Position numbers and translations under genes: made by a program | Notes under the pieces: generated by a model | The model's input: only the letters and a program-made list of their open reading frames with translations | What the model was told of the DNA's origin: nothing | Databases searched by the model: none | Part shown: piece by piece, positions 1 to 64,000 of the stretch | How the letters are laid out: every line of letters begins with the position of its first letter | How positions within the stretch are numbered: position 1 is the first letter of the stretch | Assembly (NCBI GenBank): GCA_977017575.1 | Contig: CDRNVI010000045.1 | Coordinates: 62,001-126,000, forward strand | Source: Paramoeba atlantica | Lineage: Eukaryota; Protista; Discosea | Direction: 5' to 3' | DNA: 64,000 nucleotides

Positions 1-556
1 TCATCGCGTGGTGGACCAGCAGCGTCCAGTGGTTCCGGTTCCCATAGACCCAGTGGTCCTTGAGCATGGCCCCCGCCACGGAACACACCGCATGTAAGTG
101 GTAGAGCGCAGCCACAGCGCCCATCCCGGGGGAAGAGCCCAGGCTGCTGAGTAATCCTATTGAACTACTACTCCCACCACTACTACTCCCATTATAATCA
201 TAACTACAATGGCTACTGTTGTATAGATTACATAAATCATACCTACTATTATGATGACTATTGACTAGATGTATATTCATATTATCATACCTACTGTAAT
301 AATAATACCCGTAGGTGAGTGCGGGTAGGATCAGTACCTGCTGGAGCAGGCTGCTGTGGTACGACCACAGGGGGTAGCCGTCGATGAGCCTGCCGGAGCC
401 GGGGAGTCGCTGGAGCTTGTACCCCAGGGAGGTGTGCAGGAGGGCCCAGGCCAGGGTGAGGAGGGTGGGGTGGGGGCCGGTGAGGGCGTGGAGGAGGGCG
501 AGGGAGAGGAGGGGGCAGAGGAGGCAGTTGAGGAGGGAGGAGAGGGTGGGGGACAT
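1..556 (-). CDS. TLC (TRAM/LAG1/CLN8)-domain-like membrane protein, 3' end runs off the window
   Basis: Manual translation from ATG 556 is open to base 1: MSPTLSSLLNCLLCPLLSLALLHALTG...YPLWSYHSSLLQQVLILPALTY...ALYHLHAVCSVAGAMLKDHWVYGNRNHWTLLVHHAM. Hydrophobic segments and an LLVHH motif. This frame is not in the ORF track. Confidence 0.55.
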   Translation of the reverse strand, partial: MSPTLSSLLNCLLCPLLSLALLHALTGPHPTLLTLAWALLHTSLGYKLQRLPGSGRLIDGYPLWSYHSSLLQQVLILPALTYGYYYYSRYDNMNIHLVNSHHNSRYDLCNLYNSSHCSYDYNGSSSGGSSSSIGLLSSLGSSPGMGAVAALYHLHAVCSVAGAMLKDHWVYGNRNHWTLLVHHAM

Positions 557-885
557 GGGGGGAGGGGGGAAAGATGGTGTGAATGTGGGGATAAAAGGTT
601 GAAAATGGGATTTTTTTTTTGTTTTTTAATTTTTTGTTTTAAAAAACGACGTAAAATGGGGAATAGGTTGAAGAGGGTCATGAGAGAAAAGAAATTTGGA
701 TACACAGCTTTGCCTCTGGTTGGTTAGAGGTGTAGAAAAAGAGAGTTGTTTGTGATTTATTTACAAAAGTTCATGATAAAGAGTTAGAATACACAATGGG
801 TTGCAGCGTGGCAAACACGGTAACGGAGTGTTTTAGGAACGATTGTGTCAGGAGAAATTCAAAGAAACCGCGAGGAAGATCCATT

Positions 886-1488
886 CTATACGATTTCGAC
901 CTTTGCTTGGTGCTTCTCGAATAATCCTTTCAATTTCTCTGCCTCCTCTTTGCCTAATTTCTTCGCCACAATCCCAGACTTTTCAATGGTTTGCTTCGCA
1001 TCCATCAGTCCGAGCTGCGTTACGGAGCGCAGTTCCTTGATAAGCTGTACCTTACTGGTGGGAGGATAGGAAACCAACTTTACGTCAAAGGAGGTCTGCT
1101 CCTTCTTCGGGGCCTCTTCAGCCGGTTCCGCTTCCTGGGTCGGTTTGGCAGCCGGAGCCGCTGCGGCGGCCGCCATGACCACCGGAGTACCTCCTCCCCC
1201 GCCCATGGACTGCAAAAGTGCCTTCTCGTAAAACTCTGGAGTATAACCCAATTCAACAAAAATTTGACGTTGCAGGGAAGTGAATTCTTTTAAAGAGAGC
1301 TTTGAGTAAGTCTGTGCAAGCTCGACAATTTTCGGTGACGGGAGTTCCGCGTTCTTCGGGGAGGGTGCCGATGAGGGGGAAGCAGTACAGGTACAGTAGT
1401 GTCGGTGAGGTACACGATAGTCGAAAATGGAAAAAGAAGGGCGATGGAATACGCGTTGCCTCCGATCCAGTTTCCGAAAAGGATACAT
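886..1488 (-). CDS. MRPL12: mitochondrial ribosomal protein L7/L12 (bL12m)
   Basis: LSLKEFTSL N-domain, Ala/Pro hinge, C-domain FDVKLVSY..SKVQLIKELRSVTQLGLMDAKQTIEK...EEAEKLKGLFEKHQAKVEIV. Confidence 0.92.
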   Translation of the reverse strand: MYPFRKLDRRQRVFHRPSFSIFDYRVPHRHYCTCTASPSSAPSPKNAELPSPKIVELAQTYSKLSLKEFTSLQRQIFVELGYTPEFYEKALLQSMGGGGGTPVVMAAAAAAPAAKPTQEAEPAEEAPKKEQTSFDVKLVSYPPTSKVQLIKELRSVTQLGLMDAKQTIEKSGIVAKKLGKEEAEKLKGLFEKHQAKVEIV

Positions 1489-1717
1489 TTGATGAGCAAA
1501 AGTAACTTTAATTTAGTTAAACTTTGATTATGAAAGTTTATAAACGTAGGAAAACTACAGTAGACGATACGACTACTACAGTAACATAAATAAACAAAAT
1601 TTTGCCCATGCAAGCTTGGGGAATGCAAGTAATATCAGAACAAAGTATGGCGCGAATTGAGTGAAACAGTTGGTGATCATTTTACGCAGAGAAGTGGGAA
1701 GACATGAGTGAGATGTC

Positions 1718-2198
1718 ATACAGATGCAGTTTCTGTACCTTGGTACAGACTTGCTAGCCCTTCTTTTCTTATGCTAGAAACAGGCATACATTTTCTCTTT
1801 CATGCCCGTTTCCCGTTCACGGCTAGCGGGAACTGTCCCTCTTTGTCGTGGAAGTAGGGGACGTATTTTTGACTCTTCATCCGTCCCCAGCTCACTCCTT
1901 GAGTGAGTTTTCTTCCCTTCCCGACCCTCTGTGTCTCGCGCTTTCCGGGGAGCCATGCACCATGATGGCCTCCCCGGAAGAACACTGGGCGTCGTTTTGT
2001 CTTGTCTTACACCGAGGCAGTGGTCGTTTGCATTGCGCCCCTACTGCTGCGTAAAGAGAGGCGAGTTGGATCCCTGTACCGACAGAGTCCGTGCTAAACC
2101 CTCGTTAGCGACATTCGCTGTGGGCGGATTATGTGCCAACCATATCGGGTGGTGTAGTAAGGATATTGTCTCTGCACAATAACAGGCGCATGATTATC
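1718..2198 (+). mobile_element. SL-headed short non-autonomous element, copy 1
   Basis: Starts ATACAGATGCAGTTTCTGTACCTTG-GTAC. Colinear with the reverse complement of 42422-42990 over ~480 bp, and both end ...GCGCATGA..ATC. Confidence 0.75.
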
Positions 2199-2903
2199 AA
2201 GCCAGGACCCTCACTGACGATCGGGGGTGCGAGATCCGAACGTCTCTACCAGTTTCCGCTTGTTCAAGGAGGCAACGACGTGTTTAACGACCACGCCGGG
2301 TACGGGAGCTGATGCCCTGCGGGAGGTTCCGGGTCGGTCCTCCAGACCTCAGACCTGCTCGGTGGACCTGTGAAACTGGCGCACACGAAACTTGAACTCA
2401 CAAAAATACGCTGCTCCTGTTCTTTGAACAGGAGCCCGGGGAAGCTTGTATCACACAACCCGCCAGCTAATCTCCTTTTCTCAGGCAGCAAGAGCTCGAC
2501 GAGCGGGTGTCGAGAATCAATTGTGTACAGGGCATTACGCGGTAGTTACATCATTTTTCAAAACCGTGATTTCCCTGCTTGGAACGCGAATGACGCTGCG
2601 GTAGGTGATGGGGAATAATAGTTGTCGGAAAGCTCGTATTGTGCTCGTCTTATAAAGCTTCATTTTCCGACACAACTTAAATCTCTGCACTATAAGTACA
2701 TGAACAATAAACTTCAGATTCGAAGTCGGGTGCACTAATGGCTAGAGCCGCCTCCACATGTCTCTGACTTCCCACATTGCTCTGTCCTCAAAAATTTTTG
2801 AGGTGTTCGATGTCACGGGGGTCTCAAAATAAATTCTGGAACAAATGGCTGAAAGGATGTCCTCTTGATCCTCATCATTCCCTACACGAGAGAACACGAA
2901 AGG

Positions 2904-2985
2904 CGGCCACTACCCAAGTGGCTATTTTATAACTTGAAATCAGGTGTGTTCTCACGTGCAGGTTCGAACCGCCACCGGAGGCAAA
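2904..2985 (+). pseudogene. degenerate tRNA-Ser(TGA)-like sequence
   Basis: CCAAGTGGCTA (D-loop/A-box-like), CT-TGA-AA anticodon loop at 2933-2939, variable arm GTGTG-TTCT-CACGT, GCAGGTTCGAACC (B-box). Acceptor and anticodon stems do not pair. Confidence 0.45.
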
Positions 2986-3220
2986 ATCAGACAAAATACT
3001 AACGACTCACTCGGCGTAAAGAATTCGCATGCCAGATCTCGCGAACACCCACAGTTCCTGAATTGTGACAGGTGTTAATGCTTTCCACTCCGCAATTAAA
3101 CACTGTACTGTTAAACTTTAATAGGCTACGGGGGGAAATGAGAAAAAAGCGTCTAGAAAACAATATAGAGGAACATCACACGTCTACATACAGTACATAC
3201 AGTACTACATTCGTCATTTA

Positions 3221-4054
3221 TTAGCACTTACGTGCATTGGGACTCGAATAGTCAGATTTTTTCAAAAAGAATTTTTTTAAATCCAATTGTCGCACGGCTC
3301 CAGTGTGTTTGTTAGGTGTTTGAACAGGCGGTGTTGGACTTTTGTTCTCCGTAGAATGCACGGAAGGAACTGGAGAAGATAAAATACATGGTGGAGATAC
3401 CGTAGGCTTTTCGTTCGAACACTGCGCGACCGATTGAACAGGTTCGCTGTCGTTCAAAGCACGTTTTGTACAATCGGGCGAATTCATATCAGGATCTTTT
3501 ATGAGGGATGCAGAAACAATTGCAGACTCGTTTCCGACGCTGGTATTCAAGTCCGACACCTTGTCCACATTCTTTAACAAAGCCTCCTCCCGAATTTCCA
3601 TACTCTGATTATCCGCTGAATCTGTGTATACATAAGATTCTAAAACAACCAACCCATTTTGACCTTTGACAAATTGTTTCGGACTTTTGGTAAGTTTCGA
3701 TTCTTCACGATTCATTTTGCTGCTCGGTGTGTTGCGCTCGTTATCATTTGTACGTTGCGACTTTGCAGTAGACTTCGTCGCAGCACTCAACCCGTCACGG
3801 TGCTTCGCTTCCTTCCCCCCATGAGGTGATTTGAGAGACGGGTGGACAGGGCGTGTTTTCGAAAGCATTAACGTGGGTTGGGTCGGTACGTGACTGGCCT
3901 TCTCTGTGGCCAAATCTGCTTTCGATGGTTCAGTAGACGGAGTATCATCCAGTCTTGCTAGAACATTAATGTTCTCCCTCTCACTGGAGAGAAACTCATC
4001 ACCGGAGTCGTCGTCCGTAATAATTCTTTTGACACCTGCTCGAGCTTGTGTCAT
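3221..4054 (-). CDS. disordered S/T/K-rich protein with C-terminal PIP-box-like motif
   Basis: 277-aa ATG ORF co-oriented with neighbours; QLDLKKFF near the C-terminus matches QxxLxxFF. Confidence 0.6.
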   Translation of the reverse strand: MTQARAGVKRIITDDDSGDEFLSSERENINVLARLDDTPSTEPSKADLATEKASHVPTQPTLMLSKTRPVHPSLKSPHGGKEAKHRDGLSAATKSTAKSQRTNDNERNTPSSKMNREESKLTKSPKQFVKGQNGLVVLESYVYTDSADNQSMEIREEALLKNVDKVSDLNTSVGNESAIVSASLIKDPDMNSPDCTKRALNDSEPVQSVAQCSNEKPTVSPPCILSSPVPSVHSTENKSPTPPVQTPNKHTGAVRQLDLKKFFLKKSDYSSPNARKC

Positions 4055-4279
4055 GGTGCGTACTTAAGTTTGCGAAGGTTTTGCCTTGTACTGTAAATTC
4101 ATGACAAAATAGAGATACAGATAGACATTAAACGTTTCGTATTAAGGACTAGTTTGTTAACAAACCAATTAAAACATGTAGAATTACGAACGGAATACAT
4201 GTTTTCTGACATAAGTTTTAATCAGAACGGTTTTTTAACCAATGACGCATGACTAAAAAAATGGTCCCGAACCGCCTTA

Positions 4280-5062
4280 TTACACCAGCAACACGGCGTT
4301 AATCACACCATCAAGTTCGGGATTATTCGTAACCTGGGCGTATTTCCCCCAGACCACCTTCCCGCTGGGGGTCACCAAGCCGAGCTCGCTGACATTCACC
4401 TCAATCACTGTACCCTTGGTGATCACCCCGAGGGTAGTGTACACCCGACTTTGGGGATTCTTCTTCACCCCTATGATCGGGAGCGTGAACGTGGTCTTCA
4501 GCTCGGGGTGCGTCACCTGGGCCTTCTTCTGTCGCAGCCCCATGGGACGAATAAACCGCTCGTATTTCGGCATCTTTCGCGTGAAACTCTCCCCCACGAA
4601 GGTGACCTTGTTAATCATCCGTTTCCAGGACTTTTTCCCCCGCTTCCCACTCGTGACGACCTGAAACATCTCGTCCTCCACCATGGACTTCACTTTCGGG
4701 ATCGGCACCGACCACTTCCCCGCCTTCTCCTTCCGTTTCTGTTTTAAACTGTTACTGAGCACTTTGCTGCGCTCCGTCTCGGCGCGGTCCATGAGAAACG
4801 CAGGCAGCGCCCCCTCCGTGGTGGGTTTGATCTTTTGGTGGGGCGCGAGTTTCTCTTGGTGGGCTCTCATGCGTTTCCGGATCTCCGCTTTCTCCTTGTA
4901 GCGGCGCGAGGAGGCGATCTTAGCCTTAAACCCCCGCGTGGTTTTGAGTTTCTTCGCCTGTTTGTGGTGACCCCGGGCGAGACGCTTTCGGGAGCGTTCC
5001 GGGGCGTCGAGCTGTCGCCCGTACCGTTTCTGTGCGAGCTCAATGTACTCGTTCTGCGGCAT
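4280..5062 (-). CDS. NSA2: ribosome biogenesis protein NSA2
   Basis: MPQNEYIE start (ATG 5062) gives 260 aa; [69 protein letters not shown]. Confidence 0.97.
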
Positions 5063-5298
5063 AGGATAGTTATAGAGGAAGGGAAGAAAAGATAAGAAAG
5101 GGGTAGTGCTAGGAAAGGATAGGGAAACACTCCGTATTTCGAGAGCTCTCCAATGCGCTATTATTTTATAAAATGGGATAAGTTTTACAAAATTTTCACT
5201 ACTATGGTATGTGCCTTTTTCGTACACGCCCCTGTATAAATATTTGGAGCGTTGTGCACAGTAATGCATGGCTCCTTGCAGTATTTGAGGATATTCGA

Positions 5299-6186
5299 TT
5301 ACCAAGCATCAAGAGGTGTAGCAATGAGGGAAGGTAACCGTCCTAAATCACATCTCAAAGACTGTGGATGTGGAATGGGTTCCACTGAAGAAGTATTATT
5401 TCCTTTAAGGTCAATTAAAATCAAATATTTCGATGCGGTTCGGAGGTCAACATGCCCAGTAAACGAGTTATTTTTCAGGAAGACGTATTTCAACGTCGAT
5501 GGAACAGAATTAAGGTTCAATTCACCGCTCAGTTTATTATTGTCGATGTCAAGGCGTACGAGCGTAGTTGGTAAGCTCTTAAGAATCAGGCGCCCATAAA
5601 ACATGTTGTTGGCAAGATACAGTTTTTCTAGCGTGGAGGGTAAGGTGGTCAAGTCAAGCTCCCCATAAAGTAAATTTTCTTGAAGATCTAATATGGTTAG
5701 ACCTTGAGGTAAACAAGATAGAGACACCGACCCCTCAAACCGATTTTTCGCCACTCCAAAATCAATCAGATCCGAAGGAAGCTCATCTAAGTCGATTCCC
5801 CCCGTCATGTCGTTGGCATCTATGATAAACGTTTCGAGTCGCGGTGGCAACTCCAAAACCGGAAGACTGCCGGTAATTTTATTCAGACGTTCCCAGCTAA
5901 AATACTTTCCCAGAATCACGGTCTGTACAGTAACTGGAATATGGCACCAGGATATTGTACCTCGAAGCTCCATAGCGGGCCACTTTATTTCGTCAACTTG
6001 ACCACTCACCACACACGTTACGCCGTGCCACGCACACGCGTGTGTCTCTGTAGTCCATGAGGGATCACGACTCGAAATGTTGCTCACAACACGGGCGAGA
6101 TCATACTCTTGCGGAAGGGAAGGACCGCGTACGCGAGCCGGCTTTCGTACAGGGGCACTGTCCGAGGCATGCAGGATGAACCACAT
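5299..6186 (-). CDS. leucine-rich repeat protein (LRRNT cap + LPxxLxxLxLxxNxLxG repeats)
   Basis: PQEYDL..., CAWHGVTC cap, about 8 LRRs. Confidence 0.85.
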
Positions 6187-6273
6187 GATTTAAAGTAGAT
6201 ACGCTCAAAAGGCTTTGAATATTTATCAATACTTATTGCTGATAAATCTTCAAATGATCAGTAAAGTTTATTA

Positions 6274-6546
6274 CCGTATACCCCCCAGTAATAGAATCGA
6301 TTTTGAACCCAAATGGCCAAATCTCTGTTACTGGGGGGGTATGCTTTTTTGGTGGGAAAAGACCTTTTTGTTCATGGGTGCATTGATTTTCTGTCCAGAC
6401 AACCCCGCAACTACGCCATTCGCTCCCGCGCAACCGCCCTCACCCAGCCCAGCGATCCCCACCCGCTCAAACACCCCCTCCCCCTCCAACCACCCTCCGA
6501 GCTAAATGTCTGTTACTGGGGGGGTCTATTACTGGGGGGTATACGG
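6274..6546. mobile_element. MITE, pogo/Tc1-like, 273 bp
   Basis: TA|CCGTATACCCCCCAGTAATAG ... CTATTACTGGGGGGTATACGG|TA; second copy at 47076-47344. Confidence 0.85.
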
Positions 6547-7234
6547 TAATATTACTCACGACTATCAATACCTACCGGATGGTTCTTCTTTTTTATTTTT
6601 CCGAAATGAAACTCTCAACGTTTCCGGCGTGCCAAGGAGTCCGGATGGGCATATCTGAGGTATTTTCTTTTCAGTTATTTTGTTTCTAATCAAAATGTTT
6701 TTTCTTATTGATTAAGCTTTACTCATTGTTATCGTTTTATTCGTTCTAACACCAAATATTGCAGTGCTTCGAAAAATGGGACGTTCGATGAAGTGTGTTC
6801 CTTGAAATAAGCGTTCACGTCAAATTCGGAACAGAGAAGCGGTGATTGATGCAAATCCGGTCAAACTTTTGAAGAAGAGAATTGTCCTTCGAACGAATGT
6901 ACCGTTCGCGTGATTCATGTTTGCAAGAAATGAAATGCTTTAAAATACTTCTGTTTGCGGTGCAGTTGAAAAGGGGGATTTGAACCCTAAGTAAAACAGC
7001 TGTCATTCAATTTTCACGAAATCGAAATCATGCGAAAGTTTTCCCTCTCATTTCCCACATTTCTGGAAAATTGGGGATTGTGGTGTTGCGAGTTAAAATC
7101 GATGTAGAAACGACACGTACCATATGAACGTGGTTGGTGACTCAACACTCTGAAGTTCACGCGAAAACACGCGTGAAGATGTAAATGCACATGCAGATCC
7201 TCTGTAACTCCATTTTTACAAGGAAAATAAGCTC

Positions 7235-8002
7235 CTACTTTTCCTTCTCCCACGGCGTAAACGAGGTGCCACAGGAGCACGAGGTATCGGCGTTGGGGTT
7301 ATTCGTAATCACAAACGCCGAACCTTTGAGCTCACTGTGGAAATCTAACGTGGAGCCCTTCAGCGCGCTCATACACACGCGCCGTATCACGACACCGCCT
7401 TCCGGGAAACGTAATAAAACATCCTTGTCCGGGGAATACTTCTGTGCTGACTCGAACGTAAACGCGTAGGAGAGTCCTTGACAACCGCCCGGGGTAAGAT
7501 CTACGCGCAGGGCGGAAAAGGAGGACTTCGTATTGTTTGTTTCATCCTGGTGCTTATTTATAACGGTAGGCGAAGCGGAAGGTATCGAAGGCTGGTCGTT
7601 TTGCAGTTCATCTTTTCGCTGTTCATCTTGCAGAAGAGGGGATGTAAAATTTCCGCTTGCCGTTGAGTCACTTAGGGGGGAGCTCTCGATTGCCGAAGGT
7701 TTCTCCCTTTTTGGGTTTATGACTTCATCCCCATCGTTTCGGGTGCGAAGATAATGTTGTATGCGCGATCGTGCGCTACGAGTGAGATAGAGTAGGGGCA
7801 CAGACAACGGCGATGAGTTTGGATTGACATATAAAGGCAGCAAGTCTGTTTGTGTGGGATCTACATGTGGAGTTCTGGGGGTCGAGGTGAGGGTCGTCAC
7901 ACTTCTTTGTTTGTTCTCCTCGTTGGCGAAATTGGGTCGCTGCACAACTGTTTTGTACGGCACGCACAGACGCTTATGGAAGAAACGCAACACACCTTTC
8001 AT
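7235..8002 (-). CDS. IscA/HesB-family Fe-S cluster assembly protein (Isa1/Isa2-like), mitochondrial
   Basis: LRVDLTPGGCQGLSYAF, LKGSTLDFHSELKGSAFVITNNPNA, CSCGTSF; presequence-like N-terminus. Confidence 0.9.
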   Translation of the reverse strand: MKGVLRFFHKRLCVPYKTVVQRPNFANEENKQRSVTTLTSTPRTPHVDPTQTDLLPLYVNPNSSPLSVPLLYLTRSARSRIQHYLRTRNDGDEVINPKREKPSAIESSPLSDSTASGNFTSPLLQDEQRKDELQNDQPSIPSASPTVINKHQDETNNTKSSFSALRVDLTPGGCQGLSYAFTFESAQKYSPDKDVLLRFPEGGVVIRRVCMSALKGSTLDFHSELKGSAFVITNNPNADTSCSCGTSFTPWEKEK

Positions 8003-8263
8003 CGTGCTACTTTAAGAATTGCTGGATTCCTCACGCTTTGAGCTGACCTTCGCATTGAAAACCATGAGTGAAAACGTATTTTCTGACTGCTTATTTTCTG
8101 ACCGAACTATATTTTTGTAATCAATAGTTTAGTGCTGTAGAAAAGCCGTAGATCTAAGATCTACATAATTGGCGTACGTTACACAATGGGGGGGTTCTCG
8201 GACTCGCTGACTTTTAAAGCGATTTTTTTTAATTTAGGGTTTGATGAAAAAGAAAGGACGAAA

Positions 8264-8640
8264 TACTGTGCCCCCCCACCACTTGTTTGTTTTTTTCGAC
8301 GAAGCCTAGGAGATCCGGCACCGTGACCCGACAACACCCCTCAACCCTGTCTCATCTTGCCAACGATCATTCTGCCCCACAACCCTCTTCATGTCATCCC
8401 CGTCGCCCTGACGATACCCCCCCTGCCCCATGAGTCGGTGCTCTATCAAATTGTATCAATATGACAGTCAAAACTATCACGACATCAGTATTCGAAAAAA
8501 ATCTAGCACCTGACCACTCAACAGAAACTAACTGTGTCAGTCTGATGAGTCGGCAGAAAAGCTAAGTCAAAGGTATTCTGTAAACTTTCGTACCGTTTCT
8601 CGAATAAAAAAGAAAGGCGCAGAATTTTTTCAAAAGATTG
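8264..8640 (+). mobile_element. pogo-like transposon relic (one TIR plus HTH fragment)
   Basis: TACTGTGCCCCCCC TIR-like end; LCQSDESAEKLSQRYSVNFRTVSRIKK (~8540-8620) resembles ICRSQDSVKAIREKYGISQRTVYDIR of the pogo ORF at 61998-62972. Confidence 0.5.
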
Positions 8641-9409
8641 TTAACAATGGTAGTCCAGAAAACCCCCGAGAGATCCATGAACTGCGAGTGTCAACTTGCA
8701 ATAGCGAAAGTTGACCGAGATCTAATCGAACAGCACTCAATAATCGAACAGACTCACTAATCAAACAGACAACTTATCGAACAGCACAGTGTTATTTCAA
8801 AGGAAATAATAGTGTTTGACGAAACGTGAGGTGTGCAATAACAAACGAAATGGAAACCATAACAATATTCTTGGCCGGCCTGTATGATATGAAAAATCAG
8901 AGAGCTGTTGAGTAGAAGTCTTGAGCACTGATGAAACACTTTTCATTCTAGGACAAGGCTAATTTCCGCGCCAACTATCATGCAGCATAACAATTTTTGC
9001 ATGCCTGTACTAACTCAAAAGCACACTGCGCTTGCCTCTGGGCGCAAATCAAAATTGAGAAAGTAGGGCCGGGACCTCCTCGTGGTCTTCCGTGGTACTG
9101 CCACCTTACTGATGGTCCTAACGCTGAACTAAGAACATTTGTAAACAGACACATATTTTGAAGCATACATGTATTGTTTTCCCACACTTAATTGTCACAG
9201 ACTTACCCCCACGCTATTTGTCTTTTTTCAAAAAGGAGGTGACGAATAAGTCGGGGAGCACAGTATTAGATAACTCTGAAAATGATACTCTTAGAATGTC
9301 TTTTGCAAAAAAAAGGTGTCTTTTTGCACAAAAACACAGATTTTGCTTGGCCTTTTCTTTAATTGTTTTCCCACTGAACTGCATTTTCTGCAGCTCTAAA
9401 CTTTCTGTC

Positions 9410-10217
9410 TCAATCGAATTCCTGTGGTATGCCGATGAATATTTCGAGTATGCGACGCGCAATATTTCCATTGGGAAAGAATCGAATGTTAATCACTCCT
9501 GCAAAGGGGTCAACAGTACTGAGCCAAAGAGCTCCTTCACCCTGCAATCCAATGTTACTTCCCAGTGTCAAAAGACTTAGACTTTGGGGCAGACTGGCAA
9601 ACACGATCGTTCCCGAGAGAGTTATTTTCTAGGGAAAGCTCTTCAAAGTGCAACGGTAAGTATCGTAAGTCAGGAGTGCCTGTAAACGCATTGTGCGACA
9701 GATCCAAAGCTGTAAGTTGAGGCGGTAGCGCTGCGAGAGATATCGATCCAGAGAAGCAATTACGAGAAATCCAGAGTGTAGCCATGCTCCTGGGCAGTGC
9801 ATCCAATTCGCAATTACCAACGAACTCATTGCTTGTAAGGCCCAAATATTCCATAAAGTGTGGAAGAATCGACCACGGCACTACACCAGACATTTTTTTG
9901 CTGTTAATTGTAAAGGCATACAAGGATTTTGGTAAGTACTGCCATTGTAATTCGCCGCCTAGACATTCGTTATACTCCAAATGTCCCCAACCAATGCTGG
10001 TTACATTACCGGTAGAGGTACATCTGACCCCCTTCCATTCACATCCTGGGGTATTTTCGGTCCATGTCGCATGCTTTGTTCCCGTAACCTTTTGTATCAG
10101 ACGTGCAAGAGTGTATTCGATCGGGAGATTCGTTGAGGAAACCTTGCCCACGCGCGGTGCATCGCTTGCAAGAAGACTGAATGGAGGAATAGGCATGTAT
10201 AAAGGTAAAATATGCAT
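9410..10217 (-). pseudogene. LRR protein, frameshifted near 9615
   Basis: CEWKGVRC cap and LRRs. The repeat pattern continues in another frame (SGTIVFASLPQSLSLLTLGSN) after a TCTCTC dinucleotide run. Confidence 0.7.
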
Positions 10218-10392
10218 GCAGGATAACACGGATAAAATATTTTGTGGGCCGCAGAGCACAAATTATATTTTTACTTGGTGAAACACTTATACAGGTTTGT
10301 TTGATGCCAAATCTAACGCGAAACTCATTATTAAAAAAGAAAGTTATCAAAGCAAACTTCATTAAAGGTACCCACCAGGATGCGTTTATTCA

Positions 10393-11097
10393 CTAGAACT
10401 CGTCCTCTTCCTCCTCATCCTCATCTTCCTCGTCCACGCCATCCACATCCTCACTCCCCGTTTCCGCGCTCTGTAATTTCCTCGCGTCATGCACGGCCTT
10501 CATCTCACGCTCCCTCTCCACGTGTTTCGGTATCCGCGGGTTGTTACACAAATCCAACGTTCGGTTACAGGTAAACGTCAAGAACGCCTCAAACGACTCC
10601 AGGGGGTCGTTCGTATCCTCCCTCATTAAATCCGTCAGCTCCGCCTCGAATTCATCAAAATCTTCTTTACACAAACTCTCACAGACGGTTTTGGAGACCG
10701 CCCGGAGCGCTGCACGGTCCTCCGGGTTATAAAACACCGCAGGCGGCAGGGAATGATCTGTGGAGAAGACGCGCAAATTGCGCTGCGGGTCATACCGCAG
10801 GGCGCACTCATCGCCCATCTCCACACAGATGTTCTCCATGATTTCAATCCCCTGGAGCTCGGAGCCGTAGTACTTTTTCCGTTTGATTTTGTTGCTTTTG
10901 TTGAGACGCCCGCTGGTTTGAAAGGTCGCGTCTTTTGTTTTCTCCAAGTGGGTCTGGAGCTCATCCCAGATTTTACGCGCGACGGTCTCGCAGATGGAGC
11001 ACTTGAGGTGGCGGTACTCGTGGAGCGGGTCAGCGGAGACGGGGGAGAGGGAGAGGGGGGTGAGGAGGAGAGGGAGGAGGAGGGAGGAGAGGGACAT
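10393..11097 (-). CDS. canopy/DUF3456 (saposin-B-like) ER protein
   Basis: Signal peptide, KCSICETV, YYGSELQGIEIMENIC, CESL, FTCNRTLDLC, acidic tail ending EDEF. Confidence 0.8.
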   Translation of the reverse strand: MSLSSLLLPLLLTPLSLSPVSADPLHEYRHLKCSICETVARKIWDELQTHLEKTKDATFQTSGRLNKSNKIKRKKYYGSELQGIEIMENICVEMGDECALRYDPQRNLRVFSTDHSLPPAVFYNPEDRAALRAVSKTVCESLCKEDFDEFEAELTDLMREDTNDPLESFEAFLTFTCNRTLDLCNNPRIPKHVEREREMKAVHDARKLQSAETGSEDVDGVDEEDEDEEEEDEF

Positions 11098-11868
11098 GGA
11101 AATAAAGGGGTCTGAAATAGCGTAGAATGGCCTTAAAAGAGAATTTTCATAAACAAAATTACGAAAGAAGTACCTTAAAGGAATAAAAATTTGTAAAAGA
11201 AAAATTCTAAAATATTGGATAAAATTTGTTGGTCTGCATTAAATCTATCAAACCGTTTAAAGTTTAAACCACGACATGAAAGAGATATTTGATAGGTGTA
11301 GGGCTACCATGGTGGAAGGAAACAATGTGGTAGAGTGTAGAGAGATAAGCTCGAAACGGCAAAGAAGAGGAAAGGAAAAGATAATCAGAAAGGATGTACA
11401 GGGTTAGAAAATGTCAGGTGTTGTGTAAAAAGTCATGCTGTATAAAATGTTTAGGAAATGTCCGCTACAAAAAAAAGAGGAAGGAAATGATTTATAAAGT
11501 GAAGGATGTACAAATGTACAATGTACAAATATACAATTCTAAATCACTTTTGGATGGAACATGATAAGCAAGCAAGAAATAAAAAACGAAGTGAATCAAT
11601 AAATGGGGTAGAACAAAGATGCATCGCTCAAGTAGAGTAAAGAGATTGTCGTGTAATTTCTGAAGTAGGGCAGGTGCATTCGCCTTTGTGAAGTTAGTTT
11701 CGTTACATAGAGCCATAATTTTTGGCAGTACTAGTTTCGAAGTTTTTCTCGTGCTCAAAAACGTGTCTGGGTGGTATACATTTTTGGATGTTTGGGGGGT
11801 ACATACATTTTTTTTCGCGAATGTTTTTACTAATAAAGATCAGCCCAGCGTGAACTCATTACAGCACA

Positions 11869-13821
11869 TTATGACGTTGGTTCTTGCTCCTGTGAGTCGT
11901 CGCTCGTTCCACCTGCTACATAAACTGTCACAGAGGAAAATATCTCAGAGCCTTTCTTGAGCATCTTATGAAAAGAAAGTCCCGCCTTATTGTCAGCAGG
12001 TATAAAGCAAAGGACTTCGTCCCCGTACGCTACATTTTTATATTTCCCATTTACTGACTCAACCTCTTTCTGTACCACAGGTTCCTCTATATTTTGGTTC
12101 ATTTTTTCACTAGTGCTTGCAATTTCTGTATCTTGGTCTACAGCTCTTCTGCTGACGACCTGCTTCGGCACCTGTTGGTGTTCATCGCTCTTCTCTCCTA
12201 TTTCTTGAGATTCTTGAGAATTAGGCATTTCATTATCATGCAGACTTTTATTCAGAGCTTGTCCGGTCGGATCATGGAAGGATGCGCGAATAATTCGTTC
12301 TCCTGCTTTTTTGTCTCCCGAATCGACAGATTTTCTGTCATATGCTGAAGAACGCCTATGTTTTTCTTCCGTCTTCGTCACCATACACAAAGCTTCATCA
12401 CCGTACAGGAAGTCGCTGTTATCTTTCCCTGTTGATCTAGATGGCTTTTTTGGTCTTAAATTCTCCTCGATGGGTTCGAGCAACTGCGTCGCCGTTTTTT
12501 CCGCAATACGTTTTGATGAGTTCTGGCGTCGGTTTTCAATGGAATGCGGCCACACAGGCTCTGAACGATACTTCCAAATTTCATATGAGCACTCCAGTGC
12601 TGAAGCGGACATCGCGCAAAGTGCCTCTTCGAAATTTGACGGAATCAGTCGTTTCAAGTGAGCGCAGGCTTCACTGGCAATTCCACGAGCACCGATTTCA
12701 AAGCAAAAAAGTTCACAATGTTTTCCCGTTTTCTTCTCTAAAAGCTTGCAAGCGGTTTGATATTTCAGGTGTTTGCTTGCGTGCATAAGCGGCAGTCGCA
12801 GTTCCCATGGACACGTAGCCTCCAGAATCGCCCGCGACCCGTCCTTGAATACAACATATCCGTCGGGGCGTAACCCGTTACACACACGTTTCAGCTCTGC
12901 GGGGATATATCCGTAATTCGGAAGATCCAACCAAAGAGTATTCAAACAGGAACTCTCACGTATTTGTTTGCCCAATAAACTTAGTACGGAGTTGTGTCGG
13001 TATGTGTATCGATCTTGATTCAGGGCTACTTTGCAGCGATTTAATATGTGCCGTAAGGTAGCAGGTTCTTTGAGGCATAGTTCACATTGGGGGTAACGAG
13101 GCCCTGCCTTTTCAAGATGGATCCTCGACGTATCCCCGATTTGGGTAACTTCCTGTCCTATCTTTTGGTTTGATTTTGTATCCAACCTGCTGTTTGGAGC
13201 ATCAGATATTATTTTGCTGGAGGCAGCGCGCAACTTTTTAACTGTCTTTTCAGCATCTAAGTGAATTTTCTCTTGAGAATGCATTACAGGAGATAACGCT
13301 TCATTGGCCCACTCTGCAACATTAAACGGTACACGATCAAGCGCTTTTCTGAAAGCTTTAACCGACATATGGTTTTCATCAATCGGTTGAGTATCCCACA
13401 CCTCCTTAGGGTACCACGAGTAGTACGCAGCAAGTTTTTGGACTTGTTTGTTTTTTGAAATATTTTCCGTAGTTTTTTCAGGGGAACATTTTTGCTTAGC
13501 GGTTGCTGGATTAGGAGCGTCTTCCATTGAAGGTATTGCTTTGAGTTCTTTAAGTTTGATACCATCTTTGTTGGTATGAAATGCCGGATTCTTCGGTGTC
13601 ACGTCTCGCTTGTTTATATAATCAATCGTATTTATCACGCGAGAGTTCTCAGTAAGATGTCTTTCCAGTTGAATGCGATGATTCACAGCTCTGATTTCCG
13701 ACTCCACGGTGTCTTTACACTCTGGTGAGGAAGAAAATAAGTACGTGCTATATTCCTTTGACGATGCAAGGATGATTCGCACTGAGGATAGGAAACATAG
13801 ACGAGGTGTTGCGCGCTGCAT
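11869..13821 (-). CDS. stand-alone CCHC + restriction-like endonuclease (RLE) protein, no RT
   Basis: CELCLKEPATLRHILNRC, RYTYRHNSVL, LRPDG, ILEATCPWE, HASKHLKY, CFEIGARG; aligns with the RLE at 37678-38523; uninterrupted 650-aa ORF with no YADD/RT motifs. Confidence 0.85.
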   Translation of the reverse strand: MQRATPRLCFLSSVRIILASSKEYSTYLFSSSPECKDTVESEIRAVNHRIQLERHLTENSRVINTIDYINKRDVTPKNPAFHTNKDGIKLKELKAIPSMEDAPNPATAKQKCSPEKTTENISKNKQVQKLAAYYSWYPKEVWDTQPIDENHMSVKAFRKALDRVPFNVAEWANEALSPVMHSQEKIHLDAEKTVKKLRAASSKIISDAPNSRLDTKSNQKIGQEVTQIGDTSRIHLEKAGPRYPQCELCLKEPATLRHILNRCKVALNQDRYTYRHNSVLSLLGKQIRESSCLNTLWLDLPNYGYIPAELKRVCNGLRPDGYVVFKDGSRAILEATCPWELRLPLMHASKHLKYQTACKLLEKKTGKHCELFCFEIGARGIASEACAHLKRLIPSNFEEALCAMSASALECSYEIWKYRSEPVWPHSIENRRQNSSKRIAEKTATQLLEPIEENLRPKKPSRSTGKDNSDFLYGDEALCMVTKTEEKHRRSSAYDRKSVDSGDKKAGERIIRASFHDPTGQALNKSLHDNEMPNSQESQEIGEKSDEHQQVPKQVVSRRAVDQDTEIASTSEKMNQNIEEPVVQKEVESVNGKYKNVAYGDEVLCFIPADNKAGLSFHKMLKKGSEIFSSVTVYVAGGTSDDSQEQEPTS

Positions 13822-14663
13822 ATATAAAAAGAGCTTTCAGTAGGGGGTCAAAATAGTCGGTTTCAGAGGAGTAGGATAGAAATTGTTTCCAGCACGACCT
13901 TCCACCGAGGTCCCTAAAACGATTTATAGATAGTTTATAGTGTTTCAAGAAAATTTATAGTACTATAAACCTCGTTTATAGTACTATAGACACTATATAG
14001 TACTATAAAAACTACTAGTATATGGTGTTTATCCGTGTTCCATGCCCAGGAAGGCACGAGGTAGACAGATCGGTCAGTGGACCCAGAGGAATTTCGCGGG
14101 GTAGGAGAGAGCCGATGGAGGTGTAGAGGCTTAGAGGGCAGGATTAGATGTCACGTGTATGTTGATGAGTGTGACACAAGTGCTTCCCATAATGATCTTT
14201 CCTTGTACCGTGCAAACCGCACTATATTTCTCCTACAACGAGTTCCCGTTAGATCACTCGTTAGACCCTTGATGTGGCGCATTCAATGACAAGGTAAAAA
14301 AAATAAACACATCGCAGAGCCTGCAAGATTCATAATCTTTTAAAGAAATTTGAAGAATCACTTACCTCTATTTCGCATTTACAAATTACAAATTTACTTC
14401 GGTAGGAAAAGCGACCTAAGAAAAAAGGCGTCTGGGCTGGAACATATCTGACATTAAAGTAGGTCTACTTCCCCATCGACTTCAACAAAGTATGAAAAAA
14501 TGATTTTAGCTTGACCACGACGCTTGTTGGGCATAATGATGAGAAAAATAGTGAGAAATCTTTTAAGGAAACGGGAGTGAAAAAAGAAATTGCGTCGATT
14601 CGTCATTTCAAGCAATACTTTCAGAAAAAACCTTACTAAGAAAAATACTAAAAAAATAGTTTT

Positions 14664-16345
14664 GGGTAACCGGCACTATAAAATATGTAGGCTAAAAATT
14701 ATTTTTTTCTCATGATTTTTTTTGTCAAAAAAAACCTTTTGTTGACTTTATAAAACTTTTCTGTTTACACTTAAGACATTTCAACTTATTTTTCAATGCT
14801 TGGAGTACCCAATGGACTGTCCGGGATGTACTACGTTGGCCTGCTTGGTATTGGTGACCTCGATAATGCAGATAATTGAGGAGAACTTATTCCGCTGGCT
14901 GCGAAGTCATTGTTTTGGGGAAAATACTCCGTGTATTAGGTGTGGAGAGCGGCCTCGCAAAAGGCAATGCTTCAAGAAGCTTTCGGACGGGACAGATTGT
15001 CGTAAGAAAATCCCCTAATTTGGACCGTTGTTTCCTGAGAAATGTCGAATAGTGACTAAATTTCGTGTTTAGCTATTACTGGCACAGGGTAACCTAACTG
15101 AAAGCGTTGCGATTCAGACTCTTCGATGTGAACGGCAAGTGCGTGCCGATCTTCAAGGAATTAAAAAGGTGTTGAGTTTGCTACCTTCACCTACAACAAC
15201 GATGAAATATCTCATGGTGGATGAGACTTACATTGGTAATCGGTTGCATAACCGCGGAAAACGTACCAGAAAGGAAAGATTTTGGTTAATGACAGCCACA
15301 GATGTTAATCCAAGTACCGGGAAGTCGATGCAGATCTACTGGGAAGCTACAACAACACGTACGAAAGTTAATTTGCACGCCTTCGTTCAAAAAATGATCG
15401 AAGGAACAAATTCTACCGTAATTACAGATGACGGCGATCATACCGTGGTATTGGTGCCTTCTGCCGGCATTTCACTATTTGTCATGCTGATGAGTTCGTC
15501 CGGGAACACTCTCCTGGCATGAGTGTGCATACGAACAATGCAGAATCGTCTCACTCAGCCGTTAAGGGTTATTGTAGGCGATTTTTTCACAAGCGGGGAG
15601 CAACCATGGAGCAATGCGAATCGCGGGCAAGATTTATTAGTGAAGTTTCCTTTAAAATCCCTTTACGAAACCGTTTCCAAAAATTAATGAAAACCTTGAT
15701 TCGTAATTCAAGTACTGTGCCCCCCCTCCGTTTATAATAGCCGCGCTTTTGCCCAAACGAACCTATAAAGGGGGAGGGCGATTGAAGATTAAGAGTTGGC
15801 ACAGAAATTGCCCAACATTTGGGAGCGAGGAACCAGGAACTATGCCAGGAAAAAATAGACTAGTGCGAGTGAGTCTGTTAACGAATCAGAGATACCTACG
15901 ACAAGATTGGGTAAGGCCGTTGCTGAACACATTCGCTTGATTCGTAGGTATGGGGTAGTCGAAGATGGTGACCACAAGTATCAGGTTTAAGGTGAAACTG
16001 ATCGTTATTACACTGTGCACATTGGTCTACAAGGCTGCAAGTGTACTTGTCCAGACGGTCGCCGAGGTAATCGGTGTAAGCACCAATATTTTGTGCTAAT
16101 GCGGGAGCTACAAGTGGATGAAACTCACCCAGTACTGGAAAAGTGTCAATTTTCTCCAGGTGACTTGGTAAAGTCAGGATAATTAGGATTTATGTGTATG
16201 TACGAATACAGAGGAAAGAGTCAGAATAAGTCTGTAAAGCTATAAATATGTCTTCAAATGTCTTAAAAACGTTTTCCAGATTTTTGTTGGGCCAATTTTG
16301 TTTTTCTTTTCTGTTTTCAACCTACATTTATCGTGCCGGTGAACC
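14664..16345 (+). mobile_element. Merlin (IS1595-like) transposon, degenerate, with internal cargo
   Basis: Imperfect TIRs GGGTAACCGGCACTATA.. and ..TATCGTGCCGGTGAACC; 8-bp TSD ATAGTTTT at 14656-14663 and 16346-16353; frameshifted transposase with VDETYIG, ITD, HTNNAES. Confidence 0.85.
15859..16182 (+). pseudogene. SWIM zinc-finger (ZSWIM2/MEKK1-type) fragment
   Basis: RLGKAVAEHIRLIRR...YQV*GETDRYYTVHIGLQGCKCTCPDGRRGNRCKHQYFVLMRELQV; one in-frame TAA at 15988. Confidence 0.7.
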
Positions 16346-16357
16346 ATAGTTTTTATG

Positions 16358-16715
16358 CAGTGGTGATCAGCATCTTTTACCCCTCCCCCTTACAGGTCTT
16401 GTATTTTGTCCGATTTTGGAAATATTTCGTATACCACCGTTTTTCGACCCAATCGTTCCGAATCCGAGGCCCTTTTCACTCGAGCGACCCCCTACCCCCC
16501 CTATCCAGGTAGGGGTCAAAAAAGCTAATTACAACAAAAATCGACTTTTTTGCGGTTTTTCCCCAGTTTACGTATGATACAGGTGCCCACGAGTGAAAAG
16601 GACCTCGGATTCGGAACGATTGGGTCGAAAAACAGTCCCATCCAAAACATTTCCAAAATCGAACAAAATGCAAGACCTGTAGGGGGGGGGGGGTAAAAGA
16701 GGCTGCACACTACTG
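16358..16715. mobile_element. foldback MITE with ~125-bp inverted arms
   Basis: 16375-16426 pairs with 16645-16698; 16441-16482 pairs with 16590-16631; ends CAGTG.. and ..ACTG|TA. Confidence 0.75.
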
Positions 16716-16724
16716 TAAGTATAT

Positions 16725-17647
16725 TGCGGTGGTTGTAAAACTACCGCTCTACACTCGATTATTGAAAAAAAAGTGAACAAAAACAGTGAAAATATAAAGA
16801 GGAACATAGTAATAAAATAGAAGAAAAAAATATAAAAGGGGGCTCCGGTGGACCAAAACTGAAAAAAAAAATTTGAAAAAAATGGGGGACCATGGGGGGG
16901 GTCCAGGGGGGGGGTCCAGGGGGGGGGTCCAGGGGGGGGTCCAGGGGGCGGGGGGCATGGTCGAGCAAATTTTTTCGAAAAAATTAGTTTTCGAAAAAAA
17001 ACCGCAGAAAGGGTAGCCGGGGTCTTGGCGCGCATTTTCCACCCCCCTACCCGGGGGTGACCCCTCCGCGTATCCGCAGGACGGGTCCGCCAAGTTCGGA
17101 TTTTTTCGGAAAAAAAAATTTGAAAAAAATTTCAGCTTGGCGAAAAAAATGGCAAAAAAAATATTTTTCCAAAATCGTTTCCCCTATTGTATTTTGATAG
17201 TTTGGGACCTACACTAGCTTTCTCCGCAGTTGTTTTCGCAAGGTATCCCTTCTTCTAACGGTGGTGCGCCCCTCAAAATGACCCATTTTTGACTAAAAAA
17301 GGTGAAAAAGTATTTTTCGGACCTAAAGGGGCATTTTTGTGTCGAAAGAATGGTATGGTTGGAGTCGTATTCTCTACCCAATACGTTCGGTAGGCTTCCA
17401 TTCATGCCTACGAGTGATTTCCCACGCGCAAATGTCGGATTTAGTGCTCTGAGAGCAAAAATACGCGAAAATCACCCCATTTTTACCCGAAATTCGGCTA
17501 TTTTTGGCTATAATCTTTCCGTTTTCCAGGCTAAATTTTCTTTTTAGGCTCTTCGTTAAACGCGGCGGTAGTTTTCAACTCGAAGCGCGCAGATTGAGTG
17601 ACTTCTAAGTTGAAAACAACCACCGCGTTTAACGAAGAGCCTAAAAA
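16725..17647. repeat. family A repeat (~920 bp, hairpin-ended), longest copy
   Basis: Near-identical partial copies at 19003-19348 and 22915-23605; internal (G7-8TCCA)n array; terminal 40-bp-arm palindrome at 17541-17647. Confidence 0.85.
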
Positions 17648-19002
17648 AGAAAATAGAAAGCGTAACTGGATGAAACAAACACACGAATCTAGAGTAATTA
17701 GTAAAATTTATGAGTGGATAGCATGAGGAATGGCAAAGAAAGTAAACCCACCCCAAAAGAAAAAACGTTAACCAAAGGTTTACGCCAACCCTTTCTTCTA
17801 TTGCACTCAAAGTTTTCTACTCCATTATGCAGTAAAATCTCCTTCGTATTTCTTCTTCCGAAAATTTTCTACAAATGCACCCTGGTCTCACACCCCAGCC
17901 TTCTCGACGCATGAGTAAAACCGTGCTGCCGGGGAGATCACTCGGTTGTGGGAGCGGGCCCCTTAAGTGGGAAGCGACTGGGCTGCGAAATGAACCGAAA
18001 ATATTTTTTTTTCGGAAATCGTAGTGCCAGGCCAGCCAAGGCGTGTTTACTACGCCGAGATAATGGGGAGTTGCTGTTCCCCTGAACATGATACCATGGA
18101 CAGGGCATAGCAACTCCCTCAATCTCCCCGCAATGCATCTAGCGCTGCTTTCGGCACTCCAGCAAGGTCTTTTGGTGAAATAATGGTTACTATTTTTTTT
18201 CTGCGACGTAAAATATTTTTTTTCGGTGTAAATATTTTGGTTTTATTGGTTTCTTATGCTTTCAGATATTGCCTCACATATTTTACAGAAATATTAAATT
18301 ATCGTGCAAGTTGCTTCTTTGGGACACCGTCCTCGAACCTCAGGCGCAATAATGTCTTATCTATAGGGGGCATCCCCCCCTTTGGGGGACGGTACTTGGA
18401 TTTTACCATGAAAGTTTAGAAAAAAAATATTTCTGAAACTGATTTTTTTACAAGTTTTAAATGAAGCTAAAAACCCCGGGAACGTGCAGATCTCAAAATT
18501 GTGGACGATAAAGTGGTGCTGCAACCCCCATGGGTCCCCGCACGCAAAAAATAAAGGGGGGTGCTTTATTCGTGTCGAGGGGTTTATAGGGGTGGGGTCA
18601 TACCTTTCGAATGGGACAAAAGAACTACAAGTGTAGCGCCCAAGGAACAGAGCGCGCAAGTTATCAGGCACACATAAAAATGTATCTGTAAGATCAGTGA
18701 ACGGAAAGGAAATTAATAAAGGAAGATAATTGAAAAAAAAGGTATAGTAGAGCCTTAGAAAGCAAAATGGAGAATTAAGGGACGGTTAATCACGGGACAC
18801 TTTGTCCTGATGGGGGTGTCCCTTAATTAACCCGTCCCGTAATAAAGCCACGCACTGTAAAAAGAACAATATTAGATATTGTTGTACACAAGAATCAGTC
18901 CCGTTTTTTGTGTTTTGGAGATCAAGATCGTATCAGAAGACCGTCGTACACATAGAATCATCATTAAATGCAAATAGTTGTACTACTAGTCATACCCTGA
19001 CA

Positions 19003-19552
19003 GTTGCGGTGGTTGTAAAACTACCGCTCTACACTCGATTATTGAAAAAAAAGTGAACAAAAACAGTGAAAATATAAAGAGGAACACAGTAATATAATAG
19101 AAGAAAAAAATATAAAACGGGGCTCCGGGGGACCAAAACTGAAAAAAAAAAATTGAAAAAAATGGGGGGTCCAGGGGGGGTCCAGGGGGGGGGTCCAGGG
19201 GGGGGGGCCAGGGGGGGGTCCAGGGGAGGGGGTCATGGTCGAGCAAATTTTTTTGAAAAAATTAGTTTTCGAAAAAAAACCGCAGAAAGGGTAGCCGGGG
19301 TCTTGGCGCGCATTTTCCACCCCCCTACCCGGGGGTGACCCCCCCGCGAGGAAGGGAGTGTAGTTAATTAACAGTTAATGAATTAACTGTAATTAACTTT
19401 TTTAGGCTCTTCGTTAAACGCGGCGGTAGTTTTCAACTCGAAGCGCGCAGCATGAGTGACTTCTAAGTTGAAAACAACCACCGCGTTTAACGAAGACCCT
19501 AAAAAAGTTAATGACAGTTAATTCATTAACTGTTAATTAACTACACTCCCTT
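19003..19552. repeat. family A partial copy followed by a ~200-bp palindrome
   Basis: 19003-19348 matches 16725-17070; 19352-19552 is an inverted repeat with ~85-bp arms around the 27-nt spacer. Confidence 0.85.
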
Positions 19553-20059
19553 TCATTAATAATGATAATTGAAAAAAGATTTTCACCTCGGACTGTGAAA
19601 ATTACTCAAAGATTATCAAAAAGGTTTCATTCTATCGTAACTCCTCCGTGTCAGCTCGAGGTTTTTTCTGTGATCTCTTTAATCTTGTCTTGTTTTTTCT
19701 CCTTCTACGATAATGATAATCTCAGAAAAATTATTATTATCATTATCATTATCCTTGATTAAGTTCCAAAAATTGACAGACTACAGCTGTTTCAAAGTTT
19801 GGGCAATATTTTTGAGCTCCTTAGCTAACTTCCAGAAATATCTTTTTTTTTGAAACGCATTTCACTCGCCGACGGCATATCAAATGAACGAAAAAAAGGT
19901 ACGATTTTCTCGGCCATGAAAAACTGGCCAGCTGGCCACCTCCTGAAACAATTTTGAGCTGGTCACTTCCTGGAAAAATGGCCAGATGGCTATCAAAAAA
20001 TGCAGTTTGCATTTCGTATACGTAAGATGAATCGCGACGTCCAAAAAAAGTCGCAAGCC

Positions 20060-20282
20060 GGCCACCTCCTGCATGAAAGGCCAGCTGGCCACTTTTTCAA
20101 AGGGTGGCCAGCTGGCCACTTTTCCAAGGGGTGGCCAGCTGGCCACTTTTTCAAGGGGTGGCCAGCCGGCCACTTTTTCAAAGGGTAGCCAGCTGGCCAA
20201 TTTTTCAGGGGGTGGCCAGGTGGCCACTTTTTCAAGGGGGTGGTCAGCTGGCCACTTTTTCAAGGGGTAGCCAGCTGGCCAG
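20060..20282. repeat. 27-bp minisatellite, about 8 units
   Basis: Unit GCCAGCTGGCCACTTTTTCAAGGGGTG, containing palindrome TGGCCAGCTGGCCA; scattered half-units at 19915-19990. Confidence 0.9.
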
Positions 20283-20624
20283 ATCTTCCAGATGGTATGT
20301 TACGTAGAGACAAACACAAGAGAAATCCCTCAAAAGAGTCAAGAGAAACCCCCACTTAAGAGTCCACAACACCTGAATTACGTCAAAAACCTTTGTTCCT
20401 TATTGGATTTACGTATTATTTTTCTTTTCTGTAAACAGATCTTCTGTATTAGTAAACGGCGTTTTCCCCAAGCAACGAAGTGGGGGCTAGGAGTGTGTAG
20501 CGGAGGAGAGAGAAGTGGAGAGCACACATTCTGATTTCGATGTTTTTGCTCATTGTCGGAGCGTCGAGATTTTGAGGGGTTTCTCTTGTGTTTGTCTCTA
20601 CGTAACATACCATCTGGAAGATCT
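20281..20624. repeat. 55-bp inverted repeat pair (MITE-like)
   Basis: 20281-20335 is the reverse complement of 20570-20624 with one mismatch. Confidence 0.85.
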
Positions 20625-21045
20625 GTTTCCAATAAGGTACAAAGCTTTTAGAGGTAATCCTCTTAGCCTCCACTTCTCCCTCTCTCTCCCGCCGCACACT
20701 CCTAGCCTTCACTTCTCCCTCTCTCCCCCGCTACACTCTCCTAGCCTCCACTTCTTGGCTCTTATCCAGAGCGACGAGCCGACCCCCGGCATACCGTTGA
20801 TTTTTCTCTCCCTATATGGTTGGTGAAAATTGTGCGCATGAAGCATGTGGCCTATTATTATGACCCTTATTATGTTTCGGTATGGGTTACTCATAAAATA
20901 TCAGATATACAATGATGAAATGTCGGACGACAGCTAAAATATGATGCATTAGATTTCTTGGATATTATCATATTCCCGCGACAAAATATCTGATCTCGAG
21001 GTTAATGCCGCGTTAGCGAACGCTCTTTGCGGAGAATTCTCGAAT

Positions 21046-22063
21046 GTGGGCAAATATTCACTACTAAAAATTACTAATAAGTCTCTCTGGGTCCCGGTAT
21101 ATCAAGCGATGCACGGAAAATGGCCAGAACAACTGAACTTCCCTACTGCTATGATGGAGGGAATAGGTTTGAATATCTCAGAAGGGGATATGCTCAAAGT
21201 GTGTGAAGCAATGGAGAATGGTTCCTACGGAAGTAACAAAATTTCAGGGGAATTGCTTCTGAAGATTGCAACCATCGTTCAAGATCGTAAAATGGTAATG
21301 GAGGAGATGGATGCTTCTGTAAAAGGAAAAATTCTAATAGAAAAAGAAACAAAGACTATGGAGAAAGAATGGAAGAGTCTTTTGAACGAACTGATGGGCT
21401 CGCAGTCATCCCCTTGCCTCTCCAAGCTTTTCTTGCAATGCATTAGGGCGAACAAAGGAAACATTGAAGATCCAGTGGAACGTGAGGTACGAGATCGAGT
21501 GACACGCGTCCTTAAGAAAGGTGAAAGATGCCTTTTGCAGGAAATCATTAATTCAGGTCAAGGTGAACTCCCACAAAAATGGAAACAAGGTGCCTTGGGA
21601 CAGTTAGTGTGGGAACTATTGACCAAGGTTGCCACTGTGGTGCTTACACGGTTGGCCCGTGATCGTGGAGCGCAGCTCGACTTAGAAAGTGAGCTGCACC
21701 AATCCTTGGTGAATGGCGACGATGCTGCCGCAGTTGTGCGCTCGGCAATTGACAATAGCAGCAAGATTGCTGCTGCTGCCCAGCGACTGCGAGCCGTAGC
21801 TGAGCAGAGCACAACACGGTTTAATCGCTCTGAAAAATCCTACCGAGCTGTGGGGGGGAATCAAGCTCATGTTAAAAGGAGTAAAATGTCCGAGTCACGA
21901 ACTCTTAAAAAAGGGAAAATGTTACAATGGCGCCCAAGAAGGTCACTTTGCCTCGGCATGCAAGAACAAGACTTTCTGCTACGACTGTGGAGGGCAAGTG
22001 GGCCACAAGAGCTCCGATCCAGAGTGCCCAACAGAGAAAAAGTCAAAAACTGTTTCATTCTGA
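21046..22063 (+). mobile_element. gag-like ORF with C-terminal zinc knuckles (+1 shift at an A6 run near 21907)
   Basis: Helical ORF continues in the +1 frame as KCYNGAQEGHFASAC..CYDCGGQVGHKSSDPEC; antisense to the host genes. Confidence 0.6.
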
Positions 22064-22914
22064 AAACTAAAACAAGCACATAAATACAGAAATAAATAAT
22101 TCATCTCATCATAGACTGCATAAAAACAATATTTCTGGATACGGGACGTTTTATAAGTGGATTTTCTCCGGAATTCAATTTCGTATAAAGCTCTAAAATT
22201 AGGCTAAATAAGTTGGTGGTAGTGACCATTATGGTTGTTTGCCGGGGAAGCACATATATGTACATACGTGTACATGGATGTATACGAAGCAAGTACAAAC
22301 AAATCCCACAATCTCCGGAAAAGCTCACAAGAAAATTTTAGCAAATACTTTTCAAGAACGGGCCTCCGTTGCGTTACACCTTGCTTTGCACTATAGTCAA
22401 GCTTCGGTTGAACAATATTGAATAAAATGAATAGAGCTTCATAGTATGATTTGATCATCATAATGAATATTTGAATAACTTTACTACAATACTATACTAC
22501 TATATCACATGCACATGCATCAGGATGAAAGATTACACAAGATTAAAAGTGATGCAAATGTCAATGCAGGTCATGTTGCTAAGTATTTTTCTCAAGGGTA
22601 GAAACGCGTCTCATTAATTATTTTTTCTATTTCCTGTCAGTAAATTATATGCTGAAAAAAATAAAACTTTCTGACCTTCGCGAGAGTATTGCCTGTTCAA
22701 GTCAAGAAATTGATAGGAACAACGATCTCGCTGATGCGACAGTAAAAAGGTCTACGGCCCTAGAACGCGATCGGGACTGGAAGTACCTTCTGTCTGCTCT
22801 ACAAGTTGAGGAAACAAGTGAAATTCACATGGATGTGTTTCTTGATGCTATGAGGTACTTAGCGCAAGTATAGCCCCTCCCGCATTAATACAGTATATGA
22901 AACAGTATATAGCC

Positions 22915-23605
22915 CCTCCTGCGTTCGAAACAAAACCGCAGAACGGGTAGCCGCGGTCTTGGAGCGTATTTTCCACCCCCCTACCCGGGGTGACCCCCCC
23001 GCATATCCGCAGGACGGGTCCGCCAAGTTCGGAGTTTTTCGGAAAATTGTTTTCGAAAAAAATTTCAACTCGTCGAAAAAAATAGCAAAAAAATTATTTT
23101 TCCAAAATCGTTTCCCCTATTGTATTTTGACTGTGGGACCTATACTAGCTTCCTCCGCAGTTGATTTCGCCAGATATCTCTTCTTCGAGCCGTGGTATGC
23201 CCCCCTGAATGACCCAATTTTTGACCGAAAAAGGTGAAAAAGTATTTTTCGGACCCAAAGAGGCCTTTTTGTGTCGAAAGAATGGTGTTCTTGGAGTCGT
23301 ATTCTTTACCCAATATGTTAGGTAGGCTTTGCTTCACCCCTACTAGTGATTTCCCACATCCAAATGTCGGATTTAGTGCTCTGAGAGAAAAAAAACCCGA
23401 AAATGTCCCTATTTTTACCTGAAAATCGGCTATTTTTGGCTACAATCTTTCCGTTTTCTTCAGCTTTCCCGGCCAATCTTTCCGTTTTCTTCAGCTTTCC
23501 TTTTAGGCTCTTCGCTAAACGCGGTGGCAGTTTTCAACGCGAAGCGCGCGGCATGAGTGACTTCTAAGTTGAAAACAACTACCGCGTTTAACGAAGAGAC
23601 TAAAA
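22915..23605. repeat. family A partial copy ending in the ~105-bp palindrome
   Basis: Matches ~16990-17647; palindrome at 23501-23605. Confidence 0.85.
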
Positions 23606-24123
23606 AACTTATTACTAATAAGACTGGACAAATTTAGCTCGACTTTCTGTATTACAATCCGAGCGTCAAGGCATTGAAAAATTTCAACAAAACAGTACGA
23701 TTCCAGTGCAAATCATTGACAAAAAAAATAAAGGTAGATAATGGTAGGGAAAAATAAATATACTTACTTTAAAGTACCTATAATATAGTTTTATAGTTAT
23801 TCGGACCCCTGCTAATTTTTTTAAGATACTTTTCGACTGCATTTCATCAAAATTTCATTTTACTAAAAGTAACTGGAACGTGTACATCTCAAAATTCTGA
23901 ACTGATAAGAGGGTGTATAAAATTGCTAAACTCCTGAATATCTAGGAGTGATCTTTTTCGGGGCACTGCATTTTTAATTTGAGCCGCACCCGACCGCACC
24001 CGGACGCGCCCGACCGCACCGAACCCGATTCACCCCTCTAATAGAAGATGTAGTACTGTACGAAAATCCATGTTTCGCCTGATGTGCGTCTCCGAACGCA
24101 CCCCATACTCAATCAAAAAAACC

Positions 24124-24762
24124 CTACATCCACATCACATTACGCCTCAAAATACCATTGCATGTTTTGATCTCAGTATCAGTGAAATCGTAAGTTCTAT
24201 GAGAATTCATGCCAAAGTTGCTGGGCAAAACATAGGAACCTCTAAGCTTTGAATTTCCGCTGAGGTATAAATCTTTTAAAGAATTTGGCAGCGAATCAAA
24301 ATCGACCCATCCCTCGAATTGATTATTGGACAACGAAACGGATTTCAGCAAAGGCAAACTCTTAAAGCACGGATTCCCACTGAACCGGTTATTCTGTAAA
24401 GATAGACATACCAGTGTTGAAGGCAAAGATTTGAAAGGTACTTCGCCTGTAAGTTTATTCTTTCGAAGAATGAGCCAGATCAGTTGATTTGGCAAATACT
24501 GCCAATCCAGAGAACCACGAAGACCATACGAACGCCAGTCAATAACTTGAATGATCCCTGCAGCATTGCAGTTTATTCCACTCCATTTACACGCAGGAGT
24601 AGTGGTAGTCCAAGTGGAGTGACTATTTTCAACATCTTTCAGAAGTCGCACTAAATCGTATTCTTGTGGTACGGACACTCCACTTACCTTTTTAGGCTTT
24701 AAGTGCGACGTACCTTCGTAATCCATTGATAGAACTGGTGGAGATAAAACTTTCGATAACAT
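24124..24762 (-). CDS. leucine-rich repeat protein
   Basis: PQEYDLVRL, CKWSGINC cap, about 5 LRRs; paralog of 5299-6186. Confidence 0.85.
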   Translation of the reverse strand: MLSKVLSPPVLSMDYEGTSHLKPKKVSGVSVPQEYDLVRLLKDVENSHSTWTTTTPACKWSGINCNAAGIIQVIDWRSYGLRGSLDWQYLPNQLIWLILRKNKLTGEVPFKSLPSTLVCLSLQNNRFSGNPCFKSLPLLKSVSLSNNQFEGWVDFDSLPNSLKDLYLSGNSKLRGSYVLPSNFGMNSHRTYDFTDTEIKTCNGILRRNVMWM

Positions 24763-25948
24763 CTATCAAACTAGAGATATAAAAGTTGAGGGTTTCTAAA
24801 CCTTAAGGTCTGCACCTCAAGTTGTGGTCTTCCTTTATTTCTTTTTGATTGCCTTGTCATCAAAAGCCTTATCATCAAGCCTTATCATCAAAATTAACTT
24901 CAGTTCACTTTTGTAGTGTTTATGAAATCATGTTCGCGTCAGAAGACCGTCGTACACATAGAATCATCATTAAGAATCAATAGTATCACCCCTCCTTTAC
25001 ACTTGATCCGGGTTTGGGTAGCGGAGAACTTTTGGAACTGACTTTTGGAAGTACTGTACCCCCCTAGTTATCTGTCACTACTTTTCGGGAAAAGATGAAC
25101 AATAAGTAGGGGGGATAATGGTGAGACAGATAACTAGGGGGGTCAGTGTGCGACAGATAGCTAGGGGGGTCTGTCACCAAAAAATATAAAGAACAAAGAG
25201 CTACAAAAAGAATTACTCCCAAAAAGGTTTGTCCAGCCCACAGAAGATTCCTATCTACCCAGTATTTCTTTCTTTTCTTCCTACGCACTTTTCAAACTAT
25301 TAACTTTCAAACTGAAAAGAAGGGAAGTAAAAGTTTCGCTTTTCTGAAAGTGATGAAAAAAGTGACAGTTAACTAGCGGGAGGATGACGTGTGACAGATA
25401 ACTAGGGGGAAAGCTCCTCGGAAAGCGTTTTAAAACGCTTATTAGGGTTGCTTCCCGCGGCCCCGACATGTGGATACCCCCTACTGAGTAGGTGGGTAGT
25501 AATCCCTATGCGGCTCCTGTAGGTCTCCCGAGCCAAACCTTTTTCACTAGGGGCCAGACCAAATAGGGTCTAACCTCTATCGCTGGGGGTCTATTACATT
25601 ATTGTACTGGGGGGTCTACGGTAGAACCTTACCGTAGCAGGAGGATCTATTTAGTAATCCAACATTCGAGGCGTTTCTGCATTTGAAATACTATCTGCAA
25701 ATTATGTACATTGTACACGTTTACTATAGTATAAATTGTTTTCGATTATAAATTGCCTGAAAATGTAAAAAAATGACAAAAAAATGCTGTTCATAATTAT
25801 AATAACTTTTCATGTAAGCCCTTTATCTTTCTTCTAAGAACAAAGAACAACACAATCTATTTCTGAAAGTCAATACACGATTAAACCGTGCCATCTTGAA
25901 TCGCGAAACATCGACCTCAACGGAACCGTCTACACTGGTCCCTCTCTC

Positions 25949-27400
25949 TCACACCGCACTCTCACGGACCTCCTTCGACGGGCTTTCTGTGCGTTTCTCC
26001 TGTTTTTCTTTATTTTTGTTTTCCACGGTGCGCTCCCATAGAAAATACAGCAGCGCGCACATGGAGAAACACACCAGGGCGCCCACCATGCAGCCTAAAT
26101 GCAGCCCGTAGTCGCGGCCCTCCACCGCGGCGTGACCTTTTGCACTGGAAAACCCAAACCAGGCCCGGGCAACGGAGTGCACCAAATTCGTCAGCGGCCC
26201 ACACACCAGCCCGAGCAGCGTAATGAACGGGACGGAGCGGTAGCTTAAATACGCAATGGTGACTAAATTCAGCCAGAGACCGAAAATGTAAAGCACACAG
26301 GGGAGCAGGCCGGAGCCCTGGAATGCACTCTCGGTGCTGAGCTCCACGGGGGACGAGTAGCACAGCCGACGGAGGTTGTCCGCGACACCGTGAAAGGTGG
26401 CGCTGAACGAGGGGCTGTGACCCAGGACGTGTTCCCGATCCAGCAGGGCGTAGAGCACCATGAAGGCGAGCTGGAAGGTGGTGTTGCCGACGAGTACCGT
26501 GAGTCGGGCTTGCAGAGGGTGTAGCGAGGAGGTCGCGTGGGTGGCCTGGTGCTGCTCCTCGCGCGCGACGCGGTCAAAGAAACGCTCCCCTTGGACGGGT
26601 TTTACGGAGACAACGGGGGGATAGGCTCGGACGGATTGTAGCACCCAACCCGTGAGTAGGTTGTAGGTAATCATGCAGCAACTTGAGAGGAGAAACCAGA
26701 ACACAGGCATGGCACGGGGTCCTATGATCACGACGAAATGAAGCGGGGCAAGCGTAAGAACCACACCCACAGCTACGAAAATAACCGCGAGAAGAGGGTA
26801 AAGATTTATTGGGCTCAAAAGCCAGTGCCATACAGTCTGACATCGTGAACGACACGCCACTTTGTGCTCCCGGTCGTAAGATTCTGATGGAGAAGATATT
26901 TGAATGGATAGAGGCTTGGTTTCTTTTTCTTGTTTGTCGTCGGTCAGTTTTGGTTTATGATGCGCCAGAGCTACAATACGCCGTGCTATAAAAAATGACG
27001 GAATCATCAAAGAAAATCCTAGAACGTTTTGAGCGGAAATAGGTATCCGTGCTAAAGGGTAGGTATAAAAAATTCCGGCCAATCCGTTGAAGGCACCAAT
27101 AGCTGCCACGGCTAGGAGCCGCAAACCATGGTATGGGTCTTGCAGAAATATTGAGAAGCACGGTGCGAGAAAATTTCGCCGTCCGACACACGCTGCGGTC
27201 ACTAAGAAAATAACCCAAAAAAGGAAAGCATTGACTAAACTTGGAATAAAAACGGTTGAGTACTCAGGAGATCCCATGTTATGGTCGTACAGTACCCGCA
27301 GCCATCGGTTGAGCGATAAAATCATGAGTGGTACGGATGAGACATTAAGTACACTGACAACAGCGATCGTCGCGTTATCAACGCAACGATGAAACTTCAT
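25949..27400 (-). CDS. multi-pass membrane protein, CRT-like/DMT superfamily transporter
   Basis: About 10 hydrophobic segments; IGAFNGLAGIFYTYPLARIPISAQNVL; first ATG at 27400. Confidence 0.6.
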   Translation of the reverse strand: MKFHRCVDNATIAVVSVLNVSSVPLMILSLNRWLRVLYDHNMGSPEYSTVFIPSLVNAFLFWVIFLVTAACVGRRNFLAPCFSIFLQDPYHGLRLLAVAAIGAFNGLAGIFYTYPLARIPISAQNVLGFSLMIPSFFIARRIVALAHHKPKLTDDKQEKETKPLSIQISSPSESYDREHKVACRSRCQTVWHWLLSPINLYPLLAVIFVAVGVVLTLAPLHFVVIIGPRAMPVFWFLLSSCCMITYNLLTGWVLQSVRAYPPVVSVKPVQGERFFDRVAREEQHQATHATSSLHPLQARLTVLVGNTTFQLAFMVLYALLDREHVLGHSPSFSATFHGVADNLRRLCYSSPVELSTESAFQGSGLLPCVLYIFGLWLNLVTIAYLSYRSVPFITLLGLVCGPLTNLVHSVARAWFGFSSAKGHAAVEGRDYGLHLGCMVGALVCFSMCALLYFLWERTVENKNKEKQEKRTESPSKEVRESAV

Positions 27401-27503
27401 AAACAAAGTTGCGCAGCAACCTTTTCGTAAATAACCTAATTCTGGTTTAAAAGTAAAATATCACGATGCTATATGTTGTACTATATACGCCACTCTTCTC
27501 ATA

Positions 27504-29549
27504 CAGGGGGTGACACGAAAATATGGGGGGGTCAAAATTTTTATAACTTGTCCAATTTGGAAAGTAGCACCGCATTCGAGAGCTCTCGCAGAGATACGTG
27601 TCACCTGATATTGCGTTTCCCGTATCCAGGGGGGTAGGTCCCTATGCCAAAGGGGCTGAAAACAGCAATTGCAAGTTTCAAATTTTGAAAAATACTGTAC
27701 CCCCCCGGTTTATAATAGCCTCGCTTTTGCCCAAATGAACCTATACTGGGAGTTGCATTAATAATTATAAATATATAAAATAAAACTTTTGTATTTATAA
27801 TTATAATTATAATTATAAATAATAATGCAACTGGGCCTCTTGCTTTTTTACGAATGATACTACATGTACTACTACATGTACTAACCCCCCCTGATTATAA
27901 ACCCTGATTATATTTTATATACACATAATTATCTGTATATATAGGTGTAAGTGTATGAGCGAAAGTAGCTAATTTGTGTATATATATACACTTACACTTA
28001 CAGTGCACACAATTATTAGTGTAACAATGATTCGTAAAACAAAGTTCCCTAGCATAACAAAGTTCCCTAGCATTACCATTTTGCAGATGGTACTAACGCC
28101 GACCTTAGAGGAGACAACCCACTCAAACGACAGAAATACCGTTTCTGTAAAAATTGATTTTATCAAGTTGGCAAATTTTTTGGGGGCAGTGCAAAAATTA
28201 GTAAAACAAAAATTAGTGAATTTTTAATTAGTAAAACTTTTTTATTATTTTACAATAAAAGTTTTACTAATTTTTGCGAGCACTGTATATATACACATAA
28301 ACACTTATAAAGTTATATTTATAACCGTAAGTGTATATAAATGTTTATAAGCGAGGGGGGGGGATTACTACATGTCCGCGTTAGTGCCATCAGTGAGGCG
28401 GTAGTACCAGGTAAGACAACAAGGAGGTCCCGACCTAGCTTCCCCATCCAGCTTTCCCCTCCATTTTCTAAGCAGGATGTAAGAAAACGCCGCTTTTTCT
28501 CCACCCATCGAGGAGGGGATCGGCCGGATACGCTAGTAAATTGTTCAATACTGCCTACGTTCTGATCTTGTCCCCTTTTCCCCTTCGGTCGTGACATACG
28601 AGTAAAACAAAAAGCTTAAAACCAATTTATAATTATAAAAACACTATGAAAGAATTTTAAACCCTTAATAACTATAAGTTTAGGATTTGTGCAAATTTAT
28701 AATTATTAATGCAATTTACAGTAAAGGGGGGAGGGCGATTGAAGATTAAGAGTTGGCACAGAAATCGCCCTACATTTGGGAGCGAGGAACCAGGAACTAT
28801 TCAATCGCTAAGTGGGCCCCGGCGCTCTTCCAAAGTAAAATGTCCAGCACGAACACGCACCATACCTCGAAGAACCATATGAAAATAAATATCAAAATAT
28901 TTAAGACAGTGCAAGAAAATTAAAAAAAAATCTTCCCCAGTTTGCCAAAAAAAGAACCTATAAAGGGGGGGAGGGGTCGAGGCTATTATAAACAGGGGGG
29001 GGTACAGTATGTCATTTAATATCCACAATGATCTCCATTTTTTTGTAATGTAATCTTAATATGAGGTGGAACAGTTTTTGAAGTGTGTAAAAATGTTTTG
29101 TTCTGTTCTCCTTTCAACAATTCAATCCCAGATGCGATCGTCGATCGCAATTCTGACCGATTTGTGGGGCATAATGAGCTTTTGTGGGCATAAATTATTT
29201 TTGACCCAGTTTCTTCATACTTCTTTACTAAAAGTATGCGGTGGGTGACTATAAGCTGTACACGAGGACTGTAACAATGACGATCACGGTGCTGTACACC
29301 CTTGTATTGGAATAAGCCCTTGTATGTGGCATAACGCGGCGGAAAGGTCAAAAAATAGAGGGAAAATACATAAAATATTGACATATATTTTAATGTATTT
29401 TTTTGTCCAAAATTAAAAAAATTAAAAACACGGGAAACGCAATAGCAGGTGAACGTATCTCTGCGAGAGCTCTCGAATGCGGTGCTACTTTCCAAAATTG
29501 GACAAGTTATAAAAATTTTGACCCCCCCATATTTCCGTGCCACCCCCTG
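27504..29549. mobile_element. Tc1/mariner-like element with ~120-bp TIRs
   Basis: TA|CAGGGGGTG.. and ..CACCCCCTG|TA; 27504-27622 pairs with ~29428-29549; minus-strand relic LLVKKYEETGS. Confidence 0.85.
27695..29007. mobile_element. pogo-like MITE nested in the Tc1-like element
   Basis: TA|CTGTACCCCCCCGGTTTATAATAGCC ... GGCTATTATAAACAGGGGGGGGTACAG|TA; the same end and an internal block recur at 15713-15845. Confidence 0.85.
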
Positions 29550-29691
29550 TACATAGATCATACTTTACAGAGATCATACTTTACAGAGATCGTACATTTG
29601 TCTTATTCGGTTCAAAAATAGGGCTAATACAAGGTAGAATCAGTACCGAAATGTGCCTTCAGGTTGTAAACCTTATGTTCTTCTTTGTGTG

Positions 29692-31392
29692 CTATCGTGG
29701 CCCCCGCGGTTTGGGTGTACGGAGAATTTCATCTGTAAGCCTCTCACCTCGGCGTCTGGTCAGCTTCCAGTAGGCCCCTTGATGGGATTTGTCGCGGAGA
29801 AACGGCAATTGGCTCTCCATCGTGGTATACGCCTCATGTGGAGTTATGTTAGATGTGCTTACGGCACCGTAGAGATTATCCAGCTGCTGATCCACCAGAC
29901 TTGGAGCTTCCTCCACGACGATCTCTTCTTCGGCCGCTTCCGTATCAGCATTCCCAGAAATTCTGTTTGTGTCTTCGTTTGGACTACCTGACACCGACGA
30001 GTCTCCTGCTAGAGTCCGCTCTTTGCTAAGTTGTTTTGGATTGCGGTTCCCCGTTTCCGTTTCTAACCACCGACCCTGCATCTTTGTGCCGCGATCGCTG
30101 GCATCCTCTTCTTGAAGCTTCTCTATTATCTCCCCTTGCTGACCCTGTACCCACAGTTTGTCCCGTTCTTGTCGCTCTGTCCGCTCCTGACACGCCGTGG
30201 CCTCACAGTCGGAGCGGTAACTCTCCGCGGCCTGCGCGCGACTGAACGCTATGGGACCCAAGTGACGTAGGGCGAAAGTCAAGGAGGCATCTTGTCCCAC
30301 GAGATTTTCCTCCGAGGCTATAGTCGTAACCGGAAAAACAGGCAGCTCCCCGGAAAATCGTTTCCGGAGTTCCTCACACACCACAGCCGTGTCTCTGCCG
30401 TGGTTATCATAGGCGAGATCCGCTTTGGTGGCCCAAATCGCCACGGCTCGGGTAGACAATCCGGAGTCGTAGTACTCCATCTCCCTTCGCAGCACCTCCA
30501 CTACTTCCCAGGGTTCCAAGTATCGACCCTGGAGCTCACTGTGGTAGACGTTTGCGAGATCCACTATGTAAACAAGCGTGTTTGCGCGTTCCGCGTGCCG
30601 CAGCAATCCCGAGCCGAGGCCTTTCCCCGCATATGCCCCCTCGGTAAGTGCGGGTAAATCCGCCACCCGGATACTTGTCCCACCATAAGCTTTATGCAGA
30701 TACCCCACATACACTTCCCGGGTCGTATAGGGGTACGGAGCCACCCTCGGTCGCGCCGTCGTCAACGCCCCCAGCAACGCACTCTTCCCCACATTCGGCA
30801 GCCCCACCAACGCGACCTCACACGCCGTACGCAGCTCCAGCTGCACCAGCATACTCTGCCCCGGGAGTCCCTGGGTACACTCCCGGGGGGCGTGGTTCCG
30901 GCTGTGGGCGAACCGCACGTTCCCCTTCCCCCCTCGCCCCCCCTCCAGCAGCAGCACCCCCCCCTCCTGGGTGAGATCAAACAGGGTGTGGTTGCCGTCG
31001 AGGTCCCGCACGGTCGTCCCCAGGGGGACTTCCAACACGAGATCGGCCCCGTTCTCCCCACACAGGGTCTTCGCCGCCCCCGCGTTGCCGGGGCTCGCGT
31101 GCAGGGCGTACCCCATGCCGTCGATGTGCGCGAGATCCGGCCTGCGGGGGGTGGCCGCGAGGTAGACGTCCCCGCCGGCGCCCCCGTCCCCGCCCCCCGG
31201 CCCCCCGAGGTTGTCGTTGCAGGCGTGGAGGAAGGCACTGCGGCCGTCCCCGCCGCGGCCGCTGGTGACCAGCGCCTTCACGGTGTCGACGAAGGGGGCG
31301 TGGCGGGTGTAGGTGCGGGGGGGGAGGGGGGAGGTGAGGGCGGTGTGGAGGACGGAGGCCATGCGGCTGAGGAGGAGGGGGGTGGGGGGCAT
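29692..31392 (-). CDS. Obg-family GTPase (MTG2/ObgE-like), mitochondrial
   Basis: FVDTVKALVTSGRGGDG, GGDGGAGGDV, GGRGGKGN, VALVGLPNVGKS, VAPYPYTT, ADLPALTEGA, ATKAD. Confidence 0.93.
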   Translation of the reverse strand: MPPTPLLLSRMASVLHTALTSPLPPRTYTRHAPFVDTVKALVTSGRGGDGRSAFLHACNDNLGGPGGGDGGAGGDVYLAATPRRPDLAHIDGMGYALHASPGNAGAAKTLCGENGADLVLEVPLGTTVRDLDGNHTLFDLTQEGGVLLLEGGRGGKGNVRFAHSRNHAPRECTQGLPGQSMLVQLELRTACEVALVGLPNVGKSALLGALTTARPRVAPYPYTTREVYVGYLHKAYGGTSIRVADLPALTEGAYAGKGLGSGLLRHAERANTLVYIVDLANVYHSELQGRYLEPWEVVEVLRREMEYYDSGLSTRAVAIWATKADLAYDNHGRDTAVVCEELRKRFSGELPVFPVTTIASEENLVGQDASLTFALRHLGPIAFSRAQAAESYRSDCEATACQERTERQERDKLWVQGQQGEIIEKLQEEDASDRGTKMQGRWLETETGNRNPKQLSKERTLAGDSSVSGSPNEDTNRISGNADTEAAEEEIVVEEAPSLVDQQLDNLYGAVSTSNITPHEAYTTMESQLPFLRDKSHQGAYWKLTRRRGERLTDEILRTPKPRGPR

Positions 31393-32304
31393 GGGGGGAG
31401 GGGGGAGGGGGGTGGGGGGTAGTGGGAGTAGGGGTTAGATGGATGGATGGATTTAAACCAAATCGCCTTGTGTCATCCGATTACGCTTTCTCTAAGGAGG
31501 GTAATCTTAGATGAGGTGAATGGAAGGGGGGTGGGGGAGAGGAGGGGGAAGGGGAAGGGGGAAGGGGAGGAGGGGTGGATAGGGTGGTCATGGTGGAGGG
31601 GTTAGAGCGTAGGGAATGTAGTAAAGAGAGGAAAGAAAGGTTTTATGGTGAAGTGACGAGTGGGAGAAATATGACCATTTCAAGGCTTTCGAAAAAGGTT
31701 GGTTTTGCAAATGGTGTGTATGAGCAATAAGGATACTAGGGGGGCTGTAGGTCTCGTTGAAACCTCGTGAAAACTCGACACCCGCAGCCCCTCACATATC
31801 GCCGTTGACCATTGCGACACAAGCCAAACTCGTTAAAGGGGGGGTTCGTCTATTATTAACAATTTTTTTTGTTAATAATAAACGATTTGTTACTAATAGA
31901 TGAAATAATACCCACTTTTTCAATAATGGATGAATTTTTCATCTATTATTAACAATCAACCTTTTGGGCTTGTTTTAGGCCTGTTTTCTACCCTAACCCC
32001 CACGAATACACCAATTTTACGAACAAAAAGCCCGCTGAAAGTTAAATTTAGCGATTTTTCCTTTAGGGAATCTGCGAAAAATGAAGGAAATTAATTCTTG
32101 TTAATAAGAGATGAATGTTAATACTAGATGAAATAATACCATTGTTAATAAACCCCTCCGCACCAATAAGGCACCCGCCCTTAAGTTTTCAGCCAAATGT
32201 CCGTTTGGGTTGATTTTTGTTGCATTTTGCAGATCTCAACATAAAGACTTTGCGCGCGAAGAAATGAAACAAAAAGAAACGAATACGTATATTTTAGAGA
32301 AAGA

Positions 32305-32720
32305 TTACCATTTTGTCACCTTTTCTCCGTTACTCGCCACACAAACTTTGAGGCGAGCATCTAAGCTCAAAACCCAATCATCAATATAATCTTGAGACAA
32401 TTTACGCCAAGCTTTACGTACGCTTTTTATGAGATCTTCTTTATTTGCCGGATTGTATTCATCTACAAGACTTTGTACCATGCTCCACACGTTTTCTATT
32501 GGTGAGAGATCGGGGGAGTTGGGCGGCCAATTTTTCAAAAATTTCATTTTGTTGTCATCAAGGTACGCTTTTGTTTCCTTCGCAGTGTGAGGTGTTGCCC
32601 CATCTTTCTGAAAAATACCATTTGGGGTGAATGGTACTTTTTTTAATGTTTTAATGTACGAAACACATGTAATTGAGTTGGATGGAAGAATAACAAAGTG
32701 TCTTTGGATTCTTTTTTTAC
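32305..32720 (-). pseudogene. Tc1/IS630 DDE transposase C-terminal fragment
   Basis: IFQKDG, NWPPNSPDLSPIENVWSMVQ, SVRKAW, RLKVCVASNG. Confidence 0.85.
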
Positions 32721-33024
32721 TTCAGGGCTCAGAGTGTAAAGAATTTCAGGCGAATTGTTTTTCAAATATTTTCCAATATGTTTCACATTGACATTAAACC
32801 CGCGGGCTAGTTACCTTATCGCAACCCCGTGGCCAAGCCTCATGCGCCATAACACTTTTCCACTTTCTGTAAGATCACCCCTGGGGAGTCGATACGTATT
32901 TTTTGGCATGAAAAGTGATTTTTTTTAAAAAATACATTCAACTTTTTTATATTTTTCGAAATGACCTAAAGACAACGGGAACGTACAGATCTCAAAATTT
33001 TGCACGATAAAGTGGTGCGATAAC

Positions 33025-36000
33025 GTTTCTGTACCTTGTTGACTTTTTTTTTCTTTTCCCTACCCTTTACAACGACATGTTTTGCTTACTACTAGGGAAG
33101 GGCACACACCAGGCGTCGCAGGACTCTCCTAAGAGACCACGCGACTACTAACCAAAACAAAAACCTGTCCCTGAAAGGCACTCCCACAGACAGGGTTGCA
33201 AAATCTGCTACCCGAACCGTCCAGGCTCTCATATCCCAAAAGAGCAATGAGTTCCTTACCAGCGACACAGGAGAAGTACCCCCAGCTCCATGCAAACATC
33301 CTTGTAAGGACAAAAGCACCTGCGGACACCCCTGTTGCAAACGGGGTGTAACGCGGCCACATATCCTGGTCACTCCTCACACAAACGAACTTCCCCCTCA
33401 CCCCGTCCCCCCCACCACACAACAAACGGTTCCGGAATGCAAACACCGCTGCAAGGACAAAGCTCACTGTGAACACCCATGCTGCAAACGACACCTGGTA
33501 CGCGTATCAAAACCGGATACGTACAACAATAAGAGAAGTGACGCACCGGTGGATGCAAGAGAAGACGTAAAGGTGATCACGGCTGTGAGTGCAATGCCGG
33601 TACAACGTAGCACACCCTGTAAGCATGTCTGTAAAAACAAACAGACCTGCGGGCACCCATGTTGCAAACGTAATCTTACACCAACAACATACGAACTCAC
33701 GAGCACTACGGCGAGCGGCCAAGAATCCGGGCCCAAAGAAGCTCCAAGTACGCGACAAAGGGACGAAACGTCACCGCCATGCACCCGTGACCGCGTAACA
33801 CAGGATGTGAAAGTACCGAAATCAAGCAACCTACTTGGCATGACAGCGCGAGCTGCAACACGATATCTGTTTTCAAGCCGCACTCAACCGTACGCCAACG
33901 GCACTCCCTCAACCCCGGCGGTAACCGTACGACCTCACAGCAGCACCGGACAGGAACGCTTGTCGTACACAATAGCACCCTGTCCAAAAGACGAACACGA
34001 TTTACATGTACCCCACCCAAGGAGGTTACTCCCCATCAAAAATCACCCACTGTTACCGTCGGTCGTGCCGTCGCATCAACTGCCTGCTCGCTTGCCAAAT
34101 TCCTACTTTTTAACGGCGTTCCATGTCAAACTTCGGACTCCCAAAGCCTCCCCAAACCTAAATCTCCAACACAACTTCAGGTCCACGCCTTAACTAGTGT
34201 ATGCAAGCATATCTGCAAGAGTAAAGATCAATGTAAGCACGTGTGCTGCAAGCAAGGCCTAGGCCCCGCCTCCGAACAAGCAGACCGTGTCGAGCCCTGT
34301 AAGCATAAATGTAAGAACAAAGCAGGGTGCGGCCATCCTTGCTGCAAACGCACTGGCACACCGTTGACTTCGCTTGACACACCGATAAGCAAACTGGATG
34401 GGCAGGATACTCTACCCACCGGCCCATGTACCCTTCCCAAGAATCTCGTCACACCGTCCCTAAACACAACCATTACGACAGCTGACCGTGCCGTTGCCAG
34501 GGAACCAGCCATCCCGACTCCCAAAAACAAGGCACCGGAAAGTATCATTCTCTTGGACTCATCTTCCCCAGCACACCAACACAGTCCGCGGAATGAGAAT
34601 GGCGATGACGAAGTCCCATCCTGGGTTTTCCAACAAGCGCACAGCGTAGGGCGAATACAAAGCCCGCCGCTTGAACAAGGAAGCCTCTTACCCCCATCAC
34701 AACTGGACACCCATTTACATTCGGATGAATCCGATGATCCCCAGATTCCCACACAAACTCCCGACAGCCCGTTACAGTATCTCCCGCCGCCACAGGACCC
34801 CACGCATCCCGTAACCCATAACCGACACAAGCAACGTTTCCACTTTATCCAGTCCCGGTCAAAACCTGTCAAACTCCGCCTCGTCAACGGCAACACATGG
34901 AGATATTTCCCGGATGTGCATGCAGCATGCGTAAGCCAACTTGTGCGTAGTCGTATCCCTTCCCCCCAGGGGGCTGAAGCCGCCCTGTCCAAAGCGCTCA
35001 ATGGGAAAAGTGCAGCACACGACATCGTCGTAGAAACGTGTACCGTAGACGAACTTATGGAAAAGAGAGCGTGTGACTTTTTTAGAAGTTAGTAGAGTAG
35101 ACTCAACAAGTCACATTTCTCGCCACGCGAACTGGGTATCTCTTTTTCACGACAGCCGCCTGGAATTATACAACCACTACGCATCACCTAGCTCAATGGG
35201 TAAAGCAGTAAATAAGGTACTGAACGGGAGAGCGGTCCCTGGGTTATCGGCGTTTCGGATCGTTCTGCTCCTTCGCACCGACGACAAAGAAGAAGTACAG
35301 CCATCAAAGCCCCAAACGGTCCCAACACTTCCACCATACGAGATTATTTCGCGTGACCACGCCTCCTCCTTGAAGCGGACGCACCCATGCCAACATCGAT
35401 GCATAAGTAAACTCAAATGCAGCCATCCATGCTGCAAAATCTATGGACCATCCCTCGATCAGGGAATCGAAGGAGACTCTGGGGGGAGCCCCAACGCAGG
35501 ACAAGAGCAAGAATACCCCGAACTTAACCCCCCCACTTCCGCTTCCTCTCCGAGACCACTCGACGAGACGGAGTACCTTTTCCGCACGGCACGATACATC
35601 CAGGGGGGCAAGTTAAACATAAACCTGGCTGACGCGCACTGGCACGAGGTGGAACGTAAGGCCCTCCACAGATGCAACACCTTGCTCACTGTCTCTGGCG
35701 ACGCACTCTCCGCCGTCCATAACGCAGAACTACTGAGTGCAATACTAGCGGTGTCGGCATATGAAGTGGCGCGAGACGTCGACTCCAGGAAGGGTTTCAT
35801 TATCCGAACGGCTCGAGGACACATAAAGGGGAAAGTCCGTCCATTAGAAAGCGAAAAAGTTGCCTTTTCCTTCTCTCGACATGTAAAACAACTACAAATG
35901 AAGCTGCGATACACACACGGCAAGGCTCCCCGCATGGCGTTGAAACAAAAGATTAAGGAAACCAAAAAGGCGGAACGTATATACAGCGCAGAAGCCATGG

Positions 36001-38606
36001 CCCAAAAACGGGAACTGGAAAGTCGCTGGGCACTTCAACAATTCAACCGCAATCCATGGACGGCTGCGAGTCAAACCTTGGACAAAAGGACAGAAGCAGA
36101 AAGTGTACCGGCCTATCCGACTTGCAATGTACAGAAAGTGGAAAGTGTGTTCACAACATTACTTACGGACCCCACTACAGTGCATCACTTACCACCCCAC
36201 GACGTCCTCGGAAACCGTCCTCTGGCAGAAATGACCTGGGACGAACTGGCTTCAATCGACATTTCGAACGCTCTCACATCAAAGAAAAACAGCAGTGCTC
36301 CAGGCCAGGACTCCATTACGTACCAGACTCTAAAGCGATGCCACAGCTCCCACACCCACATGGCGAACGTCTTCAACGCGCTAGTGCGCTTCAGCACATG
36401 TCCGACGTCGTGGAAAATATCCGTCACTCGCCTCATTTACAAAAAAGGGGAGCCTGACAACCCACAAAACTGGCGTCCCATCGGCCTGACTAGCGTACTA
36501 GGGAAACTCCTGCATTCCATCATCAGCCGGAAAATGACGAAATTCCTAATTGAAGCCTCTGTCATTGACCCCAAGATACAGAAAGGCTTTCTCCCCGCCA
36601 TTAACGGTACTCTCGAACATACGCAATCCCTCTCAGAGCTCCTACGCCACTACCGGAAGAACAAGTGGAACTACTGCATGGCCCAGCTAGACCTCAGTAA
36701 CGCCTTTGGTTCAGTCCCCCGCAACATCATCTTTGAAGCACTGGAATGGGCGAGAATCTCCCCAAACATTATTAAATACGTCCAATGTTTATACACTGAT
36801 GCAAGTACCCGCATTAAATGTTACGAAGGTCTGTCCAGCGCGATCCCAGCTAAACGAGGTGTCTTACAAGGTGACACTCTCTCTCCTACGCTCTTTCTGG
36901 TGATTATGGAGCTAGCCCTACGTTACATGGCAAAATCGTTTCCCTCATTTGGATTGAACCTCCCTGGATTTCCAAAAAGCTTCCTAAAAGCGTACGCCGA
37001 CGATCTCACGGTCCTGACGAATAGTGAAAAAGAAATGCAACTGGCTGTTGAAACACTATCCACGGTACTCGGTTCGCTTGGCCTTTCCATCAACGTGAAA
37101 AAGTGCAGAGTCCAATATATGGCGTCCAAGAAAAATGATGAACACCCCGGCTACATGACACGACGTCCTCAAATTTTCATCAAGAACGAAGCTATACCGC
37201 ATATATGCGACGAAGGAAGTACGTTTCTTGGCATGAATATTGCCCTCGGTTCTCAACAATCCCGAGCCCTTTTCACGAAAGTTAGGCCCTTATTGAAGCG
37301 ATGGCTTCATAACATTGACCAGTCGGCCCACGACCTCCCATCAAAAATTTGGATATATCAACACGCAATCATCTCTCGGCTACGCTTCACCTTTACTATA
37401 CACCCATGTATCACGCTAAACTTTATTTTACGTCTTCAGAAAATGTGTACTCACTCTCTGAAACGGTGGATCAATGCGGCTAGAACTACATGCAGCGAAG
37501 CAATCTACTCTCAGCGTGGATGGAACATCTGCAGCTTGTCCAGACTCTGGGAGGACTGTACAGCTGATCTTCTCTGTCAAATGAAGCGGTCCCGAGACCC
37601 GAACGTTACCGCCGCACTGCAGGAAAGAATACGGGCTGAAGAACATAAGCGCAGGAAAGGCCAAATTCGACCAGCATGTGACATCACACATACTGGAGGA
37701 TCGCGACCTCGCAAAACGAACTCTTCTTGAGCTTAATGAGGACCGAATGATCAACGCACTACGCCGCAGGTCAACGTTCGCTATTCAGTGGTGGGATATT
37801 GCCTCCGAGGAAGAACAGGCGAAAGATTTCAGCGCCGCGATAAACGGATTACGTAGCACTTCCCTTAGCCGCTTCGCAACTTCTTTAATGGTACAAAACA
37901 CTCTCCCTACTAGGACAATGCTGAGGACATGGGGAATTCACGGCACAGATACAGTACAATGCCGAATTTGTAAACAAGAACCGGAAACATTACGACACCT
38001 CTTATCCTCGTGCAAGGTATCACTAGAACAGGGACGTTACACATATCGCCATGATTGTGTACTCTCCACCTTTGCAAACGCGATACTCTCTTCCCCCCAT
38101 ACCGCAGAGGCACATTTTGATCTCCCACACCTACGTCAACTACCCGCATGGTGGTCCGACCTGGAAACACAGCTTCGCCCAGATGGAATCGTCAAACTTA
38201 ACGACGGAACTGAATTTATCGTTGAGTTGACGATTCCCTGGGAGGAAAACGTACACGAAGCCCACTGCCGAAAAGTAGAAAAGTACATAAATATTCTACA
38301 CCGACGAAAAATAAGGTACTCAGACTGCCACTTGATATGCTTTGAAGTTGGAGCTAGAGGTCTCCCTTCTACGACGCTGCGTCACATCAACCGTCTCTTT
38401 TTGGGTGACAAGGCACTCTCAGATAAGTGCCGTGTCGAAGTCATCCGAACGGCGATCCGGAGCAGCTTTCAACTCTGGCTGAAAAGGGAATCCCCTTTAT
38501 GGGACAACCAAAGCTTTGGTTAGCAAATGGTCTAGCAGGCGACGTCATATGCGTACGTCCTGTTAGACTTTATTACTCTACAGGTAATGCCCTGTATAGA
38601 TATAAT
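33025..38606 (+). mobile_element. HERO-like RLE non-LTR retrotransposon, near full length, SL-exon 5' end, four frameshifts
   Basis: Six CxHxCxxKxxCxHxCCK fingers; RT (NWRPIGL, QKGF, LDLSNAFGSV, GVLQGDTLSP, YADD); CRICKQEPETLRHLLSSC, RYTYRHD, LRPDG, VELTIPWEEN, FEVGARG. Ends defined by the empty-site homolog at 18480-18590. Confidence 0.9.
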
Positions 38607-38774
38607 TTCCCTAGCACCCCTCGTGCGAAAAATAAGGGTGGGTGCCTTTTTGATGCGGAGGGGTTTAATAGATGGTTGTTAATAATAGACGAACTCCCCC
38701 TTTAGAAAATTTAAACCGCTGGAATCACTTTTCATGATAAAGTAACTCTGTACTCCGTGAGAGAGCTCGAAACC

Positions 38775-38872
38775 CACATGGCACAAGTATTTAATGATGT
38801 GCTCAAATTAGGCGATTGCCCTTCAACGTGGAAGACTGCTGTGACTCAGCTGATACAGAAAGGATCTGTTTG
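38775..38872 (+). pseudogene. short RT fragment of a second R2/HERO-type family
   Basis: THMAQVFNDVLKLGDCPSTWKTAVTQLIQKG versus THMANVFNALVRFSTCPTSWKISVTRLIYKKG in the adjacent element. Confidence 0.65.
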
Positions 38873-39203
38873 TGTCTTCTCCATATAGTATGCATTTTGC
38901 ACGATGGACACAGTAGACGTGGAACATAGTAGAAATCATCGATGGTTGCACTGCTACCAAGCGATATTGATAACATAGTGTCCGAGCTGAAGCTAAAACA
39001 TGTCACTGTAGTGCACAGTTCCCGCTGGTTTTAGGTCTTTTGAGAATAAGAATAGAAAAACAAATAATGCATGGGATCATGTCCAACTCCCTACCTCCCA
39101 CCATGAGGGAGCTGCTCACTGGGGCGTCCCTCAAACTCTTTACCAAGCCGGGCGCCCCGGTTGGGCCCCATTCCTCTTACCAATGCTTCCTAAAGGTTGC
39201 GGG

Positions 39204-39600
39204 ATAAAGATACAGTTTCTGTGCCTTGTTGGTACATTTTCCCTAGCTCATCCTTTCTTTTCCCGGAAACGGGCATACTCTTAACCTTTCATGTATGTCC
39301 GTTTCCGACTGGCGCTAGGGCCGGAAACTCTTCTTTCCGTTGAAGAGGGGCCGCAGCTTCGCACACCCGTGCAGCGGGTCAGACGCGCCGAGTGCCCCCG
39401 CTGGATGGACGCCAGGGAGAGCCTCTTAACGACGCTGCGTAGCCGAAAGGCTTCTTGCAGCCTCTCAACGACGCCCCCCGCAGTGGAAGTCCAGTGCCCC
39501 CTTCACCCCCCCATGCGCTGCAGGACCTCCCTGGAGGACCATGCGGCGTGGCCATAGGCCGAATCCCTGCGTACGACCGGCGTTGAATGCGCTGTAATGG
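39204..39600 (+). mobile_element. SL-headed element, copy 3 (diverges after ~150 bp)
   Basis: ATAAAGATACAGTTTCTGTGCCTTGTTG|GTAC at 39204-39235, then the conserved hairpin GGAAACGGGCATAC...GTATGTCCGTTTCC; 3' limit approximate. Confidence 0.7.
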
Positions 39601-39780
39601 CCGTTGATAACAGTTGTCGTACGTCAGGCGCTCACTCTTCAGGTTTTGCCCCGCATGAAATATAAATAAATACTGGAAAAAGTGAGAGAAAACCTACCCT
39701 CCTACTTTCAAGGCATTTAATTTGGGGCGCAGTACACCCAAGGGTGCGAACACATAATCTACAGTGTTCGTCAACACTTT

Positions 39781-40210
39781 AGGGACAGACCGGGCGAGGT
39801 CACAGTGGCAGCCGACTTCGAGAATGCCTTCAACAGCATCTCGAGGTCGGCCATCTTCAGGGCCCTAAAGGGAGACTCCAAGCTACTCCCCCTTGAAGGT
39901 ATCAACCTCTTCGGCTACGGGAAGCCTAGCACCCTACACCTTGGGGAAGGAATCTCCATAATGAGCTCCAGGGGGGGGTAAAACAAGGGGACCCCATGGC
40001 CCCAATCCTATTCGCCATAGGAATCCAAGGGGACATAGCCAAGGTGGCGGCTAAGTTCCCAGGCTCCCTCAAAATATGGGCTTACCTTGACGATGTCACC
40101 TTCGCGGGTGAACCAAAGGTATGTGGGGCGGCTCTGGAGGTTCTTGAGAGGGAGATCAAGCACCTTGGGCTTAACACGGGGTAAACTATAGTGGCCACCC
40201 GCCAACACAG
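39781..40210 (+). pseudogene. CRE/SLACS-clade reverse transcriptase fragment
   Basis: AADFENAFNSISR, (G)VKQGDPMAPILF, WAYLDDV, GLN; frameshift in a G8 run and a TAA; a related domain-1 relic lies at ~39085-39200. Confidence 0.8.
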
Positions 40211-40823
40211 CCTCTACTCAGAGTTCTCCGGAAACAGAATGGTTCACTCCCATGGACAGACATTCCCCTAAACAAAATAAACATTACTGGTGATTTTGCT
40301 CTATTATTTTGTTTTACTCTATTATTTGTAGGAACCCCGATTGGTTCGGCAAACCACTGCAGCGCTTTTCTCCACACGAATGCGTTACTCCATCTATCGC
40401 TATCTACATTGCGGACAATAAAGAGAATCGAAGACCCACAAGTCGCGTTGACACTGCTGTCTCTTTCATAAATAATTATATCTGAAAAAGCTCCTAAAAA
40501 TGAGAAAATGAAGACTTTTTTTGATCACTCATTTCCCATCACCGCGAGAATAAATATTGGATGGGGGACAATTCTGGTACGTGGGTCGCTGAAGTTCAAG
40601 GTGGTTTTATCGCTTTTTTGGCGTAATATAGAATTTCCATATCGAATATGGAAATGAATATTAGCCATCGTAAACGGATATTATCAAATTGATAATCTCT
40701 GTAGAATCTTTTCTTCATTTCATCATGAAAAGCGCTACAATTTTCCAAAATCGGCGACGTTTTACGAATCTTAAATTCGTACACCCCGTGAATACAAGTG
40801 TAAATCGGTTTTTTGAACCTCCA

Positions 40824-41513
40824 CTAACTAAAATTTTTAGGTTGAAGCGTAGGAGCCTGTGAACGAAACATTCTCGAGCTCTCCCCCGGAAGCCATTTCA
40901 CCTTTCCTTCCTCCCCCTTCTCCCCACGAGCATTCCCCTCCCCACCTCCTATCCTCCCCTCACTCGAGGACGTTCCACTCGTGATCGCCCCCGTATTCCC
41001 CTGCCCCCCCGTCACCCCACACCCCTTGGGGCACCCCTTCCCCAGAACCGTTCGACGGTCCAGGGACATACAGTAGCGCTCCCCACACCCCCCGCACACC
41101 CACCACAGGGGCTGCACGGTGGTGTTGATCACCACCGCGGGGTGCAGGTGGCGGGGGTTGCGCTCGTAGTCCCACTCCGCGGCGATCGCGGGGTGGGTCT
41201 CCCGCAGCCGCGTGTGTCGGCCGTAGACCACATAGTTAAACGTACACATGGAGCGGCAGTTGGCGATACGTGTGGTCTTCCGGCGCCGGGGGTGGGCGGC
41301 GCGGTAGAAGGCGACGGGGGTGTGGAGGAGTGAAGGGAGAGGGAGAGGGTGGGGTGCAGCATGGGGGGAAGAGAAGCGGTTGGGAAGGACGTTGGAGGGG
41401 GGAAGGTGTGGAGGGGGAGGGGAGGAGAGAGGGTGGGGGTGACGAAGGATGGATAAAGGAAGCCGTTTGTAGAGGGATGGAAGAGTGAGCTGATGGGGTG
41501 TGAATAGGGTCAT
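40824..41513 (-). CDS. DUF4379-like treble-clef Zn-ribbon protein, probably mitochondrial
   Basis: LRETHPAIAAEWDYERN..P, WWVCGGCG..Y...R...GCPKGC; Pro/Leu-rich N-terminal extension. Confidence 0.65.
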   Translation of the reverse strand: MTLFTPHQLTLPSLYKRLPLSILRHPHPLSSPPPPHLPPSNVLPNRFSSPHAAPHPLPLPSLLHTPVAFYRAAHPRRRKTTRIANCRSMCTFNYVVYGRHTRLRETHPAIAAEWDYERNPRHLHPAVVINTTVQPLWWVCGGCGERYCMSLDRRTVLGKGCPKGCGVTGGQGNTGAITSGTSSSEGRIGGGEGNARGEKGEEGKVKWLPGESSRMFRSQAPTLQPKNFS

Positions 41514-42421
41514 GGATGAAAGGGGTTAGAAAATAGGGCGCAGAAATAGAGGTTGCAAATAAATAGAACGGATGCGTAAGAATGACTGCTCAAAATAATC
41601 TTCCATCAGATGCGTTCGAATGTTACTGCATATTACTTTATTTTTACTTGTACCAAGTAGAACCAAACTAAAACTGATAAAATGATTCAAAAAGCTGTGT
41701 TTCATCGTCGCGTAGCTCACAACAGTCCTCACCGACAAACTAACATCAGGTTCCATCAACAGACGACCCCTCAATGTACTCCAAGACGCAACCCTTAAAG
41801 AATTGCTTTCAAATATCCTTCTCCCAGGGGTCTCCCAGGATAATGTACAGACCCATATCATCGATATTGGGACAAAAGTCTAGCAGGTAAAAAGTAGTCG
41901 CGGAAGGAAAATAAAGGTGGATTCGTGCGCTTCAGGACAGAGAGAACCCCGGAAAAATATTTTGAATCAGGTCGCAGTCCCCGAACGTTGTATACAGTCT
42001 CGTGAAAACCAGATTTTTTTACAAAAAAAAATAAAATATTTGGTTTTCAATATTTTGATAGCCCCGTGACTTTGCTCATCAAGAAATTTCAGAAAACAAT
42101 CAGAAAAATGTGCAAAGTCAGGGGGAAACTTGTAAAAAGTATGAACTTGTAAAAGTGTGAACTTTCAAAAGCGTAAGCATGAACTGAAAAAGGACTTTGA
42201 TAAAATACGTTACTGATTTGATTTCAACCTTTTTAATCAGATATTATATCCCAAACGCGGGGTGGATATTATGCTAAGACAATTCTGGTGAACTTAAACA
42301 TAAGAAAGTCGAATCTATGTGTGTAATTGTGCATGCCCGATAAGTCCTCGTTACCTTCCAAGTTCAGTATACGTACTTTTGAAAATTCAAACGTGCCTGA
42401 AAATCTGTTCCATTCCATTTT

Positions 42422-42990
42422 GATGTTCATGCGCTCGTTGGCGCAGAGATACAGCCCTTGATGCGACAGCCGATATCATCGGCACAATCCGTATTGACGG
42501 ATGTCGCACCAAGGGGGTTTAGCTCGGACTCTGTCGGTAGAGGGGGTCCAGGCAACTCGCCCTCTCTTTACGCAGCCGGAGGGGCGCACTGCAACCGACT
42601 CGGTCCCAGTCGGTAGAGGTGGTCCAGGCAACTCACCACCTCTTTACGCAGCCGGAGGGGCGCACTGCAACCGACCGCTGCCTCGCGATAATGCGAGGCA
42701 GAGCCACGCCCAGTGGTCCTCAAGGGAGGCCACCATGGCGCATGGCTCCCCGGGAAGAAAAGGGCGCGAAGGGAAGAAAGCCGGGGAGGGAAGAAAACCC
42801 ACTCAAGGAGTGAGCCGGGGAGGGGTGATGGGGTGGAAGCGCGTCCCCTACTTCGCCGAGAAAGAGGGACAGTTTCGGCCTTAGTGCCGGCCGGCAACGG
42901 GCATATAAAACAGTAAGATTATGCCCGATGCCGGGGAAAGAAAAGATGAACTAAAGGGAAAATGTACCAACAAGGTACAGAAACTGTATC
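42422..42990 (-). mobile_element. SL-headed short non-autonomous element, copy 2 (569 bp)
   Basis: Begins GATACAGTTTCTGTACCTTGTTG|GTAC; both ends fixed by the interrupted LRR frame; internal ~75-bp tandem duplication at 42530-42674. Confidence 0.85.
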
Positions 42991-43070
42991 TTTAGATTTT
43001 CCAGCGATCGTGGAAGCAACGTAGTCTCCACTTCACCGCGCAGCTCGTTCTTGGAAAGGTCCAACTTTGT

Positions 43071-44300
43071 GGTGAAACTGAACCAATATTCGCACTTTTC
43101 TCAATCTGGCAAAACTTTTACCTGAACGTTTTATCGCTCCTTTCTTTTATTCTGAATCATGGTTCTGCACATTAATTTTATATAAGCATTGTGTTTTTTG
43201 AATCCATTAGTACTTGTTTATTGCTCTTCTCACCTTTTAATGACGTGCACTGGGTGCGGTGGGTTCTCGTGCCGTTCGAAACTTACGATCAGAAGAATTT
43301 CTTCCTGGAGTGAGAATCAATGTCTGGACTGGATGAAAAACCACTCTCTAGTGGCGCAGAAAGTTATTTGCTACAAGAAAAATCACAGAGCTCCGCACAC
43401 CATGGCATTAGTCGGGAATAAATGGGTCTGCCCCAAGCATTGTAAAGGGAGGTACGGAGCTATGGGGCCGCTTTTGCCCAGCAAGAGCCAGCGAAGCGCT
43501 AAACAGACTCTCCTGTACATCGTTTTGTACTCTAGGGGTGGGCGCCACGCGTCTTCAGTGGCGGAAACGGAGTTAAGCGAAAAAACCGTGATTAAATTGC
43601 GTCAATGGCTGGATTCCCTCATGGCCACAGCGCATATACGCCGACGAGTTCGACTGCGATCCAAGGTGACCACAATGCAATGTGATGAAACTTTTTTTTC
43701 TGTCCGAAAGAGGGGCGGTTGCCATCGAGCAAAACGTGTTCGCCAAGATGGTAATCAAATTGCTCAGACGATAGCGGTCACAACGAGGGACAACAAATTA
43801 TCTGAAATTCTCATGGAATCTGTTCCAAATCGAACATCTCAGAGCCTTCTTCCGAACATCCAGAATCTAGCTTCGGGAAGTCGTACAAAAATTTGGACTG
43901 ATGGTGCCCGCCATAATTTGTCTCTCCGCGGCAAATATAAGTGGGAAAGTGTAAACCACAAGAGACAGTGGGTTACGGATGAAGGTGTGCACACTAATAC
44001 TGTGGAGTGCGCGAACTCCATGGTCAAGAAGCGTCTAAAGCGGGACGGCAATGTTCTAGGTCGAAAGTTGGAGAAGAGGGGGGATCGAATACAAGCATAC
44101 GCAGAGGTATGTACCGGAAGTTTGAAGTGCAATGGGGGTGATACACTGCTTCAAGTCTTACAAAATTTGAAGGAGCACTGCGTATGCCTCCATTTGTAAG
44201 AAGTAATCAAGTTTAAGTGGAGAAAAGTTTAAAGTATAAGCAAAAAGGGACGTGAAATTTTGAAAATTCATAAATTTGCGAATATTGGTTCAGTTTAACC
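43071..44300 (+). mobile_element. intact Merlin transposon (1230 bp)
   Basis: 24-bp TIRs GGTGAAACTGAACCAATATTCGCA and TGCGAATATTGGTTCAGTTTAACC (1 mismatch); 8-bp TSD AACTTTGT at 43063-43070 and 44301-44308. Confidence 0.95.
43240..44199 (+). CDS. Merlin/IS1595-family DDE transposase
   Basis: First ATG 43240; Cys-rich N-terminus; CDETFF, IWTDG, VNH..QWV...GVHTNTVE. Confidence 0.92.
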   Translation: MTCTGCGGFSCRSKLTIRRISSWSENQCLDWMKNHSLVAQKVICYKKNHRAPHTMALVGNKWVCPKHCKGRYGAMGPLLPSKSQRSAKQTLLYIVLYSRGGRHASSVAETELSEKTVIKLRQWLDSLMATAHIRRRVRLRSKVTTMQCDETFFSVRKRGGCHRAKRVRQDGNQIAQTIAVTTRDNKLSEILMESVPNRTSQSLLPNIQNLASGSRTKIWTDGARHNLSLRGKYKWESVNHKRQWVTDEGVHTNTVECANSMVKKRLKRDGNVLGRKLEKRGDRIQAYAEVCTGSLKCNGGDTLLQVLQNLKEHCVCLHL

Positions 44301-44892
44301 AACTTTGTTAATCCCTGAGGAAGACTCTCCAATTGAAGTTCCCCGGTCAGATAGTTACACTGAGTACGATGCCCTCCGCATTCAAAAATAATCAAAGAAG
44401 CAGTGGTATTTTCCCAATGCATCGGGCCGCGCAGCTCAAGAGCGTTCCATTGAATCGCAGTCACTTCGCCGGATGGGTCTAAATGTACACCAGGCCATTC
44501 GCTGGCTGGGAAATCGTCCCTCCATTCAATCGGAGTGTTTAGCAGATCTTTAACCATACGAAATAAGTAAAACTCTGGAGGTAGCGTTGCGCGTGAGACT
44601 TTCCCACAGCGTGAAGTTCGTGGCTCTTCCTCAGCAGCAAGAGTACAGCAGAATCATAAAAAAATCTATGCGTTAATGAACATGGTGATGGGAGTAAAAA
44701 TGTAACCGTTTATACGCCGAGGTGGAACTCAAGCTGAGTCTAAAAAAATGTCAAAATACAAAATTCGGAAAAGGCTTACAAGCGATCGTATTACTTTCAT
44801 CGAAGTAGGCTTTCTACAATAAAAATACTGCACAACATAGGATCTTATTCCTAAATACAGTGGAGCGCTTCGCAACTATTTCCCATTTTATG

Positions 44893-45228
44893 ACTACTCC
44901 TCTTCTCATTAATTTCTATAAATGCCATTCCTAATTTTTCAGAAAAAAATTATCGATCTTCAAAAAATTATGTTTTTGAAAAAAAAACAGGAAAAACTAG
45001 GATAGAGGGGAGAACACCGCAGAAAAAATTGACCCTCAATTTCGACAAGGGCTTTGGATCTCACGCTCTGCGATAGCTTATCGCAGAAAAATAGCGTTTT
45101 TCCATCAGGCAGGATCATTAATCAGGACTTTTTGCCTAACCACTCTCATTAATTTCTATAAATATAAATATAAATATAAATTTTCTTTTTTGTTATAATT
45201 TATAGAAATTAATGAGAGGAGGAGTAGT
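44893..45228. mobile_element. MITE with 31-bp TIRs
   Basis: ACTACTCCTCTTCTCATTAATTTCTATAAAT at 44893-44923 versus 45198-45228, one mismatch. Confidence 0.75.
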
Positions 45229-45278
45229 AGTACAGAAACTTCAGTAGTACAACTTCAGCAGAAGCAGAAGCAACTGAG

Positions 45279-45875
45279 GTGTTGATCCCACCTTCGTTAT
45301 CGTTGACGGAGGCAATTTGGGAAGCGTCTCGTTTTCTGCGGTACGACACTCCTTACGGGCTCCCCTTTGTAGTTGCGTTGATGCATGGGGCGCCGGAGCT
45401 TTTGTTTCAGAATACTCTTCTTGAGTTTGTGGATATGGAATTTACGAATAAGAGCAAGCCGGAACGTTCTGATATGATAAGGCTTCTCAAGGAAACTTTC
45501 GAGTGGAATGGGGATTTGCCTATGCATATCACAAAGGCTGTGTGGCCCTCAACATAATTAATTAAGAGCAAAGAGAAAGTAAAAGATACGGAACTTGAAC
45601 TTAAAAAAGCAAAAAAGGAGTTGGAGTCCGAGTACACGGATCTCGACCCCTTTTCGATCACCGTGAAATGCATTCCTGTGGAAGTGAGCAAGGAAAGTTT
45701 TCGAACGTTTTTTTCGTCCTTCGGAACGATAGTCAAAATGACCCTTCTGTCTAACAAACATCTCGCCTTTGTTTGTTATGAAACAATCGAAGAGGCGAAA
45801 CGTGCTGAACACGCATGCCGATGCATGCAAGTGCATCTAAAAGGAAAAAGAAAAAAGCGGAAGGAACGGGATTAA
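45279..45875 (+). pseudogene. RRM-containing ORF with one in-frame TAA
   Basis: 45279-45557 and 45621-45875 share a frame across TAA 45555; SITVKCIP..FRTFFSSFGTIV...HLAFVCYETIEEAKRA. Confidence 0.5.
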
Positions 45876-46588
45876 GATTGGTAAGGAGTCAAGGGTTCGA
45901 AAGCAGATTTTTTAATAGATAAATTTTATTATTTTTCTGGGATTTTTTCCTTGCACGTTTCCTTATTTTTTTATCCACTTTTTCCGCATCATACTTTTTT
46001 TTATAAAACGCATACAATTTTTTTTAGCACGTCATGTCGATCGTAGTCATTTAGTATAGGGGTGAGAAAGTAAAAGCATGACCCTACATGTGTTTCTTTT
46101 AGTTTATTGTAAAAGTGTTGTTAAACCTCTTGTTTTCAGTGCAAAGCGCACTGCAGTTTATTGTCCTACAGAACGTTTCTTATTTTATTCGATTTCTACA
46201 CCTTCTTTAAAAATGGTATTATTTCCTATCGAGCGCTTTCTGATGAATTGGTCTGAACTGGGCCGAGTAAACAAGTGGAAATACTAGAAAACACCATTAG
46301 GTGCCAGTAGCCCCTACCGAGCTACTCCCCCTCTCATTAATAATTATAAGGCTCCAAAACTCATTAAAGGGTTCGTTTATAGAAATTTAATGAGATTATA
46401 ATTCTGAGTCTCACTTCTATAATTATAAACCTCAAATTCTTCATTTTTTATCTAGAAAGACACCTGTACGACACACTTTGCACTAAAAATTGTTTCCAAG
46501 TTGAACGAATTGTCTCGAAAATCAAGAATTACAAGTCCATAATAAGAAAAAATCACTTTTCGAATCTCATTAATAATTATAAACTATA

Positions 46589-47604
46589 CAGTAAACGTCA
46601 CTATTCTCAGAATGCTCAGTTGTACGTTGACACAGAAAAAACGGCTTTTTCGTCACTATTCTCAGAATTGGTCTGTTGAACGTTGACAGGCACTTTTTCA
46701 TGAGGTCGAATCATAATTCCCATTTTTAAAAAAGAAAACGCTTTGCAAGAAAAACGTTAGCAGTGGAGCAACAGGCCGCTTTGGGTGCACAAAAATGACC
46801 CCCAGAGATCTCCAACTATCTCATTGGTTTGCGGAGTCGCCGCTCTATCAGAAGAACACCGCGCAGTCAAACAGCGCCAGTTTTCCTTTCGTGTAATAGC
46901 GTTTTGTTTTCAGAAAAACAAAGTTTCATTATTCGTAGTCACCTAAATCAATGTTTTCTTTTCTTTTTTAGGCTCACTAACATATTTATGTGCCTTTCAT
47001 GAATGGAAGAAGAGAAGGGACAACGATCAAAATGATCTCCAGTGATCCTCTGTGATCCCCATCTATCTCCACCTACCTATAGCCCCCAGTAATAGAATCG
47101 ATTTTGGACCATAAAGGCCAAATCTTTGTTACTGGGTGGGGTATGCTTTAGGCCTTTTTCGTTCATGAGTGCGTTGATTTTCTGTCCAGCCAACCCCGAA
47201 ACCACGCGATTCGGTACTGCACAACCACCCTCTTCCCGTCCAGACACCCCCCCTCCAACAACCCTCCCGAGACAAATCCTTGTTACTGTGTGTCGGCCCA
47301 AAAATGGCGAAATCTGGGGGGTCCATTACTGGGGGGGTATACGGTATCCTCAGTGATTTCCACCGATCTCTCGCATACTCTGCAGTGAGTGAAGATGAAG
47401 CAGTGAGTTAAGCAGTGAAAGAACGAAAGAGTTTTTTTTTGCAATTCTCATTCTTGAGTGTAAAATTTAATTGAACGTTGACACATGACCGAAGCTCCAT
47501 TCTCATTTTCCAAGGTGTACTCATTTTAGCGAGTTGTACGTTGACAGACCAATTCTCGCGACTCTCAGAATGGTTCGCGACTCTCAGAATGGTGACGTTT
47601 ACTG
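46589..47604. mobile_element. Tc1/pogo-like MITE containing a nested MITE (47076-47344)
   Basis: TA|CAGTAAACGTCAC ... GTGACGTTTACTG|TA; the inner element is a copy of 6274-6546. Confidence 0.8.
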
Positions 47605-47637
47605 TAATTATAATTATAAACTAAAAAGGTTTATAGA

Positions 47638-48420
47638 TTTTTTTTTTCCAAATATATATTTATATTTTCACCCCCGCTCCTAATTGTACTTACACAAGGA
47701 AAAGAAAAATGTTTAGTTGTGCTTAATGATGCTTAGTTTACTCGGAGCGAAGTCCAGGGTATGGCCGTCCTCAGGGTGTGGGACGGCTCAGCGGCCTCCT
47801 TCCCAACGTAGGAGGGTACCAAGGGGTTGACAATGGTTACATCAACGAGGACGGTCTTCCGCCCCAGCTGAAAACTAATATCCGGACCCCGCCCGTTGTC
47901 AAACTGGGGTTCACACAGGTCCGGATTAAACCCGTGGTTTAGGAGGAGCTTCCTTAATGTTTCCTTGCCCCCTTGTGGCGGGAGGCCTGGGTTTTACCCT
48001 TAACTTTTTTGCAATCCAGTGCGTGGATGCAAAACTCCTTATTACGGAGGGTTGCTCCACACACGCACTGGAGTTCCGGTTCCGAAGTAGGCCCACCCAG
48101 ATACCGGAGGCGGGCCGCAGTTTCCCACTGCGGGTCCCGTATATAGTACTCCGGCCGGTTGGGCCAGGCATTTATCCATTTCGTGGAGTGTATATCCTGA
48201 ATCTGTCTCATGCAGACCAACTGGGTAGCAGTGGGTTCTTTCCCCATGGCCGCCTCACACAGGAGGTGGCGCTGCTCCTTCGCCGGCACCCCTGGGGGTA
48301 GACCTTGCAGGGCGTTTTTAGCCTTGGCCTGCATGTCCACGGCTTTGTGCTCGAAGAGGATGGTCCCCAGGAAGTCCGCCGTAAAAAGGTTGTTCGAAAA
48401 CGGCGTGTTTCCCAAGGAAT
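47638..48420 (-). mobile_element. 5'-truncated CRE/SLACS-like retrotransposon 3' end with A10 tail
   Basis: WINAWP, WETAARLRYL, CVCG..HALDC, SRH, GPDISFQLGRKTVLVDVTIVNP (RLE); T10 at 47638-47647 on +. Confidence 0.8.
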
Positions 48421-48500
48421 TATTATTGATCTTTTGGAGAATTGATTTCCTTTTTAGTCGCTCCTTTACTGTAAAGGAGTGTAAATTACAGTCGTTCCTC

Positions 48501-48599
48501 TAGTCGCTCCTTTACACGCGGAGGTAGTTTTCAACTCGAAACGCGCAGCAGTGCTAGCCTCTAAGTTGAAAACAACCACTGCTTATAACGAAGCGACTA
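48501..48599. repeat. solo copy of the ~105-bp palindrome
   Basis: Same 27-nt spacer and core arms as 17541-17647, with paired arm changes TAGTCGCT/AGCGACTA. Confidence 0.8.
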
Positions 48600-48620
48600 A
48601 ACATGATTACTGTTGTGTAC

Positions 48621-49379
48621 CTATACCATCGCCGTTGTATTTGAGGGAACACCGTCGGAATGCCGCACCACGGCGCCATAAATCTTATACCCAACCAGAA
48701 AACAGAGTGCTAAAATCAGCAAACACAAGGTCGTCATAAAAAATTTATCGGAGGCAAGAGAGCGGACAAACCACTGCAACTCCCGTCGCACGCGGCGTAA
48801 ATGACTTTGCATTCGATCCAGCTCTCGATCAACCTCCAGTAGTGTCTCCCGTTGCTGTTGCAGACCCTTGGCCGCCTCTATAGCGTGTTCCTCTGAACGC
48901 TGCACGAGGCATTGTGAGCGATGCAGTGAGGCGAGCGTGTCTTGCTGCACCTCCCCAGCCTGCATCAGTGTCTTCCATGCCGAGGGCTGATTCGAGGGTT
49001 GATTGACGCCAGCGGAAAGGGGTTTGATAGGGGTGATTGGTTTCGTTGGGGATGTGGATTCAGGAGGTGTCGGGCTAGAGAGCTCCACGGTGGCCGTCGA
49101 CAAAGGGGCTGCACTCCGCTCGCGGAGAAGCGTTTCGAGTTCTCGTAGTTTCTTTTGATGTTCCTGTTGTTTGGCCTCGTATTGCTTAACTCTTTTCGGG
49201 GAATCGCAGCGGTGAAGGGCAATTTGGAGTTCAATGAGCTCTGATTTAATGAATTTTCGGGCAGGCTGATAAGTGAGATAGTCAAGATTGGGTTGAACGT
49301 CTGGTGAAATTAGACTCTTTTCCCATTCTGCAAGAGCATCTGTGATACGTTTGTCGTGGTAGTCCAAATCATCTGACAT
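48621..49379 (-). CDS. Qb-SNARE, NPSN/VTI1-like
   Basis: Helical N-domain, SNARE heptads (QQDTLASLHRSQ...LQQQRETL), LASDK then a C-terminal TM segment; ATG 49379. Confidence 0.85.
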   Translation of the reverse strand: MSDDLDYHDKRITDALAEWEKSLISPDVQPNLDYLTYQPARKFIKSELIELQIALHRCDSPKRVKQYEAKQQEHQKKLRELETLLRERSAAPLSTATVELSSPTPPESTSPTKPITPIKPLSAGVNQPSNQPSAWKTLMQAGEVQQDTLASLHRSQCLVQRSEEHAIEAAKGLQQQRETLLEVDRELDRMQSHLRRVRRELQWFVRSLASDKFFMTTLCLLILALCFLVGYKIYGAVVRHSDGVPSNTTAMV

Positions 49380-49727
49380 GGGTACCACAGTAAAATGTTG
49401 AAATTCGTAAAACTTCGTATCTAACAGAACCCATGGTTCTATTGTAAAACGAAAAAATGTTCAGTTTCAAAAGTACTGTGCATCGGTCTATTCTTTTAAA
49501 TTTTAAGACACAAACTTCTGTCGCTCCATTTAATAGTGTACAGACTCAATGCATCATCAGTAAACCCTTACTCAGAGAATTTTGGTACGATCCAATGCAA
49601 ACGGGCACGTAAAAGCAATCAAATACCGGAGAACAGTCCTAGCGGGGGCCGTAGAGACTACAGCGTCATTCCACAAACGTGTTTTCCCATCGCTTTCCGG
49701 CACAAGACACAACTACACCAGTTGACC

Positions 49728-52700
49728 CTACCTTCTTTCTCCTCCATCTCTACCCTCCACACGCCGCCGCAGCAACAACTTACACCGCGCCACGAGGTGA
49801 TACAACGTCGCATGACGCGTTCCCTTTCCCCCTTCCAACAGATACCACCCCTGTTTTAACACACAAAACGGGTACCACACAAAGTGTCGTCTCCGGCTTC
49901 CGGGGTCCAGCGCCACAAACGCCAGCCGCAGCGGGGATCCTGCGGAGCAATACAGCCGCCACGGCACCGAGGCCTTTTCTCTCACCTCCGCCACCAACGC
50001 CTTCTCCACCTCCTGCCGCCGTGTCACGCAACACAACGCGGGGTGACGCTGCAGCTCTCTAAACCGCAGGCACAGCGTGGAGACGTACTCCATGTTCACA
50101 TGGTCCACGTCCTCAAAGGAGTGACGGGTGCCATCGGGCTCCACCAGCCCATACCCCACGCCATGGGGGGTGCGCTCCTCCGAGACCCGGGCATGCACCA
50201 CATGCGCCGGGCTCAGCTGGAAGGACAGCACAAAGAGGTTTTTCTCACTGTACCGTACCAGCAACTGTCCTACGGCAGCTGCCGACGAATTTCCACTCGC
50301 CTTCTGCAGCATCGCCTCGGCTTCCGCTCCACTACGACAGTGTGGGCGAAACAACGGGTGGGTCGTTGCCTTATAGGCAAACATCCGCGCTGCTCTTTTC
50401 CTCGCCTCCGCGTTCCGCCGAATCGTGGTCGGCACCCACGAGTGGTCCCGGGAGCTGCGCACGGGGCGTCGCAGGTCCCGATTCCCCCGCAGCCCCCCAC
50501 TCGGGCCTCGCCTCATCCTGTTTTCCGCCCCCTCCTCCCGCGGGGCCCGGAACGTTGCCCCCCGCAGCGCCTCCTTGTTCTCACAGCACCGCACGTCCCA
50601 CGCGAGGGTGAGCGCCAGCCTGCGGTAGTTCACCTGCAGCAGCTCCCCCTCCAGGGTGTCCCCGACCCGGAGCAGCGGCTCCTCCCGGGCCAGCCCCTCC
50701 AGCCACAGCGCCTGGGCCGCGACGTTGTCCTCCTCGGGGGAGTCCGCGAAGCTGCGGGCCGCACACAGGTGGCGCCGCGCAATCAGCCCCGGGAGCAGCC
50801 GGTTGGTTTGGGTCACGATGAGGTCCGCGCTGATGTGGAGGACCTGGCACGCGACACGCTCCCCTTGGCGAAGGACGGTGCCGGGGGGAGGGGAGGGGGT
50901 GCCTTGGACCGTGGCACGAAGGGAGAGCGTGTTGGGGTTCCCATTATTGTTGTTACTGTCACTACTGTTACTCGTGTTGGTCCCCACCGCCCCGTCTTGG
51001 GGCTGAAACGTCACACGGCACATGGACTCAAAAAAGCGGATTTGGGTGACTTTGCGGAAACTGCGGAGGTGGACGGAGCGTCGTGTGAGGTGGGTAAGTT
51101 CGTCAAGGACGAATTCGAGATCACGCCCGTGGAGGGGGGAGGAGGGCGCCATAGCGGTGAAGGAGGATAGGGAAAGGGTGGGGGAGAGTTCACGCAGGCG
51201 AGAGCGTAGTTGGGAGGGTGCTAGGGTGGCGATGTAGGGTAGTGCTTTCTGTAGATCCCACGGGGCGGTTGTCATGGTTGTTGTGGAAAATCTTGTGGAA
51301 ATCCCCTCAACAGCAGCGTCAGTGGTTGTGTCATCCGGGTGAGCGATGCGTCGCAAGATTTCAGCCACTTGAGGGTAGTGTTCGGGATGAATCCGAGTGC
51401 TATCTAAAAGAGCATGCAAAGGATCAAGGGCAGCATCGTCGTCTGTTTGCTCTTCCTGTTCCTCGTCCCGGCGTTTGATTTTTGCACCTCCAGGGTATGT
51501 ACGAATACAGGCAATGGCGTTTCTGCCAACAGTAGTTTCACCTTCGAACTGTCTCTGTAACTGTCTTCGTTTGGTCGCTATCTCGGGATTCTCCCGCAGG
51601 GCAGCACAAAACTCGCGTGTTTTCCATGGCCCGAGCCCGGAGACGAACTGAAGCACGGATTCCGGTTCCCCTGTGGCGAGCAGCTCCCCGATGCTCACCC
51701 CGGTGGCACTCACCCACAGCGATAGCATCTCATCAACCCGACGACGCAAGTCAATGCGGGGCAGCAAGTGTTGGTCCTCGTGAAGGGTTAGATCGAGAAT
51801 ATCATTTTGCGTGTTACACAGCCGCGCCATTTCATACATCGGGGAGCGCAGTCGACGGGCCAGAGCAATGGCCATACGCTCCTGGCGGCTCAGTGAGGGG
51901 AATTCCTTGTCCGCGGCGATGGAGTTGGTATAACACGTTGCCAGGTCAGTAGGGGTCCATATTACCTCGGTTGACTGGGATTGGAAGAACTCCTGCAGCG
52001 TGGCAAAGACACTTTGCGTGGTTCTGGACGAGTTGTGCGCCCCGGGCGTGAGTCCTACAGCGATTGCATGGGGGGGATACTCCTCCATGTAGCGGCTAAG
52101 CTCCTCCAGCTGCTGCTCCTTGACACGGATGGAGTATGGATTGTCCCCACGCAAGGAGGGCCAGCGCCACGTACGAATCAACAGGCCAGACTCACTGAGT
52201 TGCGCGAAAATAACAGGCTCGTGTGCTGTGGGGACGTAGACACCGAGAATACGAGGGGAGTAATCTGAGGGGTTGTCGAATGCCTCGTTAAACTCACTGC
52301 TGGGAAGGGACTCCATGGATTCCCAGTTGTATTCCCAGGTATCCTCGAGATGAGGCACCTCTACTTTTTCCGTCGGTGGTAAAGTCACTTTGTGGTAACC
52401 CCTTTCCCAGAGAATGGCTTCCATACGGCTGAGCACGCTATCCATGACGTGCCACTGTGCAATCTCCAACAGATGGGAACGCATGGTTGTGTTGAGGTGA
52501 CGTTGAATCTCGCGGATCAGTGCGGGTTGAATGGCCGTGCGTAATTCATTCCACGCACGAGAAATCTCATCGTCGTAGGGGGCTACAAAAAACGAGTCCA
52601 GACGCAACAGGTCGTTCCACGTGTTCTCGGAAAGGGTAAATCGAAAGTGGATGCTTGGATCGTGCAACAGGGAGAGCAGTCCTTCCGATTCTTTGCACAG

Positions 52701-54704
52701 ACGAGAGAAGAGTTTCCGTGCCACCCCTTTTGATCCTTTCACCTCGACGATGCCCCCTTCACATAGCTGACGCGCCACTAGAGACAACACGATCGGTTGT
52801 ACCGCAACATCCGTGACAGAATACCGCTGAAGCGCCGACAGCACATCCTGAGGCTCCGGAAGCATCGCACATGTAAACTGGGAGGCCCACTCCAGGGGCA
52901 GTATATTATGTCGGGGACACTTGTGCATATTCGTGTGCACCACCAGGTTTCGCGCGTACGCGAACCCCTCCACCGCCCACTCATGGTACGCCTCCCAGAG
53001 CTTTCCTTCCGTGATGTGTTGCATCTCCGGGAATTTCTTCATCGTAACCCACTCGACCGGGGCACTTGCTGCAGAACTTGACATCGCTCGCAGATACTCC
53101 TCCCGGAACTGCGCATAGGAGTCTAAAAACTCGATCTCATAGGGGTGACACAACGAGCACGCGAGATACACCCCGGTCTCCTGGAGGGGGAAGTCCTCCG
53201 TGTGGGTCTGTAGCAGTCGGTTCATCCGTCGTGTCGCGCGGTGAAACTGTGCGCTTAATTCCACAATATCCCACAGCACCCGCCCGAGCTGCACGGAGCA
53301 CGGACGACGTTCCACCGTGTCCTCTCTGCATTGGACGCAGTTTGTGGCGTAGCTCACGAAATACGACGTCGGAGTATCGGGGGAATTTATGTGATTTCTG
53401 TTTTTTGTTTCCGCCACAACCCCTGGAGGCTGTCGTGTGCCACAGTGCGAGCAGACCGCGTAGTCGGGATGCGTCCAGCGCTGTTCGAGGCCTTGGAAGG
53501 CGATCAGCCGGGTGTCGGATTTTAGAGGGTAGCCATGGGCAAGACGTACGAGAGGGCTGAGGGCTTGCTGTCGGTATAACATCAGAAACGCAGGTTCGAG
53601 GTGTTCAACACGAACGTGGTGGAGCACAAAGGTGAGAGCTTCGGAAAGGGAAGAACCTTCTGGGGCCTCTTCATCAAATAGGGACACATCTCGGTGGTGG
53701 CGAAGAAAGGTGAGTTCCGAGAGTTGGGCTACGATCCAGGGAATTTCTCGGTTTTGTAGTGCCGAGGCAAACATATCGGCGCCGTCATCCCCATGCTGCA
53801 CGTCAGGGATGAGATCCGGGAGTAGAATCTGAATACGCTCCGGGATGGGTACCAATAGTGCCTCCTCTCCACGTCGTTGGATCTCGAGCTCAGACTGGAG
53901 CTGTGCACGGGCTGCGACCTTTCCTTTGCTCAACTCCGGATCGTGGGGTAAAAGCAAAGGTTGGAAGAAGGAGCGCACGAGCTGTTCACCCGGAGAGGCG
54001 AGCGTGGCATCTCGATCTGCCCCATGCATGTCAGTTAGACCCAAGTCATCAATAAACATATCCTCATGGTCGCCGGAGACTCGGCCTCCCGTAGGGGCCA
54101 TGAGATCCTCTAGCTCCCGTGCAGCCTCCGCACGGAGCAGTCGCTGATCTCGTCGAATTTTGCGCGTGCGGCCGGAGGGCTCGGCTGCGCTTTCCGCCTC
54201 ACTTGAGCTGGAGGCCTGGGTAGGGGGACGGTAAAAGACAAAATGGAGAAATCCGGACTTCAACGTGTCATACTGCAGATCGGGATCAATGATTTGATCA
54301 ATCCAGTCAAGTGAAGGTGGCTCTGGGTCTTGTAATGTACTCTCGTCGCGGGGGAGATCAGTAGGAAGAGGTACTTCGGCTTCGTATTCTTCTTTGTCGA
54401 GAAGCGCAAGAGTGGTGGATATCAGATCATGATCGGTGGGTACGTGTGCTTCCAACCTTGTCGCCGGTTCGTTGCCGATAATCATTGTGTCGGGAGGACT
54501 TTGTCCAGAATTATTCACCGCAGTCATGCTGTTTCCACTCGCATCGATCGTTGATGTGCCGTTCGATTCGGCTAATTGTTCCGCGGTTAAATCGTTAGAT
54601 TGAGCGTCTATTTGGCCAACGGTTTGTTCTTGTACTTCGGAACCTTCAAGTTCAACATGAGGGACTTTAGCTTGGTGCTCCTCAGTATTTTCGAAATCTT
54701 GCAT
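49728..54704 (-). CDS. SPT6: transcription elongation factor SPT6
   Basis: YqgF-like PHAIAVG, ERMAIALARRLRSP, HhH LQFVSGLGPWK, LLDSTRIHPEHY, S1 domain, SH2-like HPLF..EAEAML..GQLLVRYS; first ATG 54704. Confidence 0.9.
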   Translation of the reverse strand: MQDFENTEEHQAKVPHVELEGSEVQEQTVGQIDAQSNDLTAEQLAESNGTSTIDASGNSMTAVNNSGQSPPDTMIIGNEPATRLEAHVPTDHDLISTTLALLDKEEYEAEVPLPTDLPRDESTLQDPEPPSLDWIDQIIDPDLQYDTLKSGFLHFVFYRPPTQASSSSEAESAAEPSGRTRKIRRDQRLLRAEAARELEDLMAPTGGRVSGDHEDMFIDDLGLTDMHGADRDATLASPGEQLVRSFFQPLLLPHDPELSKGKVAARAQLQSELEIQRRGEEALLVPIPERIQILLPDLIPDVQHGDDGADMFASALQNREIPWIVAQLSELTFLRHHRDVSLFDEEAPEGSSLSEALTFVLHHVRVEHLEPAFLMLYRQQALSPLVRLAHGYPLKSDTRLIAFQGLEQRWTHPDYAVCSHCGTRQPPGVVAETKNRNHINSPDTPTSYFVSYATNCVQCREDTVERRPCSVQLGRVLWDIVELSAQFHRATRRMNRLLQTHTEDFPLQETGVYLACSLCHPYEIEFLDSYAQFREEYLRAMSSSAASAPVEWVTMKKFPEMQHITEGKLWEAYHEWAVEGFAYARNLVVHTNMHKCPRHNILPLEWASQFTCAMLPEPQDVLSALQRYSVTDVAVQPIVLSLVARQLCEGGIVEVKGSKGVARKLFSRLCKESEGLLSLLHDPSIHFRFTLSENTWNDLLRLDSFFVAPYDDEISRAWNELRTAIQPALIREIQRHLNTTMRSHLLEIAQWHVMDSVLSRMEAILWERGYHKVTLPPTEKVEVPHLEDTWEYNWESMESLPSSEFNEAFDNPSDYSPRILGVYVPTAHEPVIFAQLSESGLLIRTWRWPSLRGDNPYSIRVKEQQLEELSRYMEEYPPHAIAVGLTPGAHNSSRTTQSVFATLQEFFQSQSTEVIWTPTDLATCYTNSIAADKEFPSLSRQERMAIALARRLRSPMYEMARLCNTQNDILDLTLHEDQHLLPRIDLRRRVDEMLSLWVSATGVSIGELLATGEPESVLQFVSGLGPWKTREFCAALRENPEIATKRRQLQRQFEGETTVGRNAIACIRTYPGGAKIKRRDEEQEEQTDDDAALDPLHALLDSTRIHPEHYPQVAEILRRIAHPDDTTTDAAVEGISTRFSTTTMTTAPWDLQKALPYIATLAPSQLRSRLRELSPTLSLSSFTAMAPSSPLHGRDLEFVLDELTHLTRRSVHLRSFRKVTQIRFFESMCRVTFQPQDGAVGTNTSNSSDSNNNNGNPNTLSLRATVQGTPSPPPGTVLRQGERVACQVLHISADLIVTQTNRLLPGLIARRHLCAARSFADSPEEDNVAAQALWLEGLAREEPLLRVGDTLEGELLQVNYRRLALTLAWDVRCCENKEALRGATFRAPREEGAENRMRRGPSGGLRGNRDLRRPVRSSRDHSWVPTTIRRNAEARKRAARMFAYKATTHPLFRPHCRSGAEAEAMLQKASGNSSAAAVGQLLVRYSEKNLFVLSFQLSPAHVVHARVSEERTPHGVGYGLVEPDGTRHSFEDVDHVNMEYVSTLCLRFRELQRHPALCCVTRRQEVEKALVAEVREKASVPWRLYCSAGSPLRLAFVALDPGSRRRHFVWYPFCVLKQGWYLLEGGKGTRHATLYHLVARCKLLLRRRVEGRDGGERR

Positions 54705-55154
54705 GAGTAATTCGTAATTAATCTGCCAAAAAATAGCAAATTGGCCTTTCACAGATGAGGTTGTACTATTGGGAATCACAAATTGTAGTAAACAAAATAC
54801 TATTATTTCTTATGTCAACAGTGATCAGTGATCGATGAAATCGGTAGGTGAGAGAACTTCACCTGTGTACATGCGCAGGTACTCAAATTGCGAGTCGGTG
54901 ATGCGAGAGCTCGAAGATTTCAAGCACCACATTGGAGCAAAAGAGTGGAACGGTCATGTAGATCGGAACACTAGTATCATTGACCTTGAAAGCTTACAGC
55001 CTACAAGCATTACATGGAACGCGACGAGCTGGTATAGTAGTGCGCCGAATCAACCAATGCGAGGCGCAAGAGAAAACACAAACATGACACTAGAACATAC
55101 TAACCGTTACCGATATTGAGTCAGTAGCTTGCTGTAAGACGTCGTAACATGGTG

Positions 55155-57059
55155 TCACAGCCTGGGAGGACTTCGTCCCGGTTTAGCTACACGTTCCGAT
55201 ATCTCGCGAGACGCGAACTCTCGGAGCTCGCTTCCCTCCTCTTGACGTACACTCTGCTGACAATGAGGAGCCGGGATACCACTTTCCCTTTGTGCGCCGA
55301 CACATCGCTTCATCCCCTCCACAAGTAGTTTTTTGAGCTCCTTTCCCTTTTCCAGATCTGATAATGTTTTGGGAAAACGCCAAGCCAGCCAACAGTATGC
55401 CTCAAGTAGACGATAGCGCCACTCCAGACGCTTAAGGTCTGAATCAATGGCGGCACTCAGAGCGTCGCCTAGCTCTACTTTGTGTGGAGGAGTACAATGG
55501 GCCTGTGCCCACGCGTGCACCAACTGATAGGACTCCCGAGAATTATCACTCAGGGGGACAAAACAAAACAGAATTTTATCGGCCAACGGCAAAGGCACGT
55601 CATCGAGTATGCGTGACATGGGAAGAAGTGAGCGTGAGATATCACACACGTGAAAGTATTTCACTGTCGTGGATTCCCGCACAAACGCCTGAAGCAACTC
55701 GGAAAATCGAGTGAGTTCTTTACGAAGCGTGGCGTAAATGTGTAAAATATCGACCGTGGGCAACAGCCCAGCGGTGGTTACCGGGGACAAGCGGCTAGCG
55801 AATGCGGCACGAATGACTTCGTTGTCTCTTGAATGAAAGGAAGTGACATATCCCGCATCCGCAAAACTTAGTCCGAAGCGTCCCGCTCTTCCCCCAATCT
55901 GTAGCACTTGACTTGTGCTGAGTGGGGCCATGGTGCGCCCGTTGTATTTTTGTGTAGTGGAAAATATGATTCGTCGAATGTTCATGTTTAGACCGTAGGC
56001 TATAGCGTCCGTGCTGACAAGAACGTGAAACTTCCCATTTTCCACTCCGGCGTTGTATGCGTCACACTGCGCTTGACGAACATCGAAGGGAAGCCCACCA
56101 TAAATAATGTTCACCACAGCCTCAGGATGTGCGGCCTCAATACGTTGCCTCATTTGAAATACCCCATTACGCGAAAACACGACAATACAGTCCCCACGAG
56201 AGAGATCTTTAAGATTCGGACTCACGGGATCATGTTCCAAGCGTAAAGGAACCAGACGATTGTGTTGCACAATTTCGAGATTATCCCAATCTCGGGTCGC
56301 GTAGAGTAAATGTTCCACAACATTGAGCGCACGAAACTCGCCACATAAATGTATCTCCCGTGCGGGAAGGCCCAGAAGCGCCCGGGTCCAGGCCCATCCT
56401 CTATCCTTATCCTCGATAAGTTGAATCTCATCAATCACACCAACCTCCACCATCTCATCGATAGGCGTCATCTCCATCGTGCATGAGACATGTTCAGCAA
56501 ATCCGGGAAAAACTCTCTCATCCCCGATAAGCAAATCACACGGTGTGACGTCGTTGATTCGACGCCATACTTGTGCGGCCAGCGCTTTCAGCGGGGCGCA
56601 GTACACTCCGGACTTTGCTTTCGTAAGTCTCTCCAGTGCAGCGTGTGTTTTACCCGAGTTAGTCGGTCCTGCGTGGAAGATCACTTTTCGACGCATTGCG
56701 CGAGCTTTCGGGTACCATCCCCACGGTTCATTCATGTGGACAACAGAAGGCGCTCGCATCGCAAAGTACCATTTCACAAATGTGGCACAGAATAACTCGA
56801 TTTTCTCAATGTCGGTTTTGCTTTTTAAGCACTCGATTTCATCTGCCTTCCATTGGTATATCGAAGCAAAATCACGGACTTGACGTAAACACGTCTCAAT
56901 CGCAGGTTCATGTAGTTCTTCTTTTAGTCGAGTTCGAATCGTGGAACTGCGGATCGCAAGTTCGTAAAAATATGCCCCTGGATCTCTAAACGGCGTACCG
57001 TTGGGACTTTTTACCAGAGATCGCAACCCCTTTTGAAGAGCGGTGAAGGATCTCCTCAT
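55155..57059 (-). CDS. SUV3: mitochondrial RNA helicase SUV3
   Basis: WYPKARAMRRKVIFHAGPTNSGKT, VIDEIQ, GWAWTRALLG, STDAIAYGLN, QIGGRAGRFG. Confidence 0.96.
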   Translation of the reverse strand: MRRSFTALQKGLRSLVKSPNGTPFRDPGAYFYELAIRSSTIRTRLKEELHEPAIETCLRQVRDFASIYQWKADEIECLKSKTDIEKIELFCATFVKWYFAMRAPSVVHMNEPWGWYPKARAMRRKVIFHAGPTNSGKTHAALERLTKAKSGVYCAPLKALAAQVWRRINDVTPCDLLIGDERVFPGFAEHVSCTMEMTPIDEMVEVGVIDEIQLIEDKDRGWAWTRALLGLPAREIHLCGEFRALNVVEHLLYATRDWDNLEIVQHNRLVPLRLEHDPVSPNLKDLSRGDCIVVFSRNGVFQMRQRIEAAHPEAVVNIIYGGLPFDVRQAQCDAYNAGVENGKFHVLVSTDAIAYGLNMNIRRIIFSTTQKYNGRTMAPLSTSQVLQIGGRAGRFGLSFADAGYVTSFHSRDNEVIRAAFASRLSPVTTAGLLPTVDILHIYATLRKELTRFSELLQAFVRESTTVKYFHVCDISRSLLPMSRILDDVPLPLADKILFCFVPLSDNSRESYQLVHAWAQAHCTPPHKVELGDALSAAIDSDLKRLEWRYRLLEAYCWLAWRFPKTLSDLEKGKELKKLLVEGMKRCVGAQRESGIPAPHCQQSVRQEEGSELREFASREISERVAKPGRSPPRL

Positions 57060-57453
57060 AGGGTATGCTTACCCTCTTTAAACTTGCGAAAGTTTATTCG
57101 CACTATTTCATGAATAGTAGGATAAAACTACAAAATGTAACGGTCCTTATAGAATTCAGCAGAACTAAACCGTAGTCACGAGTGAAACATGAACATCGAG
57201 CACAAGAGCCCATAATCACCCGAACGTTTTTAATGCACTATACAATTCATACAGGTAAATACGCGGTGCAGGTACATGTGAGGACAAATAAAAAATGAGT
57301 ACGGGATTCCAGTTCGGTACTTGCTTCACTCACTGTATCCTACATTTGGTAGGGGAACCCATTCGTAAAGGACAATAAAGATTTCGAAAAAGGGAGAGCA
57401 GATTGCGATAAAACGTATTCCCTGTTTTCTACACTTTTCGTGCGTTATCTTTC

Positions 57454-59679
57454 TCACTTCCTATTGGCGGTGATCATCTTAAGCATTTCGACGTGAATTG
57501 CCTCCAACACGTGCAACCCATGATCTCGATGCACCAAAATCCAGTCCTTTTCCAACCCTCGATAACAAACTACGTTGGGAAATGTCTGTGCAAGCTTTTC
57601 AAACTCCTGGCTAAGGACAGACCCTTGTCGCGTTCGGAAGGAGGCCAACTCGGAATCTCGTGAAATCGAGCTCCTCGGGTCCGAGAAATGCTCATCCACA
57701 ACGTGGGGTTCGACGGCAACAAAGAGATACTGCGCCGTGGCGCTGTTTAACGCGCCAAGGACCAGACAGTCTCGCGCTGGGCTGTTCTCCAATAGTTTTT
57801 CCTTCTCCCGCTGTCGCTTTTGTGGGGCCTCACGCCCTGAACGGCGTGCGCGGGATTGTTTTCGGTTTCGTGAGACCAACTCGTTAGTGAGATATTGTCC
57901 CAGACACCGCAGCGTGGAAGGATTCAGATAATGTACCGGGAGATCCTCCTCCTGTAATAACACATACGAGAACGTCTTCGTAGACTTCATCTCCCCCCGC
58001 TGCAGCAACCGGGTCGCGGTTTGCGCCAAATCTTTATAAAACGCCGCACACTGCGCGACGTGGGTACGTGTCACCGTCGCCCTCTCCGCCTTCATCAACT
58101 CCACCGCCTGAAAAAACGCGACCCGGCGAGCGGCACTTCCCCCTTGTGGGTTACCCCTCCCCGCCCCCTCCTCCCCAGTAACTTGGTTATCTCCCTCCCC
58201 CGCATTCGCCACCACCCCCAGCGCCGCCCGGGCCACATCCCCGGCCCCGTACCCCGTACTGTACCCGGTGTGTTTCCGCACCGAGGGGAACACCAGCCCC
58301 CGCCCGAGCGTCGTCCCGGGGTACCCCGTGCCGCTGAGCCCCGCGACCACCTCCTGCCGCCGCCCCGCGGGGAGCTCCCCCCACGGGCCCTTGGCCTCCC
58401 GCACGGTCACCCCGCGCGAGACCAGCAGGTGCTGGACCCGCTCCCGCGCGAGGCTCTCCCCGTGGAGCAGCCCCAGGCGGTGGGCGCTGAACGGGGAGAC
58501 CGCGAGGGCCTCCCAGAGCGACCAGTGCGGGAGGAACAGCAGCGGGGTCTCCACGGCGTTCACCAGGCGCGTGCGGTGGTAGGCCACCACGCGGAGGCCC
58601 TCGGTGCCGGGCCCGGGGTCGGGCGCACGGAGACTACGGGGGGGCTCGGCCTCCCCCGGGGGGGCTACGACGGGGGGGGGCGCCAGCGCCCGGGCATCGG
58701 ATTTGGAGAGTTTAAAAACGTTCACGGCGTCCTGGATACGGAGCATCTCGGTGGTGTAGGGGGAGGGGGAGGGGAGACCGAGGGCGGGGTGGTGGTAGGC
58801 GGTGAGGGCGAGGGCACGAAACCAGAGGGTGTCCTCCTCCATGGTGGGGCGGAGCTGGCGGGAGATTTCGAACCAGAACAGGGAGGGGGAGGTGTTGGGG
58901 AGGGCACTGCGGAGGTAGGCCGCGCGGCGGGGGGCGGAGAGGTCCTGGAGGGTGCTCCAGGAAAAGGGGCGGGGTTTTTGGGGGGGCGCCCCCGGTTGCG
59001 GTTCGCTGTCCGAGTCGGTTTCGTCCTCGCTTGAGGAGGAAGTGGAGTCGTCGGAGAAATCAAGGGAGGGATCACTTTTTGCGTGCTTTCTCTGGGTGCT
59101 CTCCCCTTCTTGTGTAGCATCTGAAGTCCGTGTGGAGCGCTGAGATTTTCGTTCATACCTCTGTCGTTTCGATTCCCTTTTTTGTGTGCGCCACGCATCA
59201 CGGAAGTAAAGCTCAAGCTCCTGCTGCAAGTTTCCTCCGTCCCACAGGTAGAGACGAGCTGAGGGGTGTAATAACGTGGAAAGGGCCACTGAGCCAACGC
59301 TATCCATAACATGGACATGAAATCTGTGTAAAGCAGGCAGAAGCGCCGTAAGATCCAATGTTGCGCCACAATTCAACAATATGAGCTGGACGGATTCTTC
59401 CTCAGGTTCGTCCGCTCTAGATGAATTCTTCTCACCCTCGTCGACTTGAAAATCAGAGTGGGACGAAATCACCGCATGCACGTCATCACGGGTGTAGACT
59501 ACGTGAAGTTCAAAAGCAATGCTATCGGCCTCAAAGCATTTTTGTAACAGACACCACGTAGCCGCAGTGTCAACGGAAAGTAAGCAAAATATGTGAACTG
59601 GAGTGGAGGAACTTCGGTACGCTTGCCGGATACGATCGTATGCCGTTAAATATGCCTCAGGCGGAACAAACACGACCAT
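57454..59679 (-). CDS. CDC45: replication initiation factor CDC45
   Basis: VHIFCLLSVDTAA, LILLNCGATLDL, VHVMDS, acidic insert, LLFLPHWSLWEAL, FEKLA...V near the C-terminus. Confidence 0.9.
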   Translation of the reverse strand: MVVFVPPEAYLTAYDRIRQAYRSSSTPVHIFCLLSVDTAATWCLLQKCFEADSIAFELHVVYTRDDVHAVISSHSDFQVDEGEKNSSRADEPEEESVQLILLNCGATLDLTALLPALHRFHVHVMDSVGSVALSTLLHPSARLYLWDGGNLQQELELYFRDAWRTQKRESKRQRYERKSQRSTRTSDATQEGESTQRKHAKSDPSLDFSDDSTSSSSEDETDSDSEPQPGAPPQKPRPFSWSTLQDLSAPRRAAYLRSALPNTSPSLFWFEISRQLRPTMEEDTLWFRALALTAYHHPALGLPSPSPYTTEMLRIQDAVNVFKLSKSDARALAPPPVVAPPGEAEPPRSLRAPDPGPGTEGLRVVAYHRTRLVNAVETPLLFLPHWSLWEALAVSPFSAHRLGLLHGESLARERVQHLLVSRGVTVREAKGPWGELPAGRRQEVVAGLSGTGYPGTTLGRGLVFPSVRKHTGYSTGYGAGDVARAALGVVANAGEGDNQVTGEEGAGRGNPQGGSAARRVAFFQAVELMKAERATVTRTHVAQCAAFYKDLAQTATRLLQRGEMKSTKTFSYVLLQEEDLPVHYLNPSTLRCLGQYLTNELVSRNRKQSRARRSGREAPQKRQREKEKLLENSPARDCLVLGALNSATAQYLFVAVEPHVVDEHFSDPRSSISRDSELASFRTRQGSVLSQEFEKLAQTFPNVVCYRGLEKDWILVHRDHGLHVLEAIHVEMLKMITANRK

Positions 59680-60649
59680 ACAGTGACATGAAGTGAAGAG
59701 AGGATAAAGCTATAGGGGACCACAGTTATATGCACTTTGTGCTAAAGTGTGATCTGGTTCGTTCTAAGGTCGCAATGCTATAGTAGATCATACATGTATA
59801 GATGTATTATTAATTTTTTCAATAATTATTATTAATAATTTTTATTAAAAAGAAAGAGTCAATTACTAATAATAGTAAGCACTACTCCAACCTACCCTAC
59901 TGTAATATTAATAATTATTAATAATTTTGCATTTCAGTTTTTTGGTCCGCGTTATTACCATCGGTGAGATCAAACAAGATCAAATAAAGTGGAAGCACGT
60001 CGCATATACGTCATACGTAAGAGACAGTAAAGAATTCTGAAGTATGTAGGTCTTCATAGACATCCGTGAAGTCCATGAAGTCTTCATGTATAAACTGTCA
60101 AGCTTAAATGGAGTGACACGTTGACATGATCATTCAGAGCTGCATTCTCCTTTTTAAAACTAGACCTTTAATATCTATTTTTTTAGGATACATTTCGACT
60201 GCATTTATTAAAAAATAATTTTGAAAATATGCAAACTTGGTTCAATCTGACGAGGTTTACTCGACGCAGCTAACAAGCAGGGGTCGGAATAACTTTATAT
60301 AGTTTATATATAGGTAAAAAAAAATAAAGGTACTATGAAGTACCTATACTACCTTTAAAGCTTTATGTACCTATAATTTTAGAGGTCGACTTTTTGTGCA
60401 ATTTGGGTGAAGAATCTGTGCAGTCTGGGTGCTCGGGTCGCGGAGAGTAGGTCTTGTTGGAGGGAATGGTTTTTCTGATTACCTAAAATACATAGGAAAC
60501 AATCTTGCACAGGTATACAGTCAGTAACAATATTTTCAACAGCATTTCGAACGGGCAGTGCGTTCGATGAATCATTCATCCAACGGGCACTGCTGCACGA
60601 ATTTTTTGTTTCGATTTTTTTTGAGGAATTCGAACATTACCCCATCTCG

Positions 60650-60985
60650 GTTACATGTCGGGAGGCAAGGCCCAACTGTGAGCGAAGCCCAAGTAGGCAA
60701 GCAAGGCCCCCGTTTGCGAGCAAGGCCCAACTGTGAGCGTAGCCCTGGGACATAATTATAATTTTTGGCGACCCGCGCACTGAGGACCTGTGTCTGCCAC
60801 TTCCGCAGGATTGTGTATTCGTTTTCCTATACTGCGACACCTAGTTTACGTGTCTGGAGGCAAGGCCCAACTGTGAGCGTAGCCCTGGGATATAATTGTA
60901 TTTTTTGGCGACCCGCGCGCTCCAGCGCACGGGTCGCGCACTGAGGACCTGTGTCTGCCACTTCCGCAGGATTGTGTATTTGTAA
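60650..60985. repeat. direct repeats (~110 bp twice; CAAGGCCCAACTGTGAGCG three times)
   Basis: ~60718-60820 recurs at ~60858-60980 with a small insertion. Confidence 0.8.
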
Positions 60986-61043
60986 GTTATGATTTTATAT
61001 TTGTAAACTTATGAAGCAAGAGTTTTAAGAATCCTTCTGCTTT

Positions 61044-63476
61044 TTGATAACTTTTCGGATTTCTTTGTGTCTCATGGATCAAGGTAGCAGCCAGGAGCAT
61101 GATGCAGACCGAAACGAGCGAATGTTCGCCCGATTTATGGCTCTCCTGGAAACTGCTACTTACGAGCGGCCGCCTACTGGGCTGCGTGAATTACCTCCTC
61201 CCCAACAAGAACAACTCGATTTCTCTACTTGGCGCAGACGACCTGTTCCTGTCCCGCTTTTACATGTGTTTCTCATTGGCGGAGTATTACAGATATTCCA
61301 CAAGGACGGATGCAACAAGGACTGGTGCAGAAGACTGGATGCGGAATCATGATTTGTTTTTCCCACCTATTTGTCCTTCGCACGGGATGCACTTTATGTC
61401 CGACGTTCCAGGGAAACCAAATCTAAGTATGTGTGGGCATCGAGAACCCGGCAAGGTGAACCGTTTCCGATTGAAAGTTTGTAAGTGGTCACCATTTATT
61501 TCTCCCCGTACGCAACTTACTCCCGGGCAAGTCTTGCTCGTATGGAGAGACATTGCGAACAACATGTGCACGGGTCAGATAACGCGTAATCGTGGACTTG
61601 ATCGCAAGGTGGTTCAGGATCTCCTGCACACTCTTGCGGATGCAGCGCTCCGTAACGAAACCATGTCTCATTATGAATTCAGTCAAGTGCAGGTCGATGA
61701 GACCTTCATCGGGAAACGGAAGTATAATCGGGACCGTAGACAGCGGAAAAGGGGATGGTGGTTCGCAACTGTCACGGAGTCTCGTTGGGGGCTTACAATG
61801 GTTTGGACAAAGTTTGTCGTCACTACTCCGTGAATCATAGTAAGGAGTTTGTGAACGAGAACGGGTATCATACTAATGGTGCTGGGAGTGTCCACAACAC
61901 CATTAAGTACTGTGACCCCCCCCCTTTAATATGCACACGTTTTTGGAGTTTGTGCATAATAAAGGCCGCATAATGAAGCGGCGCCGATTTTTTTCTTTCA
62001 TATTATTTTCCATGTGCCCCCCCTTTTATTAGGGCCTTTTGCCCAAAATCGGAGTCCTATTAAATAGGGGGGGATAGTAGTTACTAATGTAACTGATTCA
62101 TAGGATACTATAATATTATTTCGATTGTTGAACGCCCATAGTAGAATATGCCTGGAGAAGCACTCCGAGGACTTACACGACACCGAGTAAAAACCACAGG
62201 AATTTGTGTCGACCACCTTCGGTTGCGGGCATCCGATCTGTGCTAGCGTATATCCTTGTACCTCACCTTTTACGAACATCGCCGTTTCGTCCCCGAAAAA
62301 AGCAAAACGATATTTCCGAACAGCATTCTGAAGGTAAAATTTTTGCGCCCACTGTGATATCCTATGTTCCACGTCTGCCGGAGCCAGGCACTGTATCCTT
62401 CCCCACCTTCTCCAAACCCACCCATAATGCTTCCGAAAGCGTGCATATGTGTCTTTCAATGCTGAAACCGAAGTCAACTTCGTGTTTTGGCGTATTAGAT
62501 CGATTACAATGGATTTGGTCAAGGGACACCACAAGGAAGATGCCTTTTCACAAGCACGATGAACTTCACACATTGCCTCTGCCTTATTGTACGTGACAGA
62601 CTCCGGGTCGTTGTAATCACCTCCTTTGGTGTTAAACCCTCTGTTACGATGCTGGTTCCCCATATCTCGATTTATTAATTTTTGATAATTCAATATCCCA
62701 GTCGCACGGATGTCGTACACTGTTCTCTGAGATATCCCGTACTTTTCTCGAATAGCCTTCACCGAATCCTGGGATCGACAAATCTCGCGTTTGTCGTAAA
62801 TTGTGAGTTCAACTCGCTGCCGCTTTTTTTCGTTTACCGTTGGAGGTGCATTCGTTTGTAGAACAGGTGCCCGTTCCCCTACCTGGGGGGAGGGTGGCGC
62901 TGACCGAGCCCAACTCGACAGCGGACCTTTTATCATATGCACGGTTGTCGGTACACCGTCCGTGTGCGGCATGTGTTGACGAAGAGAAACAGAAAGAGCA
63001 GATAGAGAAAGCTAAAAAGTCTACAGTATTGAGTAACTTAATGTTGGAAGTTGGTAGCCTAAGTGACTTTCCAAACAGAATAAAAAAAGAAAAAATCAAA
63101 TCGGTCCCACCACACGAACTTTCTTCAGCTTCAATTTTGTGCATATTAAAGGGGGGGTCCCACCACACAAATTTTCTTCAGCCTCAATTTTGTGCATATT
63201 AAAGGGGGGTAAGGGGGGGGGTGCATATTAAAGGGGGGGTCACAGTATTGGGTAAGACTCCAACACTATAATTTTGGGGCAACAACGTTGGAGCTGCAAC
63301 GAAACGTCGCGCTCCAGTGTGTAAAGTATGGGGATACCCATAATGGCCGCGAGCAGTCTTGGCAGAGTCGCTTTGTTAATATAATGAAGTGTATAAAAGA
63401 CAACTCCGGTTTTCCCATTCCCGAAGAATTTGAGGAACTCAGTTCCGATAGTTGCGCATCAGACTACGAGGGATGA
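61044..63476 (+). mobile_element. degenerate Merlin transposase interrupted by a pogo element
   Basis: VQVDETFIGKRKYNR, VNHS, HTNGAGSVHNTIKY|WVRL reads across the insertion; TIRs not found. Confidence 0.8.
61910..63245 (-). mobile_element. pogo/Tc5-like transposon (1336 bp) with truncated CENP-B-type transposase (61998-62972)
   Basis: TA|CTGTGACCCCCCCCCTTTAATATGCAC ... GTGCATATTAAAGGGGGGGTCACAG|TA; HTH plus FFGDETAMF; three subterminal GTGCATATTAAAGGGGGG motifs. Confidence 0.9.
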
Positions 63477-63794
63477 CGCTTTTTATAATATTTGTTCATA
63501 CGCAGTCTTTTTTTGTGTATTACTTATTTTGCTGGGACTCAGGGCTCAACCTGACTGGATAAAAAAACAAGAAAAAATAAAAAAACTAAAACAAAATTGT
63601 TTTGGGCGCAAGAATACCATGTAAGCAAGGTTTAATCCTTCAAGGCATAAAGATGCTGTTTCTGTACGTGTCCTCACGATCCCTATTACTGCGCGCAAGG
63701 GCTATAACCTTTTCCAACGGTAATTCAGTCTCGCTTACAATAAAAAACCTAGCTCCGTTCGTCGAGCTTTTTTTACAAAAGAAATTGCGTTTTT

Positions 63795-63930
63795 ATTCAT
63801 CGAACAGGGCATCCTGTTCGATGAATGATTCATCGAACGGGTCGTACTGCAATCCATTCATCGAATAGAATGTCCTGTTCGATGAATATTCATCGAACGC
63901 ATTGTCCGTTCGATGAATATTCATCGAGTG
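63795..63930. repeat. array of 22-23-bp palindromes GTTCGATGAAT(G)ATTCATCGAAC
   Basis: 63816-63838, 63877-63898, 63908-63927; related copy at 60562-60584. Confidence 0.85.
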
Positions 63931-64000
63931 CCCCCCCTCCCCCAAGGTTTATTACTAATAAGACTGGACGAATTTAGCTCGACTTTCTGTATCAATCCGA

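What the first reader, a model, noticed from the sequence alone, without database searches (positions are those of the whole stretch)
42422..42994. Dispersed family of short elements headed by SL exon nt ~12-39 plus the GT donor
Seen: three related elements (1718+, 39204+, 42990-) start with (A)TAAAGATACAGTTTCTGTACCTTGTTG|GTAC. GATACAGTTTCTGTAC matches the T. cruzi SL 16/16, with the same 7-nt spacing to TTG|GTA. Copies 1 and 3 begin 28 nt before the donor (allowing for a TTG deletion in copy 1), i.e. nt 12 of a 39-nt exon. Established: CRE/SLACS/CZAR retrotransposons insert between SL nt 11 and 12 with a target duplication running toward the intron, and CRE relics lie at 39781 and 47638. Copy 2 has exact ends because it splits an LRR frame, with only a 2-3-nt A microhomology. 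Inference: a SINE-like derivative of the CRE 5' end that carries the SL target duplication and now inserts outside SL arrays. Each copy places a potential splice donor in the genome.
Basis: partly seen in the sequence, partly recalled or inferred. Interest (0 to 1): 0.8.

Follow-up and report, generated by a model that had tools for sequence, protein, structure and literature searches.

The report
Spliced-leader-headed short retroposon in a kinetoplastid
This is a recently inserted copy of a 577-base non-coding jumping element that starts with the last 27 bases of the cell's own mRNA leader. It is moved by R2-like retrotransposons that carry the same leader piece, which most likely came from trans-spliced RNA and not from the leader gene.

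Summary
Window 42418-42994 (-) is a full-length 577-bp non-coding retroposon. The genome holds at least 40 full-length copies at 94-100% identity and about 170 exact head motifs. I found the organism's own SL RNA gene. The element starts exactly at SL nt 12 and shares only nt 12-38 plus GTA with that gene.

A 99%-identical homologous locus on contig 54 is empty. It shows no target duplication, a 5-6-bp target deletion, and that TAAA and the terminal AAAA belong to the element.

Its likely movers are R2-like LINEs with a restriction-like endonuclease (RLE). They also begin at about SL nt 12, but with the leader joined directly to their 5'UTR at the exon end. They share the element's covarying 3' hairpin.

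The "SL target duplication of a CRE" reading is therefore not supported. A relic of trans-spliced RNA fits better.

New here: the element and its partner LINEs carry an antisense copy of the leader. It is predicted to pair with SL nt 13-31, and the GTAC "donor" is its first arm. This may set the nt-12 end.

Other agents of this scan reported the same family on other DNA of this genome.

The parts
42418..42994 (-). Complete 577-bp non-coding retroposon (young subfamily); 5' end at 42994, 3' end at 42418
   Evidence: At least 40 full-length copies at 94-100% identity in G000. Ends are sharp in 29 independent flanks. The boundaries are fixed by the empty homologous site L075.
42968..42994 (-). 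Head: spliced-leader exon nt 12-38 (27 nt)
   Evidence: Identical to nt 12-38 of the SL RNA genes in L038, L039 and L061.
42964..42967 (-).
   Evidence: The SL gene reads GTAT here and then diverges. The same GTAC lies 4-16 nt after the leader in partner LINE 5'UTRs. The pairing appears in the consensus fold.
42891..42936 (-). Conserved 14-bp hairpin (element nt 59-104)
   Evidence: Predicted in all 10 subfamily members; one pair changes A-U to C-G in 4 sequences.
42850..42882 (-). Antisense copy of the spliced leader (SL nt 2-34), element nt 113-145
   Evidence: Local alignment to the reverse complement of the SL: z 5.6, 0 of 300 shuffles. Also found in copies 1 and 2 (z 4.9 and 5.2) and absent from 8 control LINE 5'UTRs. 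Long-range pairing with the head appears in the MFE and alifold predictions.
42715..42749 (-). Block homologous to the 5'UTR end and ORF1 start of the partner LINE (GGAGC-ATG ... GGCCTCCCT-GAGGACC)
   Evidence: 16 of 17 bases match in collinear position with the LINE ORF1 N-terminus, with TGA in place of CGA. It is the most conserved block among the subfamilies.
42523..42675 (-). Two tandem 77-nt units (91% alike); copy 1 has only one
   Evidence: Self-BLAST; alignment A1.
42418..42449 (-). 3' end: TCTCTG, a 5-bp stem-loop, ATGAACATC and a fixed A4
   Evidence: The motif is shared with LINE 3' ends. 96% of cells are paired, 3 of 5 pairs have compensatory changes, and 0 of 500 shuffles reach this. 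A4 is present in 23 of 29 copies.
42995..43068 (-). Upstream flank: short LRR-like open frame that the element interrupts (it continues at 42417 and below)
   Evidence: The empty site in L075 reads ...LENLHLEWNRFSG... in frame. Pfam LRR_1 gives E 0.0016, below threshold.
1719..2201 (+). Copy 1: older subfamily (72-74% identity), head from nt 11/12, same 3' motif
39205..39672 (+). Copy 2: a third subfamily (80% over the first 160 nt), with its own antisense-leader block; the 3' end coordinate is approximate
40531..40728 (+). 3' end relic of a partner-type RLE LINE carrying the TCTCTG...CATGA tail
   Evidence: blastn 77% to LINE nt 4687-4798; tail motif; C-terminal HRENKYWM remnant.

Best explanation
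Window 42418-42994 (-) is a young copy of a 577-bp non-autonomous, non-LTR retroposon of an early-branching kinetoplastid.

Shown:
- It is non-coding and high-copy, with sharp ends.
- It begins with nt 12-38 of the host's 38-nt spliced leader.
- It contains a remnant of a LINE 5'UTR and ORF1 start.
- It ends in a covarying stem-loop plus A4, a motif also found at the 3' end of R2-like (RT + CCHC + restriction-like endonuclease) LINE families that likewise begin at about SL nt 12.
- This copy landed in an LRR-like frame with no target duplication and a 5-6-bp deletion. The homologous locus on contig 54 is still empty.

Inferred:
- The LINE protein recognises the shared 3' hairpin and copies the element by target-primed reverse transcription.
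- The leader piece comes from trans-spliced element RNA, not from the SL gene.
- The 5' end at nt 12 is set by a helix between SL nt 13-31 and an antisense leader copy inside the element. SL nt 1-11 stay single-stranded and are lost, by trimming of the RNA or of the cDNA flap.
- The GTAC 'donor' is the first arm of that helix.
For: - Copy number and sharp ends.
- SL gene structure, with identity limited to nt 12-38 plus GTA.
- Empty site, collinear at 99% on both sides.
- Partner LINEs: a 4.8-kb element with RT and RLE whose best solved-structure match is R2 at 1.5e-32, covering RT to endonuclease. Heads start at nt 12 in 5 of 9 copies and at nt 13-17 in the other 4, and the leader is joined directly to the 5'UTR.
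- Shared 3' hairpin with covariation.
- Genome-wide, 466 exact copies have the leader exon followed by non-intron sequence. A sample of 20 of the 413 preceded by CGA (nt 9-11) mostly starts at about nt 3, as expected for cDNAs of capped trans-spliced mRNAs.
- A variant of the element has the leader re-joined 17 nt further in, right after a pyrimidine tract and AG. It again starts at nt 12.
- The antisense leader is present in three diverged subfamilies and in the partner LINE UTRs, and absent from 8 control LINE UTRs. Folds leave nt 1-12 unpaired.
Against: - There are no RNA data, so trans-splicing of element RNA, the RNA 5' end and any trimming are all unobserved.
- The helix has no compensatory changes, because the leader arm never varies. 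Its far arm also takes part in a rival local hairpin.
- The antisense matches in the LINE UTRs are short (z 1.7-3.5).
- Only one empty site was recovered.
- The start at nt 12 coincides with the nt 11/12 insertion site of CRE, SLACS and CZAR (PMC5814959). My model treats this as chance, at about 1 in 20-40.
- The upstream base is A (as SL nt 11) in 20 of 29 copies. This could instead reflect a target preference.
Confidence: 0.72

Rival explanations
1. The head is the upstream copy of a target-site duplication made when a CRE-like element inserted between SL nt 11 and 12 of an SL RNA gene. A deletion derivative kept it and now moves elsewhere.
For: - The start at nt 12 matches the published CRE/SLACS/CZAR site (PMC5814959, PMC12278014).
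- GTA follows the exon, as it does in the SL gene.
- RLE-type LINEs are abundant in this genome.
Against: - Identity to the SL gene stops 3 nt into the intron.
- Partner LINEs have nt 12-38 joined to their UTR exactly at the exon end, in at least four subfamilies. This is unexpected for a staggered cut.
- Related LINEs carry nt 1-38 or nt 3-38 in the same way.
- The window insertion made a deletion, not a duplication.
- Nine SL genes, and 19 of 20 sampled matches to SL nt 1-11, are not interrupted at nt 11/12.
- The GTAC is explained by the antisense-leader repeat.
Confidence: 0.08
2. The leader was acquired by trans-splicing, but the nt-12 boundary is made by the LINE's endonuclease. The enzyme would retain an ancestral CRE-like specificity for the leader sequence and cut leader-containing cDNA or DNA between nt 11 and 12.
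For: - The boundary coincides with the CRE-clade site (PMC5814959).
- It is specific to one group of RLE LINEs and their passenger, while poly(A)-tailed families keep nt about 3-38.
- New elements often abut nt 12 of an older head (L021, L003, L037).
- Aborted 5' junction pieces also start at nt 11/12.
Against: - The one empty target (AATC/TGCATT/TGG) does not resemble the leader.
- No named CRE-clade protein appeared among the relatives found.
- The antisense-leader helix, which starts at nt 13, gives a simpler account.
Confidence: 0.14
3. The element is a SINE derived from the SL RNA gene itself (exon plus start of intron), as tRNA- or 7SL-derived SINEs derive from their source genes.
For: The leader is followed by GTA, and a GTAC...GTAC stem resembles SL RNA stem-loop I.
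Against: - There is no intron similarity beyond GTA.
- The head lacks nt 1-11.
- The body holds LINE 5'UTR and ORF1 remnants.
- No Rfam family was hit.
Confidence: 0.04
4. The copies are fragments of one longer element, or were spread by segmental duplication and not by transposition.
For: Some copies share flanks (L025 and L027). Contigs 45 and 54 are homologous over more than 100 kb.
Against: There are 28 different flank pairs with identical ends. A filled/empty pair exists within otherwise 99%-identical DNA.
Confidence: 0.01

Closest known systems
RIME/ingi and NARTc/L1Tc pairs of trypanosomes (non-autonomous deletion derivatives of a LINE)
   Same: A short non-coding element that keeps the 5' and 3' ends of an autonomous LINE and is moved by it in trans.
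   Different: - The partner here is an R2-like RLE LINE, not an APE-type ingi-clade LINE.
- There is no Pr77 head. The head is a piece of the spliced leader plus an antisense leader copy.
- There is no poly(A) tail (A4 only) and no target duplication.
- PMC12278014 describes non-autonomous elements only for the INGI clade.
CRE clade (CRE1/2, SLACS, CZAR)
   Same: Kinetoplastid LINEs with RT followed by a restriction-like endonuclease. They are linked to the spliced leader at position 11/12.
   Different: - Those elements sit inside SL RNA genes. These are dispersed.
- Here the leader is part of the element and is joined at the exon end.
- Insertion here causes a small deletion.
- No named CRE protein was found among relatives, so clade membership is open.
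R2 elements and their SINE-like passengers (SIDE elements)
   Same: RLE LINE; a precise 3' end defined by RNA structure and not by poly(A); little or no target duplication; host RNA sequence at the 5' end of the template.
   Different: R2 is specific to the 28S rRNA gene and gets its 5' end from an HDV-like ribozyme. No ribozyme was detected here, and the host sequence is a trans-spliced leader.
Dispersed SL fragments in Perkinsela sp. (Tanifuji et al. 2017, PMC5601477, Suppl. Notes 1.2-1.3), and SL relics in dinoflagellate retrogenes
   Same: Reverse-transcribed, leader-bearing sequences scattered through the genome of a trans-splicing protist, some of them next to retrotransposons. The exon is 38 nt in Perkinsela too.
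   Different: Those reports describe decayed SL gene fragments and retrogenes. They do not describe a defined LINE/short-element pair with a fixed nt-12 start and an internal antisense leader.

Membership tests
Non-autonomous LINE derivative (RIME/NARTc type) | Shares 5' and 3' terminal sequences with an autonomous LINE | tested here: met
   5' side: SL nt 12-38, the antisense-leader arm and the ORF1-start block. 3' side: the covarying hairpin motif.
Non-autonomous LINE derivative (RIME/NARTc type) | No coding capacity; many dispersed copies with identical ends | tested here: met
   Copies measure 556-573 bp before the A4, with indels that are not multiples of 3. At least 40 are full-length, with 28 distinct flank pairs.
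Classical SINE | Head derived from a Pol III gene (tRNA, 7SL or 5S) with an internal promoter | tested here: not met
   No Rfam family matched at E<=10 apart from chance hits. The head is a Pol II spliced-leader fragment.
CRE clade (SLACS/CZAR/CRE1) | Site-specific insertion in SL RNA genes between nt 11 and 12, with a target duplication | tested here: not met
   Copies are dispersed. The empty site is an LRR-like frame with a deletion. Nine SL genes are intact. Unassembled SL arrays cannot be excluded.
CRE clade (SLACS/CZAR/CRE1) | RT followed by CCHC and a PD-(D/E)xK endonuclease (applies to the partner LINE) | tested here: met
   Translation shows CPICD...H...C followed by RPDG...E.T.P.E...K. 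R2 structures align from the RT to the C-terminus.
CRE clade (SLACS/CZAR/CRE1) | Phylogenetic placement of the RT with CRE1, SLACS and CZAR | tested here: inconclusive
   The word-based search returned no named trypanosomatid CRE protein. The nearest named relatives are animal R2/NeSL-like proteins. No reference CRE sequences were available for a tree.
R2 superfamily (RLE LINEs) | Sequence similarity to R2 across the RT, linker and endonuclease | tested here: met
   9nl3_A and 9dou_A at 1.5e-32 and 2.6e-32 over query residues 772-1478.
SL RNA gene copy or pseudogene | Exon continued by SL intron sequence | tested here: not met
   Only GTA is shared. The intron-versus-body alignment is below the shuffle mean.
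HDV-like 5' ribozyme (as in R2 and L1Tc) | Nested double pseudoknot starting at the cleavage site | tested here: not met
   No Rfam hit. A hand-threaded P1/P2 was not conserved across subfamilies.

The most novel reading that the evidence does not exclude
Promoter-less retroposons in this polycistronic, trans-splicing genome may renew and define their own 5' end in two steps.

1. The old leader head is pyrimidine-rich and ends in TG. It could act as the acceptor for a fresh leader in every generation. Non-AG acceptors are common in the related Perkinsela (PMC5601477).
2. An internal antisense leader then folds onto SL nt 13-31, so that only the unpaired nt 1-11 are lost. This would give every new copy the same nt-12 start.

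The antisense leader might also pair in trans with leader-bearing LINE mRNA, bringing the passenger RNA to the nascent LINE protein.
Probability: 0.25. Interest if true: 0.8.

Novelty: new variant of a known kind. Interest (0 to 1): 0.58.

Why it matters
- **A new LINE/passenger pair.** Non-autonomous partners of RLE-type LINEs are rare. In the paper I read (PMC12278014), kinetoplastid non-autonomous elements are described only for the ingi clade.
- **What the leader head shows.** Retroelement templates in this organism are leader-bearing RNAs. This sheds light on how mobile elements get expressed in genomes without gene-specific promoters.
- **A testable mechanism.** The antisense-leader repeat offers a structural explanation for a precise 5' end made without a ribozyme or promoter.
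- **Recent activity.** The insertion is polymorphic between two 99%-identical haplotype-like contigs and sits in an LRR-like frame, so the family is active or was very recently. About a third of the sampled copies appear, by eye, to lie at the same phase of LRR-like repeats, so it may be shaping a large gene family.
- **Annotation.** Hundreds of leader copies in the DNA can mislead SL-based gene and splice-site calling.

Tried and rejected
- **SL intron homology.** Local alignment of the SL intron to the element body scored below the shuffle mean.
- **Target-site duplications.** The longest shared words between flanks match the shuffled-pair distribution in 25 of 29 copies. Only L030 (18 bp), L022 (6 bp) and a few others stand out.
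- **Target resembling SL nt 11/12.** There is a weak bias ([G/T]A before the element, a pyrimidine after A4), but the one real empty site is unlike the leader.
- **HDV-like or other ribozyme.** Rfam at E<=10 gave only chance hits. A hand-threaded P1-P4 topology was dropped because the P1 and P2 partners are not conserved.
- **CRE naming.** The protein atlas gave only generic RVT_1 clusters. The word search gave no named CRE, SLACS or CZAR protein.
- **Organism identity.** I rely on untested earlier notes that call the organism an early-branching, Perkinsela-like kinetoplastid.
- **SLACS paper.** PMC330328 is not held, so the 49-bp (SLACS) and 29-bp (CRE1) duplication lengths rest on my memory only.
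- I repeated the step reading the same stretches from the session files by reference.
- **Mistyped range.** One Pfam call failed on a range containing a stop codon and was corrected.

Full report
**Observation**

The 16-mer with up to 2 mismatches occurs 5 times in the window against 0.03 expected.

BLAST of the third copy against the window's own 45.7-Mb assembly gave 40 scored hits at 94-100% identity, almost all spanning query bases 1-573, out of 523 first-look candidates. A 22-mer across the leader/GTA junction occurs 173 times.

In 29 independent flank pairs the element always begins TAAAGATACAG and ends ...GCGCATGAACATC, followed by exactly four A in 23 cases. Copies 1 and 2 of the window are older subfamilies, at 72-80% identity.

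**The host's spliced leader**

The canonical AACTAACGCTAT start is absent from the genome except for one chance hit. Tandem 297-bp units on contigs 11, 24 and 3 are the SL RNA genes (L039:3494-3531 is one exon). They read an 11-nt start, then the 27 nt that head the element, then GTATGAG....

The element therefore starts at SL nt 12 of a 38-nt exon. After the exon it shares only GTA with the gene. The SL intron and the element body align no better than shuffles.

**Exact ends and mode of insertion**

The flank of the window copy has a 99%-identical counterpart on contig 54 (L075). It is collinear for 1.5 kb on each side and lacks the element.
- Empty site: ...AAAATC TGCATT TGGAATGG...
- Filled site: ...AAAATC [577 bp, window 42994 to 42418] TGGAATGG...

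So TAAA and the terminal AAAA belong to the element. There is no target duplication, and 5-6 bp of target were lost, with at most a single T shared. The empty site reads through an LRR-like frame (...LENLHLEWNRFSG...), with only a weak Pfam LRR hit.

Genome-wide, the flanks show no duplications beyond chance in 25 of 29 copies. This pattern is typical of RLE (R2-like) elements. It does not match the long duplications I recall for SLACS and CRE1, which I could not re-read.

Contigs 45 and 54 are homologous over more than 100 kb. The insertion is therefore polymorphic between haplotypes or very recent duplicates.

**The movers**

The genome has about 1,850 RT candidates. A 4.8-kb LINE lying just upstream of one copy (L040) contains:
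- an ORF1 with zinc knuckles;
- an RT (Pfam 1.6e-34);
- a CCHC motif and an RPD...E.T.P.E...K endonuclease.

An intact relative (L072, 1,528 aa) aligns with solved R2 proteins from the RT to the C-terminus at 1.5e-32.

Nine copies of the L040 family start at SL nt 12 (five copies) or nt 13-17 (four copies). In all of them the leader is joined directly, at exon nt 38, to the LINE 5'UTR.

Their 3' ends carry TCTCTG, a 5-bp stem, a loop, the return stem and ATGA. The short element and its subfamilies have the same motif. In an alignment of 11 tails, 96% of cells pair, 3 of 5 pairs show compensatory changes, and 0 of 500 shuffles reach that.

The element also keeps a remnant of the LINE 5'UTR end and ORF1 start. 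This is a 16-of-17 match in collinear position, with a stop codon where the LINE has CGA.

The element is therefore a 5'-plus-3' derivative and passenger of these LINEs. CRE-clade membership of the LINEs is open, because no named CRE, SLACS or CZAR protein appeared among the relatives.

**Where the leader piece comes from**

Across the genome, 466 exact copies of nt 12-38 are followed by something other than the intron. Of these, 413 are preceded by CGA, matching SL nt 9-11.

Sampled cases belong to at least 15 different 5'UTRs. Many follow the poly(A) tail of another element. Most begin at about nt 3, and some at nt 1. This is what cDNAs of capped, trans-spliced mRNAs should look like.

Two copies of the short element (L028 and L030, the only two in the genome) have the leader joined 17 nt further in, immediately after a pyrimidine tract and AG. 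They again start at nt 12. This looks like a fresh trans-splicing event.

All nine SL genes inspected are uninterrupted. Of 20 sampled matches to SL nt 1-11, 19 continue with leader sequence (some after a short stutter repeat), none is followed by an element 5' end, and one is a chance match.

These facts favour a trans-spliced RNA origin over a target duplication from the SL gene.

**The GTAC and the nt-12 start**

The element body contains an antisense copy of SL nt 2-34 (window 42850-42882):
- z 5.6, with 0 of 300 shuffles reaching the score;
- also present in copies 1 and 2, which retain different matching positions;
- absent from eight control LINE 5'UTRs (z -1.2 to 1.0).

The partner LINE 5'UTRs hold a contiguous antisense copy of nt 13-31, reading GTAC-TAAACT-TATCTTT. 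The L072 family has an exact 11-mer against nt 15-25.

GTAC is its own complement and pairs with SL nt 28-31. It lies 16, 13 or 4 nt after the leader in the LINE subfamilies and 0 nt after it in the short element.

Folding the full leader plus each 5' region leaves nt 1-11/12 unpaired and nt 13-31 paired in the short element and two of the three partner LINE families folded; the L072 family did not show it. The four poly(A)-tailed LINE families used as controls did not show it either. RNAalifold on ten subfamily members predicts the same long-range helix.

I infer that this helix sets the 5' end. The evidence has limits. The helix shows no compensatory changes, because the leader arm is invariant, and its far arm also forms a local hairpin.

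The coincidence with the CRE/SLACS/CZAR site between nt 11 and 12 (PMC5814959, PMC12278014) remains unexplained under this model. An endonuclease-based origin of the boundary is kept as a rival.

Odd 5' junctions of the form [target][partial head][target][full head] also begin their partial heads at nt 11/12.

**Comparison with known systems and novelty**

The element works like RIME/ingi or NARTc/L1Tc. It differs in four ways: the partner is an R2-like RLE LINE, the head is leader-derived, there is no poly(A) tail, and there is no target duplication.

Perkinsela sp. was reported to have hundreds of dispersed SL fragments, some next to retrotransposons, and a 38-nt exon (PMC5601477, Suppl. Notes 1.2-1.3). 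I found no description of a defined pair like this one, or of an antisense leader, in the searchable library.

Other agents of this scan had already reported the family on other DNA of this genome and reached the same main conclusion. None of the notes I retrieved mentions the empty site, and a word search for the antisense-leader repeat found nothing.

**Tool notes**

Noticed in passing
L042-L060, L090-L109 (e.g. G000:C1:9751, 14844, 19937, 25029): Many poly(A)-tailed retroelement families carry an almost complete leader (from about nt 3, some from nt 1) joined to their 5'UTR. They often sit directly after another element's poly(A) tail, and on contig 1 they form a head-to-tail array with a 5,093-bp period.
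   Followed up: partly
L012, L023, L024, L006, L041, L067, L072, L093, L096, L103, L107 (5' junctions): Stuttered 5' junctions of the form [few target bases][partial leader piece][same target bases][full head]. L098 has a snap-back inverted copy of SL nt 12-32 directly upstream of the head. These look like template switching at the 5' end of the RNA.
   Followed up: partly
L039 (G000:C11:1-8000): SL RNA genes lie in a 2.6-2.9-kb higher-order repeat holding one or two 297-bp units. In each pair the second gene has A-to-C at exon nt 30 (GTCC in place of GTAC).
   Followed up: no
window 43071-43400: The 330 bp just upstream of the LRR-like fragment form another sharply bounded repeat, with at least 10 copies at 96-99% identity elsewhere in the genome.
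   Followed up: no
flanks of L001, L007, L009, L012, L018, L021, L022, L026: By eye, about a third of the sampled copies lie in LRR-like frames at the same phase of the repeat, just before x-L-x-x-N-x-L/F-x-G. This could be a target preference or simply reflect the abundance of such genes; it was not tested.
   Followed up: partly
window 2469-2715 and 12550-13086: An RLE LINE C-terminal fragment with its 3' tail motif lies about 270 bp downstream of copy 1. A separate endonuclease-only homologue (37% identity to the LINE C-terminus) lies at 12550-13086 (-).
   Followed up: no
window 39781-40200 and 47400-48700: A decayed RT with a YLDD box, from a different LINE lineage than the FADD-type partner, and on the minus strand a decayed RLE with RPD...DVT.
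   Followed up: partly
G000 contigs 45 and 54: The two contigs are collinear in opposite orientation at about 99% identity over more than 100 kb (C45:104995 with C54:311624; C45:212262 with C54:201416). They are probably haplotigs, which makes retroposon presence/absence calls possible genome-wide.
   Followed up: partly
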